Shown piece by piece: positions 1 to 64,000 of a stretch of 64,000 nt of DNA. Under the pieces are notes generated by a model that made no database searches, was not told the origin of the DNA, and worked only from the letters and a program-made list of their open reading frames with translations. Source of the DNA: Bacteroidales bacterium (lineage in GTDB: Bacteria; Bacteroidota; Bacteroidia; Bacteroidales; WCHB1-69). The position numbers were made by a program, and so were the translations under genes. The stretch is from assembly GCA_045116675.1 (NCBI GenBank), contig JBGUMF010000073.1, positions 9-64,008 of the forward strand, in the 5' to 3' direction. Each line of letters opens with the position of its first letter. Positions within the stretch are counted from its first letter, which is position 1.

Positions 1-120
1 TTCCAATTTCATTGCTAATTCCAGTGTCCAATACATAACTCTTACGAATAAAATTTATATGATTTTTTAGGGGTGCAAAGGTATAATAATTATAATAAAA
101 CACCTCAAAAAATTAAAATT

Positions 121-660
121 TTATTTCATTGATACATAATATGTTTCGGAAATCTCGTATTTTACATGGAAAAATCTTGCCAAAATAAAGAAATAATCGG
201 ACAGTCGATTCAGCACTTTTTGCACCTTGTTGTAAGCCTCTTCGGAGGCCATCAGGGCGACCACATTCCGTTCGGCGCGGCGGCACACCGTGCGGCACAC
301 GTGCGCGGTCGCGATCACCTCGTTGCCCTGGGGCAGGATGAAGCCCTTCCACGGCGGAAGCTGAGCCGAAAGGGTGTCGATTTCCCGCTCGATGTCCGAC
401 ACGAACGCATCCAGATCCACCTGTTTCCAATATTTCTCCCACAACGGGAGCGGCGTGGCCAGCATTCCACCCACGACAAACAATTTTTGCTGGATTTCTC
501 CCAAAAAAGGGACAGGTTCTTTCGAAATCATCACCCCGATGAACGCATTCAGTTCATCCACGGTACCGTATGCATCCAGTAGGTCGCAATTCTTATAAAC
601 TCTTGATCCATCGGACAATGAAGTCATTCCGGCATCCCCTGTTTTCGTATAAATCTTCAT
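121..660 (-). CDS. ATP:cob(I)alamin adenosyltransferase, PduO type
   Basis: The N-terminus MKIYTKTGDAGMTSL is the hallmark of PduO-type adenosyltransferases. The 179 aa length and ...CRRAER... helix-bundle motifs fit. Family assigned from memory. Confidence 0.85.
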   Translation of the reverse strand: MKIYTKTGDAGMTSLSDGSRVYKNCDLLDAYGTVDELNAFIGVMISKEPVPFLGEIQQKLFVVGGMLATPLPLWEKYWKQVDLDAFVSDIEREIDTLSAQLPPWKGFILPQGNEVIATAHVCRTVCRRAERNVVALMASEEAYNKVQKVLNRLSDYFFILARFFHVKYEISETYYVSMK

Positions 661-695
661 AAAAAAATTTTTTTTGCAAATGTATAAAAAAAATG

Positions 696-703
696 TATCT
701 TTG
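696..703 (+). promoter_or_regulatory. Bacteroidetes-type -7 box (TATCTTTG) upstream of tRNA-Lys
   Basis: Exact match to the TAnnTTTG -7 consensus of the Bacteroides primary sigma factor, 29 nt upstream of the tRNA 5' end. Confidence 0.5.
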
Positions 704-731
704 CCGCCGCAAAAGCAAAGAGAAAAAACAA

Positions 732-804
732 GTCTCCTTAGCTCAGTTGGTAGAGCAATTGACTCTTAATCAATGGGTCCAGGGTTCGAGTCCCTGAGGG
801 GACA
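732..804 (+). tRNA. tRNA-Lys (anticodon CTT)
   Basis: Cloverleaf folded by hand. Acceptor gtctcct/aggggac, D-arm agctcagttggtagagc, anticodon stem attga/tcaat with loop cTCTTaa (CUU), T-arm caggg-ttcgagt-ccctg. No encoded CCA. Confidence 0.9.
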
Positions 805-807
805 CTG

Positions 808-847
808 AAAGCACTCCAAACCTAATTCGTTCGGGGTGCTTTTTTTA
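808..847 (+). terminator. Intrinsic terminator after tRNA-Lys
   Basis: Stem gcactcc (811-817) pairs with ggggtgc (833-839), with one G-U pair, and is followed by a T7 run. Confidence 0.6.
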
Positions 848-874
848 TCCTTTTTGGTTCAAAAAAACTCGACA

Positions 875-3796
875 ATGAAAAAGATCATCCTGTTCCTGCT
901 TGTCCTCGCCACCGTACACGCGTGGGCGCAATCGCAATATGTGAACCCCTTTGTGGGTACCGACGGCCACGGGCACACCTTCCCCGGCGCCATCGTCCCT
1001 TTCGGGGCCGTGCAGGCCAGCCCCGACACGCGCCTCGACGGCTGGGACGGCTGCTCCGGCTACCACTACAGCGACAGCCGCATCTATGGTTTCTCGCACA
1101 CGCACCTCAGCGGCACCGGCTGCAGTGACTATGGGGACATCCTCATCATGCCGTTTTCGGGAAAGCCCTCCATACACAACGGCGAGTATTCCGCCACCTT
1201 CAGCCATAAGAACGAGCAGGCCTCGCCCGGCTACTACCGCGTGCAGCTGGACAACGGCGTGCTGGTGGAGCTCACCGCCGGCAAATATGTGGCCGTACAC
1301 CGCTACACCTTCCCCAAGAAAGGAGCCAAGGGCATCGTCATCGACCTCACGCACCGCGACAAGGTGTTGGCCTCCGGCATCACCCATCAGGGAAACGAGT
1401 TCTTCGGCTTCCGCCGCTCCGAGGCCTGGAATCCCGACCAGTACTGCGCCTTCTCCATCCTGCCCTCCACCCCCGTGCAGCGGGTCGAATATTTCTACAA
1501 CGACCAGCCCGCGGGCGACCATGACGTGCGCGGCGAGAACTGCAAGGCCATCCTCTACTTCGCCGACAACGTGCGCACCGTGACCCTCAACGTGGCCATC
1601 TCCGCCGTGGACATCCAAGGGGCCATGAACAACCAGAAAGAGCTTGCGAACCTCACCTTCGACCAGGTGCGGAAAAACGCCGTTTCCGCGTGGGACCGCG
1701 AACTGGGCAAAATCAAGGTGGAATCCGCCAACGAAGAGTATCTTAAAACATTTTATACAGCCTTATATCATTGTTTCACATCCCCTTACCTCTACTCGGA
1801 TTTGGACGGCCGCTACCGCGGCATGGACGGCGAAATCCATAACGGCGACGGCAAACACCAGATGTACACGGTGTTCTCGCTGTGGGACACCTACCGCGCC
1901 CTGCACCCGCTGCTCAACATCATCGACCGGAAGCGCACGGAGGATTTCCTCTACACGTTCATGCAGCAATACCGCCAAGGCGGGATGCTGCCCGTGTGGG
2001 AACTCTCGGCCCACGAGACCTGGTGCATGATCGGCTACCACTCCGTGCCCGTTATCCTGGACGCCTACGTCAAGGGCATCCACCCCTACGATGAAACGGA
2101 GATGCTGCAGGCGATGGTCCACAGCGCCACCCTGAACAAGCTCGGGCGGCCTGAGTATGCGAAACACGGCTACATCCCCGGCGACGCCGACAATGAATCC
2201 GTATCGAAGACCTTGGAGTACGCCTACGACGACTGGTGCATCGCGCAGTTCGCCACAAAGATACGCAATTTAGAGGTGGCCAACGAGTTCGACCGTCGCG
2301 CCGTATCCTACCGCAACATCCTGGACCCCAACGGGTTCATGCACGGCAAGATCAACGGCGGCTTCGTCGCCCCGTTCGACCCCACGGAGGTCAACAACTT
2401 CTACACCGAGGCCAACAGCTGGCAGTACTCCACTTACGTGCCGCACGACCTGTCGGGCTACATCTACGAAATGGGCGGCAGAGAGCGCACCGAGCAGTTC
2501 CTGGACCGTCTTTTCCACTCCGACTCTAAGATGACCGGCCGAGACCAGTCGGACATCACGGGCATCATCGGGCAGTACGCGCACGGCAACGAGCCCAGCC
2601 ACCACGCCGCCTACCTCTACAACGAGGTGCTGCGCTACGACAAGACCTGCGACATGGTCCGCAAGATCATGACGGAGCTCTACACCTCCAAGCCTGACGG
2701 CCTCTGCGGCAACGAAGACTGCGGCCAGATGTCGGCGTGGTACGTGTTCAGCGCCCTCGGATTCTACCCCGTCTGCCCGGGCAGCAACAGCTACTCGTTA
2801 GGTTACCCGCTCTTCGACCGCGCGACCATCACATTGGAAAATGGTAAAAGTCTGGTTATACGGAGGGAAGGCAAAGGCGACAACGTAGCCAACATCACCA
2901 TCAACGGCAAATCAATCATCAATCCGTACATGCATTTCGGATTCGACGACATCAAAAACGGCGGCGAGATTGTCTTCACCATGGGTTCCATGCCCACCAA
3001 CCGTTTCATGGGTGCCCGCGACGGCTACGCAACCAAAATCCCCGCCCCGCCCGTGCCCTACTTCTCCACCGACAAACGGAGTTTCAGCGAGCCCACGCGG
3101 GTGGAAATCCTAAACTACCGTCCCAACAACCTCCAGCTGAAAAGCTATGATGTGGACACGTGGGCCGAGACCGACATCTATTATACGACCGACGGCAGCA
3201 CACCCGCGCCCACGCACGGCACACGTTACGACAAGCCCATCAACGTGGACAAGGAGATGACCCTCAAGGCGATAGCCTACCATAAAGACCTCGGGGCCAG
3301 CCCCGTAGCCGAGGCCCATTATGTCTTCTTCAACAAAGACAAGACGCTCACCTACCTCACCCAGCCCAACCCGCAGTACTTCGCCGGCGGGAACGACGGC
3401 CTCATCGACGGCATCCGCGGCAAGGCCAACTGGCGTGTGGGCAGCTGGCAGGGCATCCAGGGCGACTTCGAGGCCGTCATCGACCTGCAGAAGAGCAAAG
3501 AGGTCAACCGCGTGACCGTCAGCTGTCTGGAAGACGTGCGGGCCTGGATTTTCTTCCCCTCCAAAGTGGAAATCTACATTTCGGACGATGGCGAGCACTA
3601 CACGCTGTTCGGTCGCACCGACGGCATCGGCTCCGAGAAATCGGAAGATGCCAAGCTGCACGAGTTTGTCGTAAACGGAAGCGGGAAAGGTCGTTACCTG
3701 AAAGTGAAGGCCACCAACTACGGCAAGCTGCCCGACTGGCACATCAGCGCGGGCCATCAGTCGTGGATGTTCTTGGATGAAATCACGGTGGACTGA
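875..3796 (+). CDS. GH92 alpha-mannosidase with C-terminal CHB_HEX_C-like and F5/8 type C (discoidin) domains
   Basis: Signal peptide MKKIILFLLVLATVHAWAQ, then the GH92 signature NPFVGTDGHGHTFPGA..PFG.VQ.SPDT. The C-terminus has DIYYTTDGSTP (chitobiase-C-like) and a discoidin-like segment. Start moved to the ATG at 875, since the ORF track begins at 836. Confidence 0.9.
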   Translation: MKKIILFLLVLATVHAWAQSQYVNPFVGTDGHGHTFPGAIVPFGAVQASPDTRLDGWDGCSGYHYSDSRIYGFSHTHLSGTGCSDYGDILIMPFSGKPSIHNGEYSATFSHKNEQASPGYYRVQLDNGVLVELTAGKYVAVHRYTFPKKGAKGIVIDLTHRDKVLASGITHQGNEFFGFRRSEAWNPDQYCAFSILPSTPVQRVEYFYNDQPAGDHDVRGENCKAILYFADNVRTVTLNVAISAVDIQGAMNNQKELANLTFDQVRKNAVSAWDRELGKIKVESANEEYLKTFYTALYHCFTSPYLYSDLDGRYRGMDGEIHNGDGKHQMYTVFSLWDTYRALHPLLNIIDRKRTEDFLYTFMQQYRQGGMLPVWELSAHETWCMIGYHSVPVILDAYVKGIHPYDETEMLQAMVHSATLNKLGRPEYAKHGYIPGDADNESVSKTLEYAYDDWCIAQFATKIRNLEVANEFDRRAVSYRNILDPNGFMHGKINGGFVAPFDPTEVNNFYTEANSWQYSTYVPHDLSGYIYEMGGRERTEQFLDRLFHSDSKMTGRDQSDITGIIGQYAHGNEPSHHAAYLYNEVLRYDKTCDMVRKIMTELYTSKPDGLCGNEDCGQMSAWYVFSALGFYPVCPGSNSYSLGYPLFDRATITLENGKSLVIRREGKGDNVANITINGKSIINPYMHFGFDDIKNGGEIVFTMGSMPTNRFMGARDGYATKIPAPPVPYFSTDKRSFSEPTRVEILNYRPNNLQLKSYDVDTWAETDIYYTTDGSTPAPTHGTRYDKPINVDKEMTLKAIAYHKDLGASPVAEAHYVFFNKDKTLTYLTQPNPQYFAGGNDGLIDGIRGKANWRVGSWQGIQGDFEAVIDLQKSKEVNRVTVSCLEDVRAWIFFPSKVEIYISDDGEHYTLFGRTDGIGSEKSEDAKLHEFVVNGSGKGRYLKVKATNYGKLPDWHISAGHQSWMFLDEITVD

Positions 3797-3801
3797 CAGA
3801 T

Positions 3802-3975
3802 GGCACGCGCGTGCCCGCCGCGAAATCACCGGTGTTGGAGACACCGCATCTTATTAACCCCAGATGAGCGCAGCGTAATCCGGGGACGTGGCGCGCCCCA
3901 TGTACCCCCTCGCGGCGCGGCAGGCGCGTGCCACGGAGATGTGGTGTGCCCGCCGCGCAAGGTACGCGCGGGCAT
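3802..3975 (+). repeat. GC-rich structured repeat, copy A (fills the gap between convergent GH92 and ORF6N genes)
   Basis: The core ggtgtTggagacacc...ttattaacCCCAGAtgagcgcagcgtaaTCCGGGG...cgcggcgcggcaggcgcgtgccacg...gcccgccgcg is shared with copies at 5129-5292 and 6294-6430. The outer ends are inverted-repeat-like (atggcacgcgcgtgcc / ggtacgcgcgggcat). Confidence 0.8.
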
Positions 3976-3981
3976 CTGGCA

Positions 3982-4599
3982 TCAGTCGCCCAATCGCTGT
4001 TTCAGCCTCGCAATCTCCTCCCTCAGTTCCCGGACCTCGGCATCATTCTCCCGCTTCACGGAATGTCGGAACTTGAACATCGCGAGGTTCAACTCGAAAG
4101 AGGTCTCCCTGCTTTGCCCGGGCAGGAGATCCGTAAGAAGGTCATCGATGAGCTGGCCGCCCCGATGCAGCAACCGGTTCTGCTCCTGCTTGCCCGCCTC
4201 GCTCTCCTCCACCTGCGGTAGCGCCACCATCACCCGCGACAGCTCCTTCAGCTTCGCGTAGGCCTCCACAATCGCGATGGTCGTCTCCACCGCCTTCGGA
4301 CTCTTCAGGATTGTGGCCAGCATATAGAGGCCCTTCTCGGTGAAAGCCTTGGGTGGATATTTTGAATGTTGTCCTCTTCCTAATTTCTTTAAGGTCGAAA
4401 ATTTCGACCTTAAAGATGATAGTTCTTCTTCCATCAACTCCCACACATACCCTTCTGGAAATTTTTCTGGGTTGTTACTGACGGCCTCATTAATGCGTTT
4501 GGTCTCTACGCCATACAACTCCGCCACATCGGCATCCAATATCACCTGCTGGTCCCGCAGGGTGATAATCTTGCTTTCTACATCAATAATATTAGTCAT
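3982..4599 (-). CDS. ORF6N (KilA-N-like) domain DNA-binding protein
   Basis: The N-terminus IITLRDQQVILDADVAELYGVETKRINEAVSNNPEKFPEGYVWEL is typical of the ORF6N domain. The C-terminus is predicted coiled-coil (EVRELREEIARLKQRL). Confidence 0.8.
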   Translation of the reverse strand: MTNIIDVESKIITLRDQQVILDADVAELYGVETKRINEAVSNNPEKFPEGYVWELMEEELSSLRSKFSTLKKLGRGQHSKYPPKAFTEKGLYMLATILKSPKAVETTIAIVEAYAKLKELSRVMVALPQVEESEAGKQEQNRLLHRGGQLIDDLLTDLLPGQSRETSFELNLAMFKFRHSVKRENDAEVRELREEIARLKQRLGD

Positions 4600-4635
4600 T
4601 GCTTTAAGTGTTAAATTTAAATTAATTTATCACCG

Positions 4636-4643
4636 CAAAGATA
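4636..4643 (-). promoter_or_regulatory. -7 box (TATCTTTG on minus strand) for the ORF6N gene
   Basis: The reverse complement of caaagata matches TAnnTTTG, 37 nt upstream of the ATG at 4599. Confidence 0.5.
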
Positions 4644-4716
4644 CATCCAAAATCCGCATTTGTCAATGGAATTATGAAAATTTTTCAACCCTGATTATCA
4701 AATAAATATAAATTAA

Positions 4717-4749
4717 TTTGAATAAATCAATATTTAATAGTTAAATTTG
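4717..4749 (+). promoter_or_regulatory. Candidate orphan promoter (-33 TTTG, -7 TAAATTTG) pointing into the hairpin array
   Basis: TTTG at 4717-4720 and TAAATTTG at 4742-4749 are separated by 21 nt. No credible protein-coding ORF lies downstream before 5621. Confidence 0.4.
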
Positions 4750-4860
4750 CAACACAACTTCGGAAATAAATCGCTTCATACTGCAAATTTCAGGTTATTG
4801 GAATAAGATCCCATCACTGCAAACATAACTGCGTGTGCGTTATGCTTGCATCGCCAATAT

Positions 4861-5125
4861 GAATCCCCTCACGGGGATTGAAATTTGCCGGGCATCCGTT
4901 TTTGCTACAGGTATGCATCCCCTACGGGGATTATGGAGCACGGCAAGTTGCCATACAACATAGAATCCCGTCAAGGATTCCATCTCTGTGGCACATTGCA
5001 TCCCAAAGGTTTCCACAGAACCCCGTAGGGGGTCCATATCTGTAACGATGCGTCCCCGATGGTCTCCGCAGAACCCCGTCAGGGGTTCCAGCTCGGTAGC
5101 CAGGGATGACAAACCCAGGGAAAAC
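4861..5125. repeat. Degenerate tandem array of short GC-stem hairpins (REP/BIME-like)
   Basis: There are at least 7 units of the form (g/c)a(a/t)CCCC-nnnn-GGGG(a/t)t. Examples are gaatCCCCtcacGGGGattg 4861, gcatCCCCtacGGGGatta 4915, gaatCCCgtcaaGGattc 4963, gaaCCCCgtagGGGGtcc 5018 and gaaCCCCgtcaGGGGttcc 5071. The last two roughly 52-nt super-units (4998-5049 and 5050-5101) are clearly homologous. Confidence 0.75.
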
Positions 5126-5128
5126 AGG

Positions 5129-5292
5129 AGCGTGCCACAGCGAAAACGCTGGTGTCGAAGACACCACATCTCATTAACCCCAGATGAGCGCAGCGTAATC
5201 TGGGGGAGATAATGCGCGCCCACGGCACCCGCGCGGCGCGGCAGGCGCGGGCCACGAAGATGTGTGCGGGCCGCCGCGAAACGACAACGCGA
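5129..5292 (+). repeat. GC-rich structured repeat, copy B
   Basis: ggtgtcgaagacacc...cattaacCCCAGAtgagcgcagcgtaaTCTGGGG...cgcggcgcggcaggcgcgggccacgaag...ggccgccgcgaaa. Same orientation as copies A and C. Confidence 0.8.
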
Positions 5293-5464
5293 AATAAGGG
5301 AGAAATCTTTTGCCAAAACCATAACAGACCATGCAAGTCAACAAGGGCATCAGAATTGCATTTTTCTCCGAAATACGACGAACAAATCATCAGACACCCA
5401 AACAATACAACAATAATAATTTACAATTTATTGATTTTATGTAAAATAAAATTATCATACAACA

Positions 5465-5496
5465 CTTGACAAAGGACACTCTTTGCATTATATTTG
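5465..5496 (+). promoter_or_regulatory. Candidate promoter (-33 cTTG, -7 TATATTTG) for the toxin-antitoxin pair
   Basis: TATATTTG at 5489-5496 matches TAnnTTTG, with TTG at 5466-5468. Confidence 0.45.
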
Positions 5497-5620
5497 CAAA
5501 TGAACCTAAAAGAAAGAAAACATGTATCGAAAATCTAATGTGAACAAATCTCCTATAGTGTATTTTGTGTATTTTTGCAACCGCAACACGGAGGTGTCGT
5601 CTTATCCCTTAGACAAAAGC

Positions 5621-5857
5621 ATGGGTACCTATAATATAATATTGAACGATGAACTGGTCGAGAAGGCCCGTCCGGCTTTCCCCGACGAGAATGCTTTGCA
5701 ATGTTGGTTGCAGGAACAAGTTGTCGATGCCCTGGAACGCCTTGTCAAAAAAAATTCCGAAGCCAATCAATGTGCTATGGTGAAAGAAAGCATGACAAGG
5801 GCTTTTGAAGAATTGCATTCCGGTCGTGTCAAAAAAAACGCCAGAGAACTCTTTTAA
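5621..5857 (+). CDS. Small protein, putative antitoxin of the downstream RelE/ParE-like toxin
   Basis: 78 aa (MGTYNIILNDELVEKARPAF...). It ends 14 nt before the toxin ATG and has a small acidic/helical composition. No family recognised. The start is uncertain, since the ORF track begins at 5522. Confidence 0.5.
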   Translation: MGTYNIILNDELVEKARPAFPDENALQCWLQEQVVDALERLVKKNSEANQCAMVKESMTRAFEELHSGRVKKNARELF

Positions 5858-5871
5858 CTGACGCACAGACG

Positions 5872-6216
5872 ATGGAAGTGGAGTTTGATTATTTGCCCGA
5901 ATTTGAAAGGCGGGCAAAGGCTTTGGCGAAGAAATACCAATCATTCACAGCAGATTATCAAACATTTCTGGATGAATTGGAGAACAATCCATTCGGCGGG
6001 GAATCGCTTGGACACAACACGTACAAATACCGAATGGCCATCACCTCGAAAGGCAGAGGCAAACGTGGCGGTGCAAGAGTGATCACATACAACTTGACCC
6101 AGACGGAGGATTCTTTAAGGATCACATTAATGTCTATATACGACAAGTCTGAAATTAGCAATGTTTCAACAGCATACCTTCGCCAATTAGTTCAATCTAT
6201 TGAGGAAAATCATTGA
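5872..6216 (+). CDS. RelE/ParE-superfamily toxin (Gp49/HigB-like, GGARVI motif)
   Basis: 114 aa. The pattern FL.EL..NP..G..LG...YK.R.AI.SKG.GKRGGARVI is typical of Bacteroidetes RelE/ParE-family toxins. Confidence 0.75.
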   Translation: MEVEFDYLPEFERRAKALAKKYQSFTADYQTFLDELENNPFGGESLGHNTYKYRMAITSKGRGKRGGARVITYNLTQTEDSLRITLMSIYDKSEISNVSTAYLRQLVQSIEENH

Positions 6217-6293
6217 GAACGGCCCAATGTTGCCCAGCCCGACCGATTTAGGGATTCCTATTTGTTTCACGATAACACTTGGACTAAGACTGC

Positions 6294-6430
6294 ACCGGTG
6301 TCGGAGACACCATATTTTATTAACCCCGGATGAGCGCAGCGTAATCCGGGGACGTGGCGCACCCCTTGTACCCCCTCGCGGCGCGGCAGGCGCGTGCCAC
6401 GAAGCTATGGATTTGCCGCCGCGCAACGCG
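6294..6430 (+). repeat. GC-rich structured repeat, copy C
   Basis: ggtgtcggagacacc...ttattaacCCCGGAtgagcgcagcgtaaTCCGGGG...cgcggcgcggcaggcgcgtgccacgaag...gccgccgcgcaa. Very close to copy A by eye over the core. Confidence 0.8.
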
Positions 6431-6991
6431 AGCCTCCCTCATCCATCTCCCCTTCACCCGCAATTCACCACCCCTCAATCCACATGACAATTAGCTTTCC
6501 CCCACACTTGCCATTCCCTGCTGCTGCCCATTGTTCGGCGACAAAGAATCTGTTTTTGCTTTCCAACACCCCGTTTGCTTCGAAACGGAATTGCAAAATT
6601 AACAATTCAAAAAACACAATTGTTAAATTATTTTTGCAAAAAGCTGATTATCAACCAGAAAAAATTTTCACAAAGCCCTTGACAAAACCTTCCGTCGGAG
6701 TTACTTTTGACAACAAAAACAATTAACCGAAATATGAACCCAACCACACACGATTCCAGCAACAGATCCATCCTCGATGACCACTTCATCTAAGCAATCA
6801 GCCAGGCCTTCGCAATGCCCACTAAAGAGTTGTCAGTTGTCAATTATCAGTTAGGAGTTGAAACCTGAAACCTTTAACTTTTTAACTTCTTCACTCCTTA
6901 GTTTTTCAACTCCCCCACTACCCCGCCCTTCGGGCACCCCTTCTCAAGAAGGGGAATGACGCTCCCCCTTAACTTCTTAACTCAATTCACT

Positions 6992-7567
6992 ATGGAACAC
7001 CTTGACCAAATCCAAAATCTCATCTACAACATCCGTGGACAACGCGTGATGATCGACTATGACCTTGCTCGTATCTATCAAGTGGAAACAGGGCAACTGA
7101 AGCGTCAAGTTCGGCGCAATATTGAACGTTTTGAAGGTGATGATTTCATGTTTGAAATCACACACGAAGAACTCTTGAGATGCCAAATTGGCACCTCAAG
7201 CTGGGGAGGCAGTCGTTATGGAGCTTTCGCCTTTACAGAATTAGGCGTAGCAATGCTTAGCGGTGTCCTTAATTCAAAAGTAGCTGTTGATGCAAACCGA
7301 AAAATAATGCGTGCCTTTGTCTGCTATCGACATATGGCGGAGATGCCCCTCGCTGCCACCTATATCGAATTGCGAAAACAGATCGAGGATCTCAGAGCCG
7401 AAGTAAATGATATCCTGGCGGACCAGAACGAGATCAACGAGCACACCCGTGCACAGCTGGATGCCATCAGCACGGTTTTGTCGGAATTACAGGCCTCAGA
7501 ACCCACGTCCCGATGCCGGCCCATCGGCTATATTCGTCCTACAGAGGAGGAAGGTAATGAACCATGA
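6992..7567 (+). CDS. ORF6N (KilA-N-like) domain protein
   Basis: IYNIRGQRVMIDYDLARIYQVETGQLKRQVRRNIERFEGDDFMFEIT is paralogous to the 3982-4599 product. Start chosen at MEHLDQ; the ORF track begins at 6956. Confidence 0.75.
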   Translation: MEHLDQIQNLIYNIRGQRVMIDYDLARIYQVETGQLKRQVRRNIERFEGDDFMFEITHEELLRCQIGTSSWGGSRYGAFAFTELGVAMLSGVLNSKVAVDANRKIMRAFVCYRHMAEMPLAATYIELRKQIEDLRAEVNDILADQNEINEHTRAQLDAISTVLSELQASEPTSRCRPIGYIRPTEEEGNEP

Positions 7568-7595
7568 CAGCGTTCCCTCTTAGTTTCTTAACAGC

Positions 7596-8426
7596 ATGAA
7601 AAAAAATATCGACACAACAAACGAAGGCGAGATCATCCTCTACCAACCCGACAACAATGTACGGTTGGAGGTGCGGATGCATGAGGAAACAGTATGGTTA
7701 AACAGACAGCAAATGGCAATTCTTTTTACTAGAGATATAAAGACTATCGGCAAACATATCAATAATGCTCTACAAGAAGAATTGTCCGATTTTCCAGTTG
7801 TCGCAAAATTTGCGACAACTGCCAGAGATGGCAAAACGTATCAAGTAGAGCACTATAACCTTGATATGATACTCTCTGTCGGATATCGTGTAAAATCCAA
7901 ACGTGGTGTCGAATTTCGAAAATGGGCAAACTCTGTACTCAAAGAGTATCTCTTGCGCGGATATGCTATCAACCAGCGATTTGAACGGCTGGAGCAGCGG
8001 GTTGCCAAAACCGAAGAGCAAATAGGTTTCTTTGTGAGCACTGCATTGCCTCCCGTGCAGGGTGTGTTCTACGACGGACAGATATTCGATGCCTACACCT
8101 TCGTGGCGGACCTGGTTCGCTCGGCACGGGAGCGGATTATCCTCATCGACAACTACGTGGACGACTCCGTCTTGAAGATGCTCACCAAACGGAACGAGGA
8201 CGTCAGCGCGACCATTATCACACGGAAGATTTCGGACGCGCTGGCCGTGGACGTCGCACGCCACAACCAACAATATCCGCCAGTGGACATCCAAACCTCC
8301 GATCGCTTCCACGACCGCTTCCTCATCATCGACGACACCGTCTATCACCTCGGTGCCTCGATGAAAGATTTGGGGAAGAGATTGTTTGCATTTTCAAAAT
8401 TGAATATACCGGCACATAACCTGTGA
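7596..8426 (+). CDS. RhuM-family N-terminal domain fused to a PLD-like (HxRx4D) C-terminal domain
   Basis: The N-terminus IILYQPDNNVRLEVRMHEETVWLNRQQMAILF...YNLDMILSVGYRVKSKRGVEFRKWANSVLKEYLLRGY is the RhuM signature. The C-terminus has RIILIDNYVDDSVLKML....HDRFLIIDDTVYHLGASMKDLGK. Confidence 0.75.
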   Translation: MKKNIDTTNEGEIILYQPDNNVRLEVRMHEETVWLNRQQMAILFTRDIKTIGKHINNALQEELSDFPVVAKFATTARDGKTYQVEHYNLDMILSVGYRVKSKRGVEFRKWANSVLKEYLLRGYAINQRFERLEQRVAKTEEQIGFFVSTALPPVQGVFYDGQIFDAYTFVADLVRSARERIILIDNYVDDSVLKMLTKRNEDVSATIITRKISDALAVDVARHNQQYPPVDIQTSDRFHDRFLIIDDTVYHLGASMKDLGKRLFAFSKLNIPAHNL

Positions 8427-8451
8427 TCAGTGACCAGTGATTAGTAATCAG
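8424..8451. repeat. Heptamer micro-repeat (TGATCAG TGACCAG TGATTAG TAATCAG) between convergent genes
   Basis: Four consecutive related heptamers start at the stop codon of the RhuM-like gene. Confidence 0.7.
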
Positions 8452-8469
8452 AATAAAAGACACATGCAC

Positions 8470-10734
8470 TTATAGCACCACCTCGCCGGTCTCGGCATCC
8501 AACAGCAAGGTCTGGAAGGGGTTCAGGACCAAAGAGACTACTTTGCCATTGCGCAAGCGGATGGTGCGCTTGCCCCCATCTTTCGTGTGAATCATCACCA
8601 GTCCCGAGCCCGCCACCACGGCATCCGAGTCCTCATTATAAATATGGCACCCGGCATCCCGGAACAGGTGCTGCCACAAGCGGCAGTCCACCATCGGGAG
8701 GCCCACAAAACAGTCCGTAAAACTATCGTGCCTCTTGCGGGCCGCAGCCATCGAACCGTCCGGATAATAGGCCAACGGCACCGCCGCATCATCCTTGACA
8801 CGGAAAAAGACTTGCTGCCAGGACATCCCGCCCCGCTTATTACTCATGAAAATCGTCTTGCCCACTTCGGCAATCCGCTCTCCCGGCTGAAACAGGGTAT
8901 CCCAAGCGTTCACAAACCGCATGTCGGGAATCGAATCCGCATAAAACGCATCCACCTCCATGCCTGCGCACTCCCGCACATGCCGCACATCCAAGGTGCG
9001 TCCGTCGTTGAACCCCGGGGCCGTCAGCCACACCAGCGTGCGGCCGTCACGGGCCACCTCGCGACGAATCCACTGCCGAAGCTCCGGCTCAATATGGAAA
9101 CAATTCACGAAAACCACGACCTTGAATGTTGCCAACGGCATCTGTTTCAAATCCGACAAATAACAGGTGGCCACGGAGGCGCCGGACTTGAATGCCTCGA
9201 TCGTCACCACGTCCACAGATGTCTGGTCGGTAATCGGGTCATCCGTGTCGCGGCTGGCGGTATGGTAAAACACTTTCGTGTCATACACCATCAGCACATC
9301 CGCCGGATTATCCTGATTATGATGAAAAAAACGTTCCTCCACCTGCTTCATGCGGGCAATTTCCGCCATATAGTCGGGATCATCCCACCAGCCCGTCGTC
9401 ATAATGGGCCCGAAATCATAATACCACATCCCGCCGCCTCGCAGGAAGGGATGGAGCACGAACTTGCGCAGGATCTGGATGCTTTCGGCCTTGGGATAAC
9501 GCTGCAGGCCGCCCAGCATGATGAAACCGTAATGGCTGGGCTGGTCCATCTCGTCGAGCCACAGTTTCCCATGCAGGTTCACCGACTCGACCAGCCCGCG
9601 CGACACTCCGGGCCCGCCGGGCAGACGGCTGTTCTTGTTGTACGCCTGCGGGGCGGAGAGGAAATCCACATACGGGGAGTTGAGCACATCCTCCTCGCGC
9701 AAATGGCCGCCCGCCGCCTGCCGCCCGAACATCGAGAGATAATATCCATAGAAACAACCCACCACTACTGGACGCGGCCACGACTCCTTCACAATCTTGG
9801 CGAAATAGTTGATGCTATTGGTAACAGCCTGATGCTGACAATCATAATAATCGATAATAGCCTGCTCGCGTTGCGGGTCGCGAAAGATGCCCGCAGAGGT
9901 CTGATGCCGCTCCATGCCCGGCACCGAGGCGGTGGCCAGCGTGACCTCCGAATTGTTCCAAGCCTTCCGAAGAGCCTTGTCGTTATGATACTTCTCCGTC
10001 AGATATGCCCGGAAATAGCGCTGCATCGGCTCCGACACGTCGGGGTCGTGCCGCACGAAGGCCCAATAATGGTTTTCCCCGTTCACGCCCATCGTCAGCT
10101 GAAGGCCCATCACGTGTCTTCCTTCCGGCGTGTCGGCAAAGTCACGGCAGAACTGCCGCACCATCGCCCCCATCTCCTCCAGCCAACGCCGGGAGGCATA
10201 GCTGCATCGCGCAACGGTGTCCAAATCTTTCCACAGGTAGTTCTGATAGGCCGGGCGGTAGGGTTCCTCGGCCAGGCCAGCATCGGCAAAGCGGGTACAC
10301 TCTTCCGGATGCTGGCGAAGCCATCGGAAGGTGGGGTTGCAATGCAAACGGAACATCACCGCCGCCTGCGGACAATGGGCCAACACCCCGCGCACCTGGC
10401 GCACCGCCTCCCCAATGTCCAACGAGCCATCTTCCGTTATCATCTCTTCAAACCATAAATCCAGCTGGTACAACGTAAAGCCTGCATCGGCAAACAAGGC
10501 GATATTGTGCGACGGCCCCGCCTCATATGAGCGGTTACCCGTTGGACGGTCGGTGAGCGCGTAAAACTGGGGTACCACGGGCACATCATTGATATAGAGC
10601 GCCGGACGACCCTTGTAAGGCTTCACCTCCGCCCGCTCCACGCGATAGTCGGCATCCGTCTGCGCCAACAACGGACATGTCCACCCGAACATTCCTATGC
10701 TCAGGCAAATCCACAACATTCGAATCTGTTTCAT
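8470..10734 (-). CDS. Secreted putative glycoside hydrolase (GH42-like TIM barrel plus GATase1-like middle domain)
   Basis: Signal peptide MKQIRMLWICLSIGMFGWTCPLLAQ. The overall architecture and the KVVVFVNCFH...LVWLTAPGF segment recall GH42 beta-galactosidase-type proteins. The family is not firmly recognised. Confidence 0.4.
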   Translation of the reverse strand: MKQIRMLWICLSIGMFGWTCPLLAQTDADYRVERAEVKPYKGRPALYINDVPVVPQFYALTDRPTGNRSYEAGPSHNIALFADAGFTLYQLDLWFEEMITEDGSLDIGEAVRQVRGVLAHCPQAAVMFRLHCNPTFRWLRQHPEECTRFADAGLAEEPYRPAYQNYLWKDLDTVARCSYASRRWLEEMGAMVRQFCRDFADTPEGRHVMGLQLTMGVNGENHYWAFVRHDPDVSEPMQRYFRAYLTEKYHNDKALRKAWNNSEVTLATASVPGMERHQTSAGIFRDPQREQAIIDYYDCQHQAVTNSINYFAKIVKESWPRPVVVGCFYGYYLSMFGRQAAGGHLREEDVLNSPYVDFLSAPQAYNKNSRLPGGPGVSRGLVESVNLHGKLWLDEMDQPSHYGFIMLGGLQRYPKAESIQILRKFVLHPFLRGGGMWYYDFGPIMTTGWWDDPDYMAEIARMKQVEERFFHHNQDNPADVLMVYDTKVFYHTASRDTDDPITDQTSVDVVTIEAFKSGASVATCYLSDLKQMPLATFKVVVFVNCFHIEPELRQWIRREVARDGRTLVWLTAPGFNDGRTLDVRHVRECAGMEVDAFYADSIPDMRFVNAWDTLFQPGERIAEVGKTIFMSNKRGGMSWQQVFFRVKDDAAVPLAYYPDGSMAAARKRHDSFTDCFVGLPMVDCRLWQHLFRDAGCHIYNEDSDAVVAGSGLVMIHTKDGGKRTIRLRNGKVVSLVLNPFQTLLLDAETGEVVL

Positions 10735-10752
10735 ACGAAGCGTCTTGGAAAA

Positions 10753-12438
10753 TTATTTTTTCACCACCTTACCTGTATGCAATGTGGTTCCGGCACTCAT
10801 TATTTTCACCATGTAAATGCCGGCAGGTATATCAGAGATGTCCAGACGGAACGATGATTCGTCCATCGGTAGCGATTTCAGCATGCGTCCGGCAAGGTCC
10901 CACAACTCCACATTCACATCCTTGACAGTGCCGTCCGGTGCGGTCAGGACCACATAATCAGAGGCCGGATTGGGAGAAATCGTGAACGGAGACGCATCAT
11001 GATCCTCCACACCGTATGTCAGGGGCACCAAGGCCACATCCTGCCAAAGGGTGGCGTGCGTACCCACCGTCAGCTGCAACGTTTTGGAACGATACCCGGG
11101 AGCCGAATAGGTTACCGTATAAGTACCTGCCTTGATGGGACGATGGTAGTCGCCCGCCGGCAGATACGACGAGACCTGGGAGTTATCCTTGTCGTGGTTG
11201 GATACCATAACCTGTGCCTCAATGGGTAGCCCCGTCACCGAGTCGGTCACGATGCCCCGGATGCCGTAAAGGCTCTCTTCGATATAATTGAGCAGGGAGG
11301 ATTTTATCCAATTCCAATAGTTTGGCAACAGGTTGGAAGACAAAATCTTATCTTCACTCACCTCGATGGTCATCTCGCGGCACGACTGGAAATAGTTGAA
11401 ATAATCCTGTCGCGAACCGGTGATCACATACCAGTCACCGCCCTCGGTTACGCCGTTGGACTCTTCCGTCATATAGGAACTGTGATAGCGGTGGCAGGTG
11501 TCGGCGAACCGGCGGGAGACCTCAAGCCACCAGGGGGCATCAGCATGGGCACGCTGATTGGTCGTCCAGGTGTCCCACGGGTAGTTGCACAATTCAGCAC
11601 CACCATGGAAGTTGGCCGACATGGTAAAATGGTGCTGCCTGCCGAACTCCATCATCGCCTGGATTTCCGGCTCGTAACTGCCCGATTCGGAATGTCCGAA
11701 TTGCGGGTAGGAGCGGTTCATATCCACATCATTGTAATTGTACCGTGTGGAATAGCGTGAACCCAACTGATTGTTCGAATAATAATACGTTCCGTCGGGA
11801 TTCTCTATCGGGCAAATCCAGATATCCACACTATCCACCAACCGGCGAACGCGGGCATCCGTTTCATAGTTATTCAACATATAATGAATAAGATGCAGCA
11901 TATAATAATAGCCTACCGGTTCATCGCCATGGATGGTGGACGAATAGAAAAACGAAGGCTTGTCGCCCTTGTCCTGAAGGTTGTTGCTGATATGCACGGC
12001 AAACAGCGAGTGGCCGCCGGGCGTGGCCGCCAACATCGTGTCTATTTCACAAAGATTCGGGAATTGATGCCGGAACGTATCCAGCATGGCCATGTATGTC
12101 GAATAGGTGGGATAACGGTTCCACGAGGATACCATCTGGTTGTAGCTGCTGGCCATATTGACCACGGCGGGTGTCGGTGCCAAGGTCTTGAACGGAATGC
12201 CGAGGGCGGCGAAACGATTGTATTCTTTCTTTCCCAGACACACCCGGACGAGAAGATTGCCTGCCTCCGTGCGGCGGACCTTGTCCACCGAGAAATCATG
12301 GGAGAAGGTGTAGAGTTGTGCAGGTGTCATCTGCACCTCCACATACTGCTGTACCAAATTCGTGTCCAAAGCGGTTGTCTGGGCCACTGTAGAGAAGGCG
12401 AACATAAGCGCCAAGCTCATGATAACAAAATGTTTCAT
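10753..12438 (-). CDS. M14 zinc carboxypeptidase with T9SS C-terminal sorting domain
   Basis: HGDEPVG zinc-binding motif, a carboxypeptidase-regulatory-like middle domain, and a C-terminus PNPASDYVVL...IPAGIYMVKI...GKVVKK typical of Por/T9SS CTDs. Confidence 0.85.
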   Translation of the reverse strand: MKHFVIMSLALMFAFSTVAQTTALDTNLVQQYVEVQMTPAQLYTFSHDFSVDKVRRTEAGNLLVRVCLGKKEYNRFAALGIPFKTLAPTPAVVNMASSYNQMVSSWNRYPTYSTYMAMLDTFRHQFPNLCEIDTMLAATPGGHSLFAVHISNNLQDKGDKPSFFYSSTIHGDEPVGYYYMLHLIHYMLNNYETDARVRRLVDSVDIWICPIENPDGTYYYSNNQLGSRYSTRYNYNDVDMNRSYPQFGHSESGSYEPEIQAMMEFGRQHHFTMSANFHGGAELCNYPWDTWTTNQRAHADAPWWLEVSRRFADTCHRYHSSYMTEESNGVTEGGDWYVITGSRQDYFNYFQSCREMTIEVSEDKILSSNLLPNYWNWIKSSLLNYIEESLYGIRGIVTDSVTGLPIEAQVMVSNHDKDNSQVSSYLPAGDYHRPIKAGTYTVTYSAPGYRSKTLQLTVGTHATLWQDVALVPLTYGVEDHDASPFTISPNPASDYVVLTAPDGTVKDVNVELWDLAGRMLKSLPMDESSFRLDISDIPAGIYMVKIMSAGTTLHTGKVVKK

Positions 12439-12443
12439 AAAAG

Positions 12444-13334
12444 CTACAGATTAAGAAGATCGTGGATTTTCTGCTGCAATTCCTCCGACACGCTGACCAG
12501 CGGCAGGCGCAGCACATTGTCGATTCTCCCCTGCTCGAACAATATGGCTTTTATGCCGGAAGGACTCCCCTCCTTGAAACAGGCCTGCACAAGGTCAAAC
12601 AGCTTGTCGTGGTAAAGGCGTGCCTTGATGAACTGGTCGGCGGCGGCCAGGTGGACCATGTTGGACACCTCCGCCGGGAAGGCGTTGGCCATCACGGAAA
12701 TCAGTCCGTCGCCGCCGGAGGCCATCAGCGGCAAGGTGAGCATGTCATCGCCGGAGATCACCAGGAAGTTGGCGGGTTTATGGTTCAGCAGGTACAATAT
12801 CTGCTTCATATTGCCAGAGGCTTCTTTGATACCCACCACGTTGGGGCAAGCTTCCACCACTCGCAACACCGTCTCCGCCTGTATGTTGGTGGCCGTGCGC
12901 CCGGGCACGTTGTAGAGGAACATGGGCAGCGGGCAATGCTCCGCCAGGGCTTTGTAATGGGCCAGCAGGCCCGCCTGGCTGGGCTTGTTGTAGTAAGGCG
13001 TCACCGACAGCACCGCATCCACCGAAAGACGTTCCACCCTGTCAAGTTGATGGATCATCATCTGGGTGTTCGGGCCGCCAAGACCGTACATCACCGGCAA
13101 GCGACCTCCGTTAGTCTCTGTGATGCAGCGCAGCACATCGTCGCGCTCCGGCGGAGTAAGGGTCGGATACTCGCTGGTGGTGCCCAAGGCAAGCAGATAG
13201 TCCACGCGGTTGCAGACCATGCGATCCACCAATGCCTCCAGACGGGGATAATCCACCTCGCCCGAGGGGAGAAACGGAGTGATGAGCGCCACTCCAAGAC
13301 CTTTGAAACGGGATATGCTATCTGTCATTGCCAC
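12444..13334 (-). CDS. dapA: 4-hydroxy-tetrahydrodipicolinate synthase
   Basis: GLGVALITPF...GTTSEYPTLT...YNVPGRT motifs and the 296 aa length fit DapA. Confidence 0.9.
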   Translation of the reverse strand: MAMTDSISRFKGLGVALITPFLPSGEVDYPRLEALVDRMVCNRVDYLLALGTTSEYPTLTPPERDDVLRCITETNGGRLPVMYGLGGPNTQMMIHQLDRVERLSVDAVLSVTPYYNKPSQAGLLAHYKALAEHCPLPMFLYNVPGRTATNIQAETVLRVVEACPNVVGIKEASGNMKQILYLLNHKPANFLVISGDDMLTLPLMASGGDGLISVMANAFPAEVSNMVHLAAADQFIKARLYHDKLFDLVQACFKEGSPSGIKAILFEQGRIDNVLRLPLVSVSEELQQKIHDLLNL

Positions 13335-13854
13335 TGAGTTTTTGCGTGTATTTGTGAACGGCCTCCAGATATTTCAGATTGTCACAATCCAAACAATCGA
13401 GATAGAGGTCGTAAAGATTGCCGCAATCCGGCATCCTGCCCACGATGAACTGCGCGTGCGTCAGCGACAGAATGGCCTTGATCGGCGCATTATACCGATA
13501 ATTGAAGTCAATCACCATATCATAGTCCACCTTCAAAAAATCCTGAATCTGCACCATATTGGGCAGACCGAACCAGTTGAGATGCTTGTTGCAGAAATAG
13601 TCGGCGGTCAGCTGGGGAAGGCAGTAGAAAGGCACCTCTTTGTCATTCACATAACCGATAAGCTTCACATTACGGCCCGACTCCTGCAGGCGTGTGAAGA
13701 TGTGGAAGATGCTCTTATAGGAGTCTTCATTGGTGATTTCGCACAAAATCCCGATGGAACGCGCCTGTGTCATAGACACCAGTTTAGGCCTTCTATCTGG
13801 TTTATTATCAGAAAGATATTTATTTAGGAAATAATCCTTGATTTTCTGAAACAT
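13318..13854 (-). CDS. Conserved hypothetical protein (upstream of dapA)
   Basis: ORF with Bacteroidetes-like codon usage. Start set at MFQKIKDYF, 26 nt downstream of a caaagata (-7) box at 13880-13887. No family recognised. Confidence 0.55.
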   Translation of the reverse strand: MFQKIKDYFLNKYLSDNKPDRRPKLVSMTQARSIGILCEITNEDSYKSIFHIFTRLQESGRNVKLIGYVNDKEVPFYCLPQLTADYFCNKHLNWFGLPNMVQIQDFLKVDYDMVIDFNYRYNAPIKAILSLTHAQFIVGRMPDCGNLYDLYLDCLDCDNLKYLEAVHKYTQKLSGNDR

Positions 13855-14010
13855 ACTTAACACTTTACAATAACGGCGGCAAAGATACAAAAAAACAGCG
13901 GAAGCAACCACGCCTCCGCTGCATCAAACCATTAACCTATGTAAGATAATTGAACACTAATATTTTCCAATAATAATGTCAATAATCAACACGCTCCCTA
14001 TACGTTGACT

Positions 14011-14940
14011 TTAAAGATTTGTTACACAAAAATCGGGATTTTCTAAAATTTTTTTCGCAAAGGTCGTGTTAGCCAGATGTCCGGGGCGTTCGGCGATGAT
14101 TTCAGCCTTGAGCGGAACCCCCAGCAAATAGAGATCACCCATGAGGTCGAGCAGCTTGTGGCGGGCCGGTTCGTTCTCATGCCGCAAGGTCACGTTGTTG
14201 AGCACATGGTTGGGCATCACCGTGATGTCCTCCTTGTGGAAAAACTGTCCCAGCTGCTTGAGCACCTGCGGATCGGGCACCTGGTCCACGAAAACGATGG
14301 CATTGTCGAGGTCGCCGCCACGCACCAGATTGTTCTGAATCAAAAACTGCAACTCATTCAGGAAGACGAATGTGCGGCAGTTGTAAACCTCGGGGTAGAA
14401 ATCCTCAACATTGTCCAGCACAGCTTCCTGCTCGGCCAGCACCTTGGTGCCATAGTCCACCTTCACCGTCATCTTGAAATGGTCGGCGGGGCGGATGGTA
14501 AGCTTCACCTGCTGTTCGGGTATGGAGAGCGTTATCTCTTTTTTCAGTGTTCCGCAGCGGCGCGGCGCGTCCAGCTCGCGGAGGCCCGTCTCCTTGAGCA
14601 TCTCCACATACACGCGCGAGCTGCCGTCGAGGATGGGCGTCTCGGGCCCGTGCGTGCGCACGCATACGTTGTCGATGCCAAGACCGGCCAATGCGGCCAT
14701 AAGATGCTCAATAGTATGCACTTGGGCATCTCCCTCCTTGATGGAGGTACCACGGGAGGTGTCAAACACATTCTGCGGGATAGCCCGTACCACGGGCTCA
14801 CCCGGCAGGTCGGCCCGCACGAAGCGGATGCCATAGTCAGCGGGGGCCGGCTCGAAGGTGACCGTCACCTGCTGGCCTGTGTGCAATCCCCTGCCCGATA
14901 CGGAAATCGGGGCGTTCACTGTTGTCTGTCTGTTCATCAA
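14011..14940 (-). CDS. lpxC: UDP-3-O-acyl-N-acetylglucosamine deacetylase (stand-alone, no FabZ domain)
   Basis: GRGLHTGQ...IRF.R.DL...TIEHLMAAL.G.GIDN...E.PILDGSS motifs. The 309 aa length equals stand-alone LpxC. Confidence 0.9.
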   Translation of the reverse strand: MMNRQTTVNAPISVSGRGLHTGQQVTVTFEPAPADYGIRFVRADLPGEPVVRAIPQNVFDTSRGTSIKEGDAQVHTIEHLMAALAGLGIDNVCVRTHGPETPILDGSSRVYVEMLKETGLRELDAPRRCGTLKKEITLSIPEQQVKLTIRPADHFKMTVKVDYGTKVLAEQEAVLDNVEDFYPEVYNCRTFVFLNELQFLIQNNLVRGGDLDNAIVFVDQVPDPQVLKQLGQFFHKEDITVMPNHVLNNVTLRHENEPARHKLLDLMGDLYLLGVPLKAEIIAERPGHLANTTFAKKILENPDFCVTNL

Positions 14941-14973
14941 TACTCTTTCTTTTTTGGAAAAAATCTACAAGAC

Positions 14974-15999
14974 CTACTGGTCTTTTTCCGTTGTTTTCAA
15001 ATTCTGTATTTCCTTAAAAAGCTCCGGCAACTTGCGGCGATACACGATCAGGCGGCGCTCTTCACCGAGAGGGATGGCCGGATTGCCCAGGTACATGCCC
15101 TTCTTCAACGAGTGCGACACGCCCGCCTGTGCACCCACAACAACGCCGTCATCCACAGTGATGTGGCCTGCCACGCCAGCCTGTCCTGCCAAAATGCAGT
15201 GCTTGCCGATCTTGGCCGAGCCGGCGATGCCCACCTGGGCCGCCATGCCCGTGCCCTCGCCCACCGTGACGTTGTGCGCGATCTGCACCAGATTGTCAAT
15301 CTTGACGTTGTCCTCAATCTTGGTGGATCCCATCGTCGCCCGGTCAATGCAGGTGTTGGCTCCGATCTCCACATTATTGCCAATCACCACATTGCCGATT
15401 TGCGGAATCTTGAGATACTGGCCGTCCTGGGCCGCAAAACCGAACCCGTCGGCCCCGACCACCGCACCGGCATGGAGGATGCAGTCGTTGCCGATCACAC
15501 AATCGGCATACACCTTCACCCCGGAATTGAGGGTCGTCCTGTCCCCCACCCTGACGTTATCACCTAAGCACACATGCGGATAGAGGCGCACGCCGTTGCC
15601 AAGGACCACATTCTCGCCCACGCTCACGAACTCACCGATATAGACATTCTCGCCAATCTTCGCCGAGGGAGCCACACACGCCTTGTCGGAAATACCGACC
15701 TTGGCATGCTGCATCATCATCTCCTGATAGAAATTCAGCAGTTTGGCAAAGGCCAGGTAGGAGTTCTCCACACGGATGAGCGTGCAGGGCACCTCACGTT
15801 CCGGCACGAAGTCGCGGTTGACGATGGCCGCCGTGGCCTTGGTGTCATAGATGTAATGGGTGTATTTCGGATTGGAAAGAAATGTCAGTCCACCCTGCAC
15901 ACCCTCCTCTATTTTACATATCGTGGTAATCACCCCTTCCGGGTTTCCAACCACCTCAGCAGAAAGCAGTTCGGCTATCTGGGAAACAGTAAATTTCAT
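14974..15999 (-). CDS. lpxD: UDP-3-O-acylglucosamine N-acyltransferase
   Basis: Left-handed beta-helix hexapeptide repeats and an N-terminus [12 protein letters not shown]. Start set at 15999, preceded by a caaagata -7 box at 16018-16025. Confidence 0.9.
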
Positions 16000-16107
16000 G
16001 TGCTTCAAATTTGGCGGCAAAGATACGAAATTCAAAACAAAAAGTCCAACGGCGGAACATTCTGCCATTGGACTTTTTTCTGATTGGTTTTTTATTTTGA
16101 AAAACCT

Positions 16108-17304
16108 TTATTTGGTTGCGTCGATAGCCTGTTTGATCAGTTGGAACGTGCACTCCGGATCGTTATCCAAGCCCATGGAGAAACGGATGAGGCCTTCGCT
16201 CATGCCCATTTCCTTCTGGATATCCTCAGGAACCTCGGAAGAGGTGGACTTGCCGGAGTTGCTGAACAGCGTCTTGAAGTAGCCGAGGCTGACGGCGAGG
16301 TAACCCACGCCCAGCTCCTGCATCTTCTCCATGATGGCGCTGGCTCTCTCAGCCGTGCCCATGTCGATGGAGATCATGCCGCCGAAACCGTAGCCATCGT
16401 TCATCATCGATTTGAACAGCTCGTGGTCAGGATGCTCGGGAAGGCCGGGATAGTTGTACTTGATGCCCGTCTCTTTGAAACGTTTGGCCAAGTACATGGC
16501 ATTCTCACTATGTTTCTTCATACGGATATGCAGCGTGTGAAGATTCTTCTGGATGCTGGTGGAACGGAACGTGTCCAACACGGGACCAAGCAACATGGCC
16601 GTACCGTCGTTCACATCGATCAGGGAGTTGATATATTCGGCGGAACCGCAGATGGCACCGGCCACGCAGTCGTTCATACCGTTCACATATTTGGTCATAC
16701 TGTAGATCACCACATCCGCACCGAGACGGTAGGGAGAGAATATCATCGGGGTGAAGGTATTGTCAACCAGCAACTTTGCGCCAGCGGCGTGGGCAATCTT
16801 GGAAAGCTCGGGCAGGTTGGCGATGCGGAGCAGCGGATTGTTCATCGTCTCCGTATAAAGGACCTTGGTATTCGGACGGATGGCCTTCTTCACAGCGTCG
16901 AGGTCCTGCATGTTCACGAACGTGACCTCCACATTGAATTTCTTGAGGTAGTTGTTCAGGAAGGCGAACGTACCACCGTAGGTCGTCATGCTGGAGACGA
17001 TATGGTCGCCGGATTTCACCTCGTGCAGCAAAGCCACGGTAATGGCGGCCATGCCGGAACCGGTTGTCCAGGCCAGCTCGGTACCCTCGATGGCGGCCAA
17101 TGACTGCGCCAGAGAAAGCGTGCTGGGATTCCAGTGACGGGAATAGAGGAAATAGCCTTCCGTTTCACCGTGGAAGGTGTCGGTCATCGTCTTGGCCTGT
17201 TCAAACATAAAGGTGGCACTGTCGCAAATGGCCGGATTGACACCACGGTAGGCATCTTTTTTGTCCAATCTTTCAAGGTTGGTTGCGGGATCGAATTTTT
17301 CCAT
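16108..17304 (-). CDS. Cys/Met-metabolism PLP-dependent enzyme (methionine gamma-lyase / O-acetylhomoserine sulfhydrylase family)
   Basis: YSRHWNPS..., the DNTF motif and the PLP-lysine motif SMTKYVNG place it in this family. The exact reaction cannot be assigned. Confidence 0.75.
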   Translation of the reverse strand: MEKFDPATNLERLDKKDAYRGVNPAICDSATFMFEQAKTMTDTFHGETEGYFLYSRHWNPSTLSLAQSLAAIEGTELAWTTGSGMAAITVALLHEVKSGDHIVSSMTTYGGTFAFLNNYLKKFNVEVTFVNMQDLDAVKKAIRPNTKVLYTETMNNPLLRIANLPELSKIAHAAGAKLLVDNTFTPMIFSPYRLGADVVIYSMTKYVNGMNDCVAGAICGSAEYINSLIDVNDGTAMLLGPVLDTFRSTSIQKNLHTLHIRMKKHSENAMYLAKRFKETGIKYNYPGLPEHPDHELFKSMMNDGYGFGGMISIDMGTAERASAIMEKMQELGVGYLAVSLGYFKTLFSNSGKSTSSEVPEDIQKEMGMSEGLIRFSMGLDNDPECTFQLIKQAIDATK

Positions 17305-17404
17305 AATTAATTATTTATACGATTTTTATTGTTGTAAAAATTGAAATTTCCATTGTAAAAACGGGAGTGCAAAAGTAGCAAAAAAAGTGATTCGGCCAAA
17401 CCCG

Positions 17405-17839
17405 TTACTGGTGGTTTTTAGGCTCAGCCTTTTTCTCTTGTGGGAAAGCCCTCCGATCAATAGTGAAACCCTCTTTCCCTATTTTATGCATCTCGGGGAC
17501 GGATATCTTCATCGGATAGCCTACCACCTTCACCATAAAATACCCCTTCTTTTTTTTCACTATAATGAAAGGATCCACAATAATGGACGTCTTATATTTT
17601 CGGGCGAAATCAAACAGGGCTTTTTCCTTAGCCTGATCACGATACGCCATATCCGTTTCATTCTGAAGGTATTTGCCTTCAAAAACCTGTTCCTTGTCCA
17701 AACGCACATCCTTATTCATAATCACAATCGCCTTACGCGTCAAACTTACCTCTTCGGTAACATCCTTCTTTTCCTGAGCAAAACAAGATGATAAAAGGCC
17801 CACAAAGAACAATGTCAATAGAATATTTCTTTTCCCCAT
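17405..17839 (-). CDS. Hypothetical lipoprotein
   Basis: MGKRNILLTLFFVGLLSSC lipobox. No family recognised. Confidence 0.5.
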   Translation of the reverse strand: MGKRNILLTLFFVGLLSSCFAQEKKDVTEEVSLTRKAIVIMNKDVRLDKEQVFEGKYLQNETDMAYRDQAKEKALFDFARKYKTSIIVDPFIIVKKKKGYFMVKVVGYPMKISVPEMHKIGKEGFTIDRRAFPQEKKAEPKNHQ

Positions 17840-17878
17840 AATGCAAACCATACTTCAGTTAACAATTAAAATTAATAA

Positions 17879-18583
17879 TTAGATTTCAAGCCAGTGTTTG
17901 AAAATATCCAGGTCCTCTGGGTAGGTCACTTTTCTATTCCTCGAATCACCCGTCACCACCTGGATGGGGACCTCGGGATGGAATCGGGCCACAAGGCCGC
18001 TCTCGTCAGTAGGCATTGCCCCACCCTGCTGGATCAGCTGCAGAAAGCAGTCGTAGAGCAATCCCGCGCGGAAAGCCTGCGGTGTCTGGGCATAATAGAG
18101 GCCCTCGCGCACAAGCGTCTCCTGAAGATGCTGTTCTCCATCCACGCGGATGACCGTGTCGGTGGCCGGGATGGCCGTCACCGCTGCCTCGCCATGCTGC
18201 AAAGCGTCGAGCAGGTCGTCCACAATGCGGGCCGACATGCCCGGGCGGGCGGCATCGTGCAGCAGCAGATGATCGTCCGGGCGGTCCACAAACCACTGCA
18301 CCGCGCTCCACGACGACTGGAAACGCTCGTCGCCACCGGCCAGCACCTGGTTCAGCTTCTCATACCGATTGAACAGATATTCAAGCAGTTCCTGCATCTT
18401 CAGATACTCCTCTGGCAGCACGATTACCATCTCATCGATGTGCGGATGGTTCTGAAACGTCTCCAGGGAATACTCCATCAGCATCTTGTCGTTGACACGG
18501 CAAAACTGCTTCGGGACATCCCCGCCCAGACGCTTGCCCCGTCCGGCAGCCATCAGGATTGCAACATTTTTTGACTTGCCCAT
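17879..18583 (-). CDS. ispD: 2-C-methyl-D-erythritol 4-phosphate cytidylyltransferase
   Basis: The AILMAAGRGKRLGGDVPKQF P-loop-like motif and the 234 aa length fit IspD. Confidence 0.9.
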   Translation of the reverse strand: MGKSKNVAILMAAGRGKRLGGDVPKQFCRVNDKMLMEYSLETFQNHPHIDEMVIVLPEEYLKMQELLEYLFNRYEKLNQVLAGGDERFQSSWSAVQWFVDRPDDHLLLHDAARPGMSARIVDDLLDALQHGEAAVTAIPATDTVIRVDGEQHLQETLVREGLYYAQTPQAFRAGLLYDCFLQLIQQGGAMPTDESGLVARFHPEVPIQVVTGDSRNRKVTYPEDLDIFKHWLEI

Positions 18584-18676
18584 ATTTCAGACTTCCTATT
18601 GAGGGTGCAAAAATACAATTTATTGTACAATCCGCTCGTCATTATTTTCTATTTTTGCCGCCTGAAAAAAAAGACA

Positions 18677-19483
18677 ATGAAACGTTGCGTGATGCGATAT
18701 CGGATATGGATTATCCTGTTCGGCATGATGGCCGTGGTCTCCTGCCGGCAGCAAACGCCATCCCCCGTGAAGATGGAGGTTGCCGTAGCGCCGACGGTGG
18801 CCGACACCGCCGTGGAGAATGCCGCTGAGCCCATTGACGGTTTCTGCCTCCTCACCGATTCCATCCCGGACATCCTGCTGGACATGCGCTATTGCAGCGA
18901 CTACAACTTCGTGGGCACCCGCATCGACGGCTACGAGGAGCCGGTGGCCATCCTGACGACGCAAGCCGCCTCGGCCCTGCGGAAAGTCAGCGACGACCTC
19001 CGCACCCAAGGCTTCCGGCTGAAGATCTACGATGCCTACCGGCCGCAACGCGCCGTGGCGCACTTCCGCCGCTGGGGACAGGATCCGGACGACACGCTCA
19101 TGCGCGCCGACTTCTATCCCGGCCTGAGCAAGCAGCAGATATTCTCCCGCGGGTTTGTGGCCCGCAAGTCCGGGCACTCGCGCGGCTCCACCGTGGACCT
19201 GACCCTCGTACACGCCTCCACGGGCGAGGAGGTGGACATGGGCGGCCCATTCGACTTCTTCGGCGAGCGCTCGCACACATTTTCCGAGCAGATCACCGAA
19301 CAGCAGCGACAGAACCGCTTGCTCCTGCGCAACGCCATGCTCCGCCGCGGCTTCAGGCCCGTGCAAGGCGAATGGTGGCACTTTACCCTCCGCAACGAGC
19401 CCTTCCCCGACACCTATTTCGATTTCCCTGTCTCCCGGCGGCACTTCCAGAATAGGGAACAGGGGACAGGAGTCAGTGATTAG
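18677..19483 (+). CDS. M15 D-alanyl-D-alanine dipeptidase (VanX/DdpX-like), lipoprotein
   Basis: DMRY...NF.G..IDGY; YDAYRP..A; HSRGSTVDLTL; EWWHFTL. Start set at MKRCVMRYRIWIILFGMMAVVSC (18677). Confidence 0.85.
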   Translation: MKRCVMRYRIWIILFGMMAVVSCRQQTPSPVKMEVAVAPTVADTAVENAAEPIDGFCLLTDSIPDILLDMRYCSDYNFVGTRIDGYEEPVAILTTQAASALRKVSDDLRTQGFRLKIYDAYRPQRAVAHFRRWGQDPDDTLMRADFYPGLSKQQIFSRGFVARKSGHSRGSTVDLTLVHASTGEEVDMGGPFDFFGERSHTFSEQITEQQRQNRLLLRNAMLRRGFRPVQGEWWHFTLRNEPFPDTYFDFPVSRRHFQNREQGTGVSD

Positions 19484-19507
19484 TGATCAGTGATTAGTGA
19501 ATAGTAA
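19461..19507. repeat. AGGGGACAGGAGTCAGT + (TGATTAG/TGATCAG)n 3'-end element
   Basis: The 17-mer is shared with 30185-30201 (one mismatch) and is followed by heptamer repeats. It overlaps the last 7 codons and stop codon of the M15 gene. Confidence 0.7.
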
Positions 19508-19509
19508 AA

Positions 19510-19547
19510 GGGATTCAGGATACAATAACCTTGTTTTCCTAAATCCC
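19510..19547. terminator. Hairpin between convergent genes (possible bidirectional terminator)
   Basis: gggattcagga (19510-19520) pairs with tcctaaatccc (19537-19547) at 10 of 11 positions. The flanking T-runs are weak. Confidence 0.4.
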
Positions 19548-19579
19548 CAAATTTCTTAATTTCTTAGTTTCTTAACTCT

Positions 19580-20947
19580 TTACACCGTTTGCTTGGCGTA
19601 ATGCTGGTAGAATTGGATGATGGTTTCGATGCCCTTGTAGAAATGATCTAATCGGTAGTTCTCATTGGGCGAATGGATGGCATCCTCGCCAAGGCCGAAG
19701 CCCATCAGGATGGACTTGATACCCAGCACCTTCTCGAAGGTGGAGATGATGGGAATACTGCCGCCGCTGCGCATCGGGATGGGCAGCTTGCCGTAGGTGT
19801 CCATGTAGGCGGCCTCCGCAGCCTTGTAGGCCGGATGGTCAGTGGGACAGCCGTACGCCTGGCCGCCATGCAGCGGCGTAACCTTTACCTGCACGTATTC
19901 GGGAGCATTCACCTCAAAATAGTTCTTCACCAGTTCGGCAATCTTCTCGTGATCCTGGTCGGGAACGAGACGGCACGATAGTTTGGCATACGCCTTCGAC
20001 GGCAGCACAGTCTTGGAGCCTTCGGCGGTATAGCCACCCCACATGCCGCACAGGTCGAACGTGGGACGGATGCCCACATGCTCGATTTTCGTATAGCCTT
20101 TCTCGCCACGCAACGCCTTCACGCCCAGCGATTTCTTGTATTCTTCCTCATCGTAGGGAGCCATATTGAGCAGCTCGCGCTCGCGGGCGGAGCACTCCAC
20201 CACATCGTCGTAGAAATGCGGGATAGTGATATGATTGTTCTCGTCCATACATTTTGCAATCATCTCGCAAAGGGTGTTCAGCGGGTTGGCCACAGAGCCG
20301 CCGAAAATGCCGGAATGTAAGTCGGCGTTCGGGCCTGTAACCTCAATCTCCCAATATGCCAAGCCACGGAGGCCCGTCGTGATGGAGGGCACATCGGAGG
20401 CAATCATGCTGGTATCGGACACGAGGATAATGTCGGCCTTCACCAGGTCCTTGTATTCCACAATCCATTTGGCCAGACTGGGTGAGCCGATTTCCTCCTC
20501 GCCTTCCAGCATGAACTTCACGTTGCAAGGCAGCGTGTTGGTCTTCATCATGGTCTCGAAAGCCTTGGCATGCATGAACGACTGGCCCTTGTCGTCGTCG
20601 GAGCCACGGCCCCAGATTTTCCCGTCTTTGATAACGGGTTCAAAGGGCTCGGTGTTCCAGAGCTCCACGGGGTCCACGGGCATCACGTCGTAATGGCCAT
20701 ACACGAGGACGGTTTTGGCCTTCGGGTCAATGATTTTCTCGCCATAGACAATGGGGTTGCCTTCGGCGGGCATCACCTCGCACTTGTCGGCACCAGCAGC
20801 CAGGATGAGCTCACGCCAGCGTTCGGCGCAACGGATCATATCTTCTTTATGCTCACTCTGCGAGCTAATGGAGGGGATGCGCAGCAGGGTGAAGAGTTCG
20901 TCTAAAAAACGTTTCTGATTTTCTTCGATGTAATTTTTCGGTTCCAT
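19580..20947 (-). CDS. M20-family dipeptidase
   Basis: LLRIPSIS...VYGHYDVMPVDP...W..PF......G.IWGRGSDDDKG and the 455 aa length fit this family. Confidence 0.8.
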   Translation of the reverse strand: MEPKNYIEENQKRFLDELFTLLRIPSISSQSEHKEDMIRCAERWRELILAAGADKCEVMPAEGNPIVYGEKIIDPKAKTVLVYGHYDVMPVDPVELWNTEPFEPVIKDGKIWGRGSDDDKGQSFMHAKAFETMMKTNTLPCNVKFMLEGEEEIGSPSLAKWIVEYKDLVKADIILVSDTSMIASDVPSITTGLRGLAYWEIEVTGPNADLHSGIFGGSVANPLNTLCEMIAKCMDENNHITIPHFYDDVVECSARERELLNMAPYDEEEYKKSLGVKALRGEKGYTKIEHVGIRPTFDLCGMWGGYTAEGSKTVLPSKAYAKLSCRLVPDQDHEKIAELVKNYFEVNAPEYVQVKVTPLHGGQAYGCPTDHPAYKAAEAAYMDTYGKLPIPMRSGGSIPIISTFEKVLGIKSILMGFGLGEDAIHSPNENYRLDHFYKGIETIIQFYQHYAKQTV

Positions 20948-20996
20948 ATCATTTGGGGTTTAAAATTCAAGGGAGCAAAGATACAAAATAATCAGA

Positions 20997-21026
20997 ATAA
21001 AAAAACGGCTGCATCTTGCAACCGTT
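20997..21026 (-). terminator. Intrinsic terminator downstream of tRNA-Met
   Basis: On the minus strand, aacggttgca-aga-tgcagccgtt forms a 10-bp stem followed by T7. Confidence 0.75.
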
Positions 21027-21035
21027 TTGCTTACG

Positions 21036-21109
21036 TGGTCCCTCTTGGGGTCGAACCAAGGACCTACTGATTATGAGTCAGTTGCTCTAACCAACTGCGC
21101 TAAGGGACC
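21036..21109 (-). tRNA. tRNA with CAT anticodon (elongator Met, or Ile2 if lysidinylated)
   Basis: The reverse complement ggtccct-tagcgcagttggttagagc-aactga-cTCATAa-tcagt...cttgg-ttcgacc-ccaag-agggacc-a folds as a cloverleaf. The anticodon stem lacks the three G-C pairs of initiator tRNA. Confidence 0.85.
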
Positions 21110-21138
21110 CGACTATCATGTAGTCTTGAAAGTGGCGG

Positions 21139-21146
21139 CAAAAATA
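21139..21146 (-). promoter_or_regulatory. -7 box (TATTTTTG on minus strand) for tRNA-Met
   Basis: The reverse complement of caaaaata lies 30 nt upstream of the tRNA 5' end. Confidence 0.5.
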
Positions 21147-21181
21147 CAATTTTTTTTGACACCTCCGCAACAGGCCATCGC

Positions 21182-23068
21182 CTACTGTTTCTTTTTCTTG
21201 GCAGGCTTCAACGGCTCATTGCCGAAAGAATAGGTCACGCCCACCAGCGCATTCACCCCAAAATTGTTGAAATTCAAATATTCGGACGCATACTGGCACC
21301 CGATGTTATTGACCTGTGCGAAAGCGGCGAAATGCTTGGTGATGATGTATTCGAATCCGACACCGAAATTGAGTATCGGCTTGAAGACCTTCTTGCCTTC
21401 CGCATCACGCATGTCATAATCCTTGCGTATGTCATTGACAGTCTGATAACCGGTGATGACGGTGTTGCCCGCCTCATCCACGCCCGTGACCGGCATCAGA
21501 GCCCAACGGTCGAAGCCCACCTTGGCATTGACATCGAAGATGAACTTCTGTTTCAGCACATACTTGCCCTCAAAGCCAATCTCCCATGTGGGCTTGTACC
21601 AGGCGTGCTCCGGATGCTGCGACTTATGATTGAAATAGTAGCCCCAATAGTTGGCGTTCAGATTCAAATACAGATGGTCAATAGCCTCCCAGCTCAAGTT
21701 GGCACACACGTTCAAATGCCCGACTTTCTCGGCATACACAATATCGAACTGGTTCTTCAACAGGCTGTTGGTATCCAACACATAGAAAGGCATATCCTTG
21801 CTGTAAGAGTAACGTGCGGAAAGATGATAGTTGAACTTCTTGAAGAGGTTGCCCTTCACGCCACCATAGATGCTGACTTGCGTCCGGTTGAAGCGGAGAC
21901 TGTCGAGCTGGGGCTTCACATAGGGGTTTTCATAGAGGATGTTCTTCAGGGAGTTGTATTCGGAACGGCCATCCACACCGGCATAGATGCTGAGCAACCC
22001 GCGCACCAGGCCCAGCTGCAACTCGGCGATGGGATAGACCGGGCACTTCAGTTGGTCGTTGGCCATCAATACCGGCACACCCACACCCAACAAGATGTGG
22101 TACTCCTTGATAGTGAAGTTCATGTGCGGACGGAATTCAATCTTGAAGCTGTTGTCAATATTCCGGCTGATCCCGTTCTGCTGGGATCCGGCGTTGTTGA
22201 TGGAGTCGTTCCAATTGTTGTTGTAATATTCTACATTGAAATCCAGCTGATAATGCTGATAACCTGAAATCTTCAGGAAACGCTCGTCATATGCGATGAA
22301 GGATTTCAATCCCACCGTGTGTTCCATATCTTTCCAATAGGTATGGATGAAATCGTAATTCAGCCGCACATCTTCTTTCACCCGTTTGTCCTCAGTCGTG
22401 AAGTTGGAGCGGATGCCCAATTCAGCTTTCAGATGATGGAAGTTGTTGTGGATGCTGTCGCGATACTCCTTCTCAAAGTATGACGGGTCAAAGCCCCAGT
22501 TCCGGTTATAGCCGTACAGGTTGGCCATCTCGTGGTTGTAGCCCAGCGAGGTATATAGCGTGTAGTCTTTGAAGAAACGGTTCAGGAAAAGATGTACGCG
22601 GGTGTCGCTGGTGGGCGCGTAGGCGTACTGCTTCTGCACTTTGCCTATCGGTTCCGCCCACGACGAGAAATGATGGAAGTTCAAGCCGTAGGAGAACTTG
22701 CGGTTCCGGCAGTTGTGCATCGACAGCTCCGCCAGCGGCGTGATGGGATAGCCGAAGCCGAGCTTTATATAATTCCGGTAATATAGCTCGCTGATTTCGG
22801 GATTCAGCTTGGTCACCTTCATCTCGGCGGCGTTGAACGTGACCTCCGGCTTCTGCGGACTGACCGAATAGGTGTATTTCACCTCCTCCTGCATGGTGTC
22901 CACAATGATGGCGGAACGGTTGATTTTGTTGGAGTTGATCAATTTGGGGACATACTGTATCAGCAGATGCGCGGAATCCACCACCTGGGCGCTCATTCCG
23001 AAGGCACAGCAACATAATACGGCCACCACGGCCATTCGTCTTATATTATTATTGTATCTCATAATCAT
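21182..23068 (-). CDS. Putative porin / outer-membrane beta-barrel protein
   Basis: Signal peptide, alternating aromatic-rich beta-strand pattern and a C-terminal ...LVGVTYSFG. It is typically paired with the upstream large TPR protein in Bacteroidetes. Confidence 0.6.
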   Translation of the reverse strand: MIMRYNNNIRRMAVVAVLCCCAFGMSAQVVDSAHLLIQYVPKLINSNKINRSAIIVDTMQEEVKYTYSVSPQKPEVTFNAAEMKVTKLNPEISELYYRNYIKLGFGYPITPLAELSMHNCRNRKFSYGLNFHHFSSWAEPIGKVQKQYAYAPTSDTRVHLFLNRFFKDYTLYTSLGYNHEMANLYGYNRNWGFDPSYFEKEYRDSIHNNFHHLKAELGIRSNFTTEDKRVKEDVRLNYDFIHTYWKDMEHTVGLKSFIAYDERFLKISGYQHYQLDFNVEYYNNNWNDSINNAGSQQNGISRNIDNSFKIEFRPHMNFTIKEYHILLGVGVPVLMANDQLKCPVYPIAELQLGLVRGLLSIYAGVDGRSEYNSLKNILYENPYVKPQLDSLRFNRTQVSIYGGVKGNLFKKFNYHLSARYSYSKDMPFYVLDTNSLLKNQFDIVYAEKVGHLNVCANLSWEAIDHLYLNLNANYWGYYFNHKSQHPEHAWYKPTWEIGFEGKYVLKQKFIFDVNAKVGFDRWALMPVTGVDEAGNTVITGYQTVNDIRKDYDMRDAEGKKVFKPILNFGVGFEYIITKHFAAFAQVNNIGCQYASEYLNFNNFGVNALVGVTYSFGNEPLKPAKKKKQ

Positions 23069-23081
23069 CCGACTTTAAAAA

Positions 23082-26000
23082 TTATTCCTGATTGTTTTCC
23101 AACGCATCCAACTCGGCGATACGGGCCTTGGCCAGGTTGACCAGCTCGTCGCCCTCGTAATTATCGACAATACTCTGGTACGTATGACGGGCCTGGAAAT
23201 AATTGCCTTTGGCTTTGTAGAGGTCGCCATAGAGGATGAATGTTTTTGCATACCAGTACTCGGAGGAATAGTCGCTGCCGAGGATGGCTCGAATTCGGGT
23301 CTCGCAGGCGGACGGATCGTTCTCCTGGTTGAGCGCGATGTCGGCCAGATGGTAGGCGGCCTCGGCGCAGAGGTCGTTGCTGCCGCGCTTCACCAGTCGG
23401 CTATAATAATCCTTGGCCTTGGCATACTCGCCGTTGTACTTGGCGGAATTGCCGGCGATGAGCAGTGCCTCGTTCATCAGGTCGGCGTCCGTCTGGTTGC
23501 TGCTGACAATGTTGGCGGCGGCGTTCAGTGCCTTGGGGTACTCCTTCAGGAAATATGCGCAATGCATCACCCCGTTGTTGGCAAAGACAAGCTCATCTTC
23601 GTCCGACGTGCTCTCTATCAGCTTGTTGAAATAATTCAAGGCGCGGGCATATTCTTTGTTGTTGTAGAGAATGGAGGCTGATTTGTGCAGAGCCGTCACA
23701 TTGTATTCGGTCTTGAAATTCTTGATGATAGCCTCATAGTCGGCGAGGGCCTCCGAGTAGCGGCGCTGTCCGTACTCGCACTCAGCGCGATAGAAGCGGG
23801 CCTTGGCCACAAACGAGCCGTTCGGGAACTGGCGCAGATAGTCGCCGCAGCTCCGTATCGAGGCTTCGCAGTCGCCCCGGTTGTATTTGCTCTCCACCGC
23901 ACGGAAGGCGATGGAATCCTGCCGGTCGGCGGTGATGTTCATGTTCTTGGTGCGCACATAATCGAAGAACTCGCTGGTGTTGCCCTCCTCGGTGTAGATG
24001 TTCTCCAGGTTGGCCAACGCATCCTTGGCCTCCTGCGAGCCGGGATAGGTCTCCACCACATACTTGTACGTGGAGATGGCCATCGGCACGTCATCGCTGT
24101 TCAGGTAGGCCTGGGCCAGACGGGTGTGCGCCTGCCGCACGTATTTGCTCTTCGGGTGGCGGGCGATGAAGTCCTTGTAGGCGGCGATAGCCTGTGCGTA
24201 GTCGTTGCGCGTGTGGTACGTGACCGCCAGGTCGTATTCCGCATCGTCCAGGTAGGCCGACTGGGAATAGTTGTCCGTCAAGCGGTTCAGGGCGGCGATT
24301 TTCTTCGAGTTGTTCTTCTGGTATCCGTAGCATTTCGCCAGCTGGTAGATGGCGTAGTCGGCATTGGACTGGCCCAGATTCTCACACTGGGTGTAATACT
24401 GGATGGCGGAGTTGAGGTCCTGCTGCATGAAGTAGCAGTCGGCCAGCCGTGCGGTGGCATCGGCTTTTTCCGCTGCATCTGACGGGTTGCCGTTCAAGAA
24501 CTCCTTGAAATAACGGGCGGCGTCGCGGTAACGCTTGATTTTCAGCGACGCATAACCCAGCGTATAGTAGGACTGGCGATAGAATTCATTGGAAGAGGCG
24601 TTGGCGGAACGCTGGTAGTTCTGCAGCGTATAGTAAGCGTCGGAGTACTGTTCGTTTCGGTACTGGGTCTCCCCTTTCCAGTACATCGCGCTCAGGTTCA
24701 TATCCTTGTCCACTGGTGCAGACAAGGTTTTCGTCAAGGTCTGTAAGGCCTCTTTGTGGCTGCGGTTGTTGATAAGCTCCAGTGCGCGGAAATAGGTGCA
24801 GCGCTGGTAGGCCTTCAGAATCGCCGGAGTCTTGTTGCTCAGTTTCTCAATGGAGGCAATGGCCGTCTGATAGTTTTTGGTGGAAAGATATAGTTTGGAA
24901 AGGTAGGCCGACACCTCCTCGCTGCGGGAGGAGTGCGGGTAGGTGTTCATATACTCCTGCAGGGCCTGGATGCCGTTGTTGAACGGACTGGTGGAAGTCT
25001 GGCACTGGAGTTTGGCATAGTTGTAAAGAGCATCCTCCTTTATGTCGGCATTGAAATCGTATTTGCTCGCCTCCTTGAAACTCTGGATGGCCAGGTTGTT
25101 CTGGTTGGTCCGGCGGTAGCAGTCGCCAAGCAGATAGTAGCAATTCTGCGTGGTGGCCGTGGGATTCTTGGGGTTGATGGCCTTGGAGAAATTCTCGATG
25201 GCCTTGTCGTACGCCTGGGCGCGGTAGTAGGTGAAACCGGCGGCGAAATAGTCGTTGCTGTCAAGGGTGATCTTGTCGGCAGCCAGCAGCTTGTCGAAAT
25301 TGTCGGCGGCCTGCTCGTACTGGTTGAGGTTATATTGCGAGATGGCCACGCAGCGGAGTGCCTGCAGCTGGGCGGGATCTTTGGAATCAGTGAGCGTCGG
25401 TGCCGTCTCCAACACCTTCTCGTACTGGCCTTCCTTAAAATAAATCTGCGTCAGATACTGGCGCACATCCTCCTTGTATTCCGGATCATCCTTCAGCAGG
25501 AGAAAATCCTCCAACGCTGCCTCATAATGTCCGTTCTGGTAGGCCAGATAGGCCATATAGTAGATGGCGTGCTTCTGATACGGTCCCGACTCCTCACGGG
25601 CCTGGTTGAGATAGAACTTCGCCTTGTCGTAGTCGTTAAGCATGAAATAGCAATACCCTCTTTTGAAGCAGTACTCCGCCCGGTTCTCCGGCTGGATCTC
25701 GTTGTCCATAATCTCCTCGAAATGCGGAATGGCCTTTTTCCAGAGCTTACGGCTGAAATAATAACGGCCCAAATAGAAATGGGCCTCGTTCACATTGGAA
25801 TGCACCGGATAGCGGTCGATGAACGACTGCAACAGGTATGCGGCGTCGGGGTTGTCGAGCTTGGCGGCGCAGATACCCATGTAGAAGAAGGAGTTGGTCT
25901 TGAGGTCCTGCTGCATATCATCCGTTTTCTCAAAGACGTACTTGAAATACTGCTGCGCGGAACCGTATTTCTCGTTCTGGAAAAGATCCATAGCCACCTT

Positions 26001-26108
26001 GTACTCGTACTGCGGGGATTTGTAATTCTCCGTGCGCTGGGCCCATCCGGCCAGCGGCATCCAGCATCCCAGAAGAAACGCGAAGGCTAAAATTCTAAAA
26101 GGTTTCAT
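23082..26108 (-). CDS. Large tetratricopeptide-repeat protein
   Basis: 1008 aa with a signal peptide and many A..Y...G.....A...F TPR-like repeats throughout. Confidence 0.75.
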   Translation of the reverse strand: MKPFRILAFAFLLGCWMPLAGWAQRTENYKSPQYEYKVAMDLFQNEKYGSAQQYFKYVFEKTDDMQQDLKTNSFFYMGICAAKLDNPDAAYLLQSFIDRYPVHSNVNEAHFYLGRYYFSRKLWKKAIPHFEEIMDNEIQPENRAEYCFKRGYCYFMLNDYDKAKFYLNQAREESGPYQKHAIYYMAYLAYQNGHYEAALEDFLLLKDDPEYKEDVRQYLTQIYFKEGQYEKVLETAPTLTDSKDPAQLQALRCVAISQYNLNQYEQAADNFDKLLAADKITLDSNDYFAAGFTYYRAQAYDKAIENFSKAINPKNPTATTQNCYYLLGDCYRRTNQNNLAIQSFKEASKYDFNADIKEDALYNYAKLQCQTSTSPFNNGIQALQEYMNTYPHSSRSEEVSAYLSKLYLSTKNYQTAIASIEKLSNKTPAILKAYQRCTYFRALELINNRSHKEALQTLTKTLSAPVDKDMNLSAMYWKGETQYRNEQYSDAYYTLQNYQRSANASSNEFYRQSYYTLGYASLKIKRYRDAARYFKEFLNGNPSDAAEKADATARLADCYFMQQDLNSAIQYYTQCENLGQSNADYAIYQLAKCYGYQKNNSKKIAALNRLTDNYSQSAYLDDAEYDLAVTYHTRNDYAQAIAAYKDFIARHPKSKYVRQAHTRLAQAYLNSDDVPMAISTYKYVVETYPGSQEAKDALANLENIYTEEGNTSEFFDYVRTKNMNITADRQDSIAFRAVESKYNRGDCEASIRSCGDYLRQFPNGSFVAKARFYRAECEYGQRRYSEALADYEAIIKNFKTEYNVTALHKSASILYNNKEYARALNYFNKLIESTSDEDELVFANNGVMHCAYFLKEYPKALNAAANIVSSNQTDADLMNEALLIAGNSAKYNGEYAKAKDYYSRLVKRGSNDLCAEAAYHLADIALNQENDPSACETRIRAILGSDYSSEYWYAKTFILYGDLYKAKGNYFQARHTYQSIVDNYEGDELVNLAKARIAELDALENNQE

Positions 26109-26256
26109 ATATCAGGCTACTTTTATTTTAGATTATAATAAACGGGCAAATGTAGGAAAAATTATAGGGGCGTTTCCCGCATCGGAAAGAGAATTGTAAA
26201 CATCATTTTCTTAATAAAAACGTTTCTTTTTTTGTATTTTTGCATCCTCATAAAAA

Positions 26257-27720
26257 ATGATTCCAATGAACGATATCCAAACATTAGACCACATCGAGGA
26301 ACTGTTTCCGAACGATTTCACTGAAGAGCAGATTGCCAAGGCCAAGACGCTGTTTTACAAAAAAATATCCATTGCCGCCCATCAATTTTACGGAGGCAAG
26401 ATGCAGACGCTGCCCAAAGCGCCCATCTACGGCTTCAACTGGTTCAACGTGTGGTACACGCCCGGCGTGTCAGCCGTGTCCACCACTATCCGTGACGACA
26501 ACGACCGCTCCTTCGAGCTCAGCAACCGATCCAATCTGGTGGCCGTCGTCAGCGACAGCACGCGCGTGCTGGGCGACGGCGACTGCACCCCTCCCGGCGG
26601 CCTGGGCGTCATGGAGGGCAAGGCCATGCTGATGAAATATCTCGGCGGCGTGGACTCCGTGCCCCTCTGCATCGACAGCCGTGACGAGAACGGCGAGCAC
26701 CAGGCCGACAAGCTCATCGAGTTCGTGAAGATGGTGCAGCACAGTTTCGGCGCCATCAACCTGGAGGACATCTCGCAGCCCAACTGCTACCGCGTGCTGG
26801 ACACGCTGCGCGAGGCATGCGACATCCCCGTGTGGCACGATGACGCGCAAGGCACCGCCTGCGTGACGCTGGCCGGCCTCATCAACGCGCTGAAAATCAC
26901 CGGCAAGAAGATGTCCGACATCAAGGCCGTGCTCTATGGCGCCGGCGCCGCCAACACCACCATCGCCCGCCTGATGATCACCGACGGCGTGAAACCTGAA
27001 AACATCATCATCTTCGACACCAAAGGCACACTCCACTCCGAACGCACCCAATACCGCGACGACAAACGCTTCTACCGCAAATGGGAACTGTGCCTCTCCA
27101 CCAACCCGCAACATATTGAAACTCACGAAGAAGCCTTCAAGGATGCCGATGTGCTGATCGCCCTCTCCAAACCGGGCCCCGACACCATCAAGCCGGAATG
27201 GATCTCCCTCATGGCCGACAAGTCCATCGTCTTCGTCTGCGCCAACCCCGTGCCGGAAATATATCCCTACAAGGCCAAGGAGGCCGGTGCCTACATCGTG
27301 GCCACCGGGCGCGGCGACTTCCCCAACCAGGTCAACAACTCCGTATGCTTCCCCTCCATCCTCAAGGGCACGCTGCTGGTCTCCGCCCGCAAGATCACGG
27401 ACAGCATGGCCATCCGCGCCGCCCATTCCATCGCCGACTTCGCTGAACGCCAAGGTCTTACCACCGAGCACATCATGCCCACCATGATGGACAGCGACCT
27501 CTTCCCGACGGTGGCTGCCGATGTGGCCATGCAGGCCATCCACGACGGCGTGGCCCGCAAGACGCGCACATGGCAGGAGGTCTATGACATCGCCAAGCAC
27601 GACATCGACGAGACGCACACCTTGGCCCGCCTCTTCGAGCAGCAAGGATTCATCAAAGAGTTTCCCGAGGAAGAAATCCGCCGTATCGTACGGGAAGCCT
27701 GTGATGCTGTGCGCTCATGA
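26257..27720 (+). CDS. NAD(P)-dependent malic enzyme (short form, no PTA domain)
   Basis: YTPGV...V.V.SD.TRVLGLGD...GGLGVMEGKA.L.K.LGG.D..P...D and GAGAA nucleotide-binding motifs. A TATTTTTG box lies at 26235-26242. Confidence 0.85.
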   Translation: MIPMNDIQTLDHIEELFPNDFTEEQIAKAKTLFYKKISIAAHQFYGGKMQTLPKAPIYGFNWFNVWYTPGVSAVSTTIRDDNDRSFELSNRSNLVAVVSDSTRVLGDGDCTPPGGLGVMEGKAMLMKYLGGVDSVPLCIDSRDENGEHQADKLIEFVKMVQHSFGAINLEDISQPNCYRVLDTLREACDIPVWHDDAQGTACVTLAGLINALKITGKKMSDIKAVLYGAGAANTTIARLMITDGVKPENIIIFDTKGTLHSERTQYRDDKRFYRKWELCLSTNPQHIETHEEAFKDADVLIALSKPGPDTIKPEWISLMADKSIVFVCANPVPEIYPYKAKEAGAYIVATGRGDFPNQVNNSVCFPSILKGTLLVSARKITDSMAIRAAHSIADFAERQGLTTEHIMPTMMDSDLFPTVAADVAMQAIHDGVARKTRTWQEVYDIAKHDIDETHTLARLFEQQGFIKEFPEEEIRRIVREACDAVRS

Positions 27721-28637
27721 TCTCAGCTGAAGCACATATACGTCCCTTTCTCCGGCTGGGCCAACAGCTCCGGCAGCCGGACATTGTCCGCCAACGGTTC
27801 GGAGAGGCTATCCGCTTACAATACCAGCGCAATCCCTGGTTCACGCCATCATGCTGTGAGCAGGCGATACAAGACATTGCCCTGCTGTTGGAAGAAGATG
27901 CCATCCGCATGCTGTTGGAGAAACACCCAGCACTACCCTATCCCACCCCACAGACCATCGCCCTCCTGCCAGCCGGCGACATGCCGCTGCAGGCCTTCCC
28001 CGATCTCTTGCACATCCTGCTCGCCGGACATCGTCTCCAATGCCGCCAAGCCCCTGACGACAACTTCCTGCTGCCCATCATCGTCCAGATGCTGACCGAA
28101 ACGGAGCACGCCTGGGCGGAACGCATCCGTTTCACAGACAAAATTACCGATGCGGACGCTTTCATCGCCGATGTAGAGCCAGCCCAACTTGACACTTTTG
28201 ACCAATATTTTAATGGTAAACCGCATCTACTCCGCATCCGAAAGGGAAAAACGCAAATCATCACCGGTAAGGAAGACGACCACACCCTGCGACAGATTGC
28301 CCGCGGCATCTGCACCTATTTCGGGCGGGGACCGGAAGCCATCCGGAAACTGGTTGTACCACAAAGGTATGACTTCCAACCCCTCTTCCAACAACTGCAG
28401 GAGGCCAGCATTCCCCTCACCACCCACAACCGCTTCCTCAACCATCTGGAGTATCAGAAGGCCATCCATCTGATGGGCCGACAACCTTACCTGGATGCCG
28501 GTGCCTTCCTCTTCCGAGAAAGCGACGGCGACTTCCCGCCGGTAGCCGTGGTCCATTACACCTGTTACACAAACAAACCGCCCATGCAAACCACTCCTAT
28601 GGAAGACACGCTCACATTTTTGGAACACCTCGTTTAA
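27717..28637 (+). CDS. Acyl-CoA reductase (LuxC)-like protein
   Basis: The NPWFT motif and size resemble Bacteroidetes proteins annotated as acyl-CoA reductase. The ATG overlaps the malic-enzyme stop (ATGA). Recognition is only moderate. Confidence 0.4.
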   Translation: MISAEAHIRPFLRLGQQLRQPDIVRQRFGEAIRLQYQRNPWFTPSCCEQAIQDIALLLEEDAIRMLLEKHPALPYPTPQTIALLPAGDMPLQAFPDLLHILLAGHRLQCRQAPDDNFLLPIIVQMLTETEHAWAERIRFTDKITDADAFIADVEPAQLDTFDQYFNGKPHLLRIRKGKTQIITGKEDDHTLRQIARGICTYFGRGPEAIRKLVVPQRYDFQPLFQQLQEASIPLTTHNRFLNHLEYQKAIHLMGRQPYLDAGAFLFRESDGDFPPVAVVHYTCYTNKPPMQTTPMEDTLTFLEHLV

Positions 28638-28646
28638 TCCATCTTT

Positions 28647-30182
28647 ATGAAAAAACGCATCATCGTAGCCCTGTTCTTCATCGTCGGCATCACCTCCATC
28701 CCGCTGATTCTGTCCATCTTCAAGCTCTACACGGAAGCGGAGAAGGTGCAGCGAAGCATTTTCGTCAACGAGGTGCTGACCGCCGGCGACGCCATCATCA
28801 ACCAGATCGACGCCACCATCCTCAACGACACCGTGGCCATGGCGGAAGCCGTAGGAAAACTCACTGCCGCCGACACCACCGGGGTAGTCTCCTCCATGCA
28901 CACCCGTAAATTCCTGCTCGACACCACCACTAACCAGCCCATCGGCGTCATCAAGTCGGTCATTTTCGTCAAGGAAAACAACTCAAGAATCATGGAAAGC
29001 GACACGGAGTACTTCAGCCAGGCGTACCGGCAGCTCTTCCCTGTCAACAACGACCCCTGGTCGCCCAAGAACAGCAAATCCACCACGCTGCTGATCAACA
29101 ATGACCGCGATGCCAAACTCATCCAGCTGGACAGCAACACCATCGCCCTGCTGAACACCGAATACCTCCACGAGGTCATCACCGACGCCCTGGCCGCCGA
29201 GAACATCACCGCCAAGTTCGACTTCGCCCTCTACAACGCCTTCACCACCGACTTTGTCATCGCGCCCGAATTCACACAACCCGAGCAGATGCTCAAGAGC
29301 GAGTACGTCTTCCGTCTGAAATACAACGAGAAGGTCAGCTCGCCGCACTACATCATCCTCTTCTTCCCCGCCGAGCGCGGCATCTTCCTCCAGCGCATGA
29401 GCACCATCGTGGGCCTCATCCTCATCTTCCTGATCATCTGCTTCACCATCTCCTTCACCGCCCTGTTCTCCCTGTACCGCCAGAAAAAGCTGTCGGAGGT
29501 CACCAACGAGTTCGTCAACAATATGACGCACGAGTTCAAGACCCCCATCTCCACCATCTCACTGGCCTGCGAAGCGCTTACCGACCCCGTCATGCGCAAC
29601 GACGCCGACATCCTGGAGAGCTACGTCTCCATCATCCGTGACGAGAACGACCGTCTCAAGAACATGGTTAACAACATCTTGCAGATTGCCCAATTAAAGA
29701 AAGGCCAGGTGAAGATGAACATCGAATTGCTGGATATGCACGAGCTCATCCACAAGGTGTCGGACAGCATCGCCCTGCAGATCAAATCCACCAACGGCAC
29801 GCTCTCCCTGGCCCTGAACGCCGACACGTACAAGATCTTCGGCGACCGCTCACATCTGGCCAACGTGATTGTCAACCTGGTGGAAAACGGCATCAAATAC
29901 TCGCAGGGAGCGCCGGAAATCCTCATCAACACGCAGTCGAACGACAAATACTTCCTGCTGTCGGTGACCGACAAGGGCATCGGCATCCCGAAGAAAGCCA
30001 TCGCCAACATCTTCGACAACTTCTACCGCGTGCCCAAGGGCAACGTACACAACGTGAAAGGCTACGGCCTCGGCTTGGGCTACGTGAAGAAAATCGTCTC
30101 CTTGCACAAAGGCAAAATCCTGGTGCAGAGCGAAGAAGGAAAGGGCAGCACGTTTGTGATTTATTTGCCGATAAAGAAGTAG
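28647..30182 (+). CDS. Sensor histidine kinase (two TM segments, HisKA + HATPase_c)
   Basis: H-box FVNNMTHEFKTPIS, N-box NLVENGIKY and G-box GYGLGLGYVKKIV. No response regulator is adjacent. Confidence 0.85.
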   Translation: MKKRIIVALFFIVGITSIPLILSIFKLYTEAEKVQRSIFVNEVLTAGDAIINQIDATILNDTVAMAEAVGKLTAADTTGVVSSMHTRKFLLDTTTNQPIGVIKSVIFVKENNSRIMESDTEYFSQAYRQLFPVNNDPWSPKNSKSTTLLINNDRDAKLIQLDSNTIALLNTEYLHEVITDALAAENITAKFDFALYNAFTTDFVIAPEFTQPEQMLKSEYVFRLKYNEKVSSPHYIILFFPAERGIFLQRMSTIVGLILIFLIICFTISFTALFSLYRQKKLSEVTNEFVNNMTHEFKTPISTISLACEALTDPVMRNDADILESYVSIIRDENDRLKNMVNNILQIAQLKKGQVKMNIELLDMHELIHKVSDSIALQIKSTNGTLSLALNADTYKIFGDRSHLANVIVNLVENGIKYSQGAPEILINTQSNDKYFLLSVTDKGIGIPKKAIANIFDNFYRVPKGNVHNVKGYGLGLGYVKKIVSLHKGKILVQSEEGKGSTFVIYLPIKK

Positions 30183-30184
30183 TC

Positions 30185-30310
30185 AGGGGACAGCAGTCAG
30201 TTAATAGTTAATAGTTAATAGTTAATAGTGACAGGGACAAGGGATGGGGGCTGCCGAGTTGCCTTATAACTATTAATTGTTAACTGTTAATTATTAATTG
30301 TGTTAATTGC
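30185..30310. repeat. Long imperfect palindrome built from heptamer repeats (GTTAATA x4 facing TTAATTG/TTAACTG repeats)
   Basis: Left arm aggggacagcagtcagttaatagttaatagttaatagttaatagtg, right arm tataactattaattgttaactgttaattattaattgtgttaattg. It fills the whole gap between convergent genes. Confidence 0.75.
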
Positions 30311-30312
30311 TC

Positions 30313-31026
30313 CTAATTCAAATCCCAGCACAACGACACAATGTCACGCCAGGGAAGGTCGAGCAGTTCGGCCATGTCGCGATTGCAGAGAAAACCGCCA
30401 TAGCAATAGACGCTCTGCATCAGGGCCGGAGTGCGCTGCAGAGCAAAACGGAAGTGCGGGTTGAGCAGGATGTCCAGCACCAACGGCAGGATGAACCCGG
30501 ACAGGGCGATGCCAACCGCCGGTTCGGACAGCGTTTCCGTCAATATCCGATCCGTCATGCTGGTACCATTGGCATCTGTGATCAGGTTCATCGCCAGCGC
30601 GGAGACTCGTTTCCGGTTGAGTTCCTCTATCATCTGGCGCGTGATCTGCGCGGGCGGCTGGGTGGAGAACACCACCTGTCCCACACGCATCTGCCGTACC
30701 TGCTCCACGGTGAACGGCATGAACTTGACCAGCAATCCCGACAGGGAAGCCAACCGCACAAATTCATCTTCAAACTCCGCCCCCACATCGGCGTAATCCA
30801 TGTCCGAATAGAGGGAGTGGCGCGCAAAGCCCCGTTGCATATAAACCCTCACCTGATTGTCAACCAAGGTTTTCACTGCGTTGGGGGTGAGCCACGCAAA
30901 ATCGCCCATGGGTTCCTCATCCACCAAGAAAGCCACCGTCATCGGAGGGGCAATCTCCGACACCACCGCCCGCTGCTCCTGCAGCACTGGAATGGCTTCC
31001 TCAACGGTTAACATGTTTGAACCCAT
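30313..31026 (-). CDS. Hypothetical protein with AlaDH/PNT N-terminal-like segment
   Basis: DFAWLTPNAVKTLVDNQVRVYMQRGFARHSLYSDMDYADVGAEF resembles the N-terminal domain of alanine dehydrogenase/transhydrogenase. Start set at MGSNM (31026) to avoid overlap with tsaE. Confidence 0.4.
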   Translation of the reverse strand: MGSNMLTVEEAIPVLQEQRAVVSEIAPPMTVAFLVDEEPMGDFAWLTPNAVKTLVDNQVRVYMQRGFARHSLYSDMDYADVGAEFEDEFVRLASLSGLLVKFMPFTVEQVRQMRVGQVVFSTQPPAQITRQMIEELNRKRVSALAMNLITDANGTSMTDRILTETLSEPAVGIALSGFILPLVLDILLNPHFRFALQRTPALMQSVYCYGGFLCNRDMAELLDLPWRDIVSLCWDLN

Positions 31027-31045
31027 CGGTGATTGTTTTACAACA

Positions 31046-31456
31046 CTAAAAAATAAAACGACGGTTGGTATCGTCCACCCGCTCGATATGTATCGGGATA
31101 AAATCCCCTTGAAGGATGTCTTCCACCTTCTCCGTCCATTCAATGAAACAGTATGAGCCACTGCACAGATACTCCTCGAATCCGATTCGGGTGGCATCTG
31201 CAGGCTCATCAATACGGTAAAAATCAAAATGATAGACTGGCATTCCAGACTCAGCCCAATACTCGTTCACGATGGCGAACGTGGGAGACGAGGTGATGTC
31301 GTGCACGCCAAGCACACGACACAACTCCTTGATAAGCGTGGTCTTGCCCGTGCCCATTTCCCCATAAAAGCCGAACACCCGCTCCTGCGGGTAGGCCTCC
31401 AGGATGGCTTGCGCAACCCCCGTCAATTGCTCTTCGTTAGCCGTAATCTGCTGCAT
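31046..31456 (-). CDS. tsaE: tRNA t6A37 biosynthesis ATPase TsaE
   Basis: GEMGTGKTT Walker A, SPTFAIVNEY and the HFDFYRI motif. A caaagata -7 box lies at 31480-31487. Confidence 0.9.
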   Translation of the reverse strand: MQQITANEEQLTGVAQAILEAYPQERVFGFYGEMGTGKTTLIKELCRVLGVHDITSSPTFAIVNEYWAESGMPVYHFDFYRIDEPADATRIGFEEYLCSGSYCFIEWTEKVEDILQGDFIPIHIERVDDTNRRFIF

Positions 31457-31495
31457 GGTCCTTTCTGTTTTTTATGCTGCAAAGATAGCGAAAAA

Positions 31496-33085
31496 CTACC
31501 ACATCCCATCAAAGTCGGTCCAGATACGGTCACCGAGTTTCCAGGCGGTCTCCACAGCGGTATTGCCGCAGCGGTTGGTGAAATCTGTCAGCGTGCGGAG
31601 GGCCTCCTGACGATTGCCACTTTTCAACAGCTGCAACGCTTTCTGCTCAACATCTTTATGCTCGTCAATAAATTGTTTCTCAAGAGGTTCCCAGGTCTTG
31701 TCAATGACAACGTGCATGTCGCCCCAACGCTGGCAGGCCAGGCTGCCCACACGGTTGAAACCCCACCAAGCGGCCTCTTTGCTGAAGCCGGTCATGCGGC
31801 CGTCGGTCTTATAGGTGGTGGGCAAGTCGGTAACGTTGGCATAGATGGGCACATAGATGGACGAGGCCACATTGTCAAGGGCAAACCAGCAGAGCGCTCC
31901 CACCTCATCGGGCAGATCGGCACGACATTGGATGATGGTGCCGTAAACGGTGAAGTGGACAGCTATATTGCGCTCGCCCAGCTCGTTCCAGCCGCCGTTG
32001 ATACGGTGCAGCTTCAGTTCATCAGCCTTCATGAAGGGATTGGCCATGGGCGAGATCACCTGCTTGCCCTCTTTGTTGGCCACGGTCAAGGTCTTGCGCA
32101 TATCGTAAGGCGTGCCCTCGTAATAGTCTTTGAAAACACTCATCATCTTTTCAAGAGTCACCAATGTGTCGGGTTTCACAGAGAAGGGGTAGTTCTCGGC
32201 GTTGGGGTCCAGCTTGAGGGAAGGGGCCAGCAGGTCGAAGACGCGCCATTCTCTACGGCGGCAGGCGATCATCGTACGCGTCTGCGGCGCATAGGCGTAG
32301 GCGAACTGGAACGTTGATTTGCCGTCCCACCAGCCGTTCTCCTTGGCCAAAGAATAGACGTTGTCGGAGGCCATGAAATAGTCCTTGTCCTTCAAGTTGA
32401 TTTCACGGATGGTGGAAGCGTTGGCGTTGACGGCCACATGGTCGTCGGGCACGCGCTGGGCAGCCCACACAGCCCCGCGCTTGTCCTTACCGGGGCCGAG
32501 GATCTCCAGATGCCACACTTCGTTCTTGTCGGCGATGGTAAGGCACTCGCCCGCATCGCGCCAACCGTACTCCTTGAGCAGCTCGCCAGCCATGCGGATG
32601 GCCTGGCGGGCGGTGGTGCAACGCTGCACCATCAGACGACAAAGAGTCTGGCACTCAATAAGCCCGCTGTCGGATTTCAGCTCCGACCGCCCGCCAAAGG
32701 TGGACTCCCCGATGGCCAACTGTTTCTCGTTGACGCAGGGATAGGCGGTGTTCAGGAACTGGTAGGTGTGCGCCACCTGCGGAATCTCGCCAATCAGGAT
32801 ATTCTCGTAACGGGCCATCTGGCCGGGCACCTTCTTGGCCCAGCGGCGCCAGTACATGCCTTCGGTCTCGCCCGGCTGGTGGTCCATGGCCGGCTCCACC
32901 ATAATATTGGTACGCGAACGATGACTGTCATCGGTGTGAGAAGTCATGACAGAACCGTCGGCGGAGGCTTTCTTGCCGATGGTGATGGAGGTGCATTCCA
33001 TGCCTTCAGTCATGGGATCAATATCCGTTTGTGCGACGGCTATGCTGATGGTCGCAAGAAACAAGAGGGTGAGAAAAGGTTTCAT
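31496..33085 (-). CDS. C69-family dipeptidase
   Basis: Signal peptide, then the nucleophile context ECTSITIGKKASADGSVMTSHTDD. 529 aa. Confidence 0.8.
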   Translation of the reverse strand: MKPFLTLLFLATISIAVAQTDIDPMTEGMECTSITIGKKASADGSVMTSHTDDSHRSRTNIMVEPAMDHQPGETEGMYWRRWAKKVPGQMARYENILIGEIPQVAHTYQFLNTAYPCVNEKQLAIGESTFGGRSELKSDSGLIECQTLCRLMVQRCTTARQAIRMAGELLKEYGWRDAGECLTIADKNEVWHLEILGPGKDKRGAVWAAQRVPDDHVAVNANASTIREINLKDKDYFMASDNVYSLAKENGWWDGKSTFQFAYAYAPQTRTMIACRRREWRVFDLLAPSLKLDPNAENYPFSVKPDTLVTLEKMMSVFKDYYEGTPYDMRKTLTVANKEGKQVISPMANPFMKADELKLHRINGGWNELGERNIAVHFTVYGTIIQCRADLPDEVGALCWFALDNVASSIYVPIYANVTDLPTTYKTDGRMTGFSKEAAWWGFNRVGSLACQRWGDMHVVIDKTWEPLEKQFIDEHKDVEQKALQLLKSGNRQEALRTLTDFTNRCGNTAVETAWKLGDRIWTDFDGMW

Positions 33086-33124
33086 ACGTGTTTTATTCGA
33101 TGTTATATTAATATTGTAAAATCA

Positions 33125-34477
33125 TTATAATGCCCAAACTAAAAGACCTCCACAGATAATGAGGCCGCTCACCACCAGGTCGATAAGGCAGAAACCCATG
33201 ATGTCTTTGGCGTTGAGCTTGGCGATGGCCAAGGCGGGAATGGCCCAGAATGGCTGGATGAGGTTGGTCCACGCATCGCCCCACGCGATGGCGGTTCCCG
33301 TGAGGCCCGGGTCCACACCCAAGTTGGCGCCGGCGGCGAACATGATGGGTGCCTGGATGGCCCAATGCCCGCCCCCGGAGGGAACGAACATGTTGAGTAC
33401 GGCGGCACACAGGAAAGTGAGCAGCGGATAGGTGGTGGGATTGGATATCGAGATGCAGGCGTTGCTGATGACCGTTCCGAAGCAGATGCCCGAGTGCCCG
33501 ATGCCCGTGATGATGCCCATGATGCCGGCATAAAAGGGAAATTGCAGGATAATGCCCGCTGCGCCGGAGGCTGCCTTGGTGAAGGCTCTCACGTACGCCA
33601 ACGGCGTGCCGTGCAGGATGACACCCACAAACAAGAAAAGCATGATGACGGAGTTGAGATCCAACGCACCACCCCGAAAGCCGATTTTAATGATAAGATA
33701 TCCAAGCCCCAAAAGAGCCACCAACCAGTTCAAAACACGGCTATTCTCCAACTTCTCAGCAGGTGTGGAGGGGATAATGTCCGGCTGGGGTTGCTCTTCT
33801 GCCAGCAGGGCAGGGTCAATGGCAACCACTTTTTCGGGATGCGGATGCATGAGCGCGTTCACGACCACGATGGCGGCGATGGTGAGTGCCACCATGACGA
33901 GGTTGTGCGGATCCAGGATGGTCTGCGTCACCGGCACGGGCTCGGTGAGGATGCCATTGGTGGCCTTGGTCAGCGCCTCGCCCGGCGTGGCCATCGTCAG
34001 CGGGATGGAGCCCGACAGACCCGCGTGCCATACAACGAAACCACTATAAGCCGAGGCAATGAGCAGACGGTAGTCCACACCCGACAGCTTACGGGCAATC
34101 TCCTTGGCAAAGATCACACCCACAATCAGACCGAATCCCCAGTTGAGCCAGCAGGCCACAGCCGACACGCCAGTCACCAAGGCGATGGCGCCGGCAGGGG
34201 TCTTGGGAATGCCCGCCAGACGGCTGATGCCCTTCTTGATGACGGGAGCGGCAGCCAGCGTGGAGCCGCAGACCAGCACCAACGCCATCTGCATGGCGAA
34301 GGCCAGCAACCCCCATACACCGTTGCCCCAATGCTCCATCACCTCAATCGGAGTCTGATGACAGATGGGCATCGCCAACAGGGCGGCGAGGAAGGTGAGC
34401 AGTATGGCAAAAATGAAAGGCTCCGGCAGATAGCGTTGCACCACTCGGACGCAGGCGTTGATGATTCGTTGGAACAT
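33125..34477 (-). CDS. Short-chain fatty acid transporter (AtoE family)
   Basis: Polytopic membrane protein with an N-terminus ...YLPEPFIFAILLTF...W..G.W.LL.FAMQM typical of AtoE/TIGR00366. Confidence 0.75.
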   Translation of the reverse strand: MFQRIINACVRVVQRYLPEPFIFAILLTFLAALLAMPICHQTPIEVMEHWGNGVWGLLAFAMQMALVLVCGSTLAAAPVIKKGISRLAGIPKTPAGAIALVTGVSAVACWLNWGFGLIVGVIFAKEIARKLSGVDYRLLIASAYSGFVVWHAGLSGSIPLTMATPGEALTKATNGILTEPVPVTQTILDPHNLVMVALTIAAIVVVNALMHPHPEKVVAIDPALLAEEQPQPDIIPSTPAEKLENSRVLNWLVALLGLGYLIIKIGFRGGALDLNSVIMLFLFVGVILHGTPLAYVRAFTKAASGAAGIILQFPFYAGIMGIITGIGHSGICFGTVISNACISISNPTTYPLLTFLCAAVLNMFVPSGGGHWAIQAPIMFAAGANLGVDPGLTGTAIAWGDAWTNLIQPFWAIPALAIAKLNAKDIMGFCLIDLVVSGLIICGGLLVWAL

Positions 34478-34492
34478 GTAGAAATGGGTGTT

Positions 34493-35407
34493 TTATATGT
34501 GACTGAGTACAATGTCGATACGGTCGTCGAAGGCCTCGCGAGTGGCATATCCCACATGAGGCACGAGCACGCAGTTGGGGGCGCTGAAAAGGGGATGGTC
34601 TTCGGCCAAGGGCGGCTCCTTCTCATACACGTCGATGCCGGCGCCACCAAGGAGGCCCGCTTTCAGCATGTCGGCCAATGCGTCCATGTCCACCACGTTG
34701 CCGCGGGCGGTGTTGATGATGACCGCCGTGGACTTGCACATCTGCAGCAGCTCACGGCTGATGAGATGATGCGTTTCCGCTGTCAGCGGCACGTGCAGGG
34801 TGATGATGTCACAGGTCTTCATCAGCTCCTCCAAGGGAAGATATACGACACCATGCGCTACCACATCATCATATTCGGAGCGGCTCCAGGCTACGACCTC
34901 ACAGCCGAAAGCTATGAGCAGCTGTGCCGTACGCTGTCCGATAGCACCCGTACCCACGATGCCCACACGCTTGCCACGCAGCTCGCGACCCAAGAAGTTG
35001 TTGCGCGTGCCTCCCTTACGGGTGTCCGCATCCAACGCGGTGATGCGCCGATAGACATCCAACATCAGCCCGATAGCCAACTCGGCGACACCTTCCGTGG
35101 CATAGCCCGAGGCATTCACGACCTCGATGGCGTGCTCACGGCAGTAGGCCAGGTCAATATGGTCCAGCCCCGTGAAGGCGACGTTGAGTTTCTTCAATTT
35201 GGGACACTGGGACAATATGTCGCTCCCGATTTTGATGTTGGAAACAATCACCTCATCCGCATCTTTCATTCGCTCGACGAGGGTGGCAGCATCCTCTCGG
35301 CGGTCGCGGTAGCAGATGAACTCGTGGCCTTTGGCGGCCAAATCAGACGCAATATTAGTGGCCCGCTCATCGCTGATGCCGATAGGTTCTACAGCTACAA
35401 TCTTCAT
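34493..35407 (-). CDS. D-isomer-specific 2-hydroxyacid dehydrogenase
   Basis: GKRVGIVGTGAIGQ NAD-binding motif, plus the catalytic-region pattern ...NTARG..VD...L and ..D.RIDIV. Confidence 0.8.
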   Translation of the reverse strand: MKIVAVEPIGISDERATNIASDLAAKGHEFICYRDRREDAATLVERMKDADEVIVSNIKIGSDILSQCPKLKKLNVAFTGLDHIDLAYCREHAIEVVNASGYATEGVAELAIGLMLDVYRRITALDADTRKGGTRNNFLGRELRGKRVGIVGTGAIGQRTAQLLIAFGCEVVAWSRSEYDDVVAHGVVYLPLEELMKTCDIITLHVPLTAETHHLISRELLQMCKSTAVIINTARGNVVDMDALADMLKAGLLGGAGIDVYEKEPPLAEDHPLFSAPNCVLVPHVGYATREAFDDRIDIVLSHI

Positions 35408-35442
35408 ATAGTTATGGTTGTTTTTTGTTTTAAAATAAAAAT

Positions 35443-36294
35443 CTATCTTACAGGAAGTTGCTCCACCTGAAGTACTTCGCCTTTAATTTCGTCCTTATAG
35501 TACAGGATGGCTACCACAGAACAATTGTCGGGATTCCAATCGTGACCGGCAAAGGTGATGGAACGGCCATAGGTGTAGGCAGAATCTTTCTGCAAGATGC
35601 CGTCGCCCGTCAGCAAATCTCCAAAGGTGCCGTTCAATCCCGCACGGAGCACATGGTTGTGGGTGTAATCCAGAATGGTCTCCGAATGTTTGAGCTGCGG
35701 CTTTATGATGTTGTCCTCAATGAGGAACAATGAAAACCGGAGAGCATTCGGATAGTCTTGCAGCATGGTGACCTTGGCATTGACTTTCAGCATACCGGAG
35801 GCATCGTACTGGTTGACGAGCTGGATGGCAGCCATCGGGGTACGGTCTTCAGCCTCCAGTTTGGATTGCCAGCGTGCCGGCGAGACAATGTTCGGTTTCC
35901 GATTGATGATGGCCACGGGGATGCCGTCAATGTTGAAAAAGCTGCGCAACTCGTTTCCGACATTGGTACGGAAGTCGTAGGCAAAATTGGCATCCGTGGG
36001 GTGTGGCACGGCCAGTGCGCCGGCATGGATGCCGACGACGACCAGAGTATCCTGAAAAATGCCGTGCAGACGGTCCAGCTCATCATGGCCGTCCGGACAG
36101 TTCGGACAATAGTGGCCGGTATATTCTTCAATCAAAAGTTTGCGGAAGACACTACTGGGGTCCAACGGAGGAAACTCCACCGTCACCTCCTCCACTTCGC
36201 TTGGGATGATGTATGGGCCTTCAACGCGGTCGCATGCGGACATAAGGCCCGCCGCGATGAACAATACTATGATGATGTTTCTCATTTTTTCCAT
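35443..36294 (-). CDS. Omp28-related lipoprotein with thioredoxin-like CxxC
   Basis: Lipobox LMSAC. EEYTGHYCPNCPDGH...VVGIHAG is typical of Omp28-related proteins. Start set at MEKMRN (36294). Confidence 0.7.
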   Translation of the reverse strand: MEKMRNIIIVLFIAAGLMSACDRVEGPYIIPSEVEEVTVEFPPLDPSSVFRKLLIEEYTGHYCPNCPDGHDELDRLHGIFQDTLVVVGIHAGALAVPHPTDANFAYDFRTNVGNELRSFFNIDGIPVAIINRKPNIVSPARWQSKLEAEDRTPMAAIQLVNQYDASGMLKVNAKVTMLQDYPNALRFSLFLIEDNIIKPQLKHSETILDYTHNHVLRAGLNGTFGDLLTGDGILQKDSAYTYGRSITFAGHDWNPDNCSVVAILYYKDEIKGEVLQVEQLPVR

Positions 36295-36323
36295 TTTTAC
36301 AATATATAATTTATGGTATGAGG

Positions 36324-38045
36324 TTAAAAGGATGTGGTGATGGAAAGACCTACCCCGTAGGAGGCAGGTACTGCACGGCAGACACCTCCAATGCAGAGGA
36401 TACCCTCCTGGGTCTTTCCGAAGTTGAGCGCAATGCGGGTGGTGTTCCACACAAAGGCTCCGGCGACATTGAAATAATGCAGCCGACGGGACGGATCCGG
36501 ATTGCCGTAATTCCAGTCGTCACCGATAGAGATGAACCATTTCGGACTGATGGAATATTCCAGCATACCATAGATATGACTGCCGTCGTCATCCTTGGTG
36601 TATAAATGCTGGAGATCCAGATGCAGAGCGTGCTTGGATGTGATCTTCCATTGGAGATCGGAAGCCACCAGATGCCCACGCATCATGCCTTCATGGCCTT
36701 GCAGGATTTCAAGATTGTAGGAGATGAAATTGTAGGCCAGCGTCCATTTCCAGGATTTGGTGAACCGATGGCTGATTTCCAGTCCGATGTCCTGATAGAG
36801 AAGGTCGGGACCGAATTTGAAGAAGGACGAGGTGTAGCCTTCGGTGCCGCGTGCCGTACCATTTTCGATGGCGAGTGCCACCGGCTGCTGGTCGGTGTTG
36901 TGGAAACGGGAGAAATTGAACGTCAGGTCGGTGCCGTACTTGCCGCCCAATTTTGTTTTCTTGGGTATCTTGTAGTTAACTTGAAGCTGTACGCCGATTT
37001 GGCTGTTGGGTTGGCTGGCGAAGCCGTAATCGCTGATTAGCTGATACGAATATTGTCGGTTGATGGCTGGGATATTATTGATATTCAGCCAGCTGTTCTG
37101 CTGGACCATACGCTGCGAACGGAAATCCATGTTATCGGAACGGATGAACGAGGCCGCCACGCCGAAGCCTTTCATGGAGTAGGTGGCCGAAAGGAAGAGA
37201 GCTTCGCCTTTCTTATAGATGAAGTCATTGGAAACGTTCGGATCCTGCATCTTCTGGGCGAACTCGGCATCAAAACGGAAACCTTTGTATCCGAAATTCA
37301 GTCTCGTGGCCCATATCGGGATGTTCTGCGGAATCTTGTCGGCAGGAATCTCACCTGTGCAAGTGCTGTCGGTGCCGGGATACAGCGTGCCGATGATGGC
37401 TTCGTCGGCCTTCTCGAACTTGCTCACGAAAGAGGCCCCGATGTTCGTGGTGAAACCCTTCTCCTGCATCTTGGGGATAAGCTCGCTCAGAGCGATTTCA
37501 CCGTCAAGGCCCCGCACGAAGTCGCGCCGACCCAAATAGCTTTCGAAATTAAACCGCTCGATGCCCCACACCCCCTTGACCGTGATGCCCTTATACGGAG
37601 TCACCTTCACGCGGGCGCCCAACAGACTGTTGTCAATACCCAACTGCCGGTCCTCGTACGCCCTCAGCGCGAGCCCGTTGCCGAACTGCTCGTAGAAGTT
37701 GCCGGCGGTGACCTGAATGAACTTGTTTTTATAATCGGCGAAAAAATAGCGCACTCCCTGGCCCTGGTATTGGATTTTCTCGAAATCAATCAGCGGAAAC
37801 TGATAATACTCATAGCGCACGCCGGCAGAGAAGCCGCCATTCGAGTAAAGCAGGTTGATGAAGGCGTTGGCCCGCACTTTGGAGTCAACCTTTTCCGCTC
37901 CGATGAGGGAGTCCGGCATATAATACATACCGTTGAAACCGAAATCGCCACTGATACGGCTGTTGCCCAACTGGTGCTGACCTTGGAGCGACGACAGCGA
38001 AAACAGCAGTATAACCGAAATAATTAGAGATAGATGTTTTATCAT
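36324..38045 (-). CDS. DUF6029-type outer-membrane beta-barrel protein
   Basis: The N-terminal pattern ISGDFGFNGMYY.PD..IGA......RANAF.NL.Y..G.FSAGVRYE.Y is recognised from Bacteroidetes DUF6029 proteins. Confidence 0.65.
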   Translation of the reverse strand: MIKHLSLIISVILLFSLSSLQGQHQLGNSRISGDFGFNGMYYMPDSLIGAEKVDSKVRANAFINLLYSNGGFSAGVRYEYYQFPLIDFEKIQYQGQGVRYFFADYKNKFIQVTAGNFYEQFGNGLALRAYEDRQLGIDNSLLGARVKVTPYKGITVKGVWGIERFNFESYLGRRDFVRGLDGEIALSELIPKMQEKGFTTNIGASFVSKFEKADEAIIGTLYPGTDSTCTGEIPADKIPQNIPIWATRLNFGYKGFRFDAEFAQKMQDPNVSNDFIYKKGEALFLSATYSMKGFGVAASFIRSDNMDFRSQRMVQQNSWLNINNIPAINRQYSYQLISDYGFASQPNSQIGVQLQVNYKIPKKTKLGGKYGTDLTFNFSRFHNTDQQPVALAIENGTARGTEGYTSSFFKFGPDLLYQDIGLEISHRFTKSWKWTLAYNFISYNLEILQGHEGMMRGHLVASDLQWKITSKHALHLDLQHLYTKDDDGSHIYGMLEYSISPKWFISIGDDWNYGNPDPSRRLHYFNVAGAFVWNTTRIALNFGKTQEGILCIGGVCRAVPASYGVGLSITTSF

Positions 38046-38069
38046 ACTCAGGAATCTTGTAATGTCAGA

Positions 38070-38594
38070 TTATTTCCCGACCATTTTCTTGATGATTTCA
38101 TAGACTTCCTCTTCCCCGCCTGCCGCGTAAGAGGTGTGTTGCCACACAATCTCGCCGTTGCCGTTGAGGATACAGAGATAAGGCACGTCGTTCACATTCA
38201 TGGCACGCTTGAAGTCGGAGTTCACGTCCAGCAGAACGGTGTAGTCCCAGCCCCGCCCGTTGACGAACGGTGCCACGCGTGCGGAAGTCTTCGAGTCGTC
38301 AATGGAGATGGCGTACAACTTGACGCCAGTTTCCTCCACCCAGTCCTCATATTCGTCGGCAATAGCCATCAGCTCGTTGACGCAAGGTCTGCACCAAGTG
38401 GCCCACAGGCTGATGATGACCGGTTTGCCGTCATTTTGGATGTTGGCGGTGTTGAAAACCTGCCCGTCCAAGGTCTGGATATCGATGGCGGGTATTTTGG
38501 CCAGATGCTTGGGATTGGCATTATCGTCATTCTGGGCGATGACCGGCAAGCAGAACGCCAGCACACAGAGGGCTGCAAGGATTCTATTTTTCAT
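38070..38594 (-). CDS. TlpA-family thiol:disulfide oxidoreductase
   Basis: Signal peptide and the WATWCRPC active site. 174 aa. Confidence 0.85.
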   Translation of the reverse strand: MKNRILAALCVLAFCLPVIAQNDDNANPKHLAKIPAIDIQTLDGQVFNTANIQNDGKPVIISLWATWCRPCVNELMAIADEYEDWVEETGVKLYAISIDDSKTSARVAPFVNGRGWDYTVLLDVNSDFKRAMNVNDVPYLCILNGNGEIVWQHTSYAAGGEEEVYEIIKKMVGK

Positions 38595-38604
38595 AATGGT
38601 GTAT

Positions 38605-40053
38605 TTATTGTTTGCGATTAATAAAAAGTGGATTTTCTAATTCCTGTTCTTCTTTTGGGAAATGGGCATTCAAATATTGGATCAGCCCGTTGTCGGGAGA
38701 GGGCGCGTAACGGTTAAGGATCCGCCCATCAGCTCCCAAAATCATATAGTCGGGCAACGTTTCCACACCCATGCGCATCATCCAATCGTAGTTGCCGTTG
38801 AAATGCAGGATCGGCCATGCCACTATCCCGCCGTAGGTCTTGTAGAACTGCTCGTACGTTTTGCGCCCAGGGTCTGCACAGATGCTCACAAATTGGATTC
38901 TGTCCTGAAAATTCTGATAAAACTCGTTTAATAACACCATCTCCCGGATACAATCAATGCAGTCAGACTGCAAAAACTGCACGTAGATAGGTTTGTCACC
39001 CAATTGGTTTAAACGGACATGTCTGCCTTTTTCATTCTCAAACACGGGAATGTCCGTTTTCTGCGCCGGAGGCAGGGCGCGTTCAAGAGCGTGAGTGATA
39101 AAAGGCTGATGTTCAGGAAAATGCGTGGAAACCTGGATGTATTGCAGCAACTTGATGATGTTTCCCCTGTCAAACTCCTCGTTGTCCATCCACTGGTCCA
39201 GATTGCGGATGATGGCCAGCTCGCGGATGCGCTCGTTCACCAGCTGAGGGTCCCGGCCCACCTCGTTGAAAAGGGTCAGGTAATCGGGCTGCTCGTTGAT
39301 GGTGCGGGCCAGCAATTCCTTAGAGATACGGGGAGAATTGTACAGGTAGTTCCCATAAAACTGGTTGAACAACGCCATGTAGGCAGGGTTATTGTAAAGC
39401 ACCTTATCGTGGTCGAAATATTTGGAATAGATGGTTCTGCGGTCGAGCATGATTTCCAGCAGCCCATACGTGTAGTAAATATAAGATTCGTAAAAATTTT
39501 CCGGATTATACCGGATCGGGAAGCGCTCGGAAAGCATGGTGGAAACAGTGTCGAATGCCTTCGGATCGTGGTCGTAGGTGATCCGAAACGCGTAACGGTC
39601 CGTGATGCCACTGAAATAGCGCGAAAACCGGTTAATCTTATAGTTAAGGTCGGCGGTATCTATCTCATCCGTAGTAATTTGCAGGAAACCGCCGTAGGTC
39701 TCCGGGTTAATAAGGTTGAAGAGCAGGGTGTCGGCACTGATATGGAAATGATAGCTGTGGAAGGGCACGATGAAGAACTCGGCCTTAGTGGTGCGGATAG
39801 CCAGCTGTACCAGCTTGATGTCGGTGGTGGAATACGAGAGTTTGAAACGCCCGTTCTTGTCAATCTTGTCGTGAGCCGCCACAGTGGGGATATTGTTAAG
39901 CAGATCGTCAAACACAAGCAGGCGAATCTCCTCATTGCGGGCAAACGGAGCCTCACCCGTGATGACCACAGGCTGCTGCGCAAAAACCCGTACCCCTATG
40001 CAGAACAGGAGGAGCAGAAACGGTATCTTGTATGTATTTGACTGGATGGTCAT
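38605..40053 (-). CDS. Large thioredoxin-fold (redoxin-like) protein
   Basis: The C-terminal domain has ...YVQFLQSDCIDCIREM (CxxC) in a TlpA-like context. The N-terminal 330 aa are unassigned. The ATG overlaps the coaD stop (TAATG). Confidence 0.6.
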   Translation of the reverse strand: MTIQSNTYKIPFLLLLFCIGVRVFAQQPVVITGEAPFARNEEIRLLVFDDLLNNIPTVAAHDKIDKNGRFKLSYSTTDIKLVQLAIRTTKAEFFIVPFHSYHFHISADTLLFNLINPETYGGFLQITTDEIDTADLNYKINRFSRYFSGITDRYAFRITYDHDPKAFDTVSTMLSERFPIRYNPENFYESYIYYTYGLLEIMLDRRTIYSKYFDHDKVLYNNPAYMALFNQFYGNYLYNSPRISKELLARTINEQPDYLTLFNEVGRDPQLVNERIRELAIIRNLDQWMDNEEFDRGNIIKLLQYIQVSTHFPEHQPFITHALERALPPAQKTDIPVFENEKGRHVRLNQLGDKPIYVQFLQSDCIDCIREMVLLNEFYQNFQDRIQFVSICADPGRKTYEQFYKTYGGIVAWPILHFNGNYDWMMRMGVETLPDYMILGADGRILNRYAPSPDNGLIQYLNAHFPKEEQELENPLFINRKQ

Positions 40054-40517
40054 TATGGCTTTTCTGGAAGTTTATAGGATAGAAATGCGGAGTAGTCGGC
40101 GTGCAGCGACCACAACTCCCGCACCAGCGAGGAGGAGACGATGGCCCACTCGGGAGAGGAAGGGATGAAGATGGTCTCCACATCCGGATTCAAAGTCAGG
40201 TTTATCCGGCGCAACTCCTCTTCGGCGGCGAAGTCGATGGCGTTGCGGACACCCCGCACCAGATAGTTGACCCCGAGCTGCCGACACAGGTCCGTAGTAA
40301 GTCCCTCATACGCCATAACGGTCACCTTCGTTTCCCCGTCGTACAGGTCCCGGATCCACTGGAGGCGCTGCTCCACAGGAAAGATATCCTCTTTGGCGTG
40401 GTTGTGGCCGAGGGCAATGTAGAGGTGGTCGAAGAGCGGCAGGGCTTTCCGAACAATGTCCTCATGCCCCTTGGTAAAAGGACAAAAGGAACCGGCAAAC
40501 AGGGCTATGTTTTTCAT
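40053..40517 (-). CDS. coaD: Pantetheine-phosphate adenylyltransferase
   Basis: ALFAGSFCPFTKGHEDIV (the T/HxGH nucleotidyltransferase motif) and the 154 aa length fit CoaD. Confidence 0.9.
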   Translation of the reverse strand: MKNIALFAGSFCPFTKGHEDIVRKALPLFDHLYIALGHNHAKEDIFPVEQRLQWIRDLYDGETKVTVMAYEGLTTDLCRQLGVNYLVRGVRNAIDFAAEEELRRINLTLNPDVETIFIPSSPEWAIVSSSLVRELWSLHADYSAFLSYKLPEKP

Positions 40518-40522
40518 AATAA

Positions 40523-41086
40523 TCAGTCTCTGAGGATGGTGAAATTGTAATCGTCAAGGAATTTGATCAGACGGGAGGGCTTGTAGTCTATGGAGCTGGC
40601 GAACTCATGGGGCACCACATGGTCCATCTGGCGGATGACTTCCGGGGAGATGTCTTCAAAAGTCTTGGGAGTGGGCTCACCAGCGATGTTGGCGGAGGTG
40701 GAGACGACGGGCTTGCCGAGAGCGCGGATGAGCTTGCGGCAGAACTCGTTGCTCGTAATCCGGATGGCGATAGTGCCATCGTCATGGACCAGCTTGGCGG
40801 GGAGGTTCTTGGCAGTGGGATAGATGAAGGTGGTAGGACGTGAGATGTGCGGGATCAGATCCCAGGCTATCAGCGGAATCTCCTCCACATAATGGGGCAG
40901 ACGCTCCGCCGAGTCCAGCAGGATGATCATGCTCTTCTTCTCATTACGCTGTTTGATGCGGTAGATGGCCGCGACAGCCTCCTCGTTGGTGGCGTCGCAC
41001 CCGATGCCCCACACCGTGTCAGTGGGATAAAGCAGCACTTTGCCCTCACGCAGCAACGCCGCACACCGTTCGATTTCTTGTTCCAT
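40523..41086 (-). CDS. tsaC: L-threonylcarbamoyladenylate synthase (YrdC/TsaC type)
   Basis: LLYPTDTVWGIGCDA...SANI.G motifs and the 187 aa length fit TsaC. Confidence 0.85.
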   Translation of the reverse strand: MEQEIERCAALLREGKVLLYPTDTVWGIGCDATNEEAVAAIYRIKQRNEKKSMIILLDSAERLPHYVEEIPLIAWDLIPHISRPTTFIYPTAKNLPAKLVHDDGTIAIRITSNEFCRKLIRALGKPVVSTSANIAGEPTPKTFEDISPEVIRQMDHVVPHEFASSIDYKPSRLIKFLDDYNFTILRD

Positions 41087-41394
41087 ATCAGTAGTTCATT
41101 AGCAATGGCAAACCAAAGATTTGCAGCCGCAAAAATAATACTTTTTTGCACACAACGGGGCGGAAGAAATGATATGAGTAACGTGTGTTTTAAGACGTGA
41201 GATGCTGTTGGCCGTCAAGGGTTGGACTTTGAACTATGACGATGAACTTTGAACTTTCTTACCTTTCTACTTTTAATACTTTCCCACTTTTAACCTTATA
41301 AACTTTATAAACTTTACAAACATTACAAACCCTTTTACTTCCCCACTCTTGCAAAAATTATGTACTTTTGCAGGCTTTTTTGGATACTCTGAAT

Positions 41395-42039
41395 ATGAAA
41401 AAATATATCTTCGGACTGATGCTCTGCGCCTTGTGCCTTGCAGCCCCCGCGCAACAGATTGCCCTGCTCAAGTACAACGGCGGCGGCGACTGGTACGCCA
41501 ACCCCACCTCATTGCCCAACCTTATCAAGTTCTGCAACATCAACCTCGGCATGTCGCTTGACCTCAAGCCCGCCACGGTGGAAGTGGGCAGCGCCGATAT
41601 CTTCCAATACCCCTTCGTCCACATGACCGGACACGGCAACGTGGTCTTCAGCGACGCGGAAGCCGCCAACCTTCGGCTATACCTCATGTCGGGCGGATTC
41701 CTGCACGCGGACGACAACTACGGCCTCTCCACCTTCATACGCAAGGAGATGAAAAAGGTGTTCCCGGAACTTGACCTCGTGGAACTGCCCTTCAACCACC
41801 CGATTTTCCATCAGAAATACAAATTCCCGAACGGACTGCCCAAGATCCACGAGCACGACAACAAACCGCCCCAGGCATTTGCCCTCTTCTGGGAAGGACG
41901 CATGGTTTTCCTGTTCACGTATGAATGCGATCTGGGCGACGGCTGGGAGGACTATATCGTGCACAAAGACTCGGAAGCCACCCGCCTCAAAGCTTTGCAG
42001 ATGGGTGCAAATATCCTGCAATACGTTTTCTGCCAGTAG
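41395..42039 (+). CDS. DUF4159 domain protein
   Basis: LKYNGGGDWYANPTSLPNL...FVHMTGHGNV.FS..EA.NLR.YL..GGFLHADDNYG is characteristic of DUF4159. A TACTTTTG box lies at 41363-41370. Confidence 0.75.
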   Translation: MKKYIFGLMLCALCLAAPAQQIALLKYNGGGDWYANPTSLPNLIKFCNINLGMSLDLKPATVEVGSADIFQYPFVHMTGHGNVVFSDAEAANLRLYLMSGGFLHADDNYGLSTFIRKEMKKVFPELDLVELPFNHPIFHQKYKFPNGLPKIHEHDNKPPQAFALFWEGRMVFLFTYECDLGDGWEDYIVHKDSEATRLKALQMGANILQYVFCQ

Positions 42040-42050
42040 GTTGACACCCC

Positions 42051-44510
42051 TTAATCTTCGACTTCCGTCTCCTCGCTCGGACCGCTGATCTGCGCCTTTT
42101 TCTCCAATTCCATCTTTCCGAACCTCAGCGTGATGCCCGCGCTGATGAAACGGCTGTTGTACTTGGTGGACGAACGTACCATATAGTAGGGGTTATTTTC
42201 CGTAGTGGCCGTTTTGTTCCAGTTGAAGATGTCCGTCACGTTAAGATGCAGGGAGAGCTTGCGCTTCAGCAGGTCGGCCCGAAGACCGCAGTCGATGGAG
42301 TAGCGCGGACGGGTAGTGGAGAACAGCGAAACGCTCTTGGAGCGGTAGTTGGCAGAGGCGAACACCTCCAGCACCTTCCACAGCTTCGCCCAGTAGTTGA
42401 GGCGGAAACTGTAGCCCAAATTGGAGAAAATGCGCGGGTCAGGCTCGTTTCGGAAGCGATATTCGGAGTGCTCGTAATAAATGTTAGCGTAAAAGCGGAT
42501 GGTCATGAAGGTCTTCAGCCGGTAGTTCATGTTGAAGGATGCTCCTGTGTTCAAGGTGGTGCCCGCATTGACCGGCATGGTGAATGTGACCACACGCCCG
42601 TAGATGTCACTGTAAGCCACGTCCGTCAGCGTGTTCACCTTTTGCCCAGTATGCTTAAAATAGGCGGAGAGGCCGAGATTGCCGAACTTGTTCACGAATT
42701 TGGTCCAGTTGAACTCCACATTATGCGTCTGGGTGGCGTGCAAGTCGGGGTTCCCAGTGCTGTACGAGTCTTCCCCATAGCTGATGAACGGGCTGAGTCG
42801 GGAGGCATCCGGCTGGTTGATGCGGTAGGTGTAGCTCAGCCGGAAGTTATGCATGGATTTCGTCCTGTAACTCAAATGCAGGGAGGGATATAAGTTCAGC
42901 TTGTTTTGTATGACATTGTCTTGAGGAGAGTTTAAAATCTGATAAACCTCATGGTTGTAACGAACCCGAAGACCCTCCTTTATGGTGAAATTCCCGATCT
43001 TGTGCTGGAGGGTGGCAAAGACGCTGACGCCACCGTTCTGAGTGCGTGTGTCTTTCAGTCGCAGGGAATCCAACAGGAAAACGTCATCGGAGCCCGCCAT
43101 CAGCGTGTCCGATGTGCTCAACCCGTTGTTTTGGCGGAAACTGCCCTCCACCCCGACCGATAACTCATGGTTCTTCGCGAAGGGACGGGAGTAGTCAAGG
43201 CTGCCGCGTATGCTGTAATTCAGCCCACTGTTGTTTTTCTTTTTAAAATAATCCATAAAATCCTGCAACATGTAGTCGCGGATTTCCTCCGCATAGGAAC
43301 GGTTTTGGCCGAAATTGCCGGACACGTTCGCCTTCAGCTCGTGGCCCTGGCGGTCAAAGCGGTGGAGGAACCACATGCCCCCGTAGCCTCCTGCCGAAAA
43401 CGAGCGGTTGGCGTTGTCGGTGATGTAGGCATAGAGTCCTGCCGACTCCAGATATTCCCTCCGGAAGACATTCTGCACATTGTGGTAACGGCTCCACGAC
43501 GGGTAGGTGCCCGCCCAGAAGCTCAGCGTGTTCATGGTATCGAACGTGTAGCTGCCGTTAAAGCTAAAAGAGGTTGAAAAACTGTGCGTTACAGACTGTC
43601 CGCTGCCGTGACCGTTGCTGGAGGTGTCGCCCTCGTGGTTGAAGCGGGTGGCGTAGGATTCGCTGACACTGTTCTGGAACGAATATCGCCCACTGAGGTA
43701 GAAGTTGAGCGACAGCTTCTCGTTAGCCCACACGTAGGACACCCACGGGTTGACTTCCGGTCGGGAGGATCCCGTCACGCCGAAGCTGATAAAGCTGTTT
43801 TTCTTGATGTTTCCTGCTAAAACAATGTTGATAATAGCATCGGCATCCGTATTGTATTTGGCTGATGGATTGTTGATTACCTCGATACGTTCCAGCGCGT
43901 TGGCCGGCAGCTGGCGGATAAAGTTCTTGAGGTTGTCCTCCGTGAGGTTGGAAGGCTTGTCGTTCATCCAGATTTCCACAGAAGAAGCTCCGTGCAGCGT
44001 GATGTTGCCCTCGATGTCCACCTCCACCCCCGGCGTGTTCTGCAGGGCATCGGAGGCGGTGCCCGACTGTATGGTCGGGTCGTCCGACACGTTGTACATG
44101 GTCTTCTCCCCTTCCACCATGAAGACGGGCCGTTCCGTCACGATGCTGACCTCGCCCAATGTGGTACTCCCTTTCTTCAGCGCTATCGGACGCAGTCGCA
44201 TATTCGCTTCCTCCCCGCCCACGGTGACGGGCACGGTGCGCACGTCATAGCCTATCAGCGACAGTTTCAGCAGGTACTCGCCGGCCGGCGCATCCGTGAT
44301 GGTGAAACGCCCGTTCTGGTCGGTGATGGCGGCTCCCACCATCGCATGGGAAGAGTCCGACGTAAAAAGGCCCACATTGACGAAGGCCACCCTGCTGCGG
44401 CTGGCAGTGTCCAGCACCACGCCGTGCAGCGTGTAGGTGCGCTGGCCGAACAGGGCTGACACAGAAAAGAGGAACGCCAACAGGAACAATATGCGGTGTA
44501 TTTTTGACAT
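42051..44510 (-). CDS. Outer-membrane beta-barrel family protein (TonB-dependent-receptor-like, CarboxypepD_reg N-terminus)
   Basis: Signal peptide, LHGVVLDTASRSRVAFVNVGL (carboxypeptidase-regulatory fold), plug-like ALQNTPGVEVD..GNITLHG, then a long beta-barrel. Start set at MSKIHR (44510). A caaaaata -7 box lies at 44562-44569. Confidence 0.75.
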   Translation of the reverse strand: MSKIHRILFLLAFLFSVSALFGQRTYTLHGVVLDTASRSRVAFVNVGLFTSDSSHAMVGAAITDQNGRFTITDAPAGEYLLKLSLIGYDVRTVPVTVGGEEANMRLRPIALKKGSTTLGEVSIVTERPVFMVEGEKTMYNVSDDPTIQSGTASDALQNTPGVEVDIEGNITLHGASSVEIWMNDKPSNLTEDNLKNFIRQLPANALERIEVINNPSAKYNTDADAIINIVLAGNIKKNSFISFGVTGSSRPEVNPWVSYVWANEKLSLNFYLSGRYSFQNSVSESYATRFNHEGDTSSNGHGSGQSVTHSFSTSFSFNGSYTFDTMNTLSFWAGTYPSWSRYHNVQNVFRREYLESAGLYAYITDNANRSFSAGGYGGMWFLHRFDRQGHELKANVSGNFGQNRSYAEEIRDYMLQDFMDYFKKKNNSGLNYSIRGSLDYSRPFAKNHELSVGVEGSFRQNNGLSTSDTLMAGSDDVFLLDSLRLKDTRTQNGGVSVFATLQHKIGNFTIKEGLRVRYNHEVYQILNSPQDNVIQNKLNLYPSLHLSYRTKSMHNFRLSYTYRINQPDASRLSPFISYGEDSYSTGNPDLHATQTHNVEFNWTKFVNKFGNLGLSAYFKHTGQKVNTLTDVAYSDIYGRVVTFTMPVNAGTTLNTGASFNMNYRLKTFMTIRFYANIYYEHSEYRFRNEPDPRIFSNLGYSFRLNYWAKLWKVLEVFASANYRSKSVSLFSTTRPRYSIDCGLRADLLKRKLSLHLNVTDIFNWNKTATTENNPYYMVRSSTKYNSRFISAGITLRFGKMELEKKAQISGPSEETEVED

Positions 44511-44601
44511 CTTTCTTAAATTGTTAAAACAATGGGGTCCGGTTGAAGGATATTCAGGTTGCAAAAATAAAAAAAATGAAACATCCATCGGAAATATTTT
44601 G

Positions 44602-44609
44602 TATCTTTG
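44602..44609 (+). promoter_or_regulatory. -7 box (TATCTTTG) for bamD operon
   Basis: Exact TAnnTTTG match 17 nt upstream of the ATG at 44626. Confidence 0.5.
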
Positions 44610-44625
44610 CAACGTTTGATTTACT

Positions 44626-45537
44626 ATGGTTAAGAAGAGTTGTAAGTTATTGATAATAATACTATTGGCTGCTTCTGTGGACGTTTGTGCCGCGGATTTT
44701 ACGGCTATTTTCTCCGAAAACCCGTGCATGGTACTGTCCGTGCAGGACACATCGAAGCCATCGCAGAAGGTTGCCAAGCCAAAAAAGGAGCGCCTCTCCA
44801 AGGGTGCCAAGAAGGTCACATTCGAGAGCTTCGAGGCCAACTACGCGAGAGCCATGCGGTATTATAACAACCAGCAGTTCCTCTCCGCCGCCGGCCTTTT
44901 TGAGGATCTCTACCCTCTCTCCTTAGGCACGCCCCGCGCCGACACCATACTCTTCCTTTTTGCTCATTGCTACTACATGAACGCAGACTATACGATGGCC
45001 GCCTTCCATTTCCGCGACTACGTGAAGCGCTATCCCAACAGTGACCGCACGGAGGACGCCTTCTATTACTGCATCTCCGCCATCAACAAATCCAGCGCCG
45101 ACTACAACCTGGACCAGAGCAACACCGAGTACGCCATCGAACAAATCAAGGCATTTTTAATTGCCTACCCCAATTCGAAACATGTGGAAGAATGTAATGT
45201 GATGTTGGACGCATTGCGTTTGAAACTGGCCCGCAAGAATTTGGAGATTCTAAAACTGTATTATAACACAGACCATTACGAGGCATGCCAGATTGCCGCC
45301 AAGAACTTCTTCAATGAATATTCCTACTCGCCACTGATGCCGGAGGCAATTTATTATCTGGTGTTAAACAATTACGAATATGCGAGAAAGAGCGTAGAGA
45401 AAAAGAAAGCCGAGCGTTATCGCGCGTGTTTGGATGCCTGCAACCGGCTCACCCTGAACTACGGGGAAACGAAATACACCAAGGAGGTGGAGAAAATAGC
45501 CGCCGACGTTCAGAAACATTTACAGAAATACAATTAA
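44626..45537 (+). CDS. bamD: Outer membrane protein assembly factor BamD
   Basis: TPR lipoprotein-like sequence ...Y..A...Y....Y..A...FE.L......T...D...F..A.CYY. Its position upstream of rpoZ-coaBC is conserved in Bacteroidetes. Confidence 0.8.
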   Translation: MVKKSCKLLIIILLAASVDVCAADFTAIFSENPCMVLSVQDTSKPSQKVAKPKKERLSKGAKKVTFESFEANYARAMRYYNNQQFLSAAGLFEDLYPLSLGTPRADTILFLFAHCYYMNADYTMAAFHFRDYVKRYPNSDRTEDAFYYCISAINKSSADYNLDQSNTEYAIEQIKAFLIAYPNSKHVEECNVMLDALRLKLARKNLEILKLYYNTDHYEACQIAAKNFFNEYSYSPLMPEAIYYLVLNNYEYARKSVEKKKAERYRACLDACNRLTLNYGETKYTKEVEKIAADVQKHLQKYN

Positions 45538-45556
45538 CAAATCAAAAAATATTTTA

Positions 45557-45886
45557 ATGAAAGCAGCTGATTACAAAAAACTTAAAATCGATCTCTTTGC
45601 AAAGACGAAAGACATCAGACAGTATGACAAGGAGACGGGTAATTTCTACAAGAGCATCGTCATCATGTCAAAGCGGGCGGATCAGATAGCCTCCGACCTG
45701 AAGCAGGAGTTCCAGGAGAGTTCCCAGCAGTATTCCCCGACGAATGAGTCGTTGGAGGAGGTGTACGAGAACCGCGAGCAGATCGAATTGTCCAAATTCT
45801 ACGAGCAGCTTCCCAAGCCCACGCAAATCGCATTGTACGAGTTTGAGAACAACCAGGTCTATTTCAAGGATCCCGACGTGGACTAA
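45557..45886 (+). CDS. rpoZ: DNA-directed RNA polymerase subunit omega (Bacteroidetes type)
   Basis: About 110 aa, with N.YK.I.I.SKRA.QI, and a conserved position between bamD and coaBC. Confidence 0.6.
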   Translation: MKAADYKKLKIDLFAKTKDIRQYDKETGNFYKSIVIMSKRADQIASDLKQEFQESSQQYSPTNESLEEVYENREQIELSKFYEQLPKPTQIALYEFENNQVYFKDPDVD

Positions 45887-45898
45887 AACACCGATAAC

Positions 45899-47110
45899 AT
45901 GCTGAACGGCAAACATATCGTCATCGGAATCACGGGCGGCATTGCGGCTTACAAGTCGCTGTACCTCATCCGATTGTTCAAGAGCAACGGCTGTGATGTG
46001 CGGGTCGTGGCCACACGGCACGCCCTGGAGTTCGTCACGCCGCTGACGATCGAGACGTTGTCGCAGAACAAATTGTACGCCGACCTGTTCGACCCCACGG
46101 AGCATCGCGACACCCATCACATCAGCCTGGCCGACTGGGCCGACTGCATGGTGGTGGCGCCGGCCACGGCCAACATCATCGGCAAGTACGCCAACGGCAT
46201 CGCCGACGACGCCTTGTCCACGCTGCTGCTCGCCCTGCAATGCCCGGTCTTCATCGCCCCGGCCATGAACGACAAGATGTTCGCGAACACCGCCGTACAG
46301 CACAACATCAGCCTCCTCAAGGAGCGGGGTTGCCACATCATTGACCCGCAGAGCGGATTCCTCGCCTGCGGCAGTACGGGCACCGGTAGAATGGAAGAGC
46401 CTGACCGCATCTTCACCATAGTAAATCAACACCTTACCGCCGAACAGCGGTTTGCCGGTCAGAAAGTTCTCATCACCGCCGGACCCACGTACGAGCCCAT
46501 CGACCCTGTCCGTTTCATCGGCAACCACTCCTCCGGCCTCATGGGATTCTCCATAGCGGAGGCCGCCGCCGAACAGGGCGCGGAGGTCACGCTGGTCACC
46601 GGGCCCACGAGTCTGCAGACGCAACATCCCGCCATCCGCCGCTGTGATGTGACCACCGCCGCCGAGATGTACCAAGCCTGCATGGATGTGGTGGAGGAGC
46701 AGAACATCTGCATCATGTCGGCAGCTGTGGCTGACTATACGCCGGAAAATCCTGCCCCTGAGAAGATTAAGAAGCACGCCGAGGGACTGGACCTGCACCT
46801 TTGCAAGACCAAGGACATCTTGGCCAGCATCGGAAAACAGAAGCGCGACGACCAGATCCTGGTGGGTTTCGCCTTAGAGACGGAAAACGAAATTGAAAAC
46901 GCCCGCACCAAACTGCATACTAAAAACGCCGATGTCATCGTTTTGAACTCGTTGCGGACCAAGGGCGCAGGCTTCAAGACCGCCACCAACCAGGTGATGA
47001 TGATGACCAAGGGCGACCATACGGAAACCAGCGAACTGAAGAGCAAACGCGAAATCGCCGACGACATCTTGAACCTGGTGTATAAAATAATGACTCACGA
47101 AGTAGAATAA
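45899..47110 (+). CDS. coaBC: Bifunctional phosphopantothenoylcysteine decarboxylase / phosphopantothenate-cysteine ligase
   Basis: [13 protein letters not shown]...L.R.........V....A..F..P; PAMN..M; the C-terminal ligase has ITAGPT.E.IDPVRFI.N.SSG.MG. 403 aa. Confidence 0.9.
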
Positions 47111-48024
47111 TGACAATGAAAAGGCTATTTCTCATCCTGTTGTGCGCATTTGTCTGCGGCGGACTGTTCGCCCAGGACTTCCAGTGCCAGGTGTCCATCA
47201 ACGCCAACGCGGTGACCGGCGGATCCAACACCCAGCGTTATAACGATTTGCAGCAGAAACTCTACCAGTTTATCCACGACCGCAAATGGTGTCAGTACAA
47301 GCTGAAGACCAACGAACGCATCGAGTGCGCATTGCAGATCACGCTGACAAAAGTGTCGGGCGACGTTATGGAAGGTAACATGAACATCCTGCTCCAACGT
47401 CCGGTCTATAAGGCCAGTTACAAAACCACCCTGTTGAATTTTCAGGATAAGAACATCCAGTTCACCTACGCCGAAGGCGACCCGCTGGAGTATGCCGACA
47501 ACATGAACCTGTCGCAGTTCACTTCCCTCATCGCCTATTACCTCAACCTGTTCCTTGCCGTGGAGTTCGACAGTTTTTCACAGAACGGCGGCGCACCCTA
47601 CTACGCCAACTGCCAGTCCATCGTGAATCTGAACCAGACTTCCAAGGAAAAAGGATGGAGCGTGGCCGACAACGGACAAAGCAACCGCTATTGGATCATG
47701 GAGAATTTCACCAACAGCCAGTACAGCAAACTGCACGAGTTCTTCTACCAGTACCACCGGCTCGGACTGGATGTGATGAGCGAGACGCCCGATGCCGGAC
47801 GTGCCGTCATTCTGGAAAGCCTCCGTCTGCTGCAGCAGGTGAATGCCCAGAAATCCGGCCTGGCCATGGTGAAGGTCATTGCATCCTCCAAATGCGATGA
47901 GATTGTCAACATCTTCAAAGAGGGAATGCCCAGCGAGAAAACGCAGGTGGTCAACATCATGAAGCAGATTGACCCCACCAACTCCTCCCGTTACGATGCC
48001 ATCAATGCCGCGACCAACAAGTAA
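47110..48024 (+). CDS. DUF4835 family protein (PorD-like)
   Basis: Signal peptide, F.C.V.IN......G......Y..L......F...R.W, and a conserved location between coaBC and recN. Confidence 0.65.
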   Translation: MTMKRLFLILLCAFVCGGLFAQDFQCQVSINANAVTGGSNTQRYNDLQQKLYQFIHDRKWCQYKLKTNERIECALQITLTKVSGDVMEGNMNILLQRPVYKASYKTTLLNFQDKNIQFTYAEGDPLEYADNMNLSQFTSLIAYYLNLFLAVEFDSFSQNGGAPYYANCQSIVNLNQTSKEKGWSVADNGQSNRYWIMENFTNSQYSKLHEFFYQYHRLGLDVMSETPDAGRAVILESLRLLQQVNAQKSGLAMVKVIASSKCDEIVNIFKEGMPSEKTQVVNIMKQIDPTNSSRYDAINAATNK

Positions 48025-48029
48025 GGCCC

Positions 48030-49721
48030 ATGCTACAATCCCTGAAAATTGAGAATTACGCCCTCATACATGCCCTCGAAATACGTTTCGACAGAGGTTT
48101 TGTGGTCATCACCGGTGAGACCGGTGCGGGAAAATCCATTCTCATAGGGGCCTTGGCACTCATTCTCGGCAACCGCGCCGACACGGATGTGCTGTACGAC
48201 AAAAACCGCAAGTGCATCGTGGAGGGTGTCTTCCTTCTGGACAATCCAGGGTTACAGGCGTTTTTCGAACAGCATGATTTGGACTATCAGGAAACGACCC
48301 TCATCCGACGGGAAATCAACGAGCATGGCAAGTCACGGGCCTTCATCAACGACACGCCCGTCAACCTCACCACACTCAAAGCATTGACCTCCCAGCTTAT
48401 AGACATACACTCGCAGCATCAGAACCTGCTGTTGCAGGACTCCGGTTTCCAGATGGACATCATAGACCAGTATGCCCAAACCCAATCCCTGCTGGCATCC
48501 TACAAATCCTCCCTCGCGGAGTTGAAAAACATGATTCTGGAGGAGAAAAGTCTTAAGGAAGCCTGCGCACAAGCTGCATTAGAACATGATTTCCATATTT
48601 TCACGATTCAAGAGATTGAGAATGCCCAGCTGCAGTCCGACGAACAAGAGCTGTTAGAACAGCAACTGAACACCCTCACGCACGCGGGTGACATCAAAGC
48701 CCACTTGTTCCAAGCTTCCCAATTGCTTTCAGAGCAGGATAGTGACAATATCCTATTGAAACTGAAAGAGATACTACACGAGTGCCGCGCTTTGTCCGAC
48801 ATCGGGCCGGAGTACCGCGAGTTGTGCGACCGGCTGGAAAGCACCCAGTCGGAGTTGCAAGACATCGCCTACGAGATCTCCCGGAAGTACGACGCCGTGG
48901 ACGTGAACCCGCAGGAGATGGAACGGGTGCAGGAACGTCTGGACCTCATTTACACGCTGGAACACAAATACCAGGTGGACAACATCCAAGGATTGTTGGA
49001 CATCTTAAGCAACCTGCAGCGTGAGAGCGAGGCCTATCAGGATAACCGGGAGCAACTGGCCACTCTGGCCATCCGGATTGGTGAGCTGCGGGGGACAACA
49101 CAAAAGCTGGCCCAACAGCTTTCCGAGCGGCGCAGGGAAGTGCTGGACAGACTATGTGCGGACGTGGAGGCCCGGCTTGTGCGGCTGGGAATGTCGGATG
49201 CAAAGTTCGAAATCCACCTGACAGATAGTGGCGAGCTGATGGCGAACGGTGCCGACAGAGTGGAATTCCGATTCTCTGCCAACCGTGGCAGTGCGCCTGC
49301 GGACCTTGGCAAAGTGGCCTCCGGCGGCGAACTGTCGCGCGTAATGCTGGCTCTGAAGTCCATCATCACCGACAGCCGTCTCCTACCGACGGTCATCTTC
49401 GATGAAATCGACACTGGCATCTCGGGAGAAACCGCCAACCGCGTCGGCGAGGTGATGCGCCTGCTGGCAGAACACCATCAGGTGGTCACCATCACACATC
49501 TACCACAGATAGCCGTGCGTGGGAACCAGCATCTGCTTGTTTACAAAGAAAATACAGAAAATCAAACCATTACGAATATCTGCCAGCTGGACGGTGAAGA
49601 CCGTGTGAGGGTCGTTGCCGGCATGTTGAGCGGCAATGAACGGTCGGAGGCATCCCTGACCACTGCGCGGGAAATGCTTCAGAACACCATCACCCAAACC
49701 CTTAATGCCACGACATTATGA
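48030..49721 (+). CDS. recN: DNA repair protein RecN
   Basis: N-terminal ML..L.I.NYALI......F..GF.VITGETGAGKSI, a long coiled coil, and C-terminal ASGGELSRVMLALK...VIFDEIDTGISG. Confidence 0.9.
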   Translation: MLQSLKIENYALIHALEIRFDRGFVVITGETGAGKSILIGALALILGNRADTDVLYDKNRKCIVEGVFLLDNPGLQAFFEQHDLDYQETTLIRREINEHGKSRAFINDTPVNLTTLKALTSQLIDIHSQHQNLLLQDSGFQMDIIDQYAQTQSLLASYKSSLAELKNMILEEKSLKEACAQAALEHDFHIFTIQEIENAQLQSDEQELLEQQLNTLTHAGDIKAHLFQASQLLSEQDSDNILLKLKEILHECRALSDIGPEYRELCDRLESTQSELQDIAYEISRKYDAVDVNPQEMERVQERLDLIYTLEHKYQVDNIQGLLDILSNLQRESEAYQDNREQLATLAIRIGELRGTTQKLAQQLSERRREVLDRLCADVEARLVRLGMSDAKFEIHLTDSGELMANGADRVEFRFSANRGSAPADLGKVASGGELSRVMLALKSIITDSRLLPTVIFDEIDTGISGETANRVGEVMRLLAEHHQVVTITHLPQIAVRGNQHLLVYKENTENQTITNICQLDGEDRVRVVAGMLSGNERSEASLTTAREMLQNTITQTLNATTL

Positions 49722-50365
49722 AACGTATTGTATTGATTATTTGCTTGTTCAGTATAATGCTGCCGATTGTTAACGCACAACATCGGAGCGACCGCCAGGA
49801 GAAAAGATTCGTGTTTATGAGTTCCCTGGGCTTTTCCAGCGGAGTCGGCTCGATAAAGCTACCCGACTACACCCGCACGGTTGAGGACTGGATGGTGGTT
49901 GTCAACAAGAATACAAATGTGATGATACACCAATTTATTGGGTATCAATTTAACAACAATTTTCAATTGGGTATTGGGGCCGGCATTGACATTTGGAAAC
50001 GTACAGCCTTCATCCCGTTGTATTTGGGTATGAATGTCATCATGATTGACAAGCGCGTGGCACCGGTCTTCGCCCTCAATCTCGGATACAGCTTCAAATG
50101 GTATAGGCAGTCCGCGCCGGAGGCGGTGACTCATGTCATCCACGGTTCCGACCCGGGTCCGATGGGCGAGGCGGGTATCGGTCTGCGCATACGTTTCAAC
50201 AACCGGTTAGCCATCATGTTCACCGCATTATACAAGCTCCAGATAACCTCCATCCGCTATACCTCCAATCCGGTCAACATGGATTATGCCTCCATCCTGA
50301 CGGACGACATCAAGAAAAACCAACTGTATCATTTCGCCGGTGTCCGCGTCGGCCTTTTATATTAA
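49718..50365 (+). CDS. Small outer-membrane beta-barrel protein (hypothetical)
   Basis: Signal peptide, alternating hydrophobic beta-strand pattern, ends ...FAGVRVGLLY. Confidence 0.5.
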   Translation: MKRIVLIICLFSIMLPIVNAQHRSDRQEKRFVFMSSLGFSSGVGSIKLPDYTRTVEDWMVVVNKNTNVMIHQFIGYQFNNNFQLGIGAGIDIWKRTAFIPLYLGMNVIMIDKRVAPVFALNLGYSFKWYRQSAPEAVTHVIHGSDPGPMGEAGIGLRIRFNNRLAIMFTALYKLQITSIRYTSNPVNMDYASILTDDIKKNQLYHFAGVRVGLLY

Positions 50366-50371
50366 AGCCCC

Positions 50372-50566
50372 ATGAAAGAAGAACTTACTTATACGGAAGC
50401 CTTCGAGCAGCTGCAGACCATCGTCACCCAGATGGAAAATGCGGACATCAGTGTGGACGACCTTTCCGAGAATATCAAGAAGGCCTCCAAGCTGATCAAG
50501 ATATGCCGTGACAAACTCACCAAAACCGAAGAGGAGGTGAATAAAACCATAGCTGAACTGTCGTAG
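50372..50566 (+). CDS. xseB: Exodeoxyribonuclease VII small subunit
   Basis: 64 aa. The pattern YEEAF.EL..IV..ME......D.L (here LTYTEAFEQLQTIVTQMENADISVDDL) matches XseB. Confidence 0.8.
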   Translation: MKEELTYTEAFEQLQTIVTQMENADISVDDLSENIKKASKLIKICRDKLTKTEEEVNKTIAELS

Positions 50567-50567
50567 C

Positions 50568-51218
50568 ATGTCCACTTTCGACCTGATAGCCCAAGACATC
50601 GAGGAATACTGCGAGGCGCACACCACCCCGGAGGATGCTTTACTGTACCGTCTGAACCGTCAGACGTACCTGCAGACCATCAACCCGCGGATGTGTTCCG
50701 GGCACCTGCAGGGGCAATTCCTTACAATGTTGTCCACGATGATGCGTCCGAAGTTCATCTTGGAGATTGGCACGTTCACGGGCTATTCGGCCATCTGTCT
50801 GGCTGCCGGTCTTGCCGACGGCGGCGTGTTGCACACCATTGAGTCGAATCCCGAATATGAGGACCGCATCCGGGAGTATGTGGCGCAATCGACGCTGGGT
50901 GACCGCATCGTGCTGCATATCGGAAATGCCAAAGAGATTGTGCCCACACTGGAACCGATATGGGATATGGTCTTCATTGATGCGGAGAAGGAGGACTACC
51001 GTTCCTATTATGACGAAGTGCTTCCACGCGTGCGACAGGGCGGTTTTATTCTGGTTGACAATGTGTTATGGAATGGCAAGGTGACTCAGAAACTGTTGCG
51101 TCACGACCGCGACACGCAAGCTATTATGGAATTCAACGATTATGTGCAGCAGGATGACCGCGTGCGGAATATGCTGCTGCCTTTCCGTGACGGTATTATG
51201 ATGATCGAAAAACGTTAA
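50568..51218 (+). CDS. Class I SAM-dependent O-methyltransferase (family 3)
   Basis: ILEIGTFTGYSA SAM-binding motif I, ...FIDAEKEDY..YY, and ...GG.I.VDNVLW.G.V. Confidence 0.8.
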   Translation: MSTFDLIAQDIEEYCEAHTTPEDALLYRLNRQTYLQTINPRMCSGHLQGQFLTMLSTMMRPKFILEIGTFTGYSAICLAAGLADGGVLHTIESNPEYEDRIREYVAQSTLGDRIVLHIGNAKEIVPTLEPIWDMVFIDAEKEDYRSYYDEVLPRVRQGGFILVDNVLWNGKVTQKLLRHDRDTQAIMEFNDYVQQDDRVRNMLLPFRDGIMMIEKR

Positions 51219-51220
51219 TC

Positions 51221-51898
51221 ATGCGCATAGATATACTCACCCTTTTCCCTGACATGTTCACCGGCGTTTTCGGCAATTCGATTCTGAAACGCGCCGTGGA
51301 CAAGCAGTTGTTGGAGCTGCATACGCACAACATCCGCGACTGGACCACCGACAAGCACCACAAGGCCGACGACTATCCGTTTGGCGGGGGCGCAGGTATG
51401 GTCATGATGATTGAGCCCATCGCCCGCTGTATCGAAGAGCTTCGGAGCCAGCGCACGTATGACGCCATTTACCTGATGGCTCCCGACGGCACGCCCTTCA
51501 ACCAGCATAAAGCCAATCAGATGTCGATGCTGAACAACATCATGCTCCTGTGCGGGCATTACAAGGGCGTGGACGAGCGTGTGCGCGAACTGTTTGTCAC
51601 CGAGGACATCAGCATTGGCGACTATGTGCTTTCCGGAGGCGAGATTGCAGCCATGGCCATCACCGACGCGCTGGCCCGCATCATCCCGGGAGTCATCAAC
51701 GACGGCACGTCAGCCCTCTCCGACTCCTTTCAGGATGACCTGCTGTCGGCGCCGGTATATACCCGTCCGGCTGACTTCCGCGGGCACCGTGTGCCCGACG
51801 TGCTGCTCTCAGGCAACGACAAGCTCATCGCCGAATGGAAGATGGAGCAGCAAATGCAGCGAACCCAAGCCCGAAGACCTGATCTGTTGAACAAATGA
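51221..51898 (+). CDS. trmD: tRNA (guanine37-N1)-methyltransferase
   Basis: MRIDILTLFPDMF......SIL.RA; the GHY.G.DERV motif; SIGDYVLSGGE.AAM. Confidence 0.9.
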   Translation: MRIDILTLFPDMFTGVFGNSILKRAVDKQLLELHTHNIRDWTTDKHHKADDYPFGGGAGMVMMIEPIARCIEELRSQRTYDAIYLMAPDGTPFNQHKANQMSMLNNIMLLCGHYKGVDERVRELFVTEDISIGDYVLSGGEIAAMAITDALARIIPGVINDGTSALSDSFQDDLLSAPVYTRPADFRGHRVPDVLLSGNDKLIAEWKMEQQMQRTQARRPDLLNK

Positions 51899-53202
51899 GG
51901 AAGATTCTACAGGATATTTTCACGAAAAACGGACATTTTAATGTCTTTTACGCACTGCTCCTGCTGGCGGCGGTCACCTTGCCGATGACCACTTTCCTCA
52001 TGCTGCCCATCGCCATCCTCATGCTCCTGAATGCCGTGGTGGAATGGAACTGGCGACAGAAATGGCAGCACATACGACAGCATAAAGCCGTCCCTTCGTT
52101 CTTCATCTTCCTGTCCCTGTATCTGATTCCGTTTATCGGCCTGATATTGTCCTTCAACAAAGGCCGGGCCATGAGCTGCTTCGACTGCTACCTGTGGTTC
52201 CTGGTGGCCCCCATCTGCCTGACCTACGATCCGGAATTGTTCACGAACAGACGAATCCGTATCGTTCTCAAATACTTTGCCTTCTCTACAATTTTGCATG
52301 CGTGCATCCTGTTGGGCACTGCCACATATCGTCTGCTGAAAACAGGCGACAGCAGCGCATTCTATTACATGAAGCTCTCTTTTCTGCGGCATCCCTCCTA
52401 TGTGGCTATGTATTCCACATTCACGTTTTTCCTGTTACTCTATTTTATACATCATTATAAAAAAATCCTCTCCCTGCCCAGCGCGATTGCCATCATCCTT
52501 TCGCTTATCATTCTACTGGCTGTGATTGTGTTGTTGCAGTCCAAAGCCGGGTTGATCGTATTTGCCATTCTGACCGTCATGTGGTTCGTCTACTTCATTT
52601 GCCATGTGCGGTACAAGTTTGCTTGGGGAGCTCTGTTTCTGGCGCTTACGGTCGGGTTGGGGTTCCTGGTTTTCCGTACAGATGTGCTGCCTGTCAACCG
52701 GTTGCAGGAGACCATCACGCAAGTGCAGCATCATAAGGAGAAGCCTTACGGCCATGGCAGCAGCGAGATACGCCTCACGGTCTGGAAGTCCACGCTGGAG
52801 ATTATCCGTAAGAACCTGCCTTGGGGTGTGGGCACGGGCGATGCCACCGACGAGCTTAGCCTGAACGCCATCCACAAGAACTACACCAACCTCATTGGCC
52901 ATAAATTCAACGCGCACAACCAGTACCTCCAGACATTGCTCACAGTAGGCATTCCCGGACTGATCATCCTGCTCACCTACTGTTTCTATCCACTGTATTT
53001 TTCCATACGGAAAAAGGATATGCTATATCTTTCCTTTGCGGTGATTCTGATTTTCAATTTGTTGGTGGAATCGATGTTTGAGATTCGCGCTGGGGTGCAG
53101 TTCTTCGCCATAATCAATATCCTATTATGGCTTCTCTCGGTGAAAAAGAAACCGCAGATAGGACAAGAAGAAAGAATTACAACAGAGAACGTCAATAATT
53201 GA
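51895..53202 (+). CDS. O-antigen ligase (Wzy_C) family membrane protein
   Basis: About 10 TM helices. The large loop with ...GHGSSEIRLTVWKS.L.II..N...GVGTGD... then HNQYLQ is typical of O-antigen ligase-like proteins. Confidence 0.7.
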   Translation: MRKILQDIFTKNGHFNVFYALLLLAAVTLPMTTFLMLPIAILMLLNAVVEWNWRQKWQHIRQHKAVPSFFIFLSLYLIPFIGLILSFNKGRAMSCFDCYLWFLVAPICLTYDPELFTNRRIRIVLKYFAFSTILHACILLGTATYRLLKTGDSSAFYYMKLSFLRHPSYVAMYSTFTFFLLLYFIHHYKKILSLPSAIAIILSLIILLAVIVLLQSKAGLIVFAILTVMWFVYFICHVRYKFAWGALFLALTVGLGFLVFRTDVLPVNRLQETITQVQHHKEKPYGHGSSEIRLTVWKSTLEIIRKNLPWGVGTGDATDELSLNAIHKNYTNLIGHKFNAHNQYLQTLLTVGIPGLIILLTYCFYPLYFSIRKKDMLYLSFAVILIFNLLVESMFEIRAGVQFFAIINILLWLLSVKKKPQIGQEERITTENVNN

Positions 53203-53219
53203 CGCCGTTCGCGCCCGTT

Positions 53220-53810
53220 CTACCGATTCAGATAACGCTTCTCAATCACGCTCCAATCCATAATCTGCCATAGGGCGTTCAAGTGGTCGGGACGACGGTT
53301 CTGATAATCCAGATAATAGGCGTGCTCCCATACATCAAAGGTAAGCAGCGGAGTGAGACCCTTTTGCACCGGATTGGCGGCGTTGGTCTCCTGCGAGATT
53401 ACCAGCTTGCCCTCACTGTCGGCAGAGAGCCATACCCAGCCGGAACCGAACAGGGTGGCACCAGCCTGTACAAAGGCTTTCTGGAACTCACCGAAGGAAC
53501 CGAACTGGTTCTGGATAGCCTCCGCCAGCTGACCAACAGGCTTGTTGTCGGCCTTCGGCGCATTGAACTGCAGGAAATAGAGATTGTGGTTCAGAATCTG
53601 ACCGGCATTGTTCAACATGCCACCAGTTGCTTTTTTTACGATTTCCGTCAGCTCCATCTCCGCAAACGGCGTGCCTTCCATGGCCGCATTCAGGTTATTG
53701 ACATACCCTTGAAGGTGTTTCCCGTGATGGAAACCAATGGTTTGTTCGGAAATGACAGGTTCCAGAGCGTTCGCCATATATGGCAGGGATAAAAGTTCGA
53801 ATTTTTTCAT
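53220..53810 (-). CDS. sod: Fe/Mn superoxide dismutase
   Basis: LPY....LEP.IS..T...HH.KHH..YV.NLN ... DVWEHAYYLDYQNRR. Confidence 0.9.
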   Translation of the reverse strand: MKKFELLSLPYMANALEPVISEQTIGFHHGKHLQGYVNNLNAAMEGTPFAEMELTEIVKKATGGMLNNAGQILNHNLYFLQFNAPKADNKPVGQLAEAIQNQFGSFGEFQKAFVQAGATLFGSGWVWLSADSEGKLVISQETNAANPVQKGLTPLLTFDVWEHAYYLDYQNRRPDHLNALWQIMDWSVIEKRYLNR

Positions 53811-53885
53811 TGCTTGATAATTTTATGGTGTTCAGAATGTTATATGTTATTTTTTGCTGGCAAAGATAATGTTTTATGAAAAGTT

Positions 53886-54785
53886 TTATTCTGCTGGAAC
53901 ATACGTAATTGTGAAAACGTATGCCCCTTTTGATCGTTTTTGTTCAAAATCAAGTAAATAAGCCACCTTCAACATATTTCTGGAGAGAACAATTATCTGA
54001 CAAGCTTCCAACGGAGCATCATACGAAGAATAATCATCATTATAAAAGAATGGAAGCTGATAATACAAATATGTAGGATTGGCATCATTGTCGAAATGCC
54101 ATTGTCCGAGTTCCGTTTCCTGAGTATATCCCCAACCATATTCGCAAAATATTGAGTCTGGCAACAATCGGTGTGTCCCATCATTGGAAAAGACAATAAT
54201 ATCGTCTTTTTCACATTCGTAAAAGTACCCGTCTCCATGGTCAAAGTCGCCATCAGCAAAAAGCTCCGTCAAAGTGACACCATTTATCGCTAAGCAATAA
54301 GCCGGGGAGGAAACAACCGATGTCATCTTCCATCCTTGAGGTATAGTCAACAATGTCATTGGGTCTTCGTCAACAGCAGGTTCACCTCCGCTTGTAGTGG
54401 AAAACACAACCTCATCCCCATAAGTAATCCCATTCCCATTTCCAGCGTATGCCCGCACATAGTATGTGGTGTTCGGTTGTAAGTTCCTCAAGTCACTATG
54501 GAAATCACCAAAACCACTACCATCAGAGGTGTGTGGGCCGTTTATTTCAGGCAGGTGGATAGTGTCATAACAAACCCCTCTTACCAAAATAACAGCTCCA
54601 TTGTCAGCCACGTTTCCATTACATCTGGCAGTAGTATCCGTGATTGCATAAACTTCACCAGTACTTACCACAGGTGTCTTTTCTGGTTTGCAGCCCTGTG
54701 TTAAAAACAAACATATCAGTGCAAAACCGATAGATATGATAACAGAACAGACTTTACCCTCAAAACGTTTACATGTTTTTTCCAT
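53886..54785 (-). CDS. Hypothetical lipoprotein (FN3-like N-domain, lipocalin-like C-domain), AT-rich
   Basis: Lipobox LFLTQGC. The N-terminal ...TTARCNGNV...G..I..RGVCY......P......T.........F...L..L.PNTTYYVRAYA.N..G..YG is typical of Bacteroidetes surface lipoproteins. The gene is visibly more AT-rich than its neighbours. Confidence 0.55.
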   Translation of the reverse strand: MEKTCKRFEGKVCSVIISIGFALICLFLTQGCKPEKTPVVSTGEVYAITDTTARCNGNVADNGAVILVRGVCYDTIHLPEINGPHTSDGSGFGDFHSDLRNLQPNTTYYVRAYAGNGNGITYGDEVVFSTTSGGEPAVDEDPMTLLTIPQGWKMTSVVSSPAYCLAINGVTLTELFADGDFDHGDGYFYECEKDDIIVFSNDGTHRLLPDSIFCEYGWGYTQETELGQWHFDNDANPTYLYYQLPFFYNDDYSSYDAPLEACQIIVLSRNMLKVAYLLDFEQKRSKGAYVFTITYVPAE

Positions 54786-54834
54786 AGTTTACGGTTTTCG
54801 GTTTTATTGAGCAGGTACTCAAAGCAAAATAGTA

Positions 54835-56931
54835 TCAATATCCCCCATTCCACTTCCGCAGGAACCATTCGATGCCGAGCAGCAGCACGATGGCGATAAG
54901 GTACCAGTAGGAGTTGAGCAGCATGGAGTAATGCTTTCTATAGGAGGCAATGGGTTTTATCTGATCGTTCTGCTTGATTTCCTTCACTATACGGCTGATG
55001 TTTTCCTTTGGGAAGAACTGGCCGTTGGTGGCGGTGGAGATGCTCTTTAGCAGGTCGTGGTCAGCCACAAGGTTAGCGGTTTCGAGCATCACCTCCTGGA
55101 TGGAGAAACGTCCCGACTTCTCCATCTTGCGCTTACCCACCTGCGTGGTGGCCGTCCAGGTGTAATTGCCCACAGGCAGCTCGCCCACATTCAGGTAATA
55201 GCCGTTGTTCTGCTTGGAGAACTGCGCCTCGTAAGTGGTGTCGCCACTGCCCTTGATGACCATCTTGATGTCCGGCTCATTAATCAACTCATAGCTGTCA
55301 TTATAGAGCTCTGCCGCAAATTCCACCGGCGCATTCTCGGCGAAGATAGCGGCGTGCTGCACGCGGAACTGGCTCTTGTCGCCTTTGGCGGCTAAATAGA
55401 GCACCGTTTTGTCAATCACCTCATTGAAGGCATCGTGGTTGCCGGCGTGCATGTAGTTGTACAGCTTCCAACTCCAGAAACCCGTACCAGCCACCACTCC
55501 ACTCCGCGCTCCATTATGACTGCTGAAGACTATTAACGGGTATTTGGTGTCCACCCCGCTAATCTTCTGATACAGGAAGACATTGGCGGATACCGAGGTG
55601 CGATAGTTACCGAAGATAGTCTTGATAGGCGGGAACTTGGACAGCATCTGGCGGGATTCTTCCGAGAACGTGAAAGAGGTAAAATTGTCGTTATAGGATG
55701 GCATCGCGTTGTTGGTCAGCGATTTGCTTTGCACAACGCTCATACCCACATTGAGCCCGTTGAAGGTGGTGAGATTCGTTTGCGGTCCCAGGATATACAG
55801 GGCCGACGTGCCACTCTGGCGAATCTGGTTCAGCAAGTTGGCTGCCGAGTTGGTCATGGAGGGCAGCTGATGAAGGATCACAAGGCTGTAATCACTGGGT
55901 TTGCCGGAAAATTCGGCAATGGAAAAGACCTGCACATCGTAGTTGTCGGTCAGTTCCAGGGCCTCCTTCATGGCCGCGATGTCCGGATGCGGGGAGTTAT
56001 AGACGATAGCCACCTTGTCGCGCGAGTCCACCACCTCCACGAAGAAATGCGTATGGTTATTCTTGTGGGTCACCTCGCCGTCCAGCTCGGTGATATCGAC
56101 CTTGTAATGGTGGATGCCGGTATTTTTAGCCTCAATATTGAATTTTATGGTTTCAAAATAGCGGTTACCGTTGAGCGACAGTTTCTTATGGTAAATCTCA
56201 TCGGAGCCCTCCGTCACAGTCACTTCGGCGGCTTTGCCGGAAAGCCGGTTGGCGGCCAGCTTGATTTCCACGGGGAAGTAATTGCCTTTCAGGGCCTGCT
56301 TGTTGTGGTTGATGCCGGCAATGAAGAAGTCCGTGGTCAGCTCCGTGTTGCCTAAACCTACCGTATAAACCGGAAAATCAGCCTTTTCCGCCTTGTAGTA
56401 GGGATTGGTGCCCGTATTGAAGATGCCGTCGGTGAGCAAGACCATCGCCCCGACGTTGCGGTTGGCATATACCATATCCACTTGGTCAAAGAGGGAGGCC
56501 AGATTGGACGACTTGTCGGAAAAGTCCAGGTTCAGCTGTTCGTCATCCCCCAGCAGCGCGTCCTCATCCCCAATCTTATAGGTTTTCACCTCGTAAGAAT
56601 CGCCCAGTTCGGAAATCATATTCTGGACCTGCTTGGCGTATTCCGTCCGGTAGTAGGCGGAATCCTTGCCCGACACCACGGACTCGCTGTTGTCAACGGC
56701 CACGAGGATGAGGGGTTTGTCCACCTGCTTCCGAACCATCTTGAGCATGGGGGCGAGCAGCAGGAAGGCGAGCAGCGACATGGCCACGCCACGCAGGCAA
56801 GCCATAATGATTTTCGGGACTTTCTCGAAAACAACGGTATTGTTCCGGAAATAGAGGAAGCAGGCGTATCCTGCACCGAGCAGGATGATGAAAATGATGA
56901 GCCAGAGTGGGTATTCGGTCAGCAATGCCAT
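54835..56931 (-). CDS. Membrane-anchored vWA-domain protein
   Basis: N-terminal TM helices, then LILVAVDNSESV (MIDAS DxSxS). 698 aa. Conserved next to trpS in Bacteroidetes. Confidence 0.65.
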   Translation of the reverse strand: MALLTEYPLWLIIFIILLGAGYACFLYFRNNTVVFEKVPKIIMACLRGVAMSLLAFLLLAPMLKMVRKQVDKPLILVAVDNSESVVSGKDSAYYRTEYAKQVQNMISELGDSYEVKTYKIGDEDALLGDDEQLNLDFSDKSSNLASLFDQVDMVYANRNVGAMVLLTDGIFNTGTNPYYKAEKADFPVYTVGLGNTELTTDFFIAGINHNKQALKGNYFPVEIKLAANRLSGKAAEVTVTEGSDEIYHKKLSLNGNRYFETIKFNIEAKNTGIHHYKVDITELDGEVTHKNNHTHFFVEVVDSRDKVAIVYNSPHPDIAAMKEALELTDNYDVQVFSIAEFSGKPSDYSLVILHQLPSMTNSAANLLNQIRQSGTSALYILGPQTNLTTFNGLNVGMSVVQSKSLTNNAMPSYNDNFTSFTFSEESRQMLSKFPPIKTIFGNYRTSVSANVFLYQKISGVDTKYPLIVFSSHNGARSGVVAGTGFWSWKLYNYMHAGNHDAFNEVIDKTVLYLAAKGDKSQFRVQHAAIFAENAPVEFAAELYNDSYELINEPDIKMVIKGSGDTTYEAQFSKQNNGYYLNVGELPVGNYTWTATTQVGKRKMEKSGRFSIQEVMLETANLVADHDLLKSISTATNGQFFPKENISRIVKEIKQNDQIKPIASYRKHYSMLLNSYWYLIAIVLLLGIEWFLRKWNGGY

Positions 56932-56943
56932 GATGCAGGGAGA

Positions 56944-57939
56944 TTACAGAGCCTTGAATCCGATGATTTCGCGCACCTCGCGCACGGTCTTGGAAGCGCT
57001 TTCGCGGGCCTTTTCCGCGCCCATGCGGGCCACCTTGCTGATGTATTCGTCTTTGGAACGCAGTTCTATAATGCGCTCATAGATAGGCTGTATGAACGCG
57101 ATCATATCGGCGGCCAACTGTTTCTTCATATCCCCGTAGCGGATCTGGCAGGCCTGGTACTGGTCTTCAAAGTATTGCACCGTATCCGGCGTGGAGACGG
57201 CCTTCATCAGGCTGAAGAGGTTCTCCACCGCCTGCGATTTAGGCTGGCCAGGCTCCGTCGGGCCGCTGTCGGAGACAGCACGCATAATCTTCTTGCGCAC
57301 CACCTCGGGCGCGTCGGAGAGGTATATGCAGGAGCCCTCATTGTCGGACTTGGACATCTTGGTGGAGCCGTCCAGGCCGGGGATCTTCACCAACTCGTTG
57401 CCGAAGTTGTAGGCAACAGGCAGCTTGAAATACTCATGCTTGTAGATATGGTTGAACCGTTGGGCGAAGTCACGGGTCATCTCCAGATGCTGTTCCTGGT
57501 CCTTGCCCACGGGCACCTTGTCGGCGCGGTGCAGCAGGATGTCGGCGGCCATCAGCACGGGATAGTTGAGCAGGCCGGCGTTGACGTTGTTGGGTTGACG
57601 CCGCACCTTTTCCTTGAAGGAGGCCACACGCTGCAGCTCACCCACATACACGTTCATGGAGAGTAACAGGCTCAGCTCGCACACCTCGGGCACATCGCTC
57701 TGTACATAGATGGTGGCCTTCTCCGGGTCCAAACCCGCCGCCAGATAGTCGATCAGCACATTCTTCACATTGGTGCGCAGGTCCGACGGATTCGGGTGCG
57801 TGGTCAATGAATGGTAATCTGCGATGAAGAAGAAGCAGTTGTTCTCGTTCTGCATCTTGATAAAATTCCTCAAGGCACCGAAATAGTTGCCGAGATGAAG
57901 AAAACCGGTGGGCCGTATGCCGCTTGCTACTTTATCCAT
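56944..57939 (-). CDS. trpS: Tryptophan--tRNA ligase
   Basis: SGIRPTGFLHLGNYFGA (HIGH region) and KMSKS. Confidence 0.9.
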   Translation of the reverse strand: MDKVASGIRPTGFLHLGNYFGALRNFIKMQNENNCFFFIADYHSLTTHPNPSDLRTNVKNVLIDYLAAGLDPEKATIYVQSDVPEVCELSLLLSMNVYVGELQRVASFKEKVRRQPNNVNAGLLNYPVLMAADILLHRADKVPVGKDQEQHLEMTRDFAQRFNHIYKHEYFKLPVAYNFGNELVKIPGLDGSTKMSKSDNEGSCIYLSDAPEVVRKKIMRAVSDSGPTEPGQPKSQAVENLFSLMKAVSTPDTVQYFEDQYQACQIRYGDMKKQLAADMIAFIQPIYERIIELRSKDEYISKVARMGAEKARESASKTVREVREIIGFKAL

Positions 57940-58123
57940 TTTACAAAAAATTTAGGGTTGCAAAAATACGAAAAAAGTGGCAAACGTCCAAGCATCCGAA
58001 CGGGGTTTATCCATTCAGTTTTAGAATCTTTTTTATATCAAAAAGGCTTCGTAAATACCATTTCTCCGCGGATCTCGAAAATCACGGGGATTATTTCCGT
58101 GCAGACCTGCGGAACACGAGGTT

Positions 58124-59509
58124 TTACTTCGCACCGCCGCCAAGGGCGATATAGAGAGCAATGAGGGCGCGGGAACCATTGTAGAGGTTCGTGGCCTCGC
58201 TGATCTGCGCAGAGAGCAGACTTTCCTGAGCCTTAAGCACTTCCAGATAGTTCGCCTTACCGTTGTCCATCAACTCATGCGTACCCTTGTAGGCACTGTG
58301 CAGCACCTCGATCTGCCGCTTGTAGTACACATCTTTTTCACTGGCGGATTGGCAGTCGGCCAACGCCTCGTTCACCTGATTGCCTGCATTGATGACGGTC
58401 TGTACATATTGTTGGGCGATATCTTCTTGAGACAACTTGCTGATTTTTAGGTTAGCCTTCAATTTTCCTTGGGCAAAGACAGGTTGTACGAGGGAGGCAA
58501 GTGCGTTCAGCAGCAAGGATCCGGGATTGGGAATGATACCGGAGTTGTTTCCCCAACCCAATACACCCTGTAATGAAATCTTGGGGTAGAATGCCGCACG
58601 GGCGGCCTGCGTGTTATAGAAGGCCTCTTCCAACACATGGTCAGCCATCTTGATGTCGGGACGGTTTTCCAGCATTTGAGCCGGCACTCCCGTACTTAAC
58701 CGTTGTGGTAGCACATAGGCATTCCAGCGGCTGCGTGCGATATGCTGCGGTGTAATGGCAAGCAATTGGCAGATAGCATTTTCCACACTACGGATATTAC
58801 GTTTCACATCCACAATCTGCGTTTTGACATTCAGATAGGAAGACTCCATCTGGTCAACAGCCGTGGAATATGCCTTGCCATTTTCCCAAAGGGCGCGCTG
58901 GGTCTCCAAGGATGCATTCCAGAGGGAATCGGTAAAAAGCAGGATTTCCAATTGTTGGTCAAGGAGTTGCAGCATAAAATACTGCTGTGCCGCAGCGGAA
59001 ACCAGATTGGCCTTCACCACCTGCTCACGCGCCTCCGCCTGCCACAGGACCGCCTGTGCCTTGCGCTTCTGGTTGGTATTCACGGCAAAGATGTCGAGAT
59101 CCCAGTTTATCTGCAAGGGAAGATTGTATGTCAAGGTCGGTGACAGAGTCCCTCCATTCAAGTAAGAGTTCACGCCGACAGAAGGAGAGAACGTGACGGA
59201 CGGCAGGTAGCCCAACTTCGTGGCCTTAAGAGAGGCCTGCGCCTGTTCCACGGCAATACGGGCCGAGTTGGCATCTGTGTTGCGCGCCAGCACCGAGTCG
59301 ATAAGCTGCTGCAACAGCGGGTCGGTGAAGAACTCTCGCCACGACAGTTCCGCAATGGAGCTGTCAGCCTGCGCCGCCTTCACATCTTCGCTAGTTCCGA
59401 ACGCATCTGGGGAGATTTCCGATTGCGACGTGTATTTGTTATATATGCCGCAGCCCGCAAACAACAGGCATAGTACGCTGACGGCAATGAATATGGTTAC
59501 CTTTTTCAT
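58124..59509 (-). CDS. Efflux transporter outer-membrane factor lipoprotein (TolC/NodT family)
   Basis: Lipobox LFAGC, two TolC-like repeats, and its position downstream of the RND pump. Confidence 0.85.
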   Translation of the reverse strand: MKKVTIFIAVSVLCLLFAGCGIYNKYTSQSEISPDAFGTSEDVKAAQADSSIAELSWREFFTDPLLQQLIDSVLARNTDANSARIAVEQAQASLKATKLGYLPSVTFSPSVGVNSYLNGGTLSPTLTYNLPLQINWDLDIFAVNTNQKRKAQAVLWQAEAREQVVKANLVSAAAQQYFMLQLLDQQLEILLFTDSLWNASLETQRALWENGKAYSTAVDQMESSYLNVKTQIVDVKRNIRSVENAICQLLAITPQHIARSRWNAYVLPQRLSTGVPAQMLENRPDIKMADHVLEEAFYNTQAARAAFYPKISLQGVLGWGNNSGIIPNPGSLLLNALASLVQPVFAQGKLKANLKISKLSQEDIAQQYVQTVINAGNQVNEALADCQSASEKDVYYKRQIEVLHSAYKGTHELMDNGKANYLEVLKAQESLLSAQISEATNLYNGSRALIALYIALGGGAK

Positions 59510-62500
59510 TGTTCTGATTTGTTTTCGTTATCATTCTCTGAAACAACAACATCTACCGTCTCCACCGCCACAGGCGACCCGTGGACCTTCTCGTGCAGTG
59601 TTTGGAATACGATGAAGAAGGAAGGAACGACGAAGAGCAGTGCCAGCGTGCCGACAGCCATACCGGCGGTGACGCCGAGGGCAAGCACACGGTTGCCGTT
59701 GGCGCCCGCACCACCCGCGATGATGAGCGGAATCATACCCGCAATCATCGTGACGACGGTCATCAAGATAGGACGCAGACGCTCCTCACAGGCAGCGAAG
59801 GCGGCATCGCGGATGCTGAGGCCCTGGGCACGGCGTTCCGAAGCAAACTCCGTGATAAGGATGGCCGTCTTGGCCAACAGACCGATGAGCATGATGACAC
59901 CCGTCTGCAGATAGATATTGTTCTCCATTCCAGGCAGGTGCAGTCTCGAGACGAGCCACACAACACCGAACGAGCCCAACAAACCGAAAGGAACGGAAAG
60001 CAACACAGCCCACGGTGTAAACCAGGAGTTGTAGAGCGAAGCCAAGATAAGGTAGATGAGGATGGCGCAGATGACGTAGATGAGGACCGTGGCGTTCGAG
60101 CCGGCAGATTCCTCCACCTCTCGAGACATGCCGCCGTATTCGTAGCTATAGCCGGAGGGCATCTCTTCTTTGAATACTTCGGCGATGGCCTCATGCGCAT
60201 CACCCTCCGAGAATCCGCTGGCGGTCATCACACCGCAGGTGATGCTCTGGAACAGGTTGAAGTGATCGACGGATGCGGATCCGACGATTTCTTTCAGCGT
60301 GACGAACTCCGAAATGGGAGCCATCTTACCACCGCGCACACGAACGAAGATATTGTTCAGCGAGGACGGGTCGAGACGGTACTCCGGCGCGGCGTTCGCC
60401 ATGATACGGTACACCTTGCCGAACTGGTTGAAGTTACCGACATACGAGCCACCGCAATAGGCACCGAGCGTCTTGAGCACAGCCGCGGGTGACACACCAG
60501 CGCGGTCGCACTGCGCCGCATCGACGCCGACCTCATACTTCGGGAAACGCTCTGAATAGGTGGACATCGCCATCATAATCTCCGGCCGCTCGTTCAGCTT
60601 GGCGAGGAACTTGTTGGCATCAGCATTGAACTCCGACATCGGGCGGTCCTGCATGTCCTGCAGCACCAAGTTCACGCTGCTGTTCGAGCCGTAGCCCGGC
60701 ACTTGCGGCATCTGGAAGGGAATGACCGTCGCGTTCTTGATATCTTTGCAGTCGAAGGCGAAACGGCCATAAACGAGCATGATGTTGTGGTTCATGCCCG
60801 GACGGTCGTCCCAATTCTTCAAACGGATGATGAGGGTGGCGTAGCAGCTACCCGAGCGGCCGGCCATCATACCATAACCGCTGACCACAGCATAGCTTTC
60901 CAGCTCGGGAATCTTCTTCACCTTCTCCTCCACCTTCCTCACAATCTCCTCCGTCTCATGCAGGGTGCAGCCCTCCGGCGCACGGACCTCGGCGAAGAAC
61001 ACGCCCTGGTCTTCCTGCGGCACGAGTCCCGAAGGCAACCCGCGCATGGCAAAGATGAGCAGCACAGCGGCACATGCCAACAGCAGGCCTGCCACCCACG
61101 GACGCTTGATGAACTTGCCGACACCCGATTTGTATTTGTTGAGGATGGCGTTATAGCTGACCGTATAGGCTTTTTTGACGTAATAGTTCAAGTCCTTCTT
61201 CTCCTGTTCATCCTTCGAATAACGCATCATCAGACCGCATAAGGCCGGACAGAGTGTCAATGCCGAAATGCACGACAGACCGACAGCCGAGGCCAGTGTG
61301 ACACCAAACTGCAGGAAGAACGATCCCGAGGTGCCGGGCATGAAGGCCACGGGAATAAACACGGCCATGAAGACCAGCGTACACGAAATGACCGCGATGG
61401 AGACATCGCTCATAGCCTGGCGTGTAGCTTCCCGGGCGTCCGATATGCCGCCCTCCATCTTCGCCATCACCGCTTCGACCACGACGATGGCATCATCCAC
61501 CACGGTACCGATGGCGAGCACCAAGGCGAATAGTGTCAATATGTTCAGGGAGAAACCTGCCACCTTCACGATGGCGAAAGTACCCAACAGCGACACAATG
61601 ATCGACAGCGAGGGGATAATCGTCGCCTTGAAACTCTGCAGGAAGAAATAAACCACGAGGATGACGAGGATAATGGCGATAACAAGCGTCTCCACCACAT
61701 TGTGGATAGCGGCGAAGAGGAAGTCGTCCGAAGTCTCCAATATCTCAAACTCCAGTCCGGCGGGCATCGTCGGCTGCAGCTCCTTGTACAGCTTGTTGAT
61801 GCGGGCGTTTACCTCCGTGGCGTTAGCGCCAGGGGCCTGGAACACCATGTAGATGGTGCCGGGCTTGCCGTCAATGTTGGAGGTGAAGTTATAGCTCACG
61901 GCACCGATTTCCACGTCCGCCACATCGCTCAGATGCAGCATGTGTCCGCCGTCGCTCGTACGCAACACGATGTCGTTGAACTCCTCGACGGTCTTGAGGG
62001 TACCCTTGTATTCCAACGAGTACTGGTAGGCGTTCTCACTCTGTTCGCCCAACGAACCCGTGGCGGCGACGAAGCTCTGTCCGCCGATGGCAGCGAACAC
62101 GTCGTTGGGTTCCAAGCCGTACTGCGCCATCACGTCGGGTTTCAGCCAGATACGCAAGGCGTAAGTGTTACCGAGGGACATCACATCGCCCACGCCGGTG
62201 ATACGCATGAGGCGGGGACGCACGTTGATGTCGATGTAGTTGGCGATGAAGTCGGCGTCGTACTTGCCGTCAACGCTTTTCAGTGCGCCGATGTGCAGGA
62301 TGTTGCTCTGCTGCTTCATCACCTGCACGCCCACCTTCGTCACCTCAGCAGGCAGCAGCGCTGTGGCTCGGCTGACGCGGTTCTGCACGTTCACCGCAGC
62401 GAGGTCAGGGTCGGTGCCCTGCTCGAAATAGACCTGGATGGAGACGTCGCCCGAGGCGGATGCCGAGCTGGTGATGTAGGTCATGCCAGGCACACCGTTG

Positions 62501-62709
62501 ATGTTCTCCTCCAGCGGTTGCACCACCGACTTCATGATGGTGTTCGCGTCGGCACCGGTATAGGATGTCGAGACGCGCACTGTCGGCGGGGCGATGTTCG
62601 GATATTGCTCGATGGGCAATGTCGTGATGCAGATGAAGCCCACCAGCATGATGACAATCGCTATCGCGCATGCCATCACATGTTTCTGGATGAAAATATT
62701 CCCTTTCAT
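59506..62709 (-). CDS. RND multidrug efflux permease (AcrB/HAE1 family)
   Basis: 1067 aa, 12-TM architecture, N-terminus FIQKHVMA.AIAIVIML.G......LPI.QYP.IAPP.V.V...Y.GA. Confidence 0.9.
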   Translation of the reverse strand: MKGNIFIQKHVMACAIAIVIMLVGFICITTLPIEQYPNIAPPTVRVSTSYTGADANTIMKSVVQPLEENINGVPGMTYITSSASASGDVSIQVYFEQGTDPDLAAVNVQNRVSRATALLPAEVTKVGVQVMKQQSNILHIGALKSVDGKYDADFIANYIDINVRPRLMRITGVGDVMSLGNTYALRIWLKPDVMAQYGLEPNDVFAAIGGQSFVAATGSLGEQSENAYQYSLEYKGTLKTVEEFNDIVLRTSDGGHMLHLSDVADVEIGAVSYNFTSNIDGKPGTIYMVFQAPGANATEVNARINKLYKELQPTMPAGLEFEILETSDDFLFAAIHNVVETLVIAIILVILVVYFFLQSFKATIIPSLSIIVSLLGTFAIVKVAGFSLNILTLFALVLAIGTVVDDAIVVVEAVMAKMEGGISDAREATRQAMSDVSIAVISCTLVFMAVFIPVAFMPGTSGSFFLQFGVTLASAVGLSCISALTLCPALCGLMMRYSKDEQEKKDLNYYVKKAYTVSYNAILNKYKSGVGKFIKRPWVAGLLLACAAVLLIFAMRGLPSGLVPQEDQGVFFAEVRAPEGCTLHETEEIVRKVEEKVKKIPELESYAVVSGYGMMAGRSGSCYATLIIRLKNWDDRPGMNHNIMLVYGRFAFDCKDIKNATVIPFQMPQVPGYGSNSSVNLVLQDMQDRPMSEFNADANKFLAKLNERPEIMMAMSTYSERFPKYEVGVDAAQCDRAGVSPAAVLKTLGAYCGGSYVGNFNQFGKVYRIMANAAPEYRLDPSSLNNIFVRVRGGKMAPISEFVTLKEIVGSASVDHFNLFQSITCGVMTASGFSEGDAHEAIAEVFKEEMPSGYSYEYGGMSREVEESAGSNATVLIYVICAILIYLILASLYNSWFTPWAVLLSVPFGLLGSFGVVWLVSRLHLPGMENNIYLQTGVIMLIGLLAKTAILITEFASERRAQGLSIRDAAFAACEERLRPILMTVVTMIAGMIPLIIAGGAGANGNRVLALGVTAGMAVGTLALLFVVPSFFIVFQTLHEKVHGSPVAVETVDVVVSENDNENKSEQ

Positions 62710-62712
62710 GGC

Positions 62713-63840
62713 TTATTTCGAATTTTTCGGCGTTTCAGGGAAGAGCACTTGCTCGCCTTCATGCACATTGTTTGCCCCAACGGTCACAATTTTGTCGCCG
62801 ACTTCCAGACCACTCGTTATAATGAAGTCCTTGCCATTACCGGGATCCATATAGGTCACGGCAACAGCGGTGGCGGTGCTGTCGGCCTTCACCTTGTAAA
62901 CCAAAGCCTTGTCCTGCAGACGTACCACGGCACTTTGCGGAACCACCATCACGTCCTTCATTTCATCAGGAAAAACAATGGAACCCTGGACACCGCTATA
63001 GAGCTGGCCTTCGGGATTGGGGAAGGTGGCCTTACAAGCGATGGTACCTGTGGTGGCGTTCACCACACCGGTAATGCTGGAGACGCGTCCCTTGTGCTGG
63101 TATTCGGTACCGCCCTTCAACACGAAAGTCACGTCAGGGAAAAACTTCAGCGCATCCTCGAGCTTTCCTTCGTAACCTTGGGCTAAGGCTTCCTCCAGCA
63201 CCGACTCAGGTACTGAGAAGAGAGCCTCCATCTTCGTGTTGCCGCTGACGATGGTCAGATGGGAGCTGGGAGAGACTTGGATACCTTCGGATACGGGAAT
63301 TTCGCCGATGATACCTGCCACAGGCGAGGTGATGGTACAAAATCCCAAGTTCACTTTGGCGCGGCTCACCGCGGATTGGGCCTGGCTCACCGCAGCCTGT
63401 GCCTGCTTGTAGGAGTTCTCGGAGTTGTCCAGCATATAGCGGCTCACGATATTCTTCTCAAAGAGGTTCTTATTTGACTCATACTCTAACTTCGCGCTTC
63501 TTGCGGAAGCCTCGGCAGCCTGCAGGTTTGCCTGCGCCGCCTCCAGCTCCAACTGCGCATTACGCGAGTCGATGACAAAGAGCACCGTGCCCTTCTTCAC
63601 CTGCTGGCCCTCGGTCACGCAGATCTGCATCAGCTGGCCGCTCACCTGGGGCGAGATGACCACGTCTGCCTCTCCCTTCAACTTGGCACTGAACTTCACA
63701 GGCACCGTGATGTCTTGTTTTTCCACTACTATTGTCTCAAACGACGTTTTCGTTTCCTTGGGCATATCCACCCCGCAGGAGACTAATCCGACCATGATGC
63801 CAAACAAGCATATCGTCCATTGTATCGTTCTCATTTTCAT
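62713..63840 (-). CDS. RND efflux periplasmic adaptor (membrane fusion protein)
   Basis: Lipobox GLVSCG, coiled-coil hairpin (LELEAAQANLQAAEA...) and beta-barrel domains. Start set at MKMRT (63840). Confidence 0.85.
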   Translation of the reverse strand: MKMRTIQWTICLFGIMVGLVSCGVDMPKETKTSFETIVVEKQDITVPVKFSAKLKGEADVVISPQVSGQLMQICVTEGQQVKKGTVLFVIDSRNAQLELEAAQANLQAAEASARSAKLEYESNKNLFEKNIVSRYMLDNSENSYKQAQAAVSQAQSAVSRAKVNLGFCTITSPVAGIIGEIPVSEGIQVSPSSHLTIVSGNTKMEALFSVPESVLEEALAQGYEGKLEDALKFFPDVTFVLKGGTEYQHKGRVSSITGVVNATTGTIACKATFPNPEGQLYSGVQGSIVFPDEMKDVMVVPQSAVVRLQDKALVYKVKADSTATAVAVTYMDPGNGKDFIITSGLEVGDKIVTVGANNVHEGEQVLFPETPKNSK

Positions 63841-64000
63841 ACTTCTCTTTTTAAGGTTATAGTTTGTAAACAACGTATTTATTTTCCATGAAAAAATAAG
63901 CTGCAAAAATACATTTTTTTGTTTTTCTAACAATAAAGAATGAATAAATATCAAATACTGACCAATGGTATAAGGCCATTCTCCTTTTCAGTAATATTTA

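Follow-up and report, generated by a model that had tools for sequence, protein, structure and literature searches.

The segment at 3797–8469 of the window (the whole 64,000-nt stretch of Bacteroidales DNA analyzed here) is a strain-variable accessory islet that probably owes its modularity to homologous recombination between the repeats it carries. In one species-level rumen Bacteroidales clade, it would have taken the place of the 16 nt that separate two convergent core genes. The assembled relatives show that adjacent repeat copies recombine: relatives are short of exactly one module together with one repeat, and a single chimeric copy marks the junction. Gene conversion also moves segments between copies.

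Islet Borders and Gene Content

The stop codons of the two convergent core genes are the exact borders of the islet (Table 1). On the left lies a GH92 gene, whose orthologues were used to judge synteny between relatives. The 754-aa product of the right flank has no Pfam match itself, and the name GH42-like is a reasonable one because several homologues carry PF02449 (GH42). As the preliminary description stated, the islet is AT-richer than its flanks: its GC content is 47.5% (45.4% once the repeats are excluded) versus 58%–60% in the flanking genes, the repeats themselves reaching 62%–68%. The reported lack of a tRNA boundary and of mobility genes also holds. There is no tRNA at the islet boundary (a tRNA-Lys lies at 732–805, upstream of GH92), and no integrase or transposase was found in the islet, in the tested window ORFs of suitable size, or within ±10 kb in relatives.

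Table 1. Islet features and flanking core genes, in window coordinates
Feature	Position	Strand	Basis
GH92 alpha-mannosidase (left core flank)	875..3796	+	Pfam Glyco_hydro_92, E 1e-161
Repeat copy A	3797..3966	+	Covariance model R1, 141 bits; repeat search
Module 1: ORF6N-domain protein	3982..4599	-	Pfam ORF6N, E 3e-31
Bacteroidetes-type promoter-like site	4717..4749	+	TTTG-N21-TAAATTTG, motif scan
Hairpin-unit array, CCCC-N3-4-GGGG, ~53 nt per unit	4802..5087	.	Sequence and repeat search
Repeat copy B	5117..5287	+	Covariance model R1, 152 bits
Module 2: putative antitoxin ORF	5522..5857	+	ORF list
Module 2: HigB-2-like toxin, RelE/ParE superfamily	5872..6216	+	PDB HigB-2 chains, E 5e-9
Repeat copy C	6268..6432	+	Covariance model R1, 141 bits; alignments
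Module 3: second ORF6N-domain protein	6956..7567	+	Pfam ORF6N, E 1e-29
Module 3: RhuM-family protein (RhuM N-terminal domain)	7596..8426	+	Pfam Virulence_RhuM, E 2e-23
GH42-like protein, 754 aa (right core flank)	8470..10734	-	Homologues with PF02449

The gene content is as first described, namely an ORF6N gene, a toxin–antitoxin (TA) pair, and an ORF6N gene with rhuM. These three accessory modules are unrelated to one another and each has its own promoter; a motif scan found TAnnTTTG for each separately, with −7 motifs at 4636–4643 (minus strand) for the module 1 ORF6N gene, 5489–5496 for the putative antitoxin, and 6629–6636 and 6702–6709 for module 3. The module 1 ORF6N, module 3 ORF6N, and RhuM proteins all match the candidate defense family PDC-S05 (PADLOC; E 1e-73, 4e-45, and 5e-123, respectively), and rhuM matches are also contained in Bacteroides plasmids. 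The two ORF6N proteins share only 31% identity (BLASTP), and the modules, by their sequences, are not duplicates of each other. The earlier assignment of the TA pair to the RelE/ParE type stands at the level of the superfamily, in which HigB-2 structures place the toxin, while the match to Pfam RelE is weak (E 0.0016). The putative antitoxin ORF has no Pfam or NCBIfam match and is called as the same 111-aa gene in relatives L020, L022, and L023.

Module 1 also includes the hairpin-unit array, which has no relation to repeats A, B, and C; the covariance model with filters off gave no match to it. The array is missing from L001 and L035, where about one unit is left. The promoter-like site is directed at the array and copy B, and an TAATTTTG motif is retained at the corresponding position in L001.

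A Structured Repeat Ahead of Each Module

Three same-orientation repeats between the modules had been reported, and the covariance model places them at 3796–3966, 5117–5287, and 6268–6432. They are ~140–170 nt long, one direct copy standing ahead of each module, and are 79%–90% identical over P1–P3, sharing identical runs as long as ~45 nt. A 32-nt core occurs three times versus none expected from shuffles, and at thresholds as loose as E ≤ 1 the covariance model found no fourth copy in the 64 kb. Copy A falls within the 3′ UTR of GH92 and copy C within that of the TA operon, and copy B lies downstream of the promoter-like site. In copy A, a P0 palindrome (3802–3815) is followed by P1 (3830–3846), the invariant P2 hairpin (3858–3885), and P3, which ends at ~3960; copy C lacks P0, its homology to A and B beginning at P1.

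The element runs from the P1 hairpin with its GRA triloop through a conserved AU-rich linker to P2, a variable joiner, and the long helix P3. P2, with the sequence CCCCRGAU-GAGCGCAGCGUA-AUCYGGGG, is a ~30-nt hairpin that hardly varies. The three helices covary across the family. For 20 sequences, 96.5% of cells are paired versus 86.8% in shuffles (slid controls, 29%–59%), with double changes at 13 pairs versus 6.1 expected (0/500 shuffles); for 32 distinct sequences, 97.4% are paired versus 81.6%, and double-change cells number 113. The plus strand is identified as the one that would fold because one P2 pair is G-U in 11/29 sequences. G-T wobble is tolerated in DNA hairpins too, so this pair would fit either RNA or single-stranded DNA. 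We lean toward the element acting as RNA rather than single-stranded DNA; with less confidence than for the recombination, we suggest that selection maintains the plus-strand fold, most likely for a role within a transcript. Several family members have no obvious upstream source of plus-strand transcription, which counts against a role in a transcript.

In the genomes searched, the family is low-copy, confined to rumen Bacteroidales, and uncatalogued in Rfam, no family of which matches the element. Of 185,579 species genomes, only four, all of them rumen MAGs, contain its exact core, which is absent from all Bacteroides and Parabacteroides species genomes searched; it also occurs in 11 metagenome contigs. 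The covariance model found no element in the remaining 59 kb of the window, none in empty-site relatives, and none in 48 viral loci, and ~190 kb of unselected sequence, part of it redundant, contained no copy; the element is thus not the scattered, generic REP-like repeat that the preliminary description had weighed as an alternative. Copies are found in both orientations and are often clustered, some as inverted pairs (in L008, 2935–3075(+)/3085–3216(−), duplicated at 4542–4826) or head-to-head (L002, L012, and L015). They are strictly intergenic. Small defense genes often, not always, adjoin them, including PDC-S22 KilA-N, AbiLi, NERD, and DUF3990/3791. The suggestion that the repeat marks the borders of variable genes did not hold up elsewhere: at two other loci (L015/L012 and L008/L013), the borders of variable genes lie 140–155 nt away from the element or within the remnant of a gene. 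Elements occur with no cassette in L012, L013, and L016, and the family is also found, cassette-free, between housekeeping genes.

An Allelic Series among Relatives

All relatives compared are metagenome assemblies or MAGs. In sister lineages the GH92 and GH42-like genes are adjacent without the islet, the arrangement that the preliminary description had asked about: L017, L026–L034, and L038/L039 read GH92 TAA-TGTTCCCCGCAGTCGG-CTA GH42-like, a 16-nt spacer, and this pattern is found in >20 contigs from many samples. Islet content, far from being identical in all relatives, differs between them, and the proposed modular gain and loss is borne out: close relatives have or lack individual modules, and a single chimeric repeat remains at each change. 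L020–L023 lack the whole of module 1, the 1,321 missing nt equaling the A-to-B spacing, and have a single copy whose left part is A-type and whose right part is B-type. L001 and L035–L037 lack the TA module and have a single copy in which a B-type left part is joined to a C-type right part. Each module-loss state is found repeatedly, in at least three to four independent assemblies. In L035 the second ORF6N gene (6956..7567) is deleted. No intermediates at the site (a lone repeat, or modules without repeats) were found among the relatives.

A comparison of the two independent deletion junctions available puts the A/B crossover within the invariant core and the B/C crossover ~80 nt further 3′, in the 3′ strand of P3. 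Conversion tracts are also seen, copy C of L020 holding a B-type middle segment and copy A of L001 a C-type P3 segment. Because the crossovers lie at differing places and conversion tracts occur, general homologous recombination is indicated, not the work of a fixed-site recombinase. The preliminary description had allowed for simple homologous deletion between the direct repeats, and this is the reading that the data favor; they do not support its idea of a dedicated boundary function of the attC or BIME type, and neither does the lack of attC boxes, of terminal inverted repeats, and of a nearby recombinase.

Three further points bear on the history of the islet. Insertion of circular module-plus-repeat units would yield identical chimeras, which speaks against reading a direction of deletion from them. 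Any fixed crossover point might since have been masked by gene conversion. The origin of three copies beside three unrelated modules is left unexplained by homologous recombination between them.

Alternative Explanations

The element could be the recombination site of a cassette system, analogous in function to integron attC or to the intergenic repeats of Bacteroidales rAID-1, and fold as single-stranded DNA. The islet would then be equivalent to a CALIN, an integrase-free cluster of such sites, and the recombinase or HUH enzyme that moves gene(s) plus one element as a unit would be encoded at another place in the genome. Each module does have one same-orientation element, and a single unit is what distinguishes relatives; a HigB-2-type TA pair is among the modules, which have their own promoters and no relation to one another, as chromosomal integrons would lead one to expect; the fold is kept with covariation while most of the sequence drifts, and a 30-nt hairpin is invariant, as a protein recognition site would be; and the family recurs next to small defense genes in other genomes. 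We nevertheless regard this reading as doubtful, given the unlike junctions and conversion tracts, the absence of R″/R′ boxes, and ends that do not form one long hairpin. Furthermore, no recombinase was found in the tested ORFs of the 64-kb window or within ±10 kb in any relative or other locus, module 1 is inverted, and the loci described above show variable genes that end away from the element and elements that are cassette-free. A selfish, non-autonomous mobile repeat (of the MITE, REPIN, or PATE kind) is a similarly unlikely identity for the element; it would have inserted into the intergenic gaps of a pre-existing islet, its fold serving its own transposition as single-stranded DNA and modularity being a by-product. 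A multi-copy family in both orientations, with clusters and inverted pairs, strictly intergenic even in housekeeping gaps, and with hairpins that covary like the ends of IS200/IS605-type elements, would fit. However, there are no terminal inverted repeats, no target duplication, and no transposase was seen; copy number is low, with none in the ~190 kb of unselected sequence; the close-relative pairs L006/L002, L012/L015, and L008/L013 all retain the element, with no presence/absence polymorphism of a single element seen; and no islet state was found that had modules without elements.

A cis-regulatory leader (riboswitch or attenuator) of the downstream gene is a highly improbable reading. The orientation would suit it, as 9/12 distinct copies share the direction of the next gene and lie 150–330 nt upstream, and the 5′ strand of P3 can pair alternatively in one subfamily. 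Yet the downstream genes are unrelated in function (PglZ response regulator, PFOR, aldose epimerase, KilA-N, NERD, AbiLi, and the TA pair), copy A faces a convergent gene, and in many loci a TAnnTTTG promoter motif intervenes, which puts the element outside the 5′ UTR of the downstream gene. Least probable of all is that the module losses are artefacts of short-read assemblers collapsing repeats, as might be feared with metagenome assemblies and repeats that are identical over runs of as much as ~45 nt. The states recur across independent samples and assemblers (L020–L023; L001 and L035–L037), the chimeric copies bear their own lineage-specific substitutions, and the L035 lineage, with its unrelated deletion and a broken rhuM, is consistent with real divergence.

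Comparison with Known Systems

Integron attC arrays (among them integrase-less CALINs and sedentary chromosomal integrons, for example the Vibrio cholerae repeats) likewise have same-orientation structured repeats of ~100–150 nt, one per small cassette, with self-promoted TA pairs among the cassettes, structure conserved above sequence, and relatives that differ by whole cassettes. HigB-2 is known from V. cholerae. Unlike attC, which is one end-to-end hairpin with extrahelical bases, the islet element consists of several successive hairpins, lacks R″/R′ core boxes, and has a 30-nt block almost invariant across genera; there is no IntI, crossovers are not at a fixed point, and one module is inverted. 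Escherichia coli REP/BIME, ERIC, Neisseria dRS3/NIME, and Correia elements undergo homologous recombination that gives rise to deletions, rearrangements, and mosaic gene content. Like the islet element they are intergenic, foldable, clustered, found in both orientations, and often in 3′ UTRs. The islet element differs in its far lower copy number, greater length, multi-helix fold, strong covariation, invariant hairpin, and phylum; it has no sequence similarity to these elements, and no RAYT-type gene was seen.

The rAID-1 (recombinase-associated acquired interbacterial defense) clusters of gut Bacteroidales have an adjacent XerD-family tyrosine recombinase, co-oriented genes of <41% GC, T6SS immunity genes, and repetitive intergenic sequences in an arrangement that their authors call reminiscent of integrons (bioRxiv 10.1101/471110; PMC12247911). 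Bacterial order and short, low-GC accessory or defense genes separated by repetitive intergenic sequences are common to both, but those hallmarks (the XerD-family recombinase, co-oriented <41% GC genes, and T6SS immunity) are absent from the islet, a distinction drawn from the description of rAID-1. Bacteroides also has multicopy sRNA families, FopS/GibS and a six-member family beside transposases or invertases (PMC11697453); some of these sRNAs have links to mobile genes and are targets of an RRM protein. These sRNAs and the islet element are alike paralogous non-coding elements of Bacteroidales; FopS, however, is a short single-stranded seed plus terminator hairpin and is in Rfam, whereas the islet element has no terminator and another architecture.

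A 30-nt hairpin that hardly varies, copies that cluster, and small defense genes that recur as neighbors all suggest a sequence-specific partner and perhaps a mobility function, which counts against a purely general recombination. It is plausible that the element serves as a protein-bound boundary, processing, or stabilizing element between transcription units. As for the islet itself, we infer RecA-type general homologous recombination or unequal crossing-over between 79%–90% identical direct repeats, without fixed-site catalysis. The repeats would be portable homology, a substrate for homologous recombination, and the islet would therefore be modular.

Allelic States of the Islet

Alignment of the locus with its relatives, the comparison proposed in the preliminary description, yields a series of four allelic states: the GH92 and GH42-like genes are adjacent without the islet in sister lineages, and the modules vary one at a time in others. 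The islet is thus accessory, its site being unoccupied in sister lineages. At the empty site (L017, L026-L034, and L038/L039; more than 20 contigs, many samples), the two stop codons lie 16 nt apart across the spacer TGTTCCCCGCAGTCGG, with no repeat and no islet. These lineages have GH92 proteins 86%–91% identical to that of the window and flanking DNA 84%–88% identical. The window carries the fullest state, in the order A, module 1, B, module 2, C, module 3, where A, B, and C are the repeat copies, module 1 is the minus-strand ORF6N gene with a hairpin array, module 2 the toxin–antitoxin (TA) pair, and module 3 the plus-strand ORF6N gene with rhuM. In L020-L023 (GH92 97% identical), module 1 is absent and one repeat follows GH92; the missing stretch of 1,321 nt equals the A-to-B spacing. 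In L001 and L035-L037 (95% identical), module 1 is kept, the TA module is absent, and one repeat lies between modules 1 and 3. Each state is seen in several independent assemblies, which makes a collapse of the repeats during assembly unlikely.

The lineage without the TA module has also lost the plus-strand ORF6N gene, and its rhuM is broken, indicating that module 3 is decaying there. In L035, this deletion (14515-14660, compared with 6823-7628 of the window) is not bounded by repeats and leaves rhuM split into ORFs of 87 and 190 aa. A more distant relative, L024, has no GH42-like gene, and its GH92 abuts an M14 peptidase gene (7076-7079). The genes upstream of GH92 (1-9000) are an efflux pump, a DUF1016/YhcG nuclease-like gene, and MatE in the L020 lineage, and CstA, TyrRS, and NAD synthase, in that order among others, in the L026 and L035 lineages.

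Gene Content and Composition

The islet measures 4,673 nt from stop codon to stop codon of its flanking genes. It has a GC content of 47.5% (45.4% without the repeats), with 40%–53% in the individual genes, compared with 58%–60% in the flanking genes and 62%–68% in the repeats.

Features of the islet and its flanks, in window coordinates
Feature	Position	Strand	Remarks
GH92	875-3796	+	Left flank, converges on GH42-like gene
Repeat A	3797-3966	+	Same orientation as B and C
ORF6N gene, module 1	3982-4599	-	PADLOC PDC-S05, E 1e-73
Repeat B	5117-5287	+	
Small ORF, 111 aa	5522-5857	+	Putative antitoxin of module 2, 14 nt upstream of toxin
Toxin, module 2	5872-6216	+	HigB-2 PDB chains, E 5e-9, residues 26-110
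Repeat C	6268-6432	+	
Second ORF6N gene, module 3	6956-7567	+	PADLOC PDC-S05, E 4e-45
RhuM-family gene, module 3	7596-8426	+	PADLOC PDC-S05, E 5e-123
GH42-like, 754 aa	8470-10734	-	Right flank, converges on GH92

Both ORF6N proteins and RhuM match PDC-S05, a candidate system in PADLOC, and are to that extent candidate defence genes. The two ORF6N proteins share 31% identity, too little for the modules to be recent duplicates. The TA pair had been described as RelE/ParE-type, and this label stands: the toxin scores under the Pfam RelE threshold, but solved HigB-2 structures match it at E 5e-9. The adjoining partner ORF matched no family in profile searches. With a RelE/HigB-homologous toxin and a small neighboring gene, module 2 is a type II TA system of the RelE/ParE superfamily (HigB-2 type).

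A motif scan gives each module its own Bacteroidetes -7 motif, TAnnTTTG, at 4643(-), 5489(+), and 6629/6702(+). Ten of the 42 such motifs on both strands of the 64-kb window fall within 3700-8520 (4.8 kb), a concentration that fits several independent promoters within a short AT-rich stretch. A further promoter-like site (TTTG-N21-TAAATTTG, 4717-4749(+)) is directed into the hairpin array and copy B. The array itself (4802-5087) sits between this site and repeat B and consists of about five units of about 53 nt each, with stems AUCCCC-N3-4-GGGGAU or AACCCC-GUNN-GGGGUU; the corresponding position in L001 and L035 holds about one unit only. Tandem Repeats Finder did not report the array, and the covariance model ruled it out as a degenerate relative of the repeat element. 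Two tRNA genes, tRNA-Lys(CTT) at 732-805 just upstream of GH92 and tRNA-Met(CAT) at 21035-21109 beside an M20 peptidase gene, both lie away from the borders of the islet, and no integrase adjoins either.

A Lineage-Restricted Family of Folded Repeats

The repeats are genuine, and all three fall in a low-copy family of folded elements that is restricted in lineage. The preliminary description was right in all essentials to see three same-orientation structured repeats separating the modules. Over helices P1–P3 the copies are 79%–90% identical, and a 32-nt core occurs three times in the window and never in shuffled sequence; the covariance model finds no further copy in the 64-kb window, even at E ≤ 1. 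A short fragment resembling the 3' end of the element (GGCA[C/G]GCGCGUGCC...CGCGAAA) precedes A (3802-3825) and B (5125-5146) and looks like the remnant of an adjacent tandem copy; copy C has no such fragment upstream.

In a scan of one genome for each of 185,579 species, a 28-nt core was found only in four rumen Bacteroidales metagenome-assembled genomes, with at most two exact-core copies per species representative, and was absent from Bacteroides and Parabacteroides. A metagenome scan placed it in 11 contigs, and the viral contigs scanned gave no match. Profile and covariance-model searches of the element loci added more diverged copies, in both orientations and often clustered or as inverted pairs, and the covariance model found no element in ~190 kb of unselected sequence.

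Twenty distinct copies were aligned to derive the structure. In P1, a 6-bp hairpin capped by a GRA triloop, all six pairs covary (for example, GGUGUC/GACACC, GGCAUC/GAUGCC, GACCUC/GAGGUC, CGUGCU/AGCACG). A conserved linker, AUYUYAnUAA, leads to P2 (CCCCRGAU-GAGCGCAGCGUA-AUCYGGGG), which is nearly invariant; diverged copies have a GNRA-capped hairpin in its place. P2 and P3 are linked by a variable joiner of about 25 nt, and in P3 four pairs covary (CGCGGCG.../...CGCCGCG versus CGCGGUG.../...CACCGCG). Standard pairs fill 96.5% of cells, compared with 86.8% in column shuffles, and 13 pairs show double changes, compared with 6.1 expected (0/500 shuffles); sliding the 3' partners reduces pairing to 29%–59%. 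For 32 distinct copies aligned by the model, and hence biased towards it, the figures are 97.4% compared with 81.6%, with 113 double-change cells; across both alignments, 13–15 pairs show double changes. At one P2 pair, 11 of 29 sequences have G-U, which on the opposite strand would read as a C-A mismatch; in the present orientation, it is therefore the plus strand that folds. The element therefore has what a structured RNA in the generic sense displays, a conserved fold backed by compensatory changes on one strand.

A second subfamily (L002/L003/L004/L006-L009/L012/L013/L015) has an extra conserved tail, CAGCCGAUGC-A7-9-CAUGCGGUAGCC, about 10–60 nt 3' of P3. Its GAUG could pair with the P1–P2 linker (CAUCU) or locally with a downstream CAU, and both a tail helix and the linker–tail pairing are predicted for this subfamily; the subfamily of the window has no such tail.

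Searches of the window and 12 loci against Rfam 15, whose families include FopS, ROOL, GOLLD, HEARO, and self-cleaving ribozymes, gave only tRNAs at the gathering score and nothing on the repeats at E ≤ 5. P1 and P2 were also compared by eye with the hammerhead, K-turn/box C/D, group II domain V, T-loop, and intrinsic terminator motifs. The CAGAUGAG stretch misfits the hammerhead core and has no GAAA after it. A terminator scan flagged P1 and the linker as terminator-like, a reading dropped since the U-tract is weak and P2 and P3 covary downstream as well. The GA/GUA internal loop of P2 might be read as bulged-G-like. FopS sRNAs (PMC11697453), which the element does not resemble, were ruled out.

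Genomic Neighborhoods of the Element

Elements are strictly intergenic, and their neighbors are a mixture of housekeeping genes (PPDK, ResB, PFOR, acyl-ACP thioesterase, PglZ response regulator, aldose epimerase) and small accessory or defence genes (KilA-N [PDC-S22], AbiLi-type ATPase, NERD, DUF3990/DUF3791, a CoiA-like protein); in L012, L013, and L016, the element has no accessory gene. A TAnnTTTG motif commonly separates an element from the gene that follows, and the element is therefore no leader of that gene; a riboswitch was likewise rejected, given these intervening promoters and the unrelated genes downstream. Two pairs of otherwise collinear contigs differ beside an element: NERD and a 230-aa gene are present in L015 (5503-7141) and absent from L012 (5275-5387), and KilA-N/PDC-S22 and a 115-aa gene are present in L008 (5308-6466) and absent from L013 (1290-1304). 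The variable borders lie 140–155 nt downstream of the element or within a gene remnant, not at the element; L013 retains the promoter and first codons of the deleted KilA-N gene. Some diverged copies form tail-to-tail inverted pairs of about 280 nt (L008 2902-3179 and 4509-4786; L013 480-757). The L008 pair is itself present as a direct duplication, with a GHMP-kinase gene and a tRNA between the two copies, forming another repeat-bounded segment, here with housekeeping genes.

No integrase or transposase lies near any copy, and no Phage_integrase-type or IntI recombinase was found in the islet, the tested ORFs of the 64-kb window, or ±10 kb of relatives. None of 48 viral loci with relatives of ORF6N, RhuM, or HigB has the element, so such cassette genes are widespread without it. 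When plasmids and phages were searched by blastn with the islet, the matches were confined to coding sequence of rhuM and ORF6N. A genome collection searched for exact copies of four window proteins gave no match and thus does not include the genome from which the window comes.

Recombination between Copies

Modules have been lost singly, leaving chimeric repeats whose crossover points vary. When the copies of each relative were painted against A, B, and C, the single copy after GH92 in L020 matched A across the GH92 flank, P1, and the linker and matched B from the 3' strand of P2 on; its crossover thus lies within the invariant core. In L001, the single copy is B-type as far as inner P3, the middle segment included, and C-type from the 3' strand of P3 on, placing this crossover about 80 nt further 3'. 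Conversion tracts are also seen: the C-equivalent copy of L020 has a B-type middle segment, and the A-equivalent copy of L001 a C-type P3 segment. Crossover points that vary, together with mosaics left by conversion, typify general homologous recombination of diverged direct repeats, and a fixed-site recombinase would leave a different trace; from these two junctions we infer that such recombination produced the rearrangements, the repeats serving as portable homology. In the most economical history, the three-module state would be ancestral for the clade, followed by two independent repeat-to-repeat deletions. The reverse reaction, re-insertion of excised circles, is a possible alternative to these deletions. 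It is also possible that a fixed recombination site was later blurred by gene conversion, given that conversion is demonstrably active and the junctions number only two.

Comparison with Known Systems

Integron attC sites carry R'' (RYYYAAC) and R' (GTTRRRY) boxes at their ends, fold into a single imperfect hairpin that pairs the ends and has extrahelical bases, and recombine at a fixed position; CALINs have an IntI tyrosine recombinase in the genome, not necessarily adjacent. Neither strand of A, B, or C has R''/R' boxes, the consensus fold is three to four successive local helices (P0–P3) whose ends do not pair with each other, and the crossovers (two junctions) do not fall at one position. 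An integron-like mechanism is thus not borne out; the preliminary description had likened the islet to attC-delimited integron cassettes or BIME-bounded islets in function, not in sequence. REP/BIME/REPIN sequences are palindromic units of 20–40 nt in tens to hundreds of copies per genome with an associated RAYT gene, whereas the element is a unit of 140–170 nt with several helices, and its three copies in 64 kb are all in the islet. Its behavior as a recombination substrate is closer to that of REP/BIME, ERIC, and Neisseria dRS3/NIME, but it is longer, multi-helix, low-copy, and from a different phylum. MITEs have terminal inverted repeats and a target-site duplication; no terminal inverted repeat was found between the first and last 40 nt of the element (best local score 4–8), and no duplication at the borders of element or islet.

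The rAID-1 arrays of gut Bacteroidales (10.1101/471110; PMC12247911) are headed by a XerD-family tyrosine recombinase and consist of short genes for orphan immunity proteins, all in one orientation and below 41% GC, with a specific conserved intergenic motif. In contrast, the islet and its neighbors have no Phage_integrase-type match, module 1 lies on the opposite strand, gene GC is 40%–53%, and the proteins are ORF6N, RhuM, and HigB-2-like. The islet functionally resembles integrase-less attC arrays and rAID-1, yet it shows none of the testable features that define them: it has no core boxes, no single hairpin per site, no crossover at a fixed point, no recombinase next to it, no shared orientation of its genes, and no immunity genes.

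Possible Roles of the Element

The element represents a new family of structured intergenic repeats that renders the islet modular, and as such belongs to a known kind, repeats acting as a recombination substrate. Somewhat less firmly, its fold may act in RNA, since A and C lie in the 3' UTRs of co-oriented genes, B lies past a promoter-like site, and the G-U pair marks that strand; plus-strand transcription could plausibly come from GH92 for A, from the TA genes for C, and from the site at 4717-4749 for B. The element may instead act as single-stranded DNA, either a site used by an unlinked recombinase or a mobile element of the non-autonomous kind, a possibility sustained by the invariance of the hairpin, the clustering of copies, and the recurrence of defence genes nearby. 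There is even a small but real chance that rumen Bacteroidales capture or exchange small defence and TA genes as cassettes through an undescribed system, with the element as its cis-acting site. The invariant P2 hairpin of a folded DNA or RNA strand would then be recognized by an unlinked recombinase, HUH, or RNA-guided enzyme, the system would parallel integrons and rAID in function while being unrelated in sequence and architecture, and the variable breakpoints would be secondary gene conversion.

The series of empty site, all three modules, loss of module 1, and loss of module 2 is a clean natural one in an uncultured rumen lineage, and it displays a tiny defence/TA islet remodeled module by module. 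With it comes a well-supported folded element outside Rfam that recurs beside small defence genes. If the repeats are merely portable homology, this is a tidy yet ordinary case of repeat-mediated genome plasticity; should the element prove to be a recognized recombination site or an RNA linked to defence, it would offer a new way into the question of how Bacteroidales build micro-islands without linked mobility genes.

Follow-up and report, generated by a model that had tools for sequence, protein, structure and literature searches.

Structured repeats in bacterial intergenic regions

Structured repeats between genes have been studied extensively in Proteobacteria and Firmicutes. REPs are imperfect palindromes of 20-40 nt with a 5' GT[AG]G at the hairpin foot; they are dispersed in high copy number through genomes that carry a RAYT (TnpA-REP) gene, which as a rule has such repeats on its flanks. 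The BIMEs of E. coli and the BOX elements of Streptococcus pneumoniae are mosaic intergenic repeats composed of separable hairpin modules. To our knowledge, such repeats have hardly been studied in Bacteroidales, and we know of no integron attC-like system that has been characterised in the phylum to which this order belongs. TnpA-REP subclasses 2.4 and 2.6 have been reported in Bacteroidetes, and subclass 2.6 is associated with "atypical secondary structures" without GT[AG]G (PMC6006769). FopS, a multicopy sRNA of Bacteroides, has its own promoter, a single-stranded seed, a Rho-independent terminator and an Rfam entry (PMC11697453).

Three copies of a hairpin unit

The window, the whole 64-kb stretch of Bacteroidales DNA analysed here, carries three direct copies of a GC-rich, hairpin-forming unit on the + strand (A 3826-3965, B 5146-5286, C 6292-6431). 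They are mutually 73-90% identical and lie inside 2.6 kb. In each copy the linker AUCUYAWUAA joins hairpin H1 to hairpin H2, and a spacer then separates H2 from S3, a long GC hairpin. The features of the locus are as follows.

3801..3825, + strand: remnant flanking copy A on its left; perfect palindrome GGCACGCGCGTGCC, then CGCCGCGAAA
3826..3965, + strand: copy A, full unit (cmsearch 113.8 bits, E 2e-25)
3830-3846: copy A H1, CGGTGTT-GGA-GACACCG
3847-3857: copy A linker
3858-3885: copy A H2, followed by the spacer
3910-3917 with 3951-3958: copy A S3 outer stem
4717..4749, + strand: full Bacteroidetes promoter consensus TTTG-N21-TAAATTTG (pattern search)
5146..5286, + strand: copy B, full unit (cmsearch 128.6 bits, E 7e-29)
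5150-5166: copy B H1, TGGTGTC-GAA-GACACCA
5178-5205: copy B H2
5231-5238 with 5272-5279: copy B S3 outer stem
5522..6216, + strand: pair of small ORFs in the B-C interval, one of 111 aa without assigned function and one of 114 aa, RelE-like (Pfam)
6292..6431, + strand: copy C, full unit (cmsearch 125.4 bits, E 4e-28)
6297-6311: copy C H1
6324-6351: copy C H2
6376-6383 with 6417-6424: copy C S3 outer stem

The H1 core GGTGTY-GRA-GACACC lies at 3831-3845 (A), 5151-5165 (B) and 6297-6311 (C); as the original prediction had it, this hairpin is common to the three copies, with a T.G pair beside the loop in A and the loop GAA in B. The second shared hairpin that it described is equally real: H2 reads CCCCRGAT-GAGCGCAGCGTA-ATCYGGGG in every window copy, a pattern with three matches against 0.00 expected in shuffles. 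The fifth stem pair of H2, from which a compensatory change had been deduced, is indeed A.C in A, A-T in B and G-C in C, and the downstream block CGCGGCGCGGCAGGCGCG(T/G)GCCACG is conserved in all three. One compensatory change in three copies proves little by itself; statistical support comes only from an enlarged alignment. Searching the 64-kb window with a covariance model built from relatives recovers copies A, B and C (113.8-128.6 bits, E 2e-25 to 7e-29) and no further match better than E 0.69.

A large stem closing around both hairpins had also been proposed. In copy A, 3801-3815 is an inverted match of 3919-3933 and the MFE fold closes a large stem there, but this stem is confined to copy A and its orthologue at locus L001. 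The direct repeat GCCCGCCGCG(A/C)AA is found at both ends of copy A, as had been noticed (3811-3825 and 3946-3960). Both features exist because the left flank of this copy, 3801..3825, looks like the collapsed S3 hairpin of an adjoining unit. Similar left-side remnants accompany copy B (5125-5147), L001 copy 2 and L005 copy 2.

A modular family with covarying helices

The three copies are members of a previously uncatalogued, modular family of hairpin-forming intergenic repeats in ruminant-gut Bacteroidales. Relatives occur in four GTDB rumen Bacteroidales MAGs and at six metagenome-scan loci (L027, L031, L084, L088, L102 and L106), and others came from contigs that were located by way of spurious ORFs running through the element. 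The hosts are uncultured rumen lineages. The strict H2 pattern occurs at only five loci in 185,579 species genomes (GTDB scan), and plasmids, phages and viral contigs gave no match to the element. At the Rfam 15 gathering threshold only two tRNAs appear in the window, and the element has no match at E<=10 over 3700-6600 or in eight related loci; the view that it belongs to no named RNA family therefore stands. No known MITE matches it either. The unit ends, (G/A)CACC... and ...GCGMAAVG, are not inverted repeats, and no target-site duplication is seen at the flanks of copy C or of L005 copy 1, two units without neighbouring remnants (both by eye), so that a MITE was rejected.

A full unit measures ~140 nt, or ~185 nt in "type 2" units with an extra tail containing an A7 tract. 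H1 has a stem of 6-7 bp with a constant top, UC-GRA-GA, and a covarying lower part. It is followed by the conserved, AU-rich linker AUCUYAWUAA and by H2, which stands on a CCCC/GGGG foot and ends in either the REP-type apex AGAU-G.A-AGC-GNA-GC(G)U-A-AUCU or a short stem with a GNRA cap. Next come ~25 nt of spacer, with CYCC at the end, and then the long hairpin S3, whose outer stem CGCGGYG/CRCCGCG covaries. The linker and the CCCC foot are the most conserved primary sequence, mini units included, and some members exchange the H2 apex for CAC-GUAA/GUGA-GUG or GAC-GUGA-GUC. The 14-nt loop originally called invariant is so within the window, but not across the family, whose GNA triloops differ in the middle base and sometimes give way to a GNRA tetraloop at the apex.

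Alignment A4 comprises 21 distinct copies from rumen or ruminant-gut Bacteroidales contigs. Across the three helices 97.5% of cells are paired, and both sides have changed in 13 of the 23 pairs; examples are C-G 12 / U-A 9 and C-G 10 / G-C 6 / A-U 4 in H1, and C-G 10 / U-A 10 in S3. The alignment has a covariation score of 0.295, the shuffles one of 0.128, and none of 500 shuffles reached the observed values. When the pairing partners are slid as a control, pairing drops to 31-60%. The hairpins are under selection to pair. The covariation first suspected from the window thus survived on more copies, and with it the proposal of a folded RNA or a structured single-stranded DNA site in place of neutral decay.

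Local multiplication and strain variation

Units multiply locally as tandems and head-to-head pairs, and they differ between close strains. Tandem copies are found in the window, L001, L005 and L132, and head-to-head pairs in L002, L140, L129, L004 and L027; in L002 and L140 these pairs lie between divergent genes, each unit directed towards its own gene. Modules consisting of H1 and H2 only occur in L136, L131 and L132, and one unit has H1 and S3 without H2 (L004 7062-7177). Some related contigs hold 2-9 family members in 6-11 kb, and L084 carries nine in 6.7 kb, 100-nt mini units among them.

Locus L001 is 94% identical to window positions 1-4353 (blastn) and orthologous to the window locus. 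It lacks the toxin-antitoxin pair and has, instead of copies B and C, a single hybrid copy that is B-like on the left and C-like on the right. The three-way alignment places the junction at the S3 apex or 3' arm, outside the longest identical block. The units mark strain-variable spots, namely the toxin-antitoxin pair and a 53-nt repeat block. They also break metagenome assemblies.

Genes and promoters around the units

Copy A begins ~30 nt past the stop of a GH92 gene (3796) and ends 17 nt short of the stop (3982) of a convergent ORF6N gene. The RelE-like gene stops at 6216, ~75 nt before copy C begins, and ~200 nt lie between the end of this copy and the first -7 box downstream, which precedes a second ORF6N gene. 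Copy B has the + strand promoter consensus 396 nt upstream and the promoter of the toxin-antitoxin pair ~200 nt downstream. The consensus pattern has three matches against 0.59 expected, the other two preceding tRNA-Lys and a real gene. No ORF follows the match at 4717..4749 for ~770 nt, and this predicted promoter would drive + strand transcription of the 53-nt hairpin block and copy B. The window copies bracket small accessory units: ORF6N, the RelE-like pair, and then ORF6N with RhuM (Pfam).

Elsewhere, the neighbours are unrelated housekeeping genes (arginase-family, GHMP kinase, tRNA-Asp, metK/gidA, nusB, ligA) or accessory genes (a ParE pair in L131, KilA-N in L084, an AbiEii-like ATPase in L088, DUF3791 in L003), with no constant partner gene. 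A TAnnTTTG -7 box lies on the same strand 71-116 nt past the unit in 12 of the 26 scanned copies, and at ~+200 for window copies B and C. The scan found copy A, L129, L003 and L005 to be without a co-oriented downstream promoter.

Relation to REP hairpins and preferred reading

With 28 nt, an 8-bp lower stem and an A-U/G-C/C-G apex, H2 is an imperfect palindrome within the 20-40 nt size range of REPs, and its helices are 98-100% paired in the 21 copies. Its apex is identical over 18-26 nt to GTAG-tagged REP hairpins of environmental contigs, the longest identity being GTAG-CCCGGATGAGCGCAGCGTAATCCGGG. Of 102 distinct occurrences of the 18-mer GATGAGCGCAGCGTAATC outside Bacteroidales in the metagenome scan, 71 have it at the apex of a hairpin with a GT[AG]G foot. 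On two of these short contigs a near-full-length RayT homologue is encoded beside the hairpin (phmmer E 5e-58 and 8e-55); another contig has a partial homologue.

The best reading, to which we give about even credence, is a REP/BIME/BOX-like mosaic repeat, that is, an array of single-stranded hairpins served in trans by a nuclease of the RAYT kind, and not a canonical REP. The units would act as single-stranded hairpins, and a RAYT-like (TnpA-REP) nuclease of the HUH/Y1 type, supplied in trans, would recognise them through H2 with its 5' NTAA foot. Such a nuclease may nick the units and copy them via single-stranded DNA. On transcription of a unit the same hairpins would fold in RNA: copies A and C lie just past + strand stop codons and copy B downstream of a + strand promoter. 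Being long direct repeats, the copies would also be recombination substrates, and recombination between them would most simply account for a toxin-antitoxin pair that is gained or lost in the B-C interval.

Several observations weigh against this mosaic-repeat reading. The H2 5' foot is UUAA, AUAA or GUAA in 21 of 21 copies instead of GT[AG]G. An E. coli RayT query gave no RAYT/Y1 match at E<=10 (phmmer, six frames) in the window and related Bacteroidales loci (~220 kb), while the positive controls L054 and L067 were recovered; a single-copy RAYT gene could easily lie outside these ~220 kb. Copy density is low, with three copies in one cluster in 64 kb, and the strict H2 pattern is rare in species genomes. 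Head-to-head pairs with each unit facing the adjacent gene sit poorly with the replication-strand bias expected of IS200/IS605-type ssDNA mobility. The GNRA caps suit RNA at least equally well, as does the predominance of G:U-type cells over A:C-type cells in the helices (16:1), and the regular abutment of units on the upstream edge of the next promoter, aimed at that gene, is not predicted by a repeat model.

Alternative explanations

One alternative, held tentatively and with some doubt, makes the unit chiefly a structured RNA that acts in cis: transcribed within neighbouring transcripts (as 3' UTR, operon spacer or long leader), it would fold into H1, H2 and S3. Once folded, it may, to name some possible roles, form a 3'-end or stabilising structure, insulate the promoter that follows, or offer a docking site to an RNA-binding protein that recognises the conserved linker and loops. 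All three helices carry compensatory changes, GNRA tetraloops and GRA triloops cap helices of differing sequence, and + strand transcription is expected at all three window copies (after the GH92 stop, after the RelE-like stop and from the promoter consensus). A sense H1-H2 module occupies the 86-nt spacer from a T9SS-tail gene to ybeY, and the unit is co-oriented with the downstream gene in ~13 of 17 loci (hand tally). The 16:1 ratio applies to the + strand, but it comes from a model-fitted alignment and amounts to ~8:2 as independent events; the G.T-pairing argument for REPs as RNA was also made by Di Nocera et al. (PMC3733652). Against an RNA role, both L005 copies and L003 are antisense to both flanking genes, and L128, L132 and L140 lie between divergent genes with no upstream promoter motif. 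Whole-unit MFE has no strand preference, the minus strand being stabler in 20 of 36 copies (Wilcoxon p 0.33), and H1 with the linker resembles a terminator only weakly. Neither a conserved TAnnTTTG upstream of H1 nor a U-tract past S3 was found, and the flanks upstream of H1 are unrelated between loci. An independent sRNA gene, with its own promoter at a fixed distance and an intrinsic terminator, was rejected on these grounds, and the analysis gave no support to a discrete transcript of 130 nt. The promoter-proximal placement could instead reflect a double-stranded DNA module of promoter-upstream regions, where a DNA-binding protein or bending (the A7 tract of type 2 units) affects the adjacent promoter in an orientation-dependent manner. 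The same-strand -7 boxes, the divergent pairs of L002 and L140 and the strong conservation of linker and CCCC foot even in mini units all suit it. Nevertheless it is very unlikely: pairing-preserving covariation is unexpected for the operator half-sites of one protein, copy A, L129, L003 and L005, without a co-oriented downstream promoter, do not fit, and the upstream edge of a promoter is simply where short intergenic regions tolerate insertions.

The accessory genes suggest another role, that of a folded single-stranded recombination site analogous to attC, at which a site-specific recombinase moves small self-promoted cassettes (toxin-antitoxin, ORF6N/KilA-N). Direct repeats bracket such genes in the window, the RelE-like pair of the window is missing from L001, whose hybrid unit has its junction at the S3 apex or 3' arm, other members adjoin the ParE pair, KilA-N, the AbiEii-like ATPase and DUF3791, and the bulged G and G.A mismatch of the imperfect hairpin are irregularities of the kind that strand-selective recombinases read. 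Yet this role is highly improbable. No integrase or recombinase lies beside the cluster (Pfam, 121-20947), the attC core sites R'' RYYYAAC and R' GTTRRRY are absent at the unit ends, two findings on which attC itself was rejected, many members sit between housekeeping genes, the cassettes carry their own promoters, and homologous recombination between 140-nt direct repeats accounts for the polymorphism equally well. It is likewise unlikely, if somewhat less so, that the REP hairpin and its extra hairpins are ssDNA sites at which an HUH or other recombinase inserts and excises small self-promoted cassettes in Bacteroidales. If true, this would be a functional analogue of integron attC, with the RelE-like pair polymorphism and its S3-apex hybrid as the footprint of an event. 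Finally, neutral decay of local duplications, with structure as a by-product of GC-rich palindromic sequence, could be argued from the similarity of the window copies, their clustering and their folding z-scores of only -2.5 to -3.4 (single-sequence folding). It is barely credible and was rejected: the covariation of the 21-copy alignment contradicts it, the family extends over several species-level MAGs and many loci where stem sequences differ yet pair, and pairing collapses in the sliding controls. An origin of the alignment from a few recent duplicates is excluded because the H1 and S3 sequences are diverse.

Significance

The family has a clean three-hairpin architecture with covariation support, and its units may affect gene expression and genome plasticity in rumen Bacteroidales. 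The REP-identical H2 apex raises the testable question of whether REP/RAYT systems or hairpins alone cross phyla, and of which factor recognises them in Bacteroidales. Should the family prove to be a selfish repeat and no more, it provides a useful annotation and a candidate entry for Rfam or a repeat library, with no new mechanism.

Comparison with known systems

Compared with the FopS/GibS sRNAs of Bacteroides, the rumen family is also multicopy, non-coding and found in Bacteroidales, but it shows no promoter, seed or terminator feature of FopS and has no Rfam match. Like the MITEs (Correia/NEMIS, ERIC, RUP), the units are short, structured, non-coding, multi-copy and gene-adjoining, and may carry or abut promoters. 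With integron attC sites they share structure conserved above sequence, an imperfect hairpin with extrahelical bases, and direct repeats that separate small accessory genes, one pair of which is polymorphic. Unlike attC sites, they have no R''/R' cores or nearby integrase, the cassettes are self-promoted, and many copies stand amid housekeeping genes.

The REP/REPIN-RAYT systems (IS200/IS605-type Y1 HUH) differ from the family in their GT[AG]G foot, where it has NTAA. Its H2 never stands alone but always with H1 and usually with S3, no RAYT is found in ~220 kb, the window has a single cluster, and the strict pattern is rare in genomes. The likeness lies in the 28-nt imperfect palindrome of H2 with its GC-rich foot, G.A mismatch and bulged G, in the 18-26 nt of apex identity to GT[AG]G-tagged REPs, some of them beside RayT homologues, and in an intergenic position, inverted doublets and stems that tolerate G.T pairs. 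From BIMEs and BOX the family is set apart by its sequences, host phylum and module set, by a strongly conserved single-stranded linker, and by the regular placement just upstream of promoters in 12 of 26 scanned copies. It nevertheless has the properties of a mosaic repeat, in that separable modules vary in combination, copy number and orientation, and like BIMEs and BOX it forms clusters in both orientations, without a transposase of its own, from units of ~100-200 nt.

Copies in the window and their neighbours

Reading of positions 3500-6800, together with a repeat search, confirmed three direct copies on the + strand: A (3826-3965), B (5146-5286) and C (6292-6431). Each unit comprises hairpin H1, the linker AUCUYAWUAA, hairpin H2, a spacer and a long GC hairpin, S3. 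H1 (GGTGTY-GRA-GACACC) is present as the original prediction described it, and the H2 pattern CCCCRGAT-GAGCGCAGCGTA-ATCYGGGG has three matches in the window versus 0.00 expected in shuffles. The compensatory series at the fifth H2 pair also holds, with A.C in copy A, A-T in copy B and G-C in copy C, as does the conservation of the block CGCGGCGCGGCAGGCGCG(T/G)GCCACG; 3801-3815 and 3919-3933 do match in inverted orientation. Pfam searches placed the copies among the following genes.

Genes around the three copies
836-3796, +, GH92 glycosidase gene; its stop precedes copy A
3982-4599, -, ORF6N gene, convergent; its stop borders copy A
5522-5857, first gene of a two-gene unit; 111-aa ORF of unknown function
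5872-6216, second gene of the unit; 114-aa ORF, weakly RelE-like
6956-7567, +, second ORF6N gene
7596-8426, RhuM-family gene

Copy A thus lies between two gene ends, the GH92 stop on one side and the convergent ORF6N stop on the other. Copy B sits inside a 920-nt gap between the first ORF6N gene and the two-gene unit, and copy C lies beyond that unit, ahead of the second ORF6N gene and the RhuM-family gene. Ordinary housekeeping genes lie beyond, and no recombinase was found by Pfam up to 20.9 kb of the window.

The same region holds several other features. The ORF6N paralogues are oppositely oriented. Their promoter regions each carry one 42-nt arm of an inverted repeat (4659-4700 and 6645-6686); the arms show 74% complementarity over a distance of 1.9 kb, and inversion of the intervening DNA is conceivable in principle. 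A 754-aa ORF at 8470-10734 (-) has no Pfam match at E<=0.01; a 623-aa ORF (8587-10458) overlaps it on the other strand. Positions 4855-5110 hold roughly five degenerate hairpin units that repeat every ~53 nt (e.g. AAYCCCGTNAGGGGTYCC...). They are too diverged to yield rows from Tandem Repeats Finder, and the main family's covariance model does not match them.

The locus differs in L001, an orthologue with 94% identity across window positions 1-4353. There, the 53-nt hairpin block (~4805-5095) is entirely missing, copy A occupies the same site, and only one second copy follows. The left part of this second copy resembles copy B and its right part and downstream flank resemble copy C, with the switch inside S3, at its apex or in its 3' arm. 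The RelE-like two-gene unit (5522-6216) is absent (compared with L001 1-265): either it was deleted by recombination between the direct repeats B and C, or it arrived with one unit.

Secondary structure and covariation

The selected structure proposed in the original prediction proved right, and its support comes from a family-wide alignment rather than from the three window copies alone. In alignment A4, consisting of 21 distinct copies, RNAalifold predicted H1, H2 and the outer S3 stem. Standard pairs fill 97.5% of helix cells (88.3% in shuffles), 13 of the 23 pairs show changes on both sides (5.1 in shuffles), and the covariation score is 0.295 versus 0.128; none of 500 shuffles attained any of these three values. 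When the 3' partners were slid by one to three columns, pairing fell to 31-60%.

Covariation is clearest in H1, whose lower stem varies through GGUGUC, GGCAUC, UGCCUC, GUCUC, GACCUC, GGCCUC and UGUCC, with a matching 3' arm every time. The outer S3 stem switches between C-G and U-A, 10 to 10, and one member carries CGCAGCA/UGCUGCG. The best reading of the H2 apex is that the imperfect stem carries on through it: a G.A mismatch is followed by A-U, G-C and C-G pairs and a GNA triloop, with one G bulged out. The middle base of the triloop is C, U or A, and in some members the entire apex is swapped for a short GNRA-capped stem. Kink-turn, hammerhead-like and loop-E readings of this apex were dropped by eye, as they call for tandem G.A pairs or a paired stem II, which this apex lacks. 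The finding is real, and its structural interpretation is supported by this pairing and covariation.

Members and forms of the family

A one-genome-per-species exact scan matched the H2 pattern in five stretches only, each belonging to a rumen Bacteroidales MAG, and a metagenome scan using the 18-nt apex added further Bacteroidales copies. MAGs with members of the family include JAFZKY01, JAIKYR01, JAFXSR01 and JAEETJ01. Because several reading frames run open across the element, a protein collection was also searched with profiles of its spurious translations, and all contigs fetched in this way came from ruminant-gut samples. A second search of this type, aimed at extra type 1 copies, returned type 2 relatives only. 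The cassette was sought in other contexts by exact look-ups of the proteins that the window encodes (RelE-like, antitoxin-position and ORF6N), which gave only same-arrangement short contigs or nothing, and a literature search for the 15-mer sequence found no paper.

Members in the collected loci, listed by nhmmer and a covariance model, take several forms. Type 1 is the GC-rich form of the window, L001 and the related locus L005. Type 2 shares its H1-linker-H2 core, with an S3 of CGCGGUG...CACCGCGG and an extra tail, AGCCGAUGC-A7-CAUGCGGUAGCC. Mini units of ~100 nt have an H2 of CCCCGCAC-GUCA-GUGUGGGG and a 7-bp hairpin as S3. Other variants are modules of H1 and H2 only, and one unit without H2.

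Behaviour as a repeat and possible role as RNA

Direct tandems of units are found in the window, L001, L005 and L132, head-to-head inverted pairs 45-170 nt apart in L140, L002, L129, L004 and L027, and a dense array of nine members within 6.7 kb of locus L084. Nothing is common among the neighbouring genes across loci: many are housekeeping genes, and accessory neighbours include RelE/ParE pairs, ORF6N/KilA-N, RhuM, an AbiEii-like ATPase and DUF3791. A collapsed S3-like remnant ending GCGAAA precedes several type 1 units (copies A and B, and the second copies of L005 and L001). Such a remnant, left of the unit, explains both the closing stem and the terminal direct repeat that the original prediction noted in copy A. 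By eye, remnant-free unit ends carry neither terminal inverted repeats nor a target duplication. These elements are best described as a new modular hairpin repeat family of ruminant-gut Bacteroidales that works in a REP/BIME/BOX-like manner, and this repeat model has about an even chance of being right.

Locus L084 also contains two direct blocks of ~300 nt (2887-3184 and 4410-4791), each with three mini units (+,+,-), placed on either side of a GHMP-kinase gene and tRNA-Asp. Other, unrelated repeats (GCTGCCACGATGTGACAGCCCTACAT, twice) occur at ~4800-5026.

The main rival, partly compatible with the repeat model, is a cis-acting RNA role, which appears rather unlikely. Evidence on RNA versus DNA, and on the strand, is mixed. 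Loops of the GNRA and GRA types close the helices, and G:U-type helix cells outnumber A:C-type cells 16:1, or ~8:2 as independent events, in an alignment that is itself model-fitted. Transcription of the + strand is to be expected across all three window copies: A and C come just past stop codons and B 396 nt after a full promoter consensus; in locus L136, an H1-H2 module occupies an operon spacer in sense orientation. However, no conserved promoter or terminator was found, several copies run antisense to the genes on both sides or sit within a divergent gene pair, and the folding energy of whole units, considered as a guide to the strand, shows no preference. What the repeat model alone leaves unexplained is a regularity of placement, as units tend to sit, in fixed orientation, directly against the upstream end of the promoter that follows. 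A -7 box (TAnnTTTG) follows the unit at a nearly constant 71-116 nt on the same strand in 12 of 26 scanned copies and lies at about +200 for window copies B and C, and in head-to-head pairs between divergent genes each unit is aimed at its own gene.

The full Bacteroidetes promoter consensus, TTTG-N21-TAAATTTG, occurs at 4717-4749 (+), with no ORF for ~770 nt. A non-coding transcript started from this promoter would run across the 53-nt repeats and copy B. The window has just two further matches to the consensus, one ahead of tRNA-Lys (732-804) and one ahead of the gene at 16108-17304 (-).

Comparison with known RNAs, repeats and mobile elements

As predicted, the element belongs to no named RNA family: Rfam 15, searched with gathering as well as permissive thresholds, is silent on it (even at E<=10) and likewise in eight related loci, its only hits in the window being two tRNAs. 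Plasmids and phages (blastn) and viral contigs (exact scan) gave no match. A riboswitch or gene-specific leader was rejected because the neighbours are unrelated, an integron attC site because core sites are absent and no integrase was found up to 20.9 kb, and a MITE because no TIR or TSD was seen by eye. No RT, TnpB, IscB or recombinase ORF lies beside any copy, which argues against retron msr/msd, TnpB/IscB omega-RNA and IS110 bridge RNA. Only H1 and the linker are weakly terminator-like, in two copies, and terminator-like sites are not enriched (5 versus 4.0 expected), so an intrinsic terminator was set aside; a nut-like boxB-boxA reading of the same segment matches the boxA consensus at ~7 of 9 positions, too weak a resemblance to rely on. 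FopS/GibS were rejected since they are built differently and, unlike the present family, are represented in Rfam. The family is neither a MITE nor an attC site, and it falls outside Rfam.

Matches to the 18-mer of the H2 apex in the metagenome scan are mostly non-Bacteroidales. Among 102 distinct non-Bacteroidales occurrences, 71 place the 18-mer 4 nt after GT[AG]G, and 59 of those 71 have a complementary 4-bp foot (GGCG/CGCC, GGUG/CACC, CCCG/CGGG, GUCG/CGAC); the GT[AG]G-footed hairpins are often inverted doublets. These three features are the signature of GTAG-tagged REPs (PMC3733652). Near-full-length homologues of E. coli RayT, the TnpA-REP transposase used as query, adjoin the hairpin on two short contigs (E 5e-58 and 8e-55), and a third carries a RayT fragment. 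In these environmental contigs (L054, L067, L104), the 18-mer GATGAGCGCAGCGTAATC is the apex of GTAG-footed REP hairpins adjoining the RayT homologues. Given this foot and these neighbours, the H2 apex shares, at the sequence level, 18-26 identical nt with genuine REPs that accompany RAYT genes in other bacteria.

No RayT-like segment was found in the window or any collected Bacteroidales locus, which is weak evidence because RAYT genes are usually single-copy. A cognate TnpA-REP enzyme in the hosts is plausible, since Quentin et al. (PMC6006769) place TnpA-REP subclasses in Bacteroidetes: subclass 2.4, with canonical long REPs and three G-C pairs in the foot, and subclass 2.6, with atypical structures without GT[AG]G. 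The Bacteroidales family lacks the GT[AG]G foot, reading (U/G/A)UAA-CCCC where canonical REPs read GTAG-CCC. It therefore stands outside the canonical REP family; for one of its modules the best-supported identity is a REP-type hairpin.
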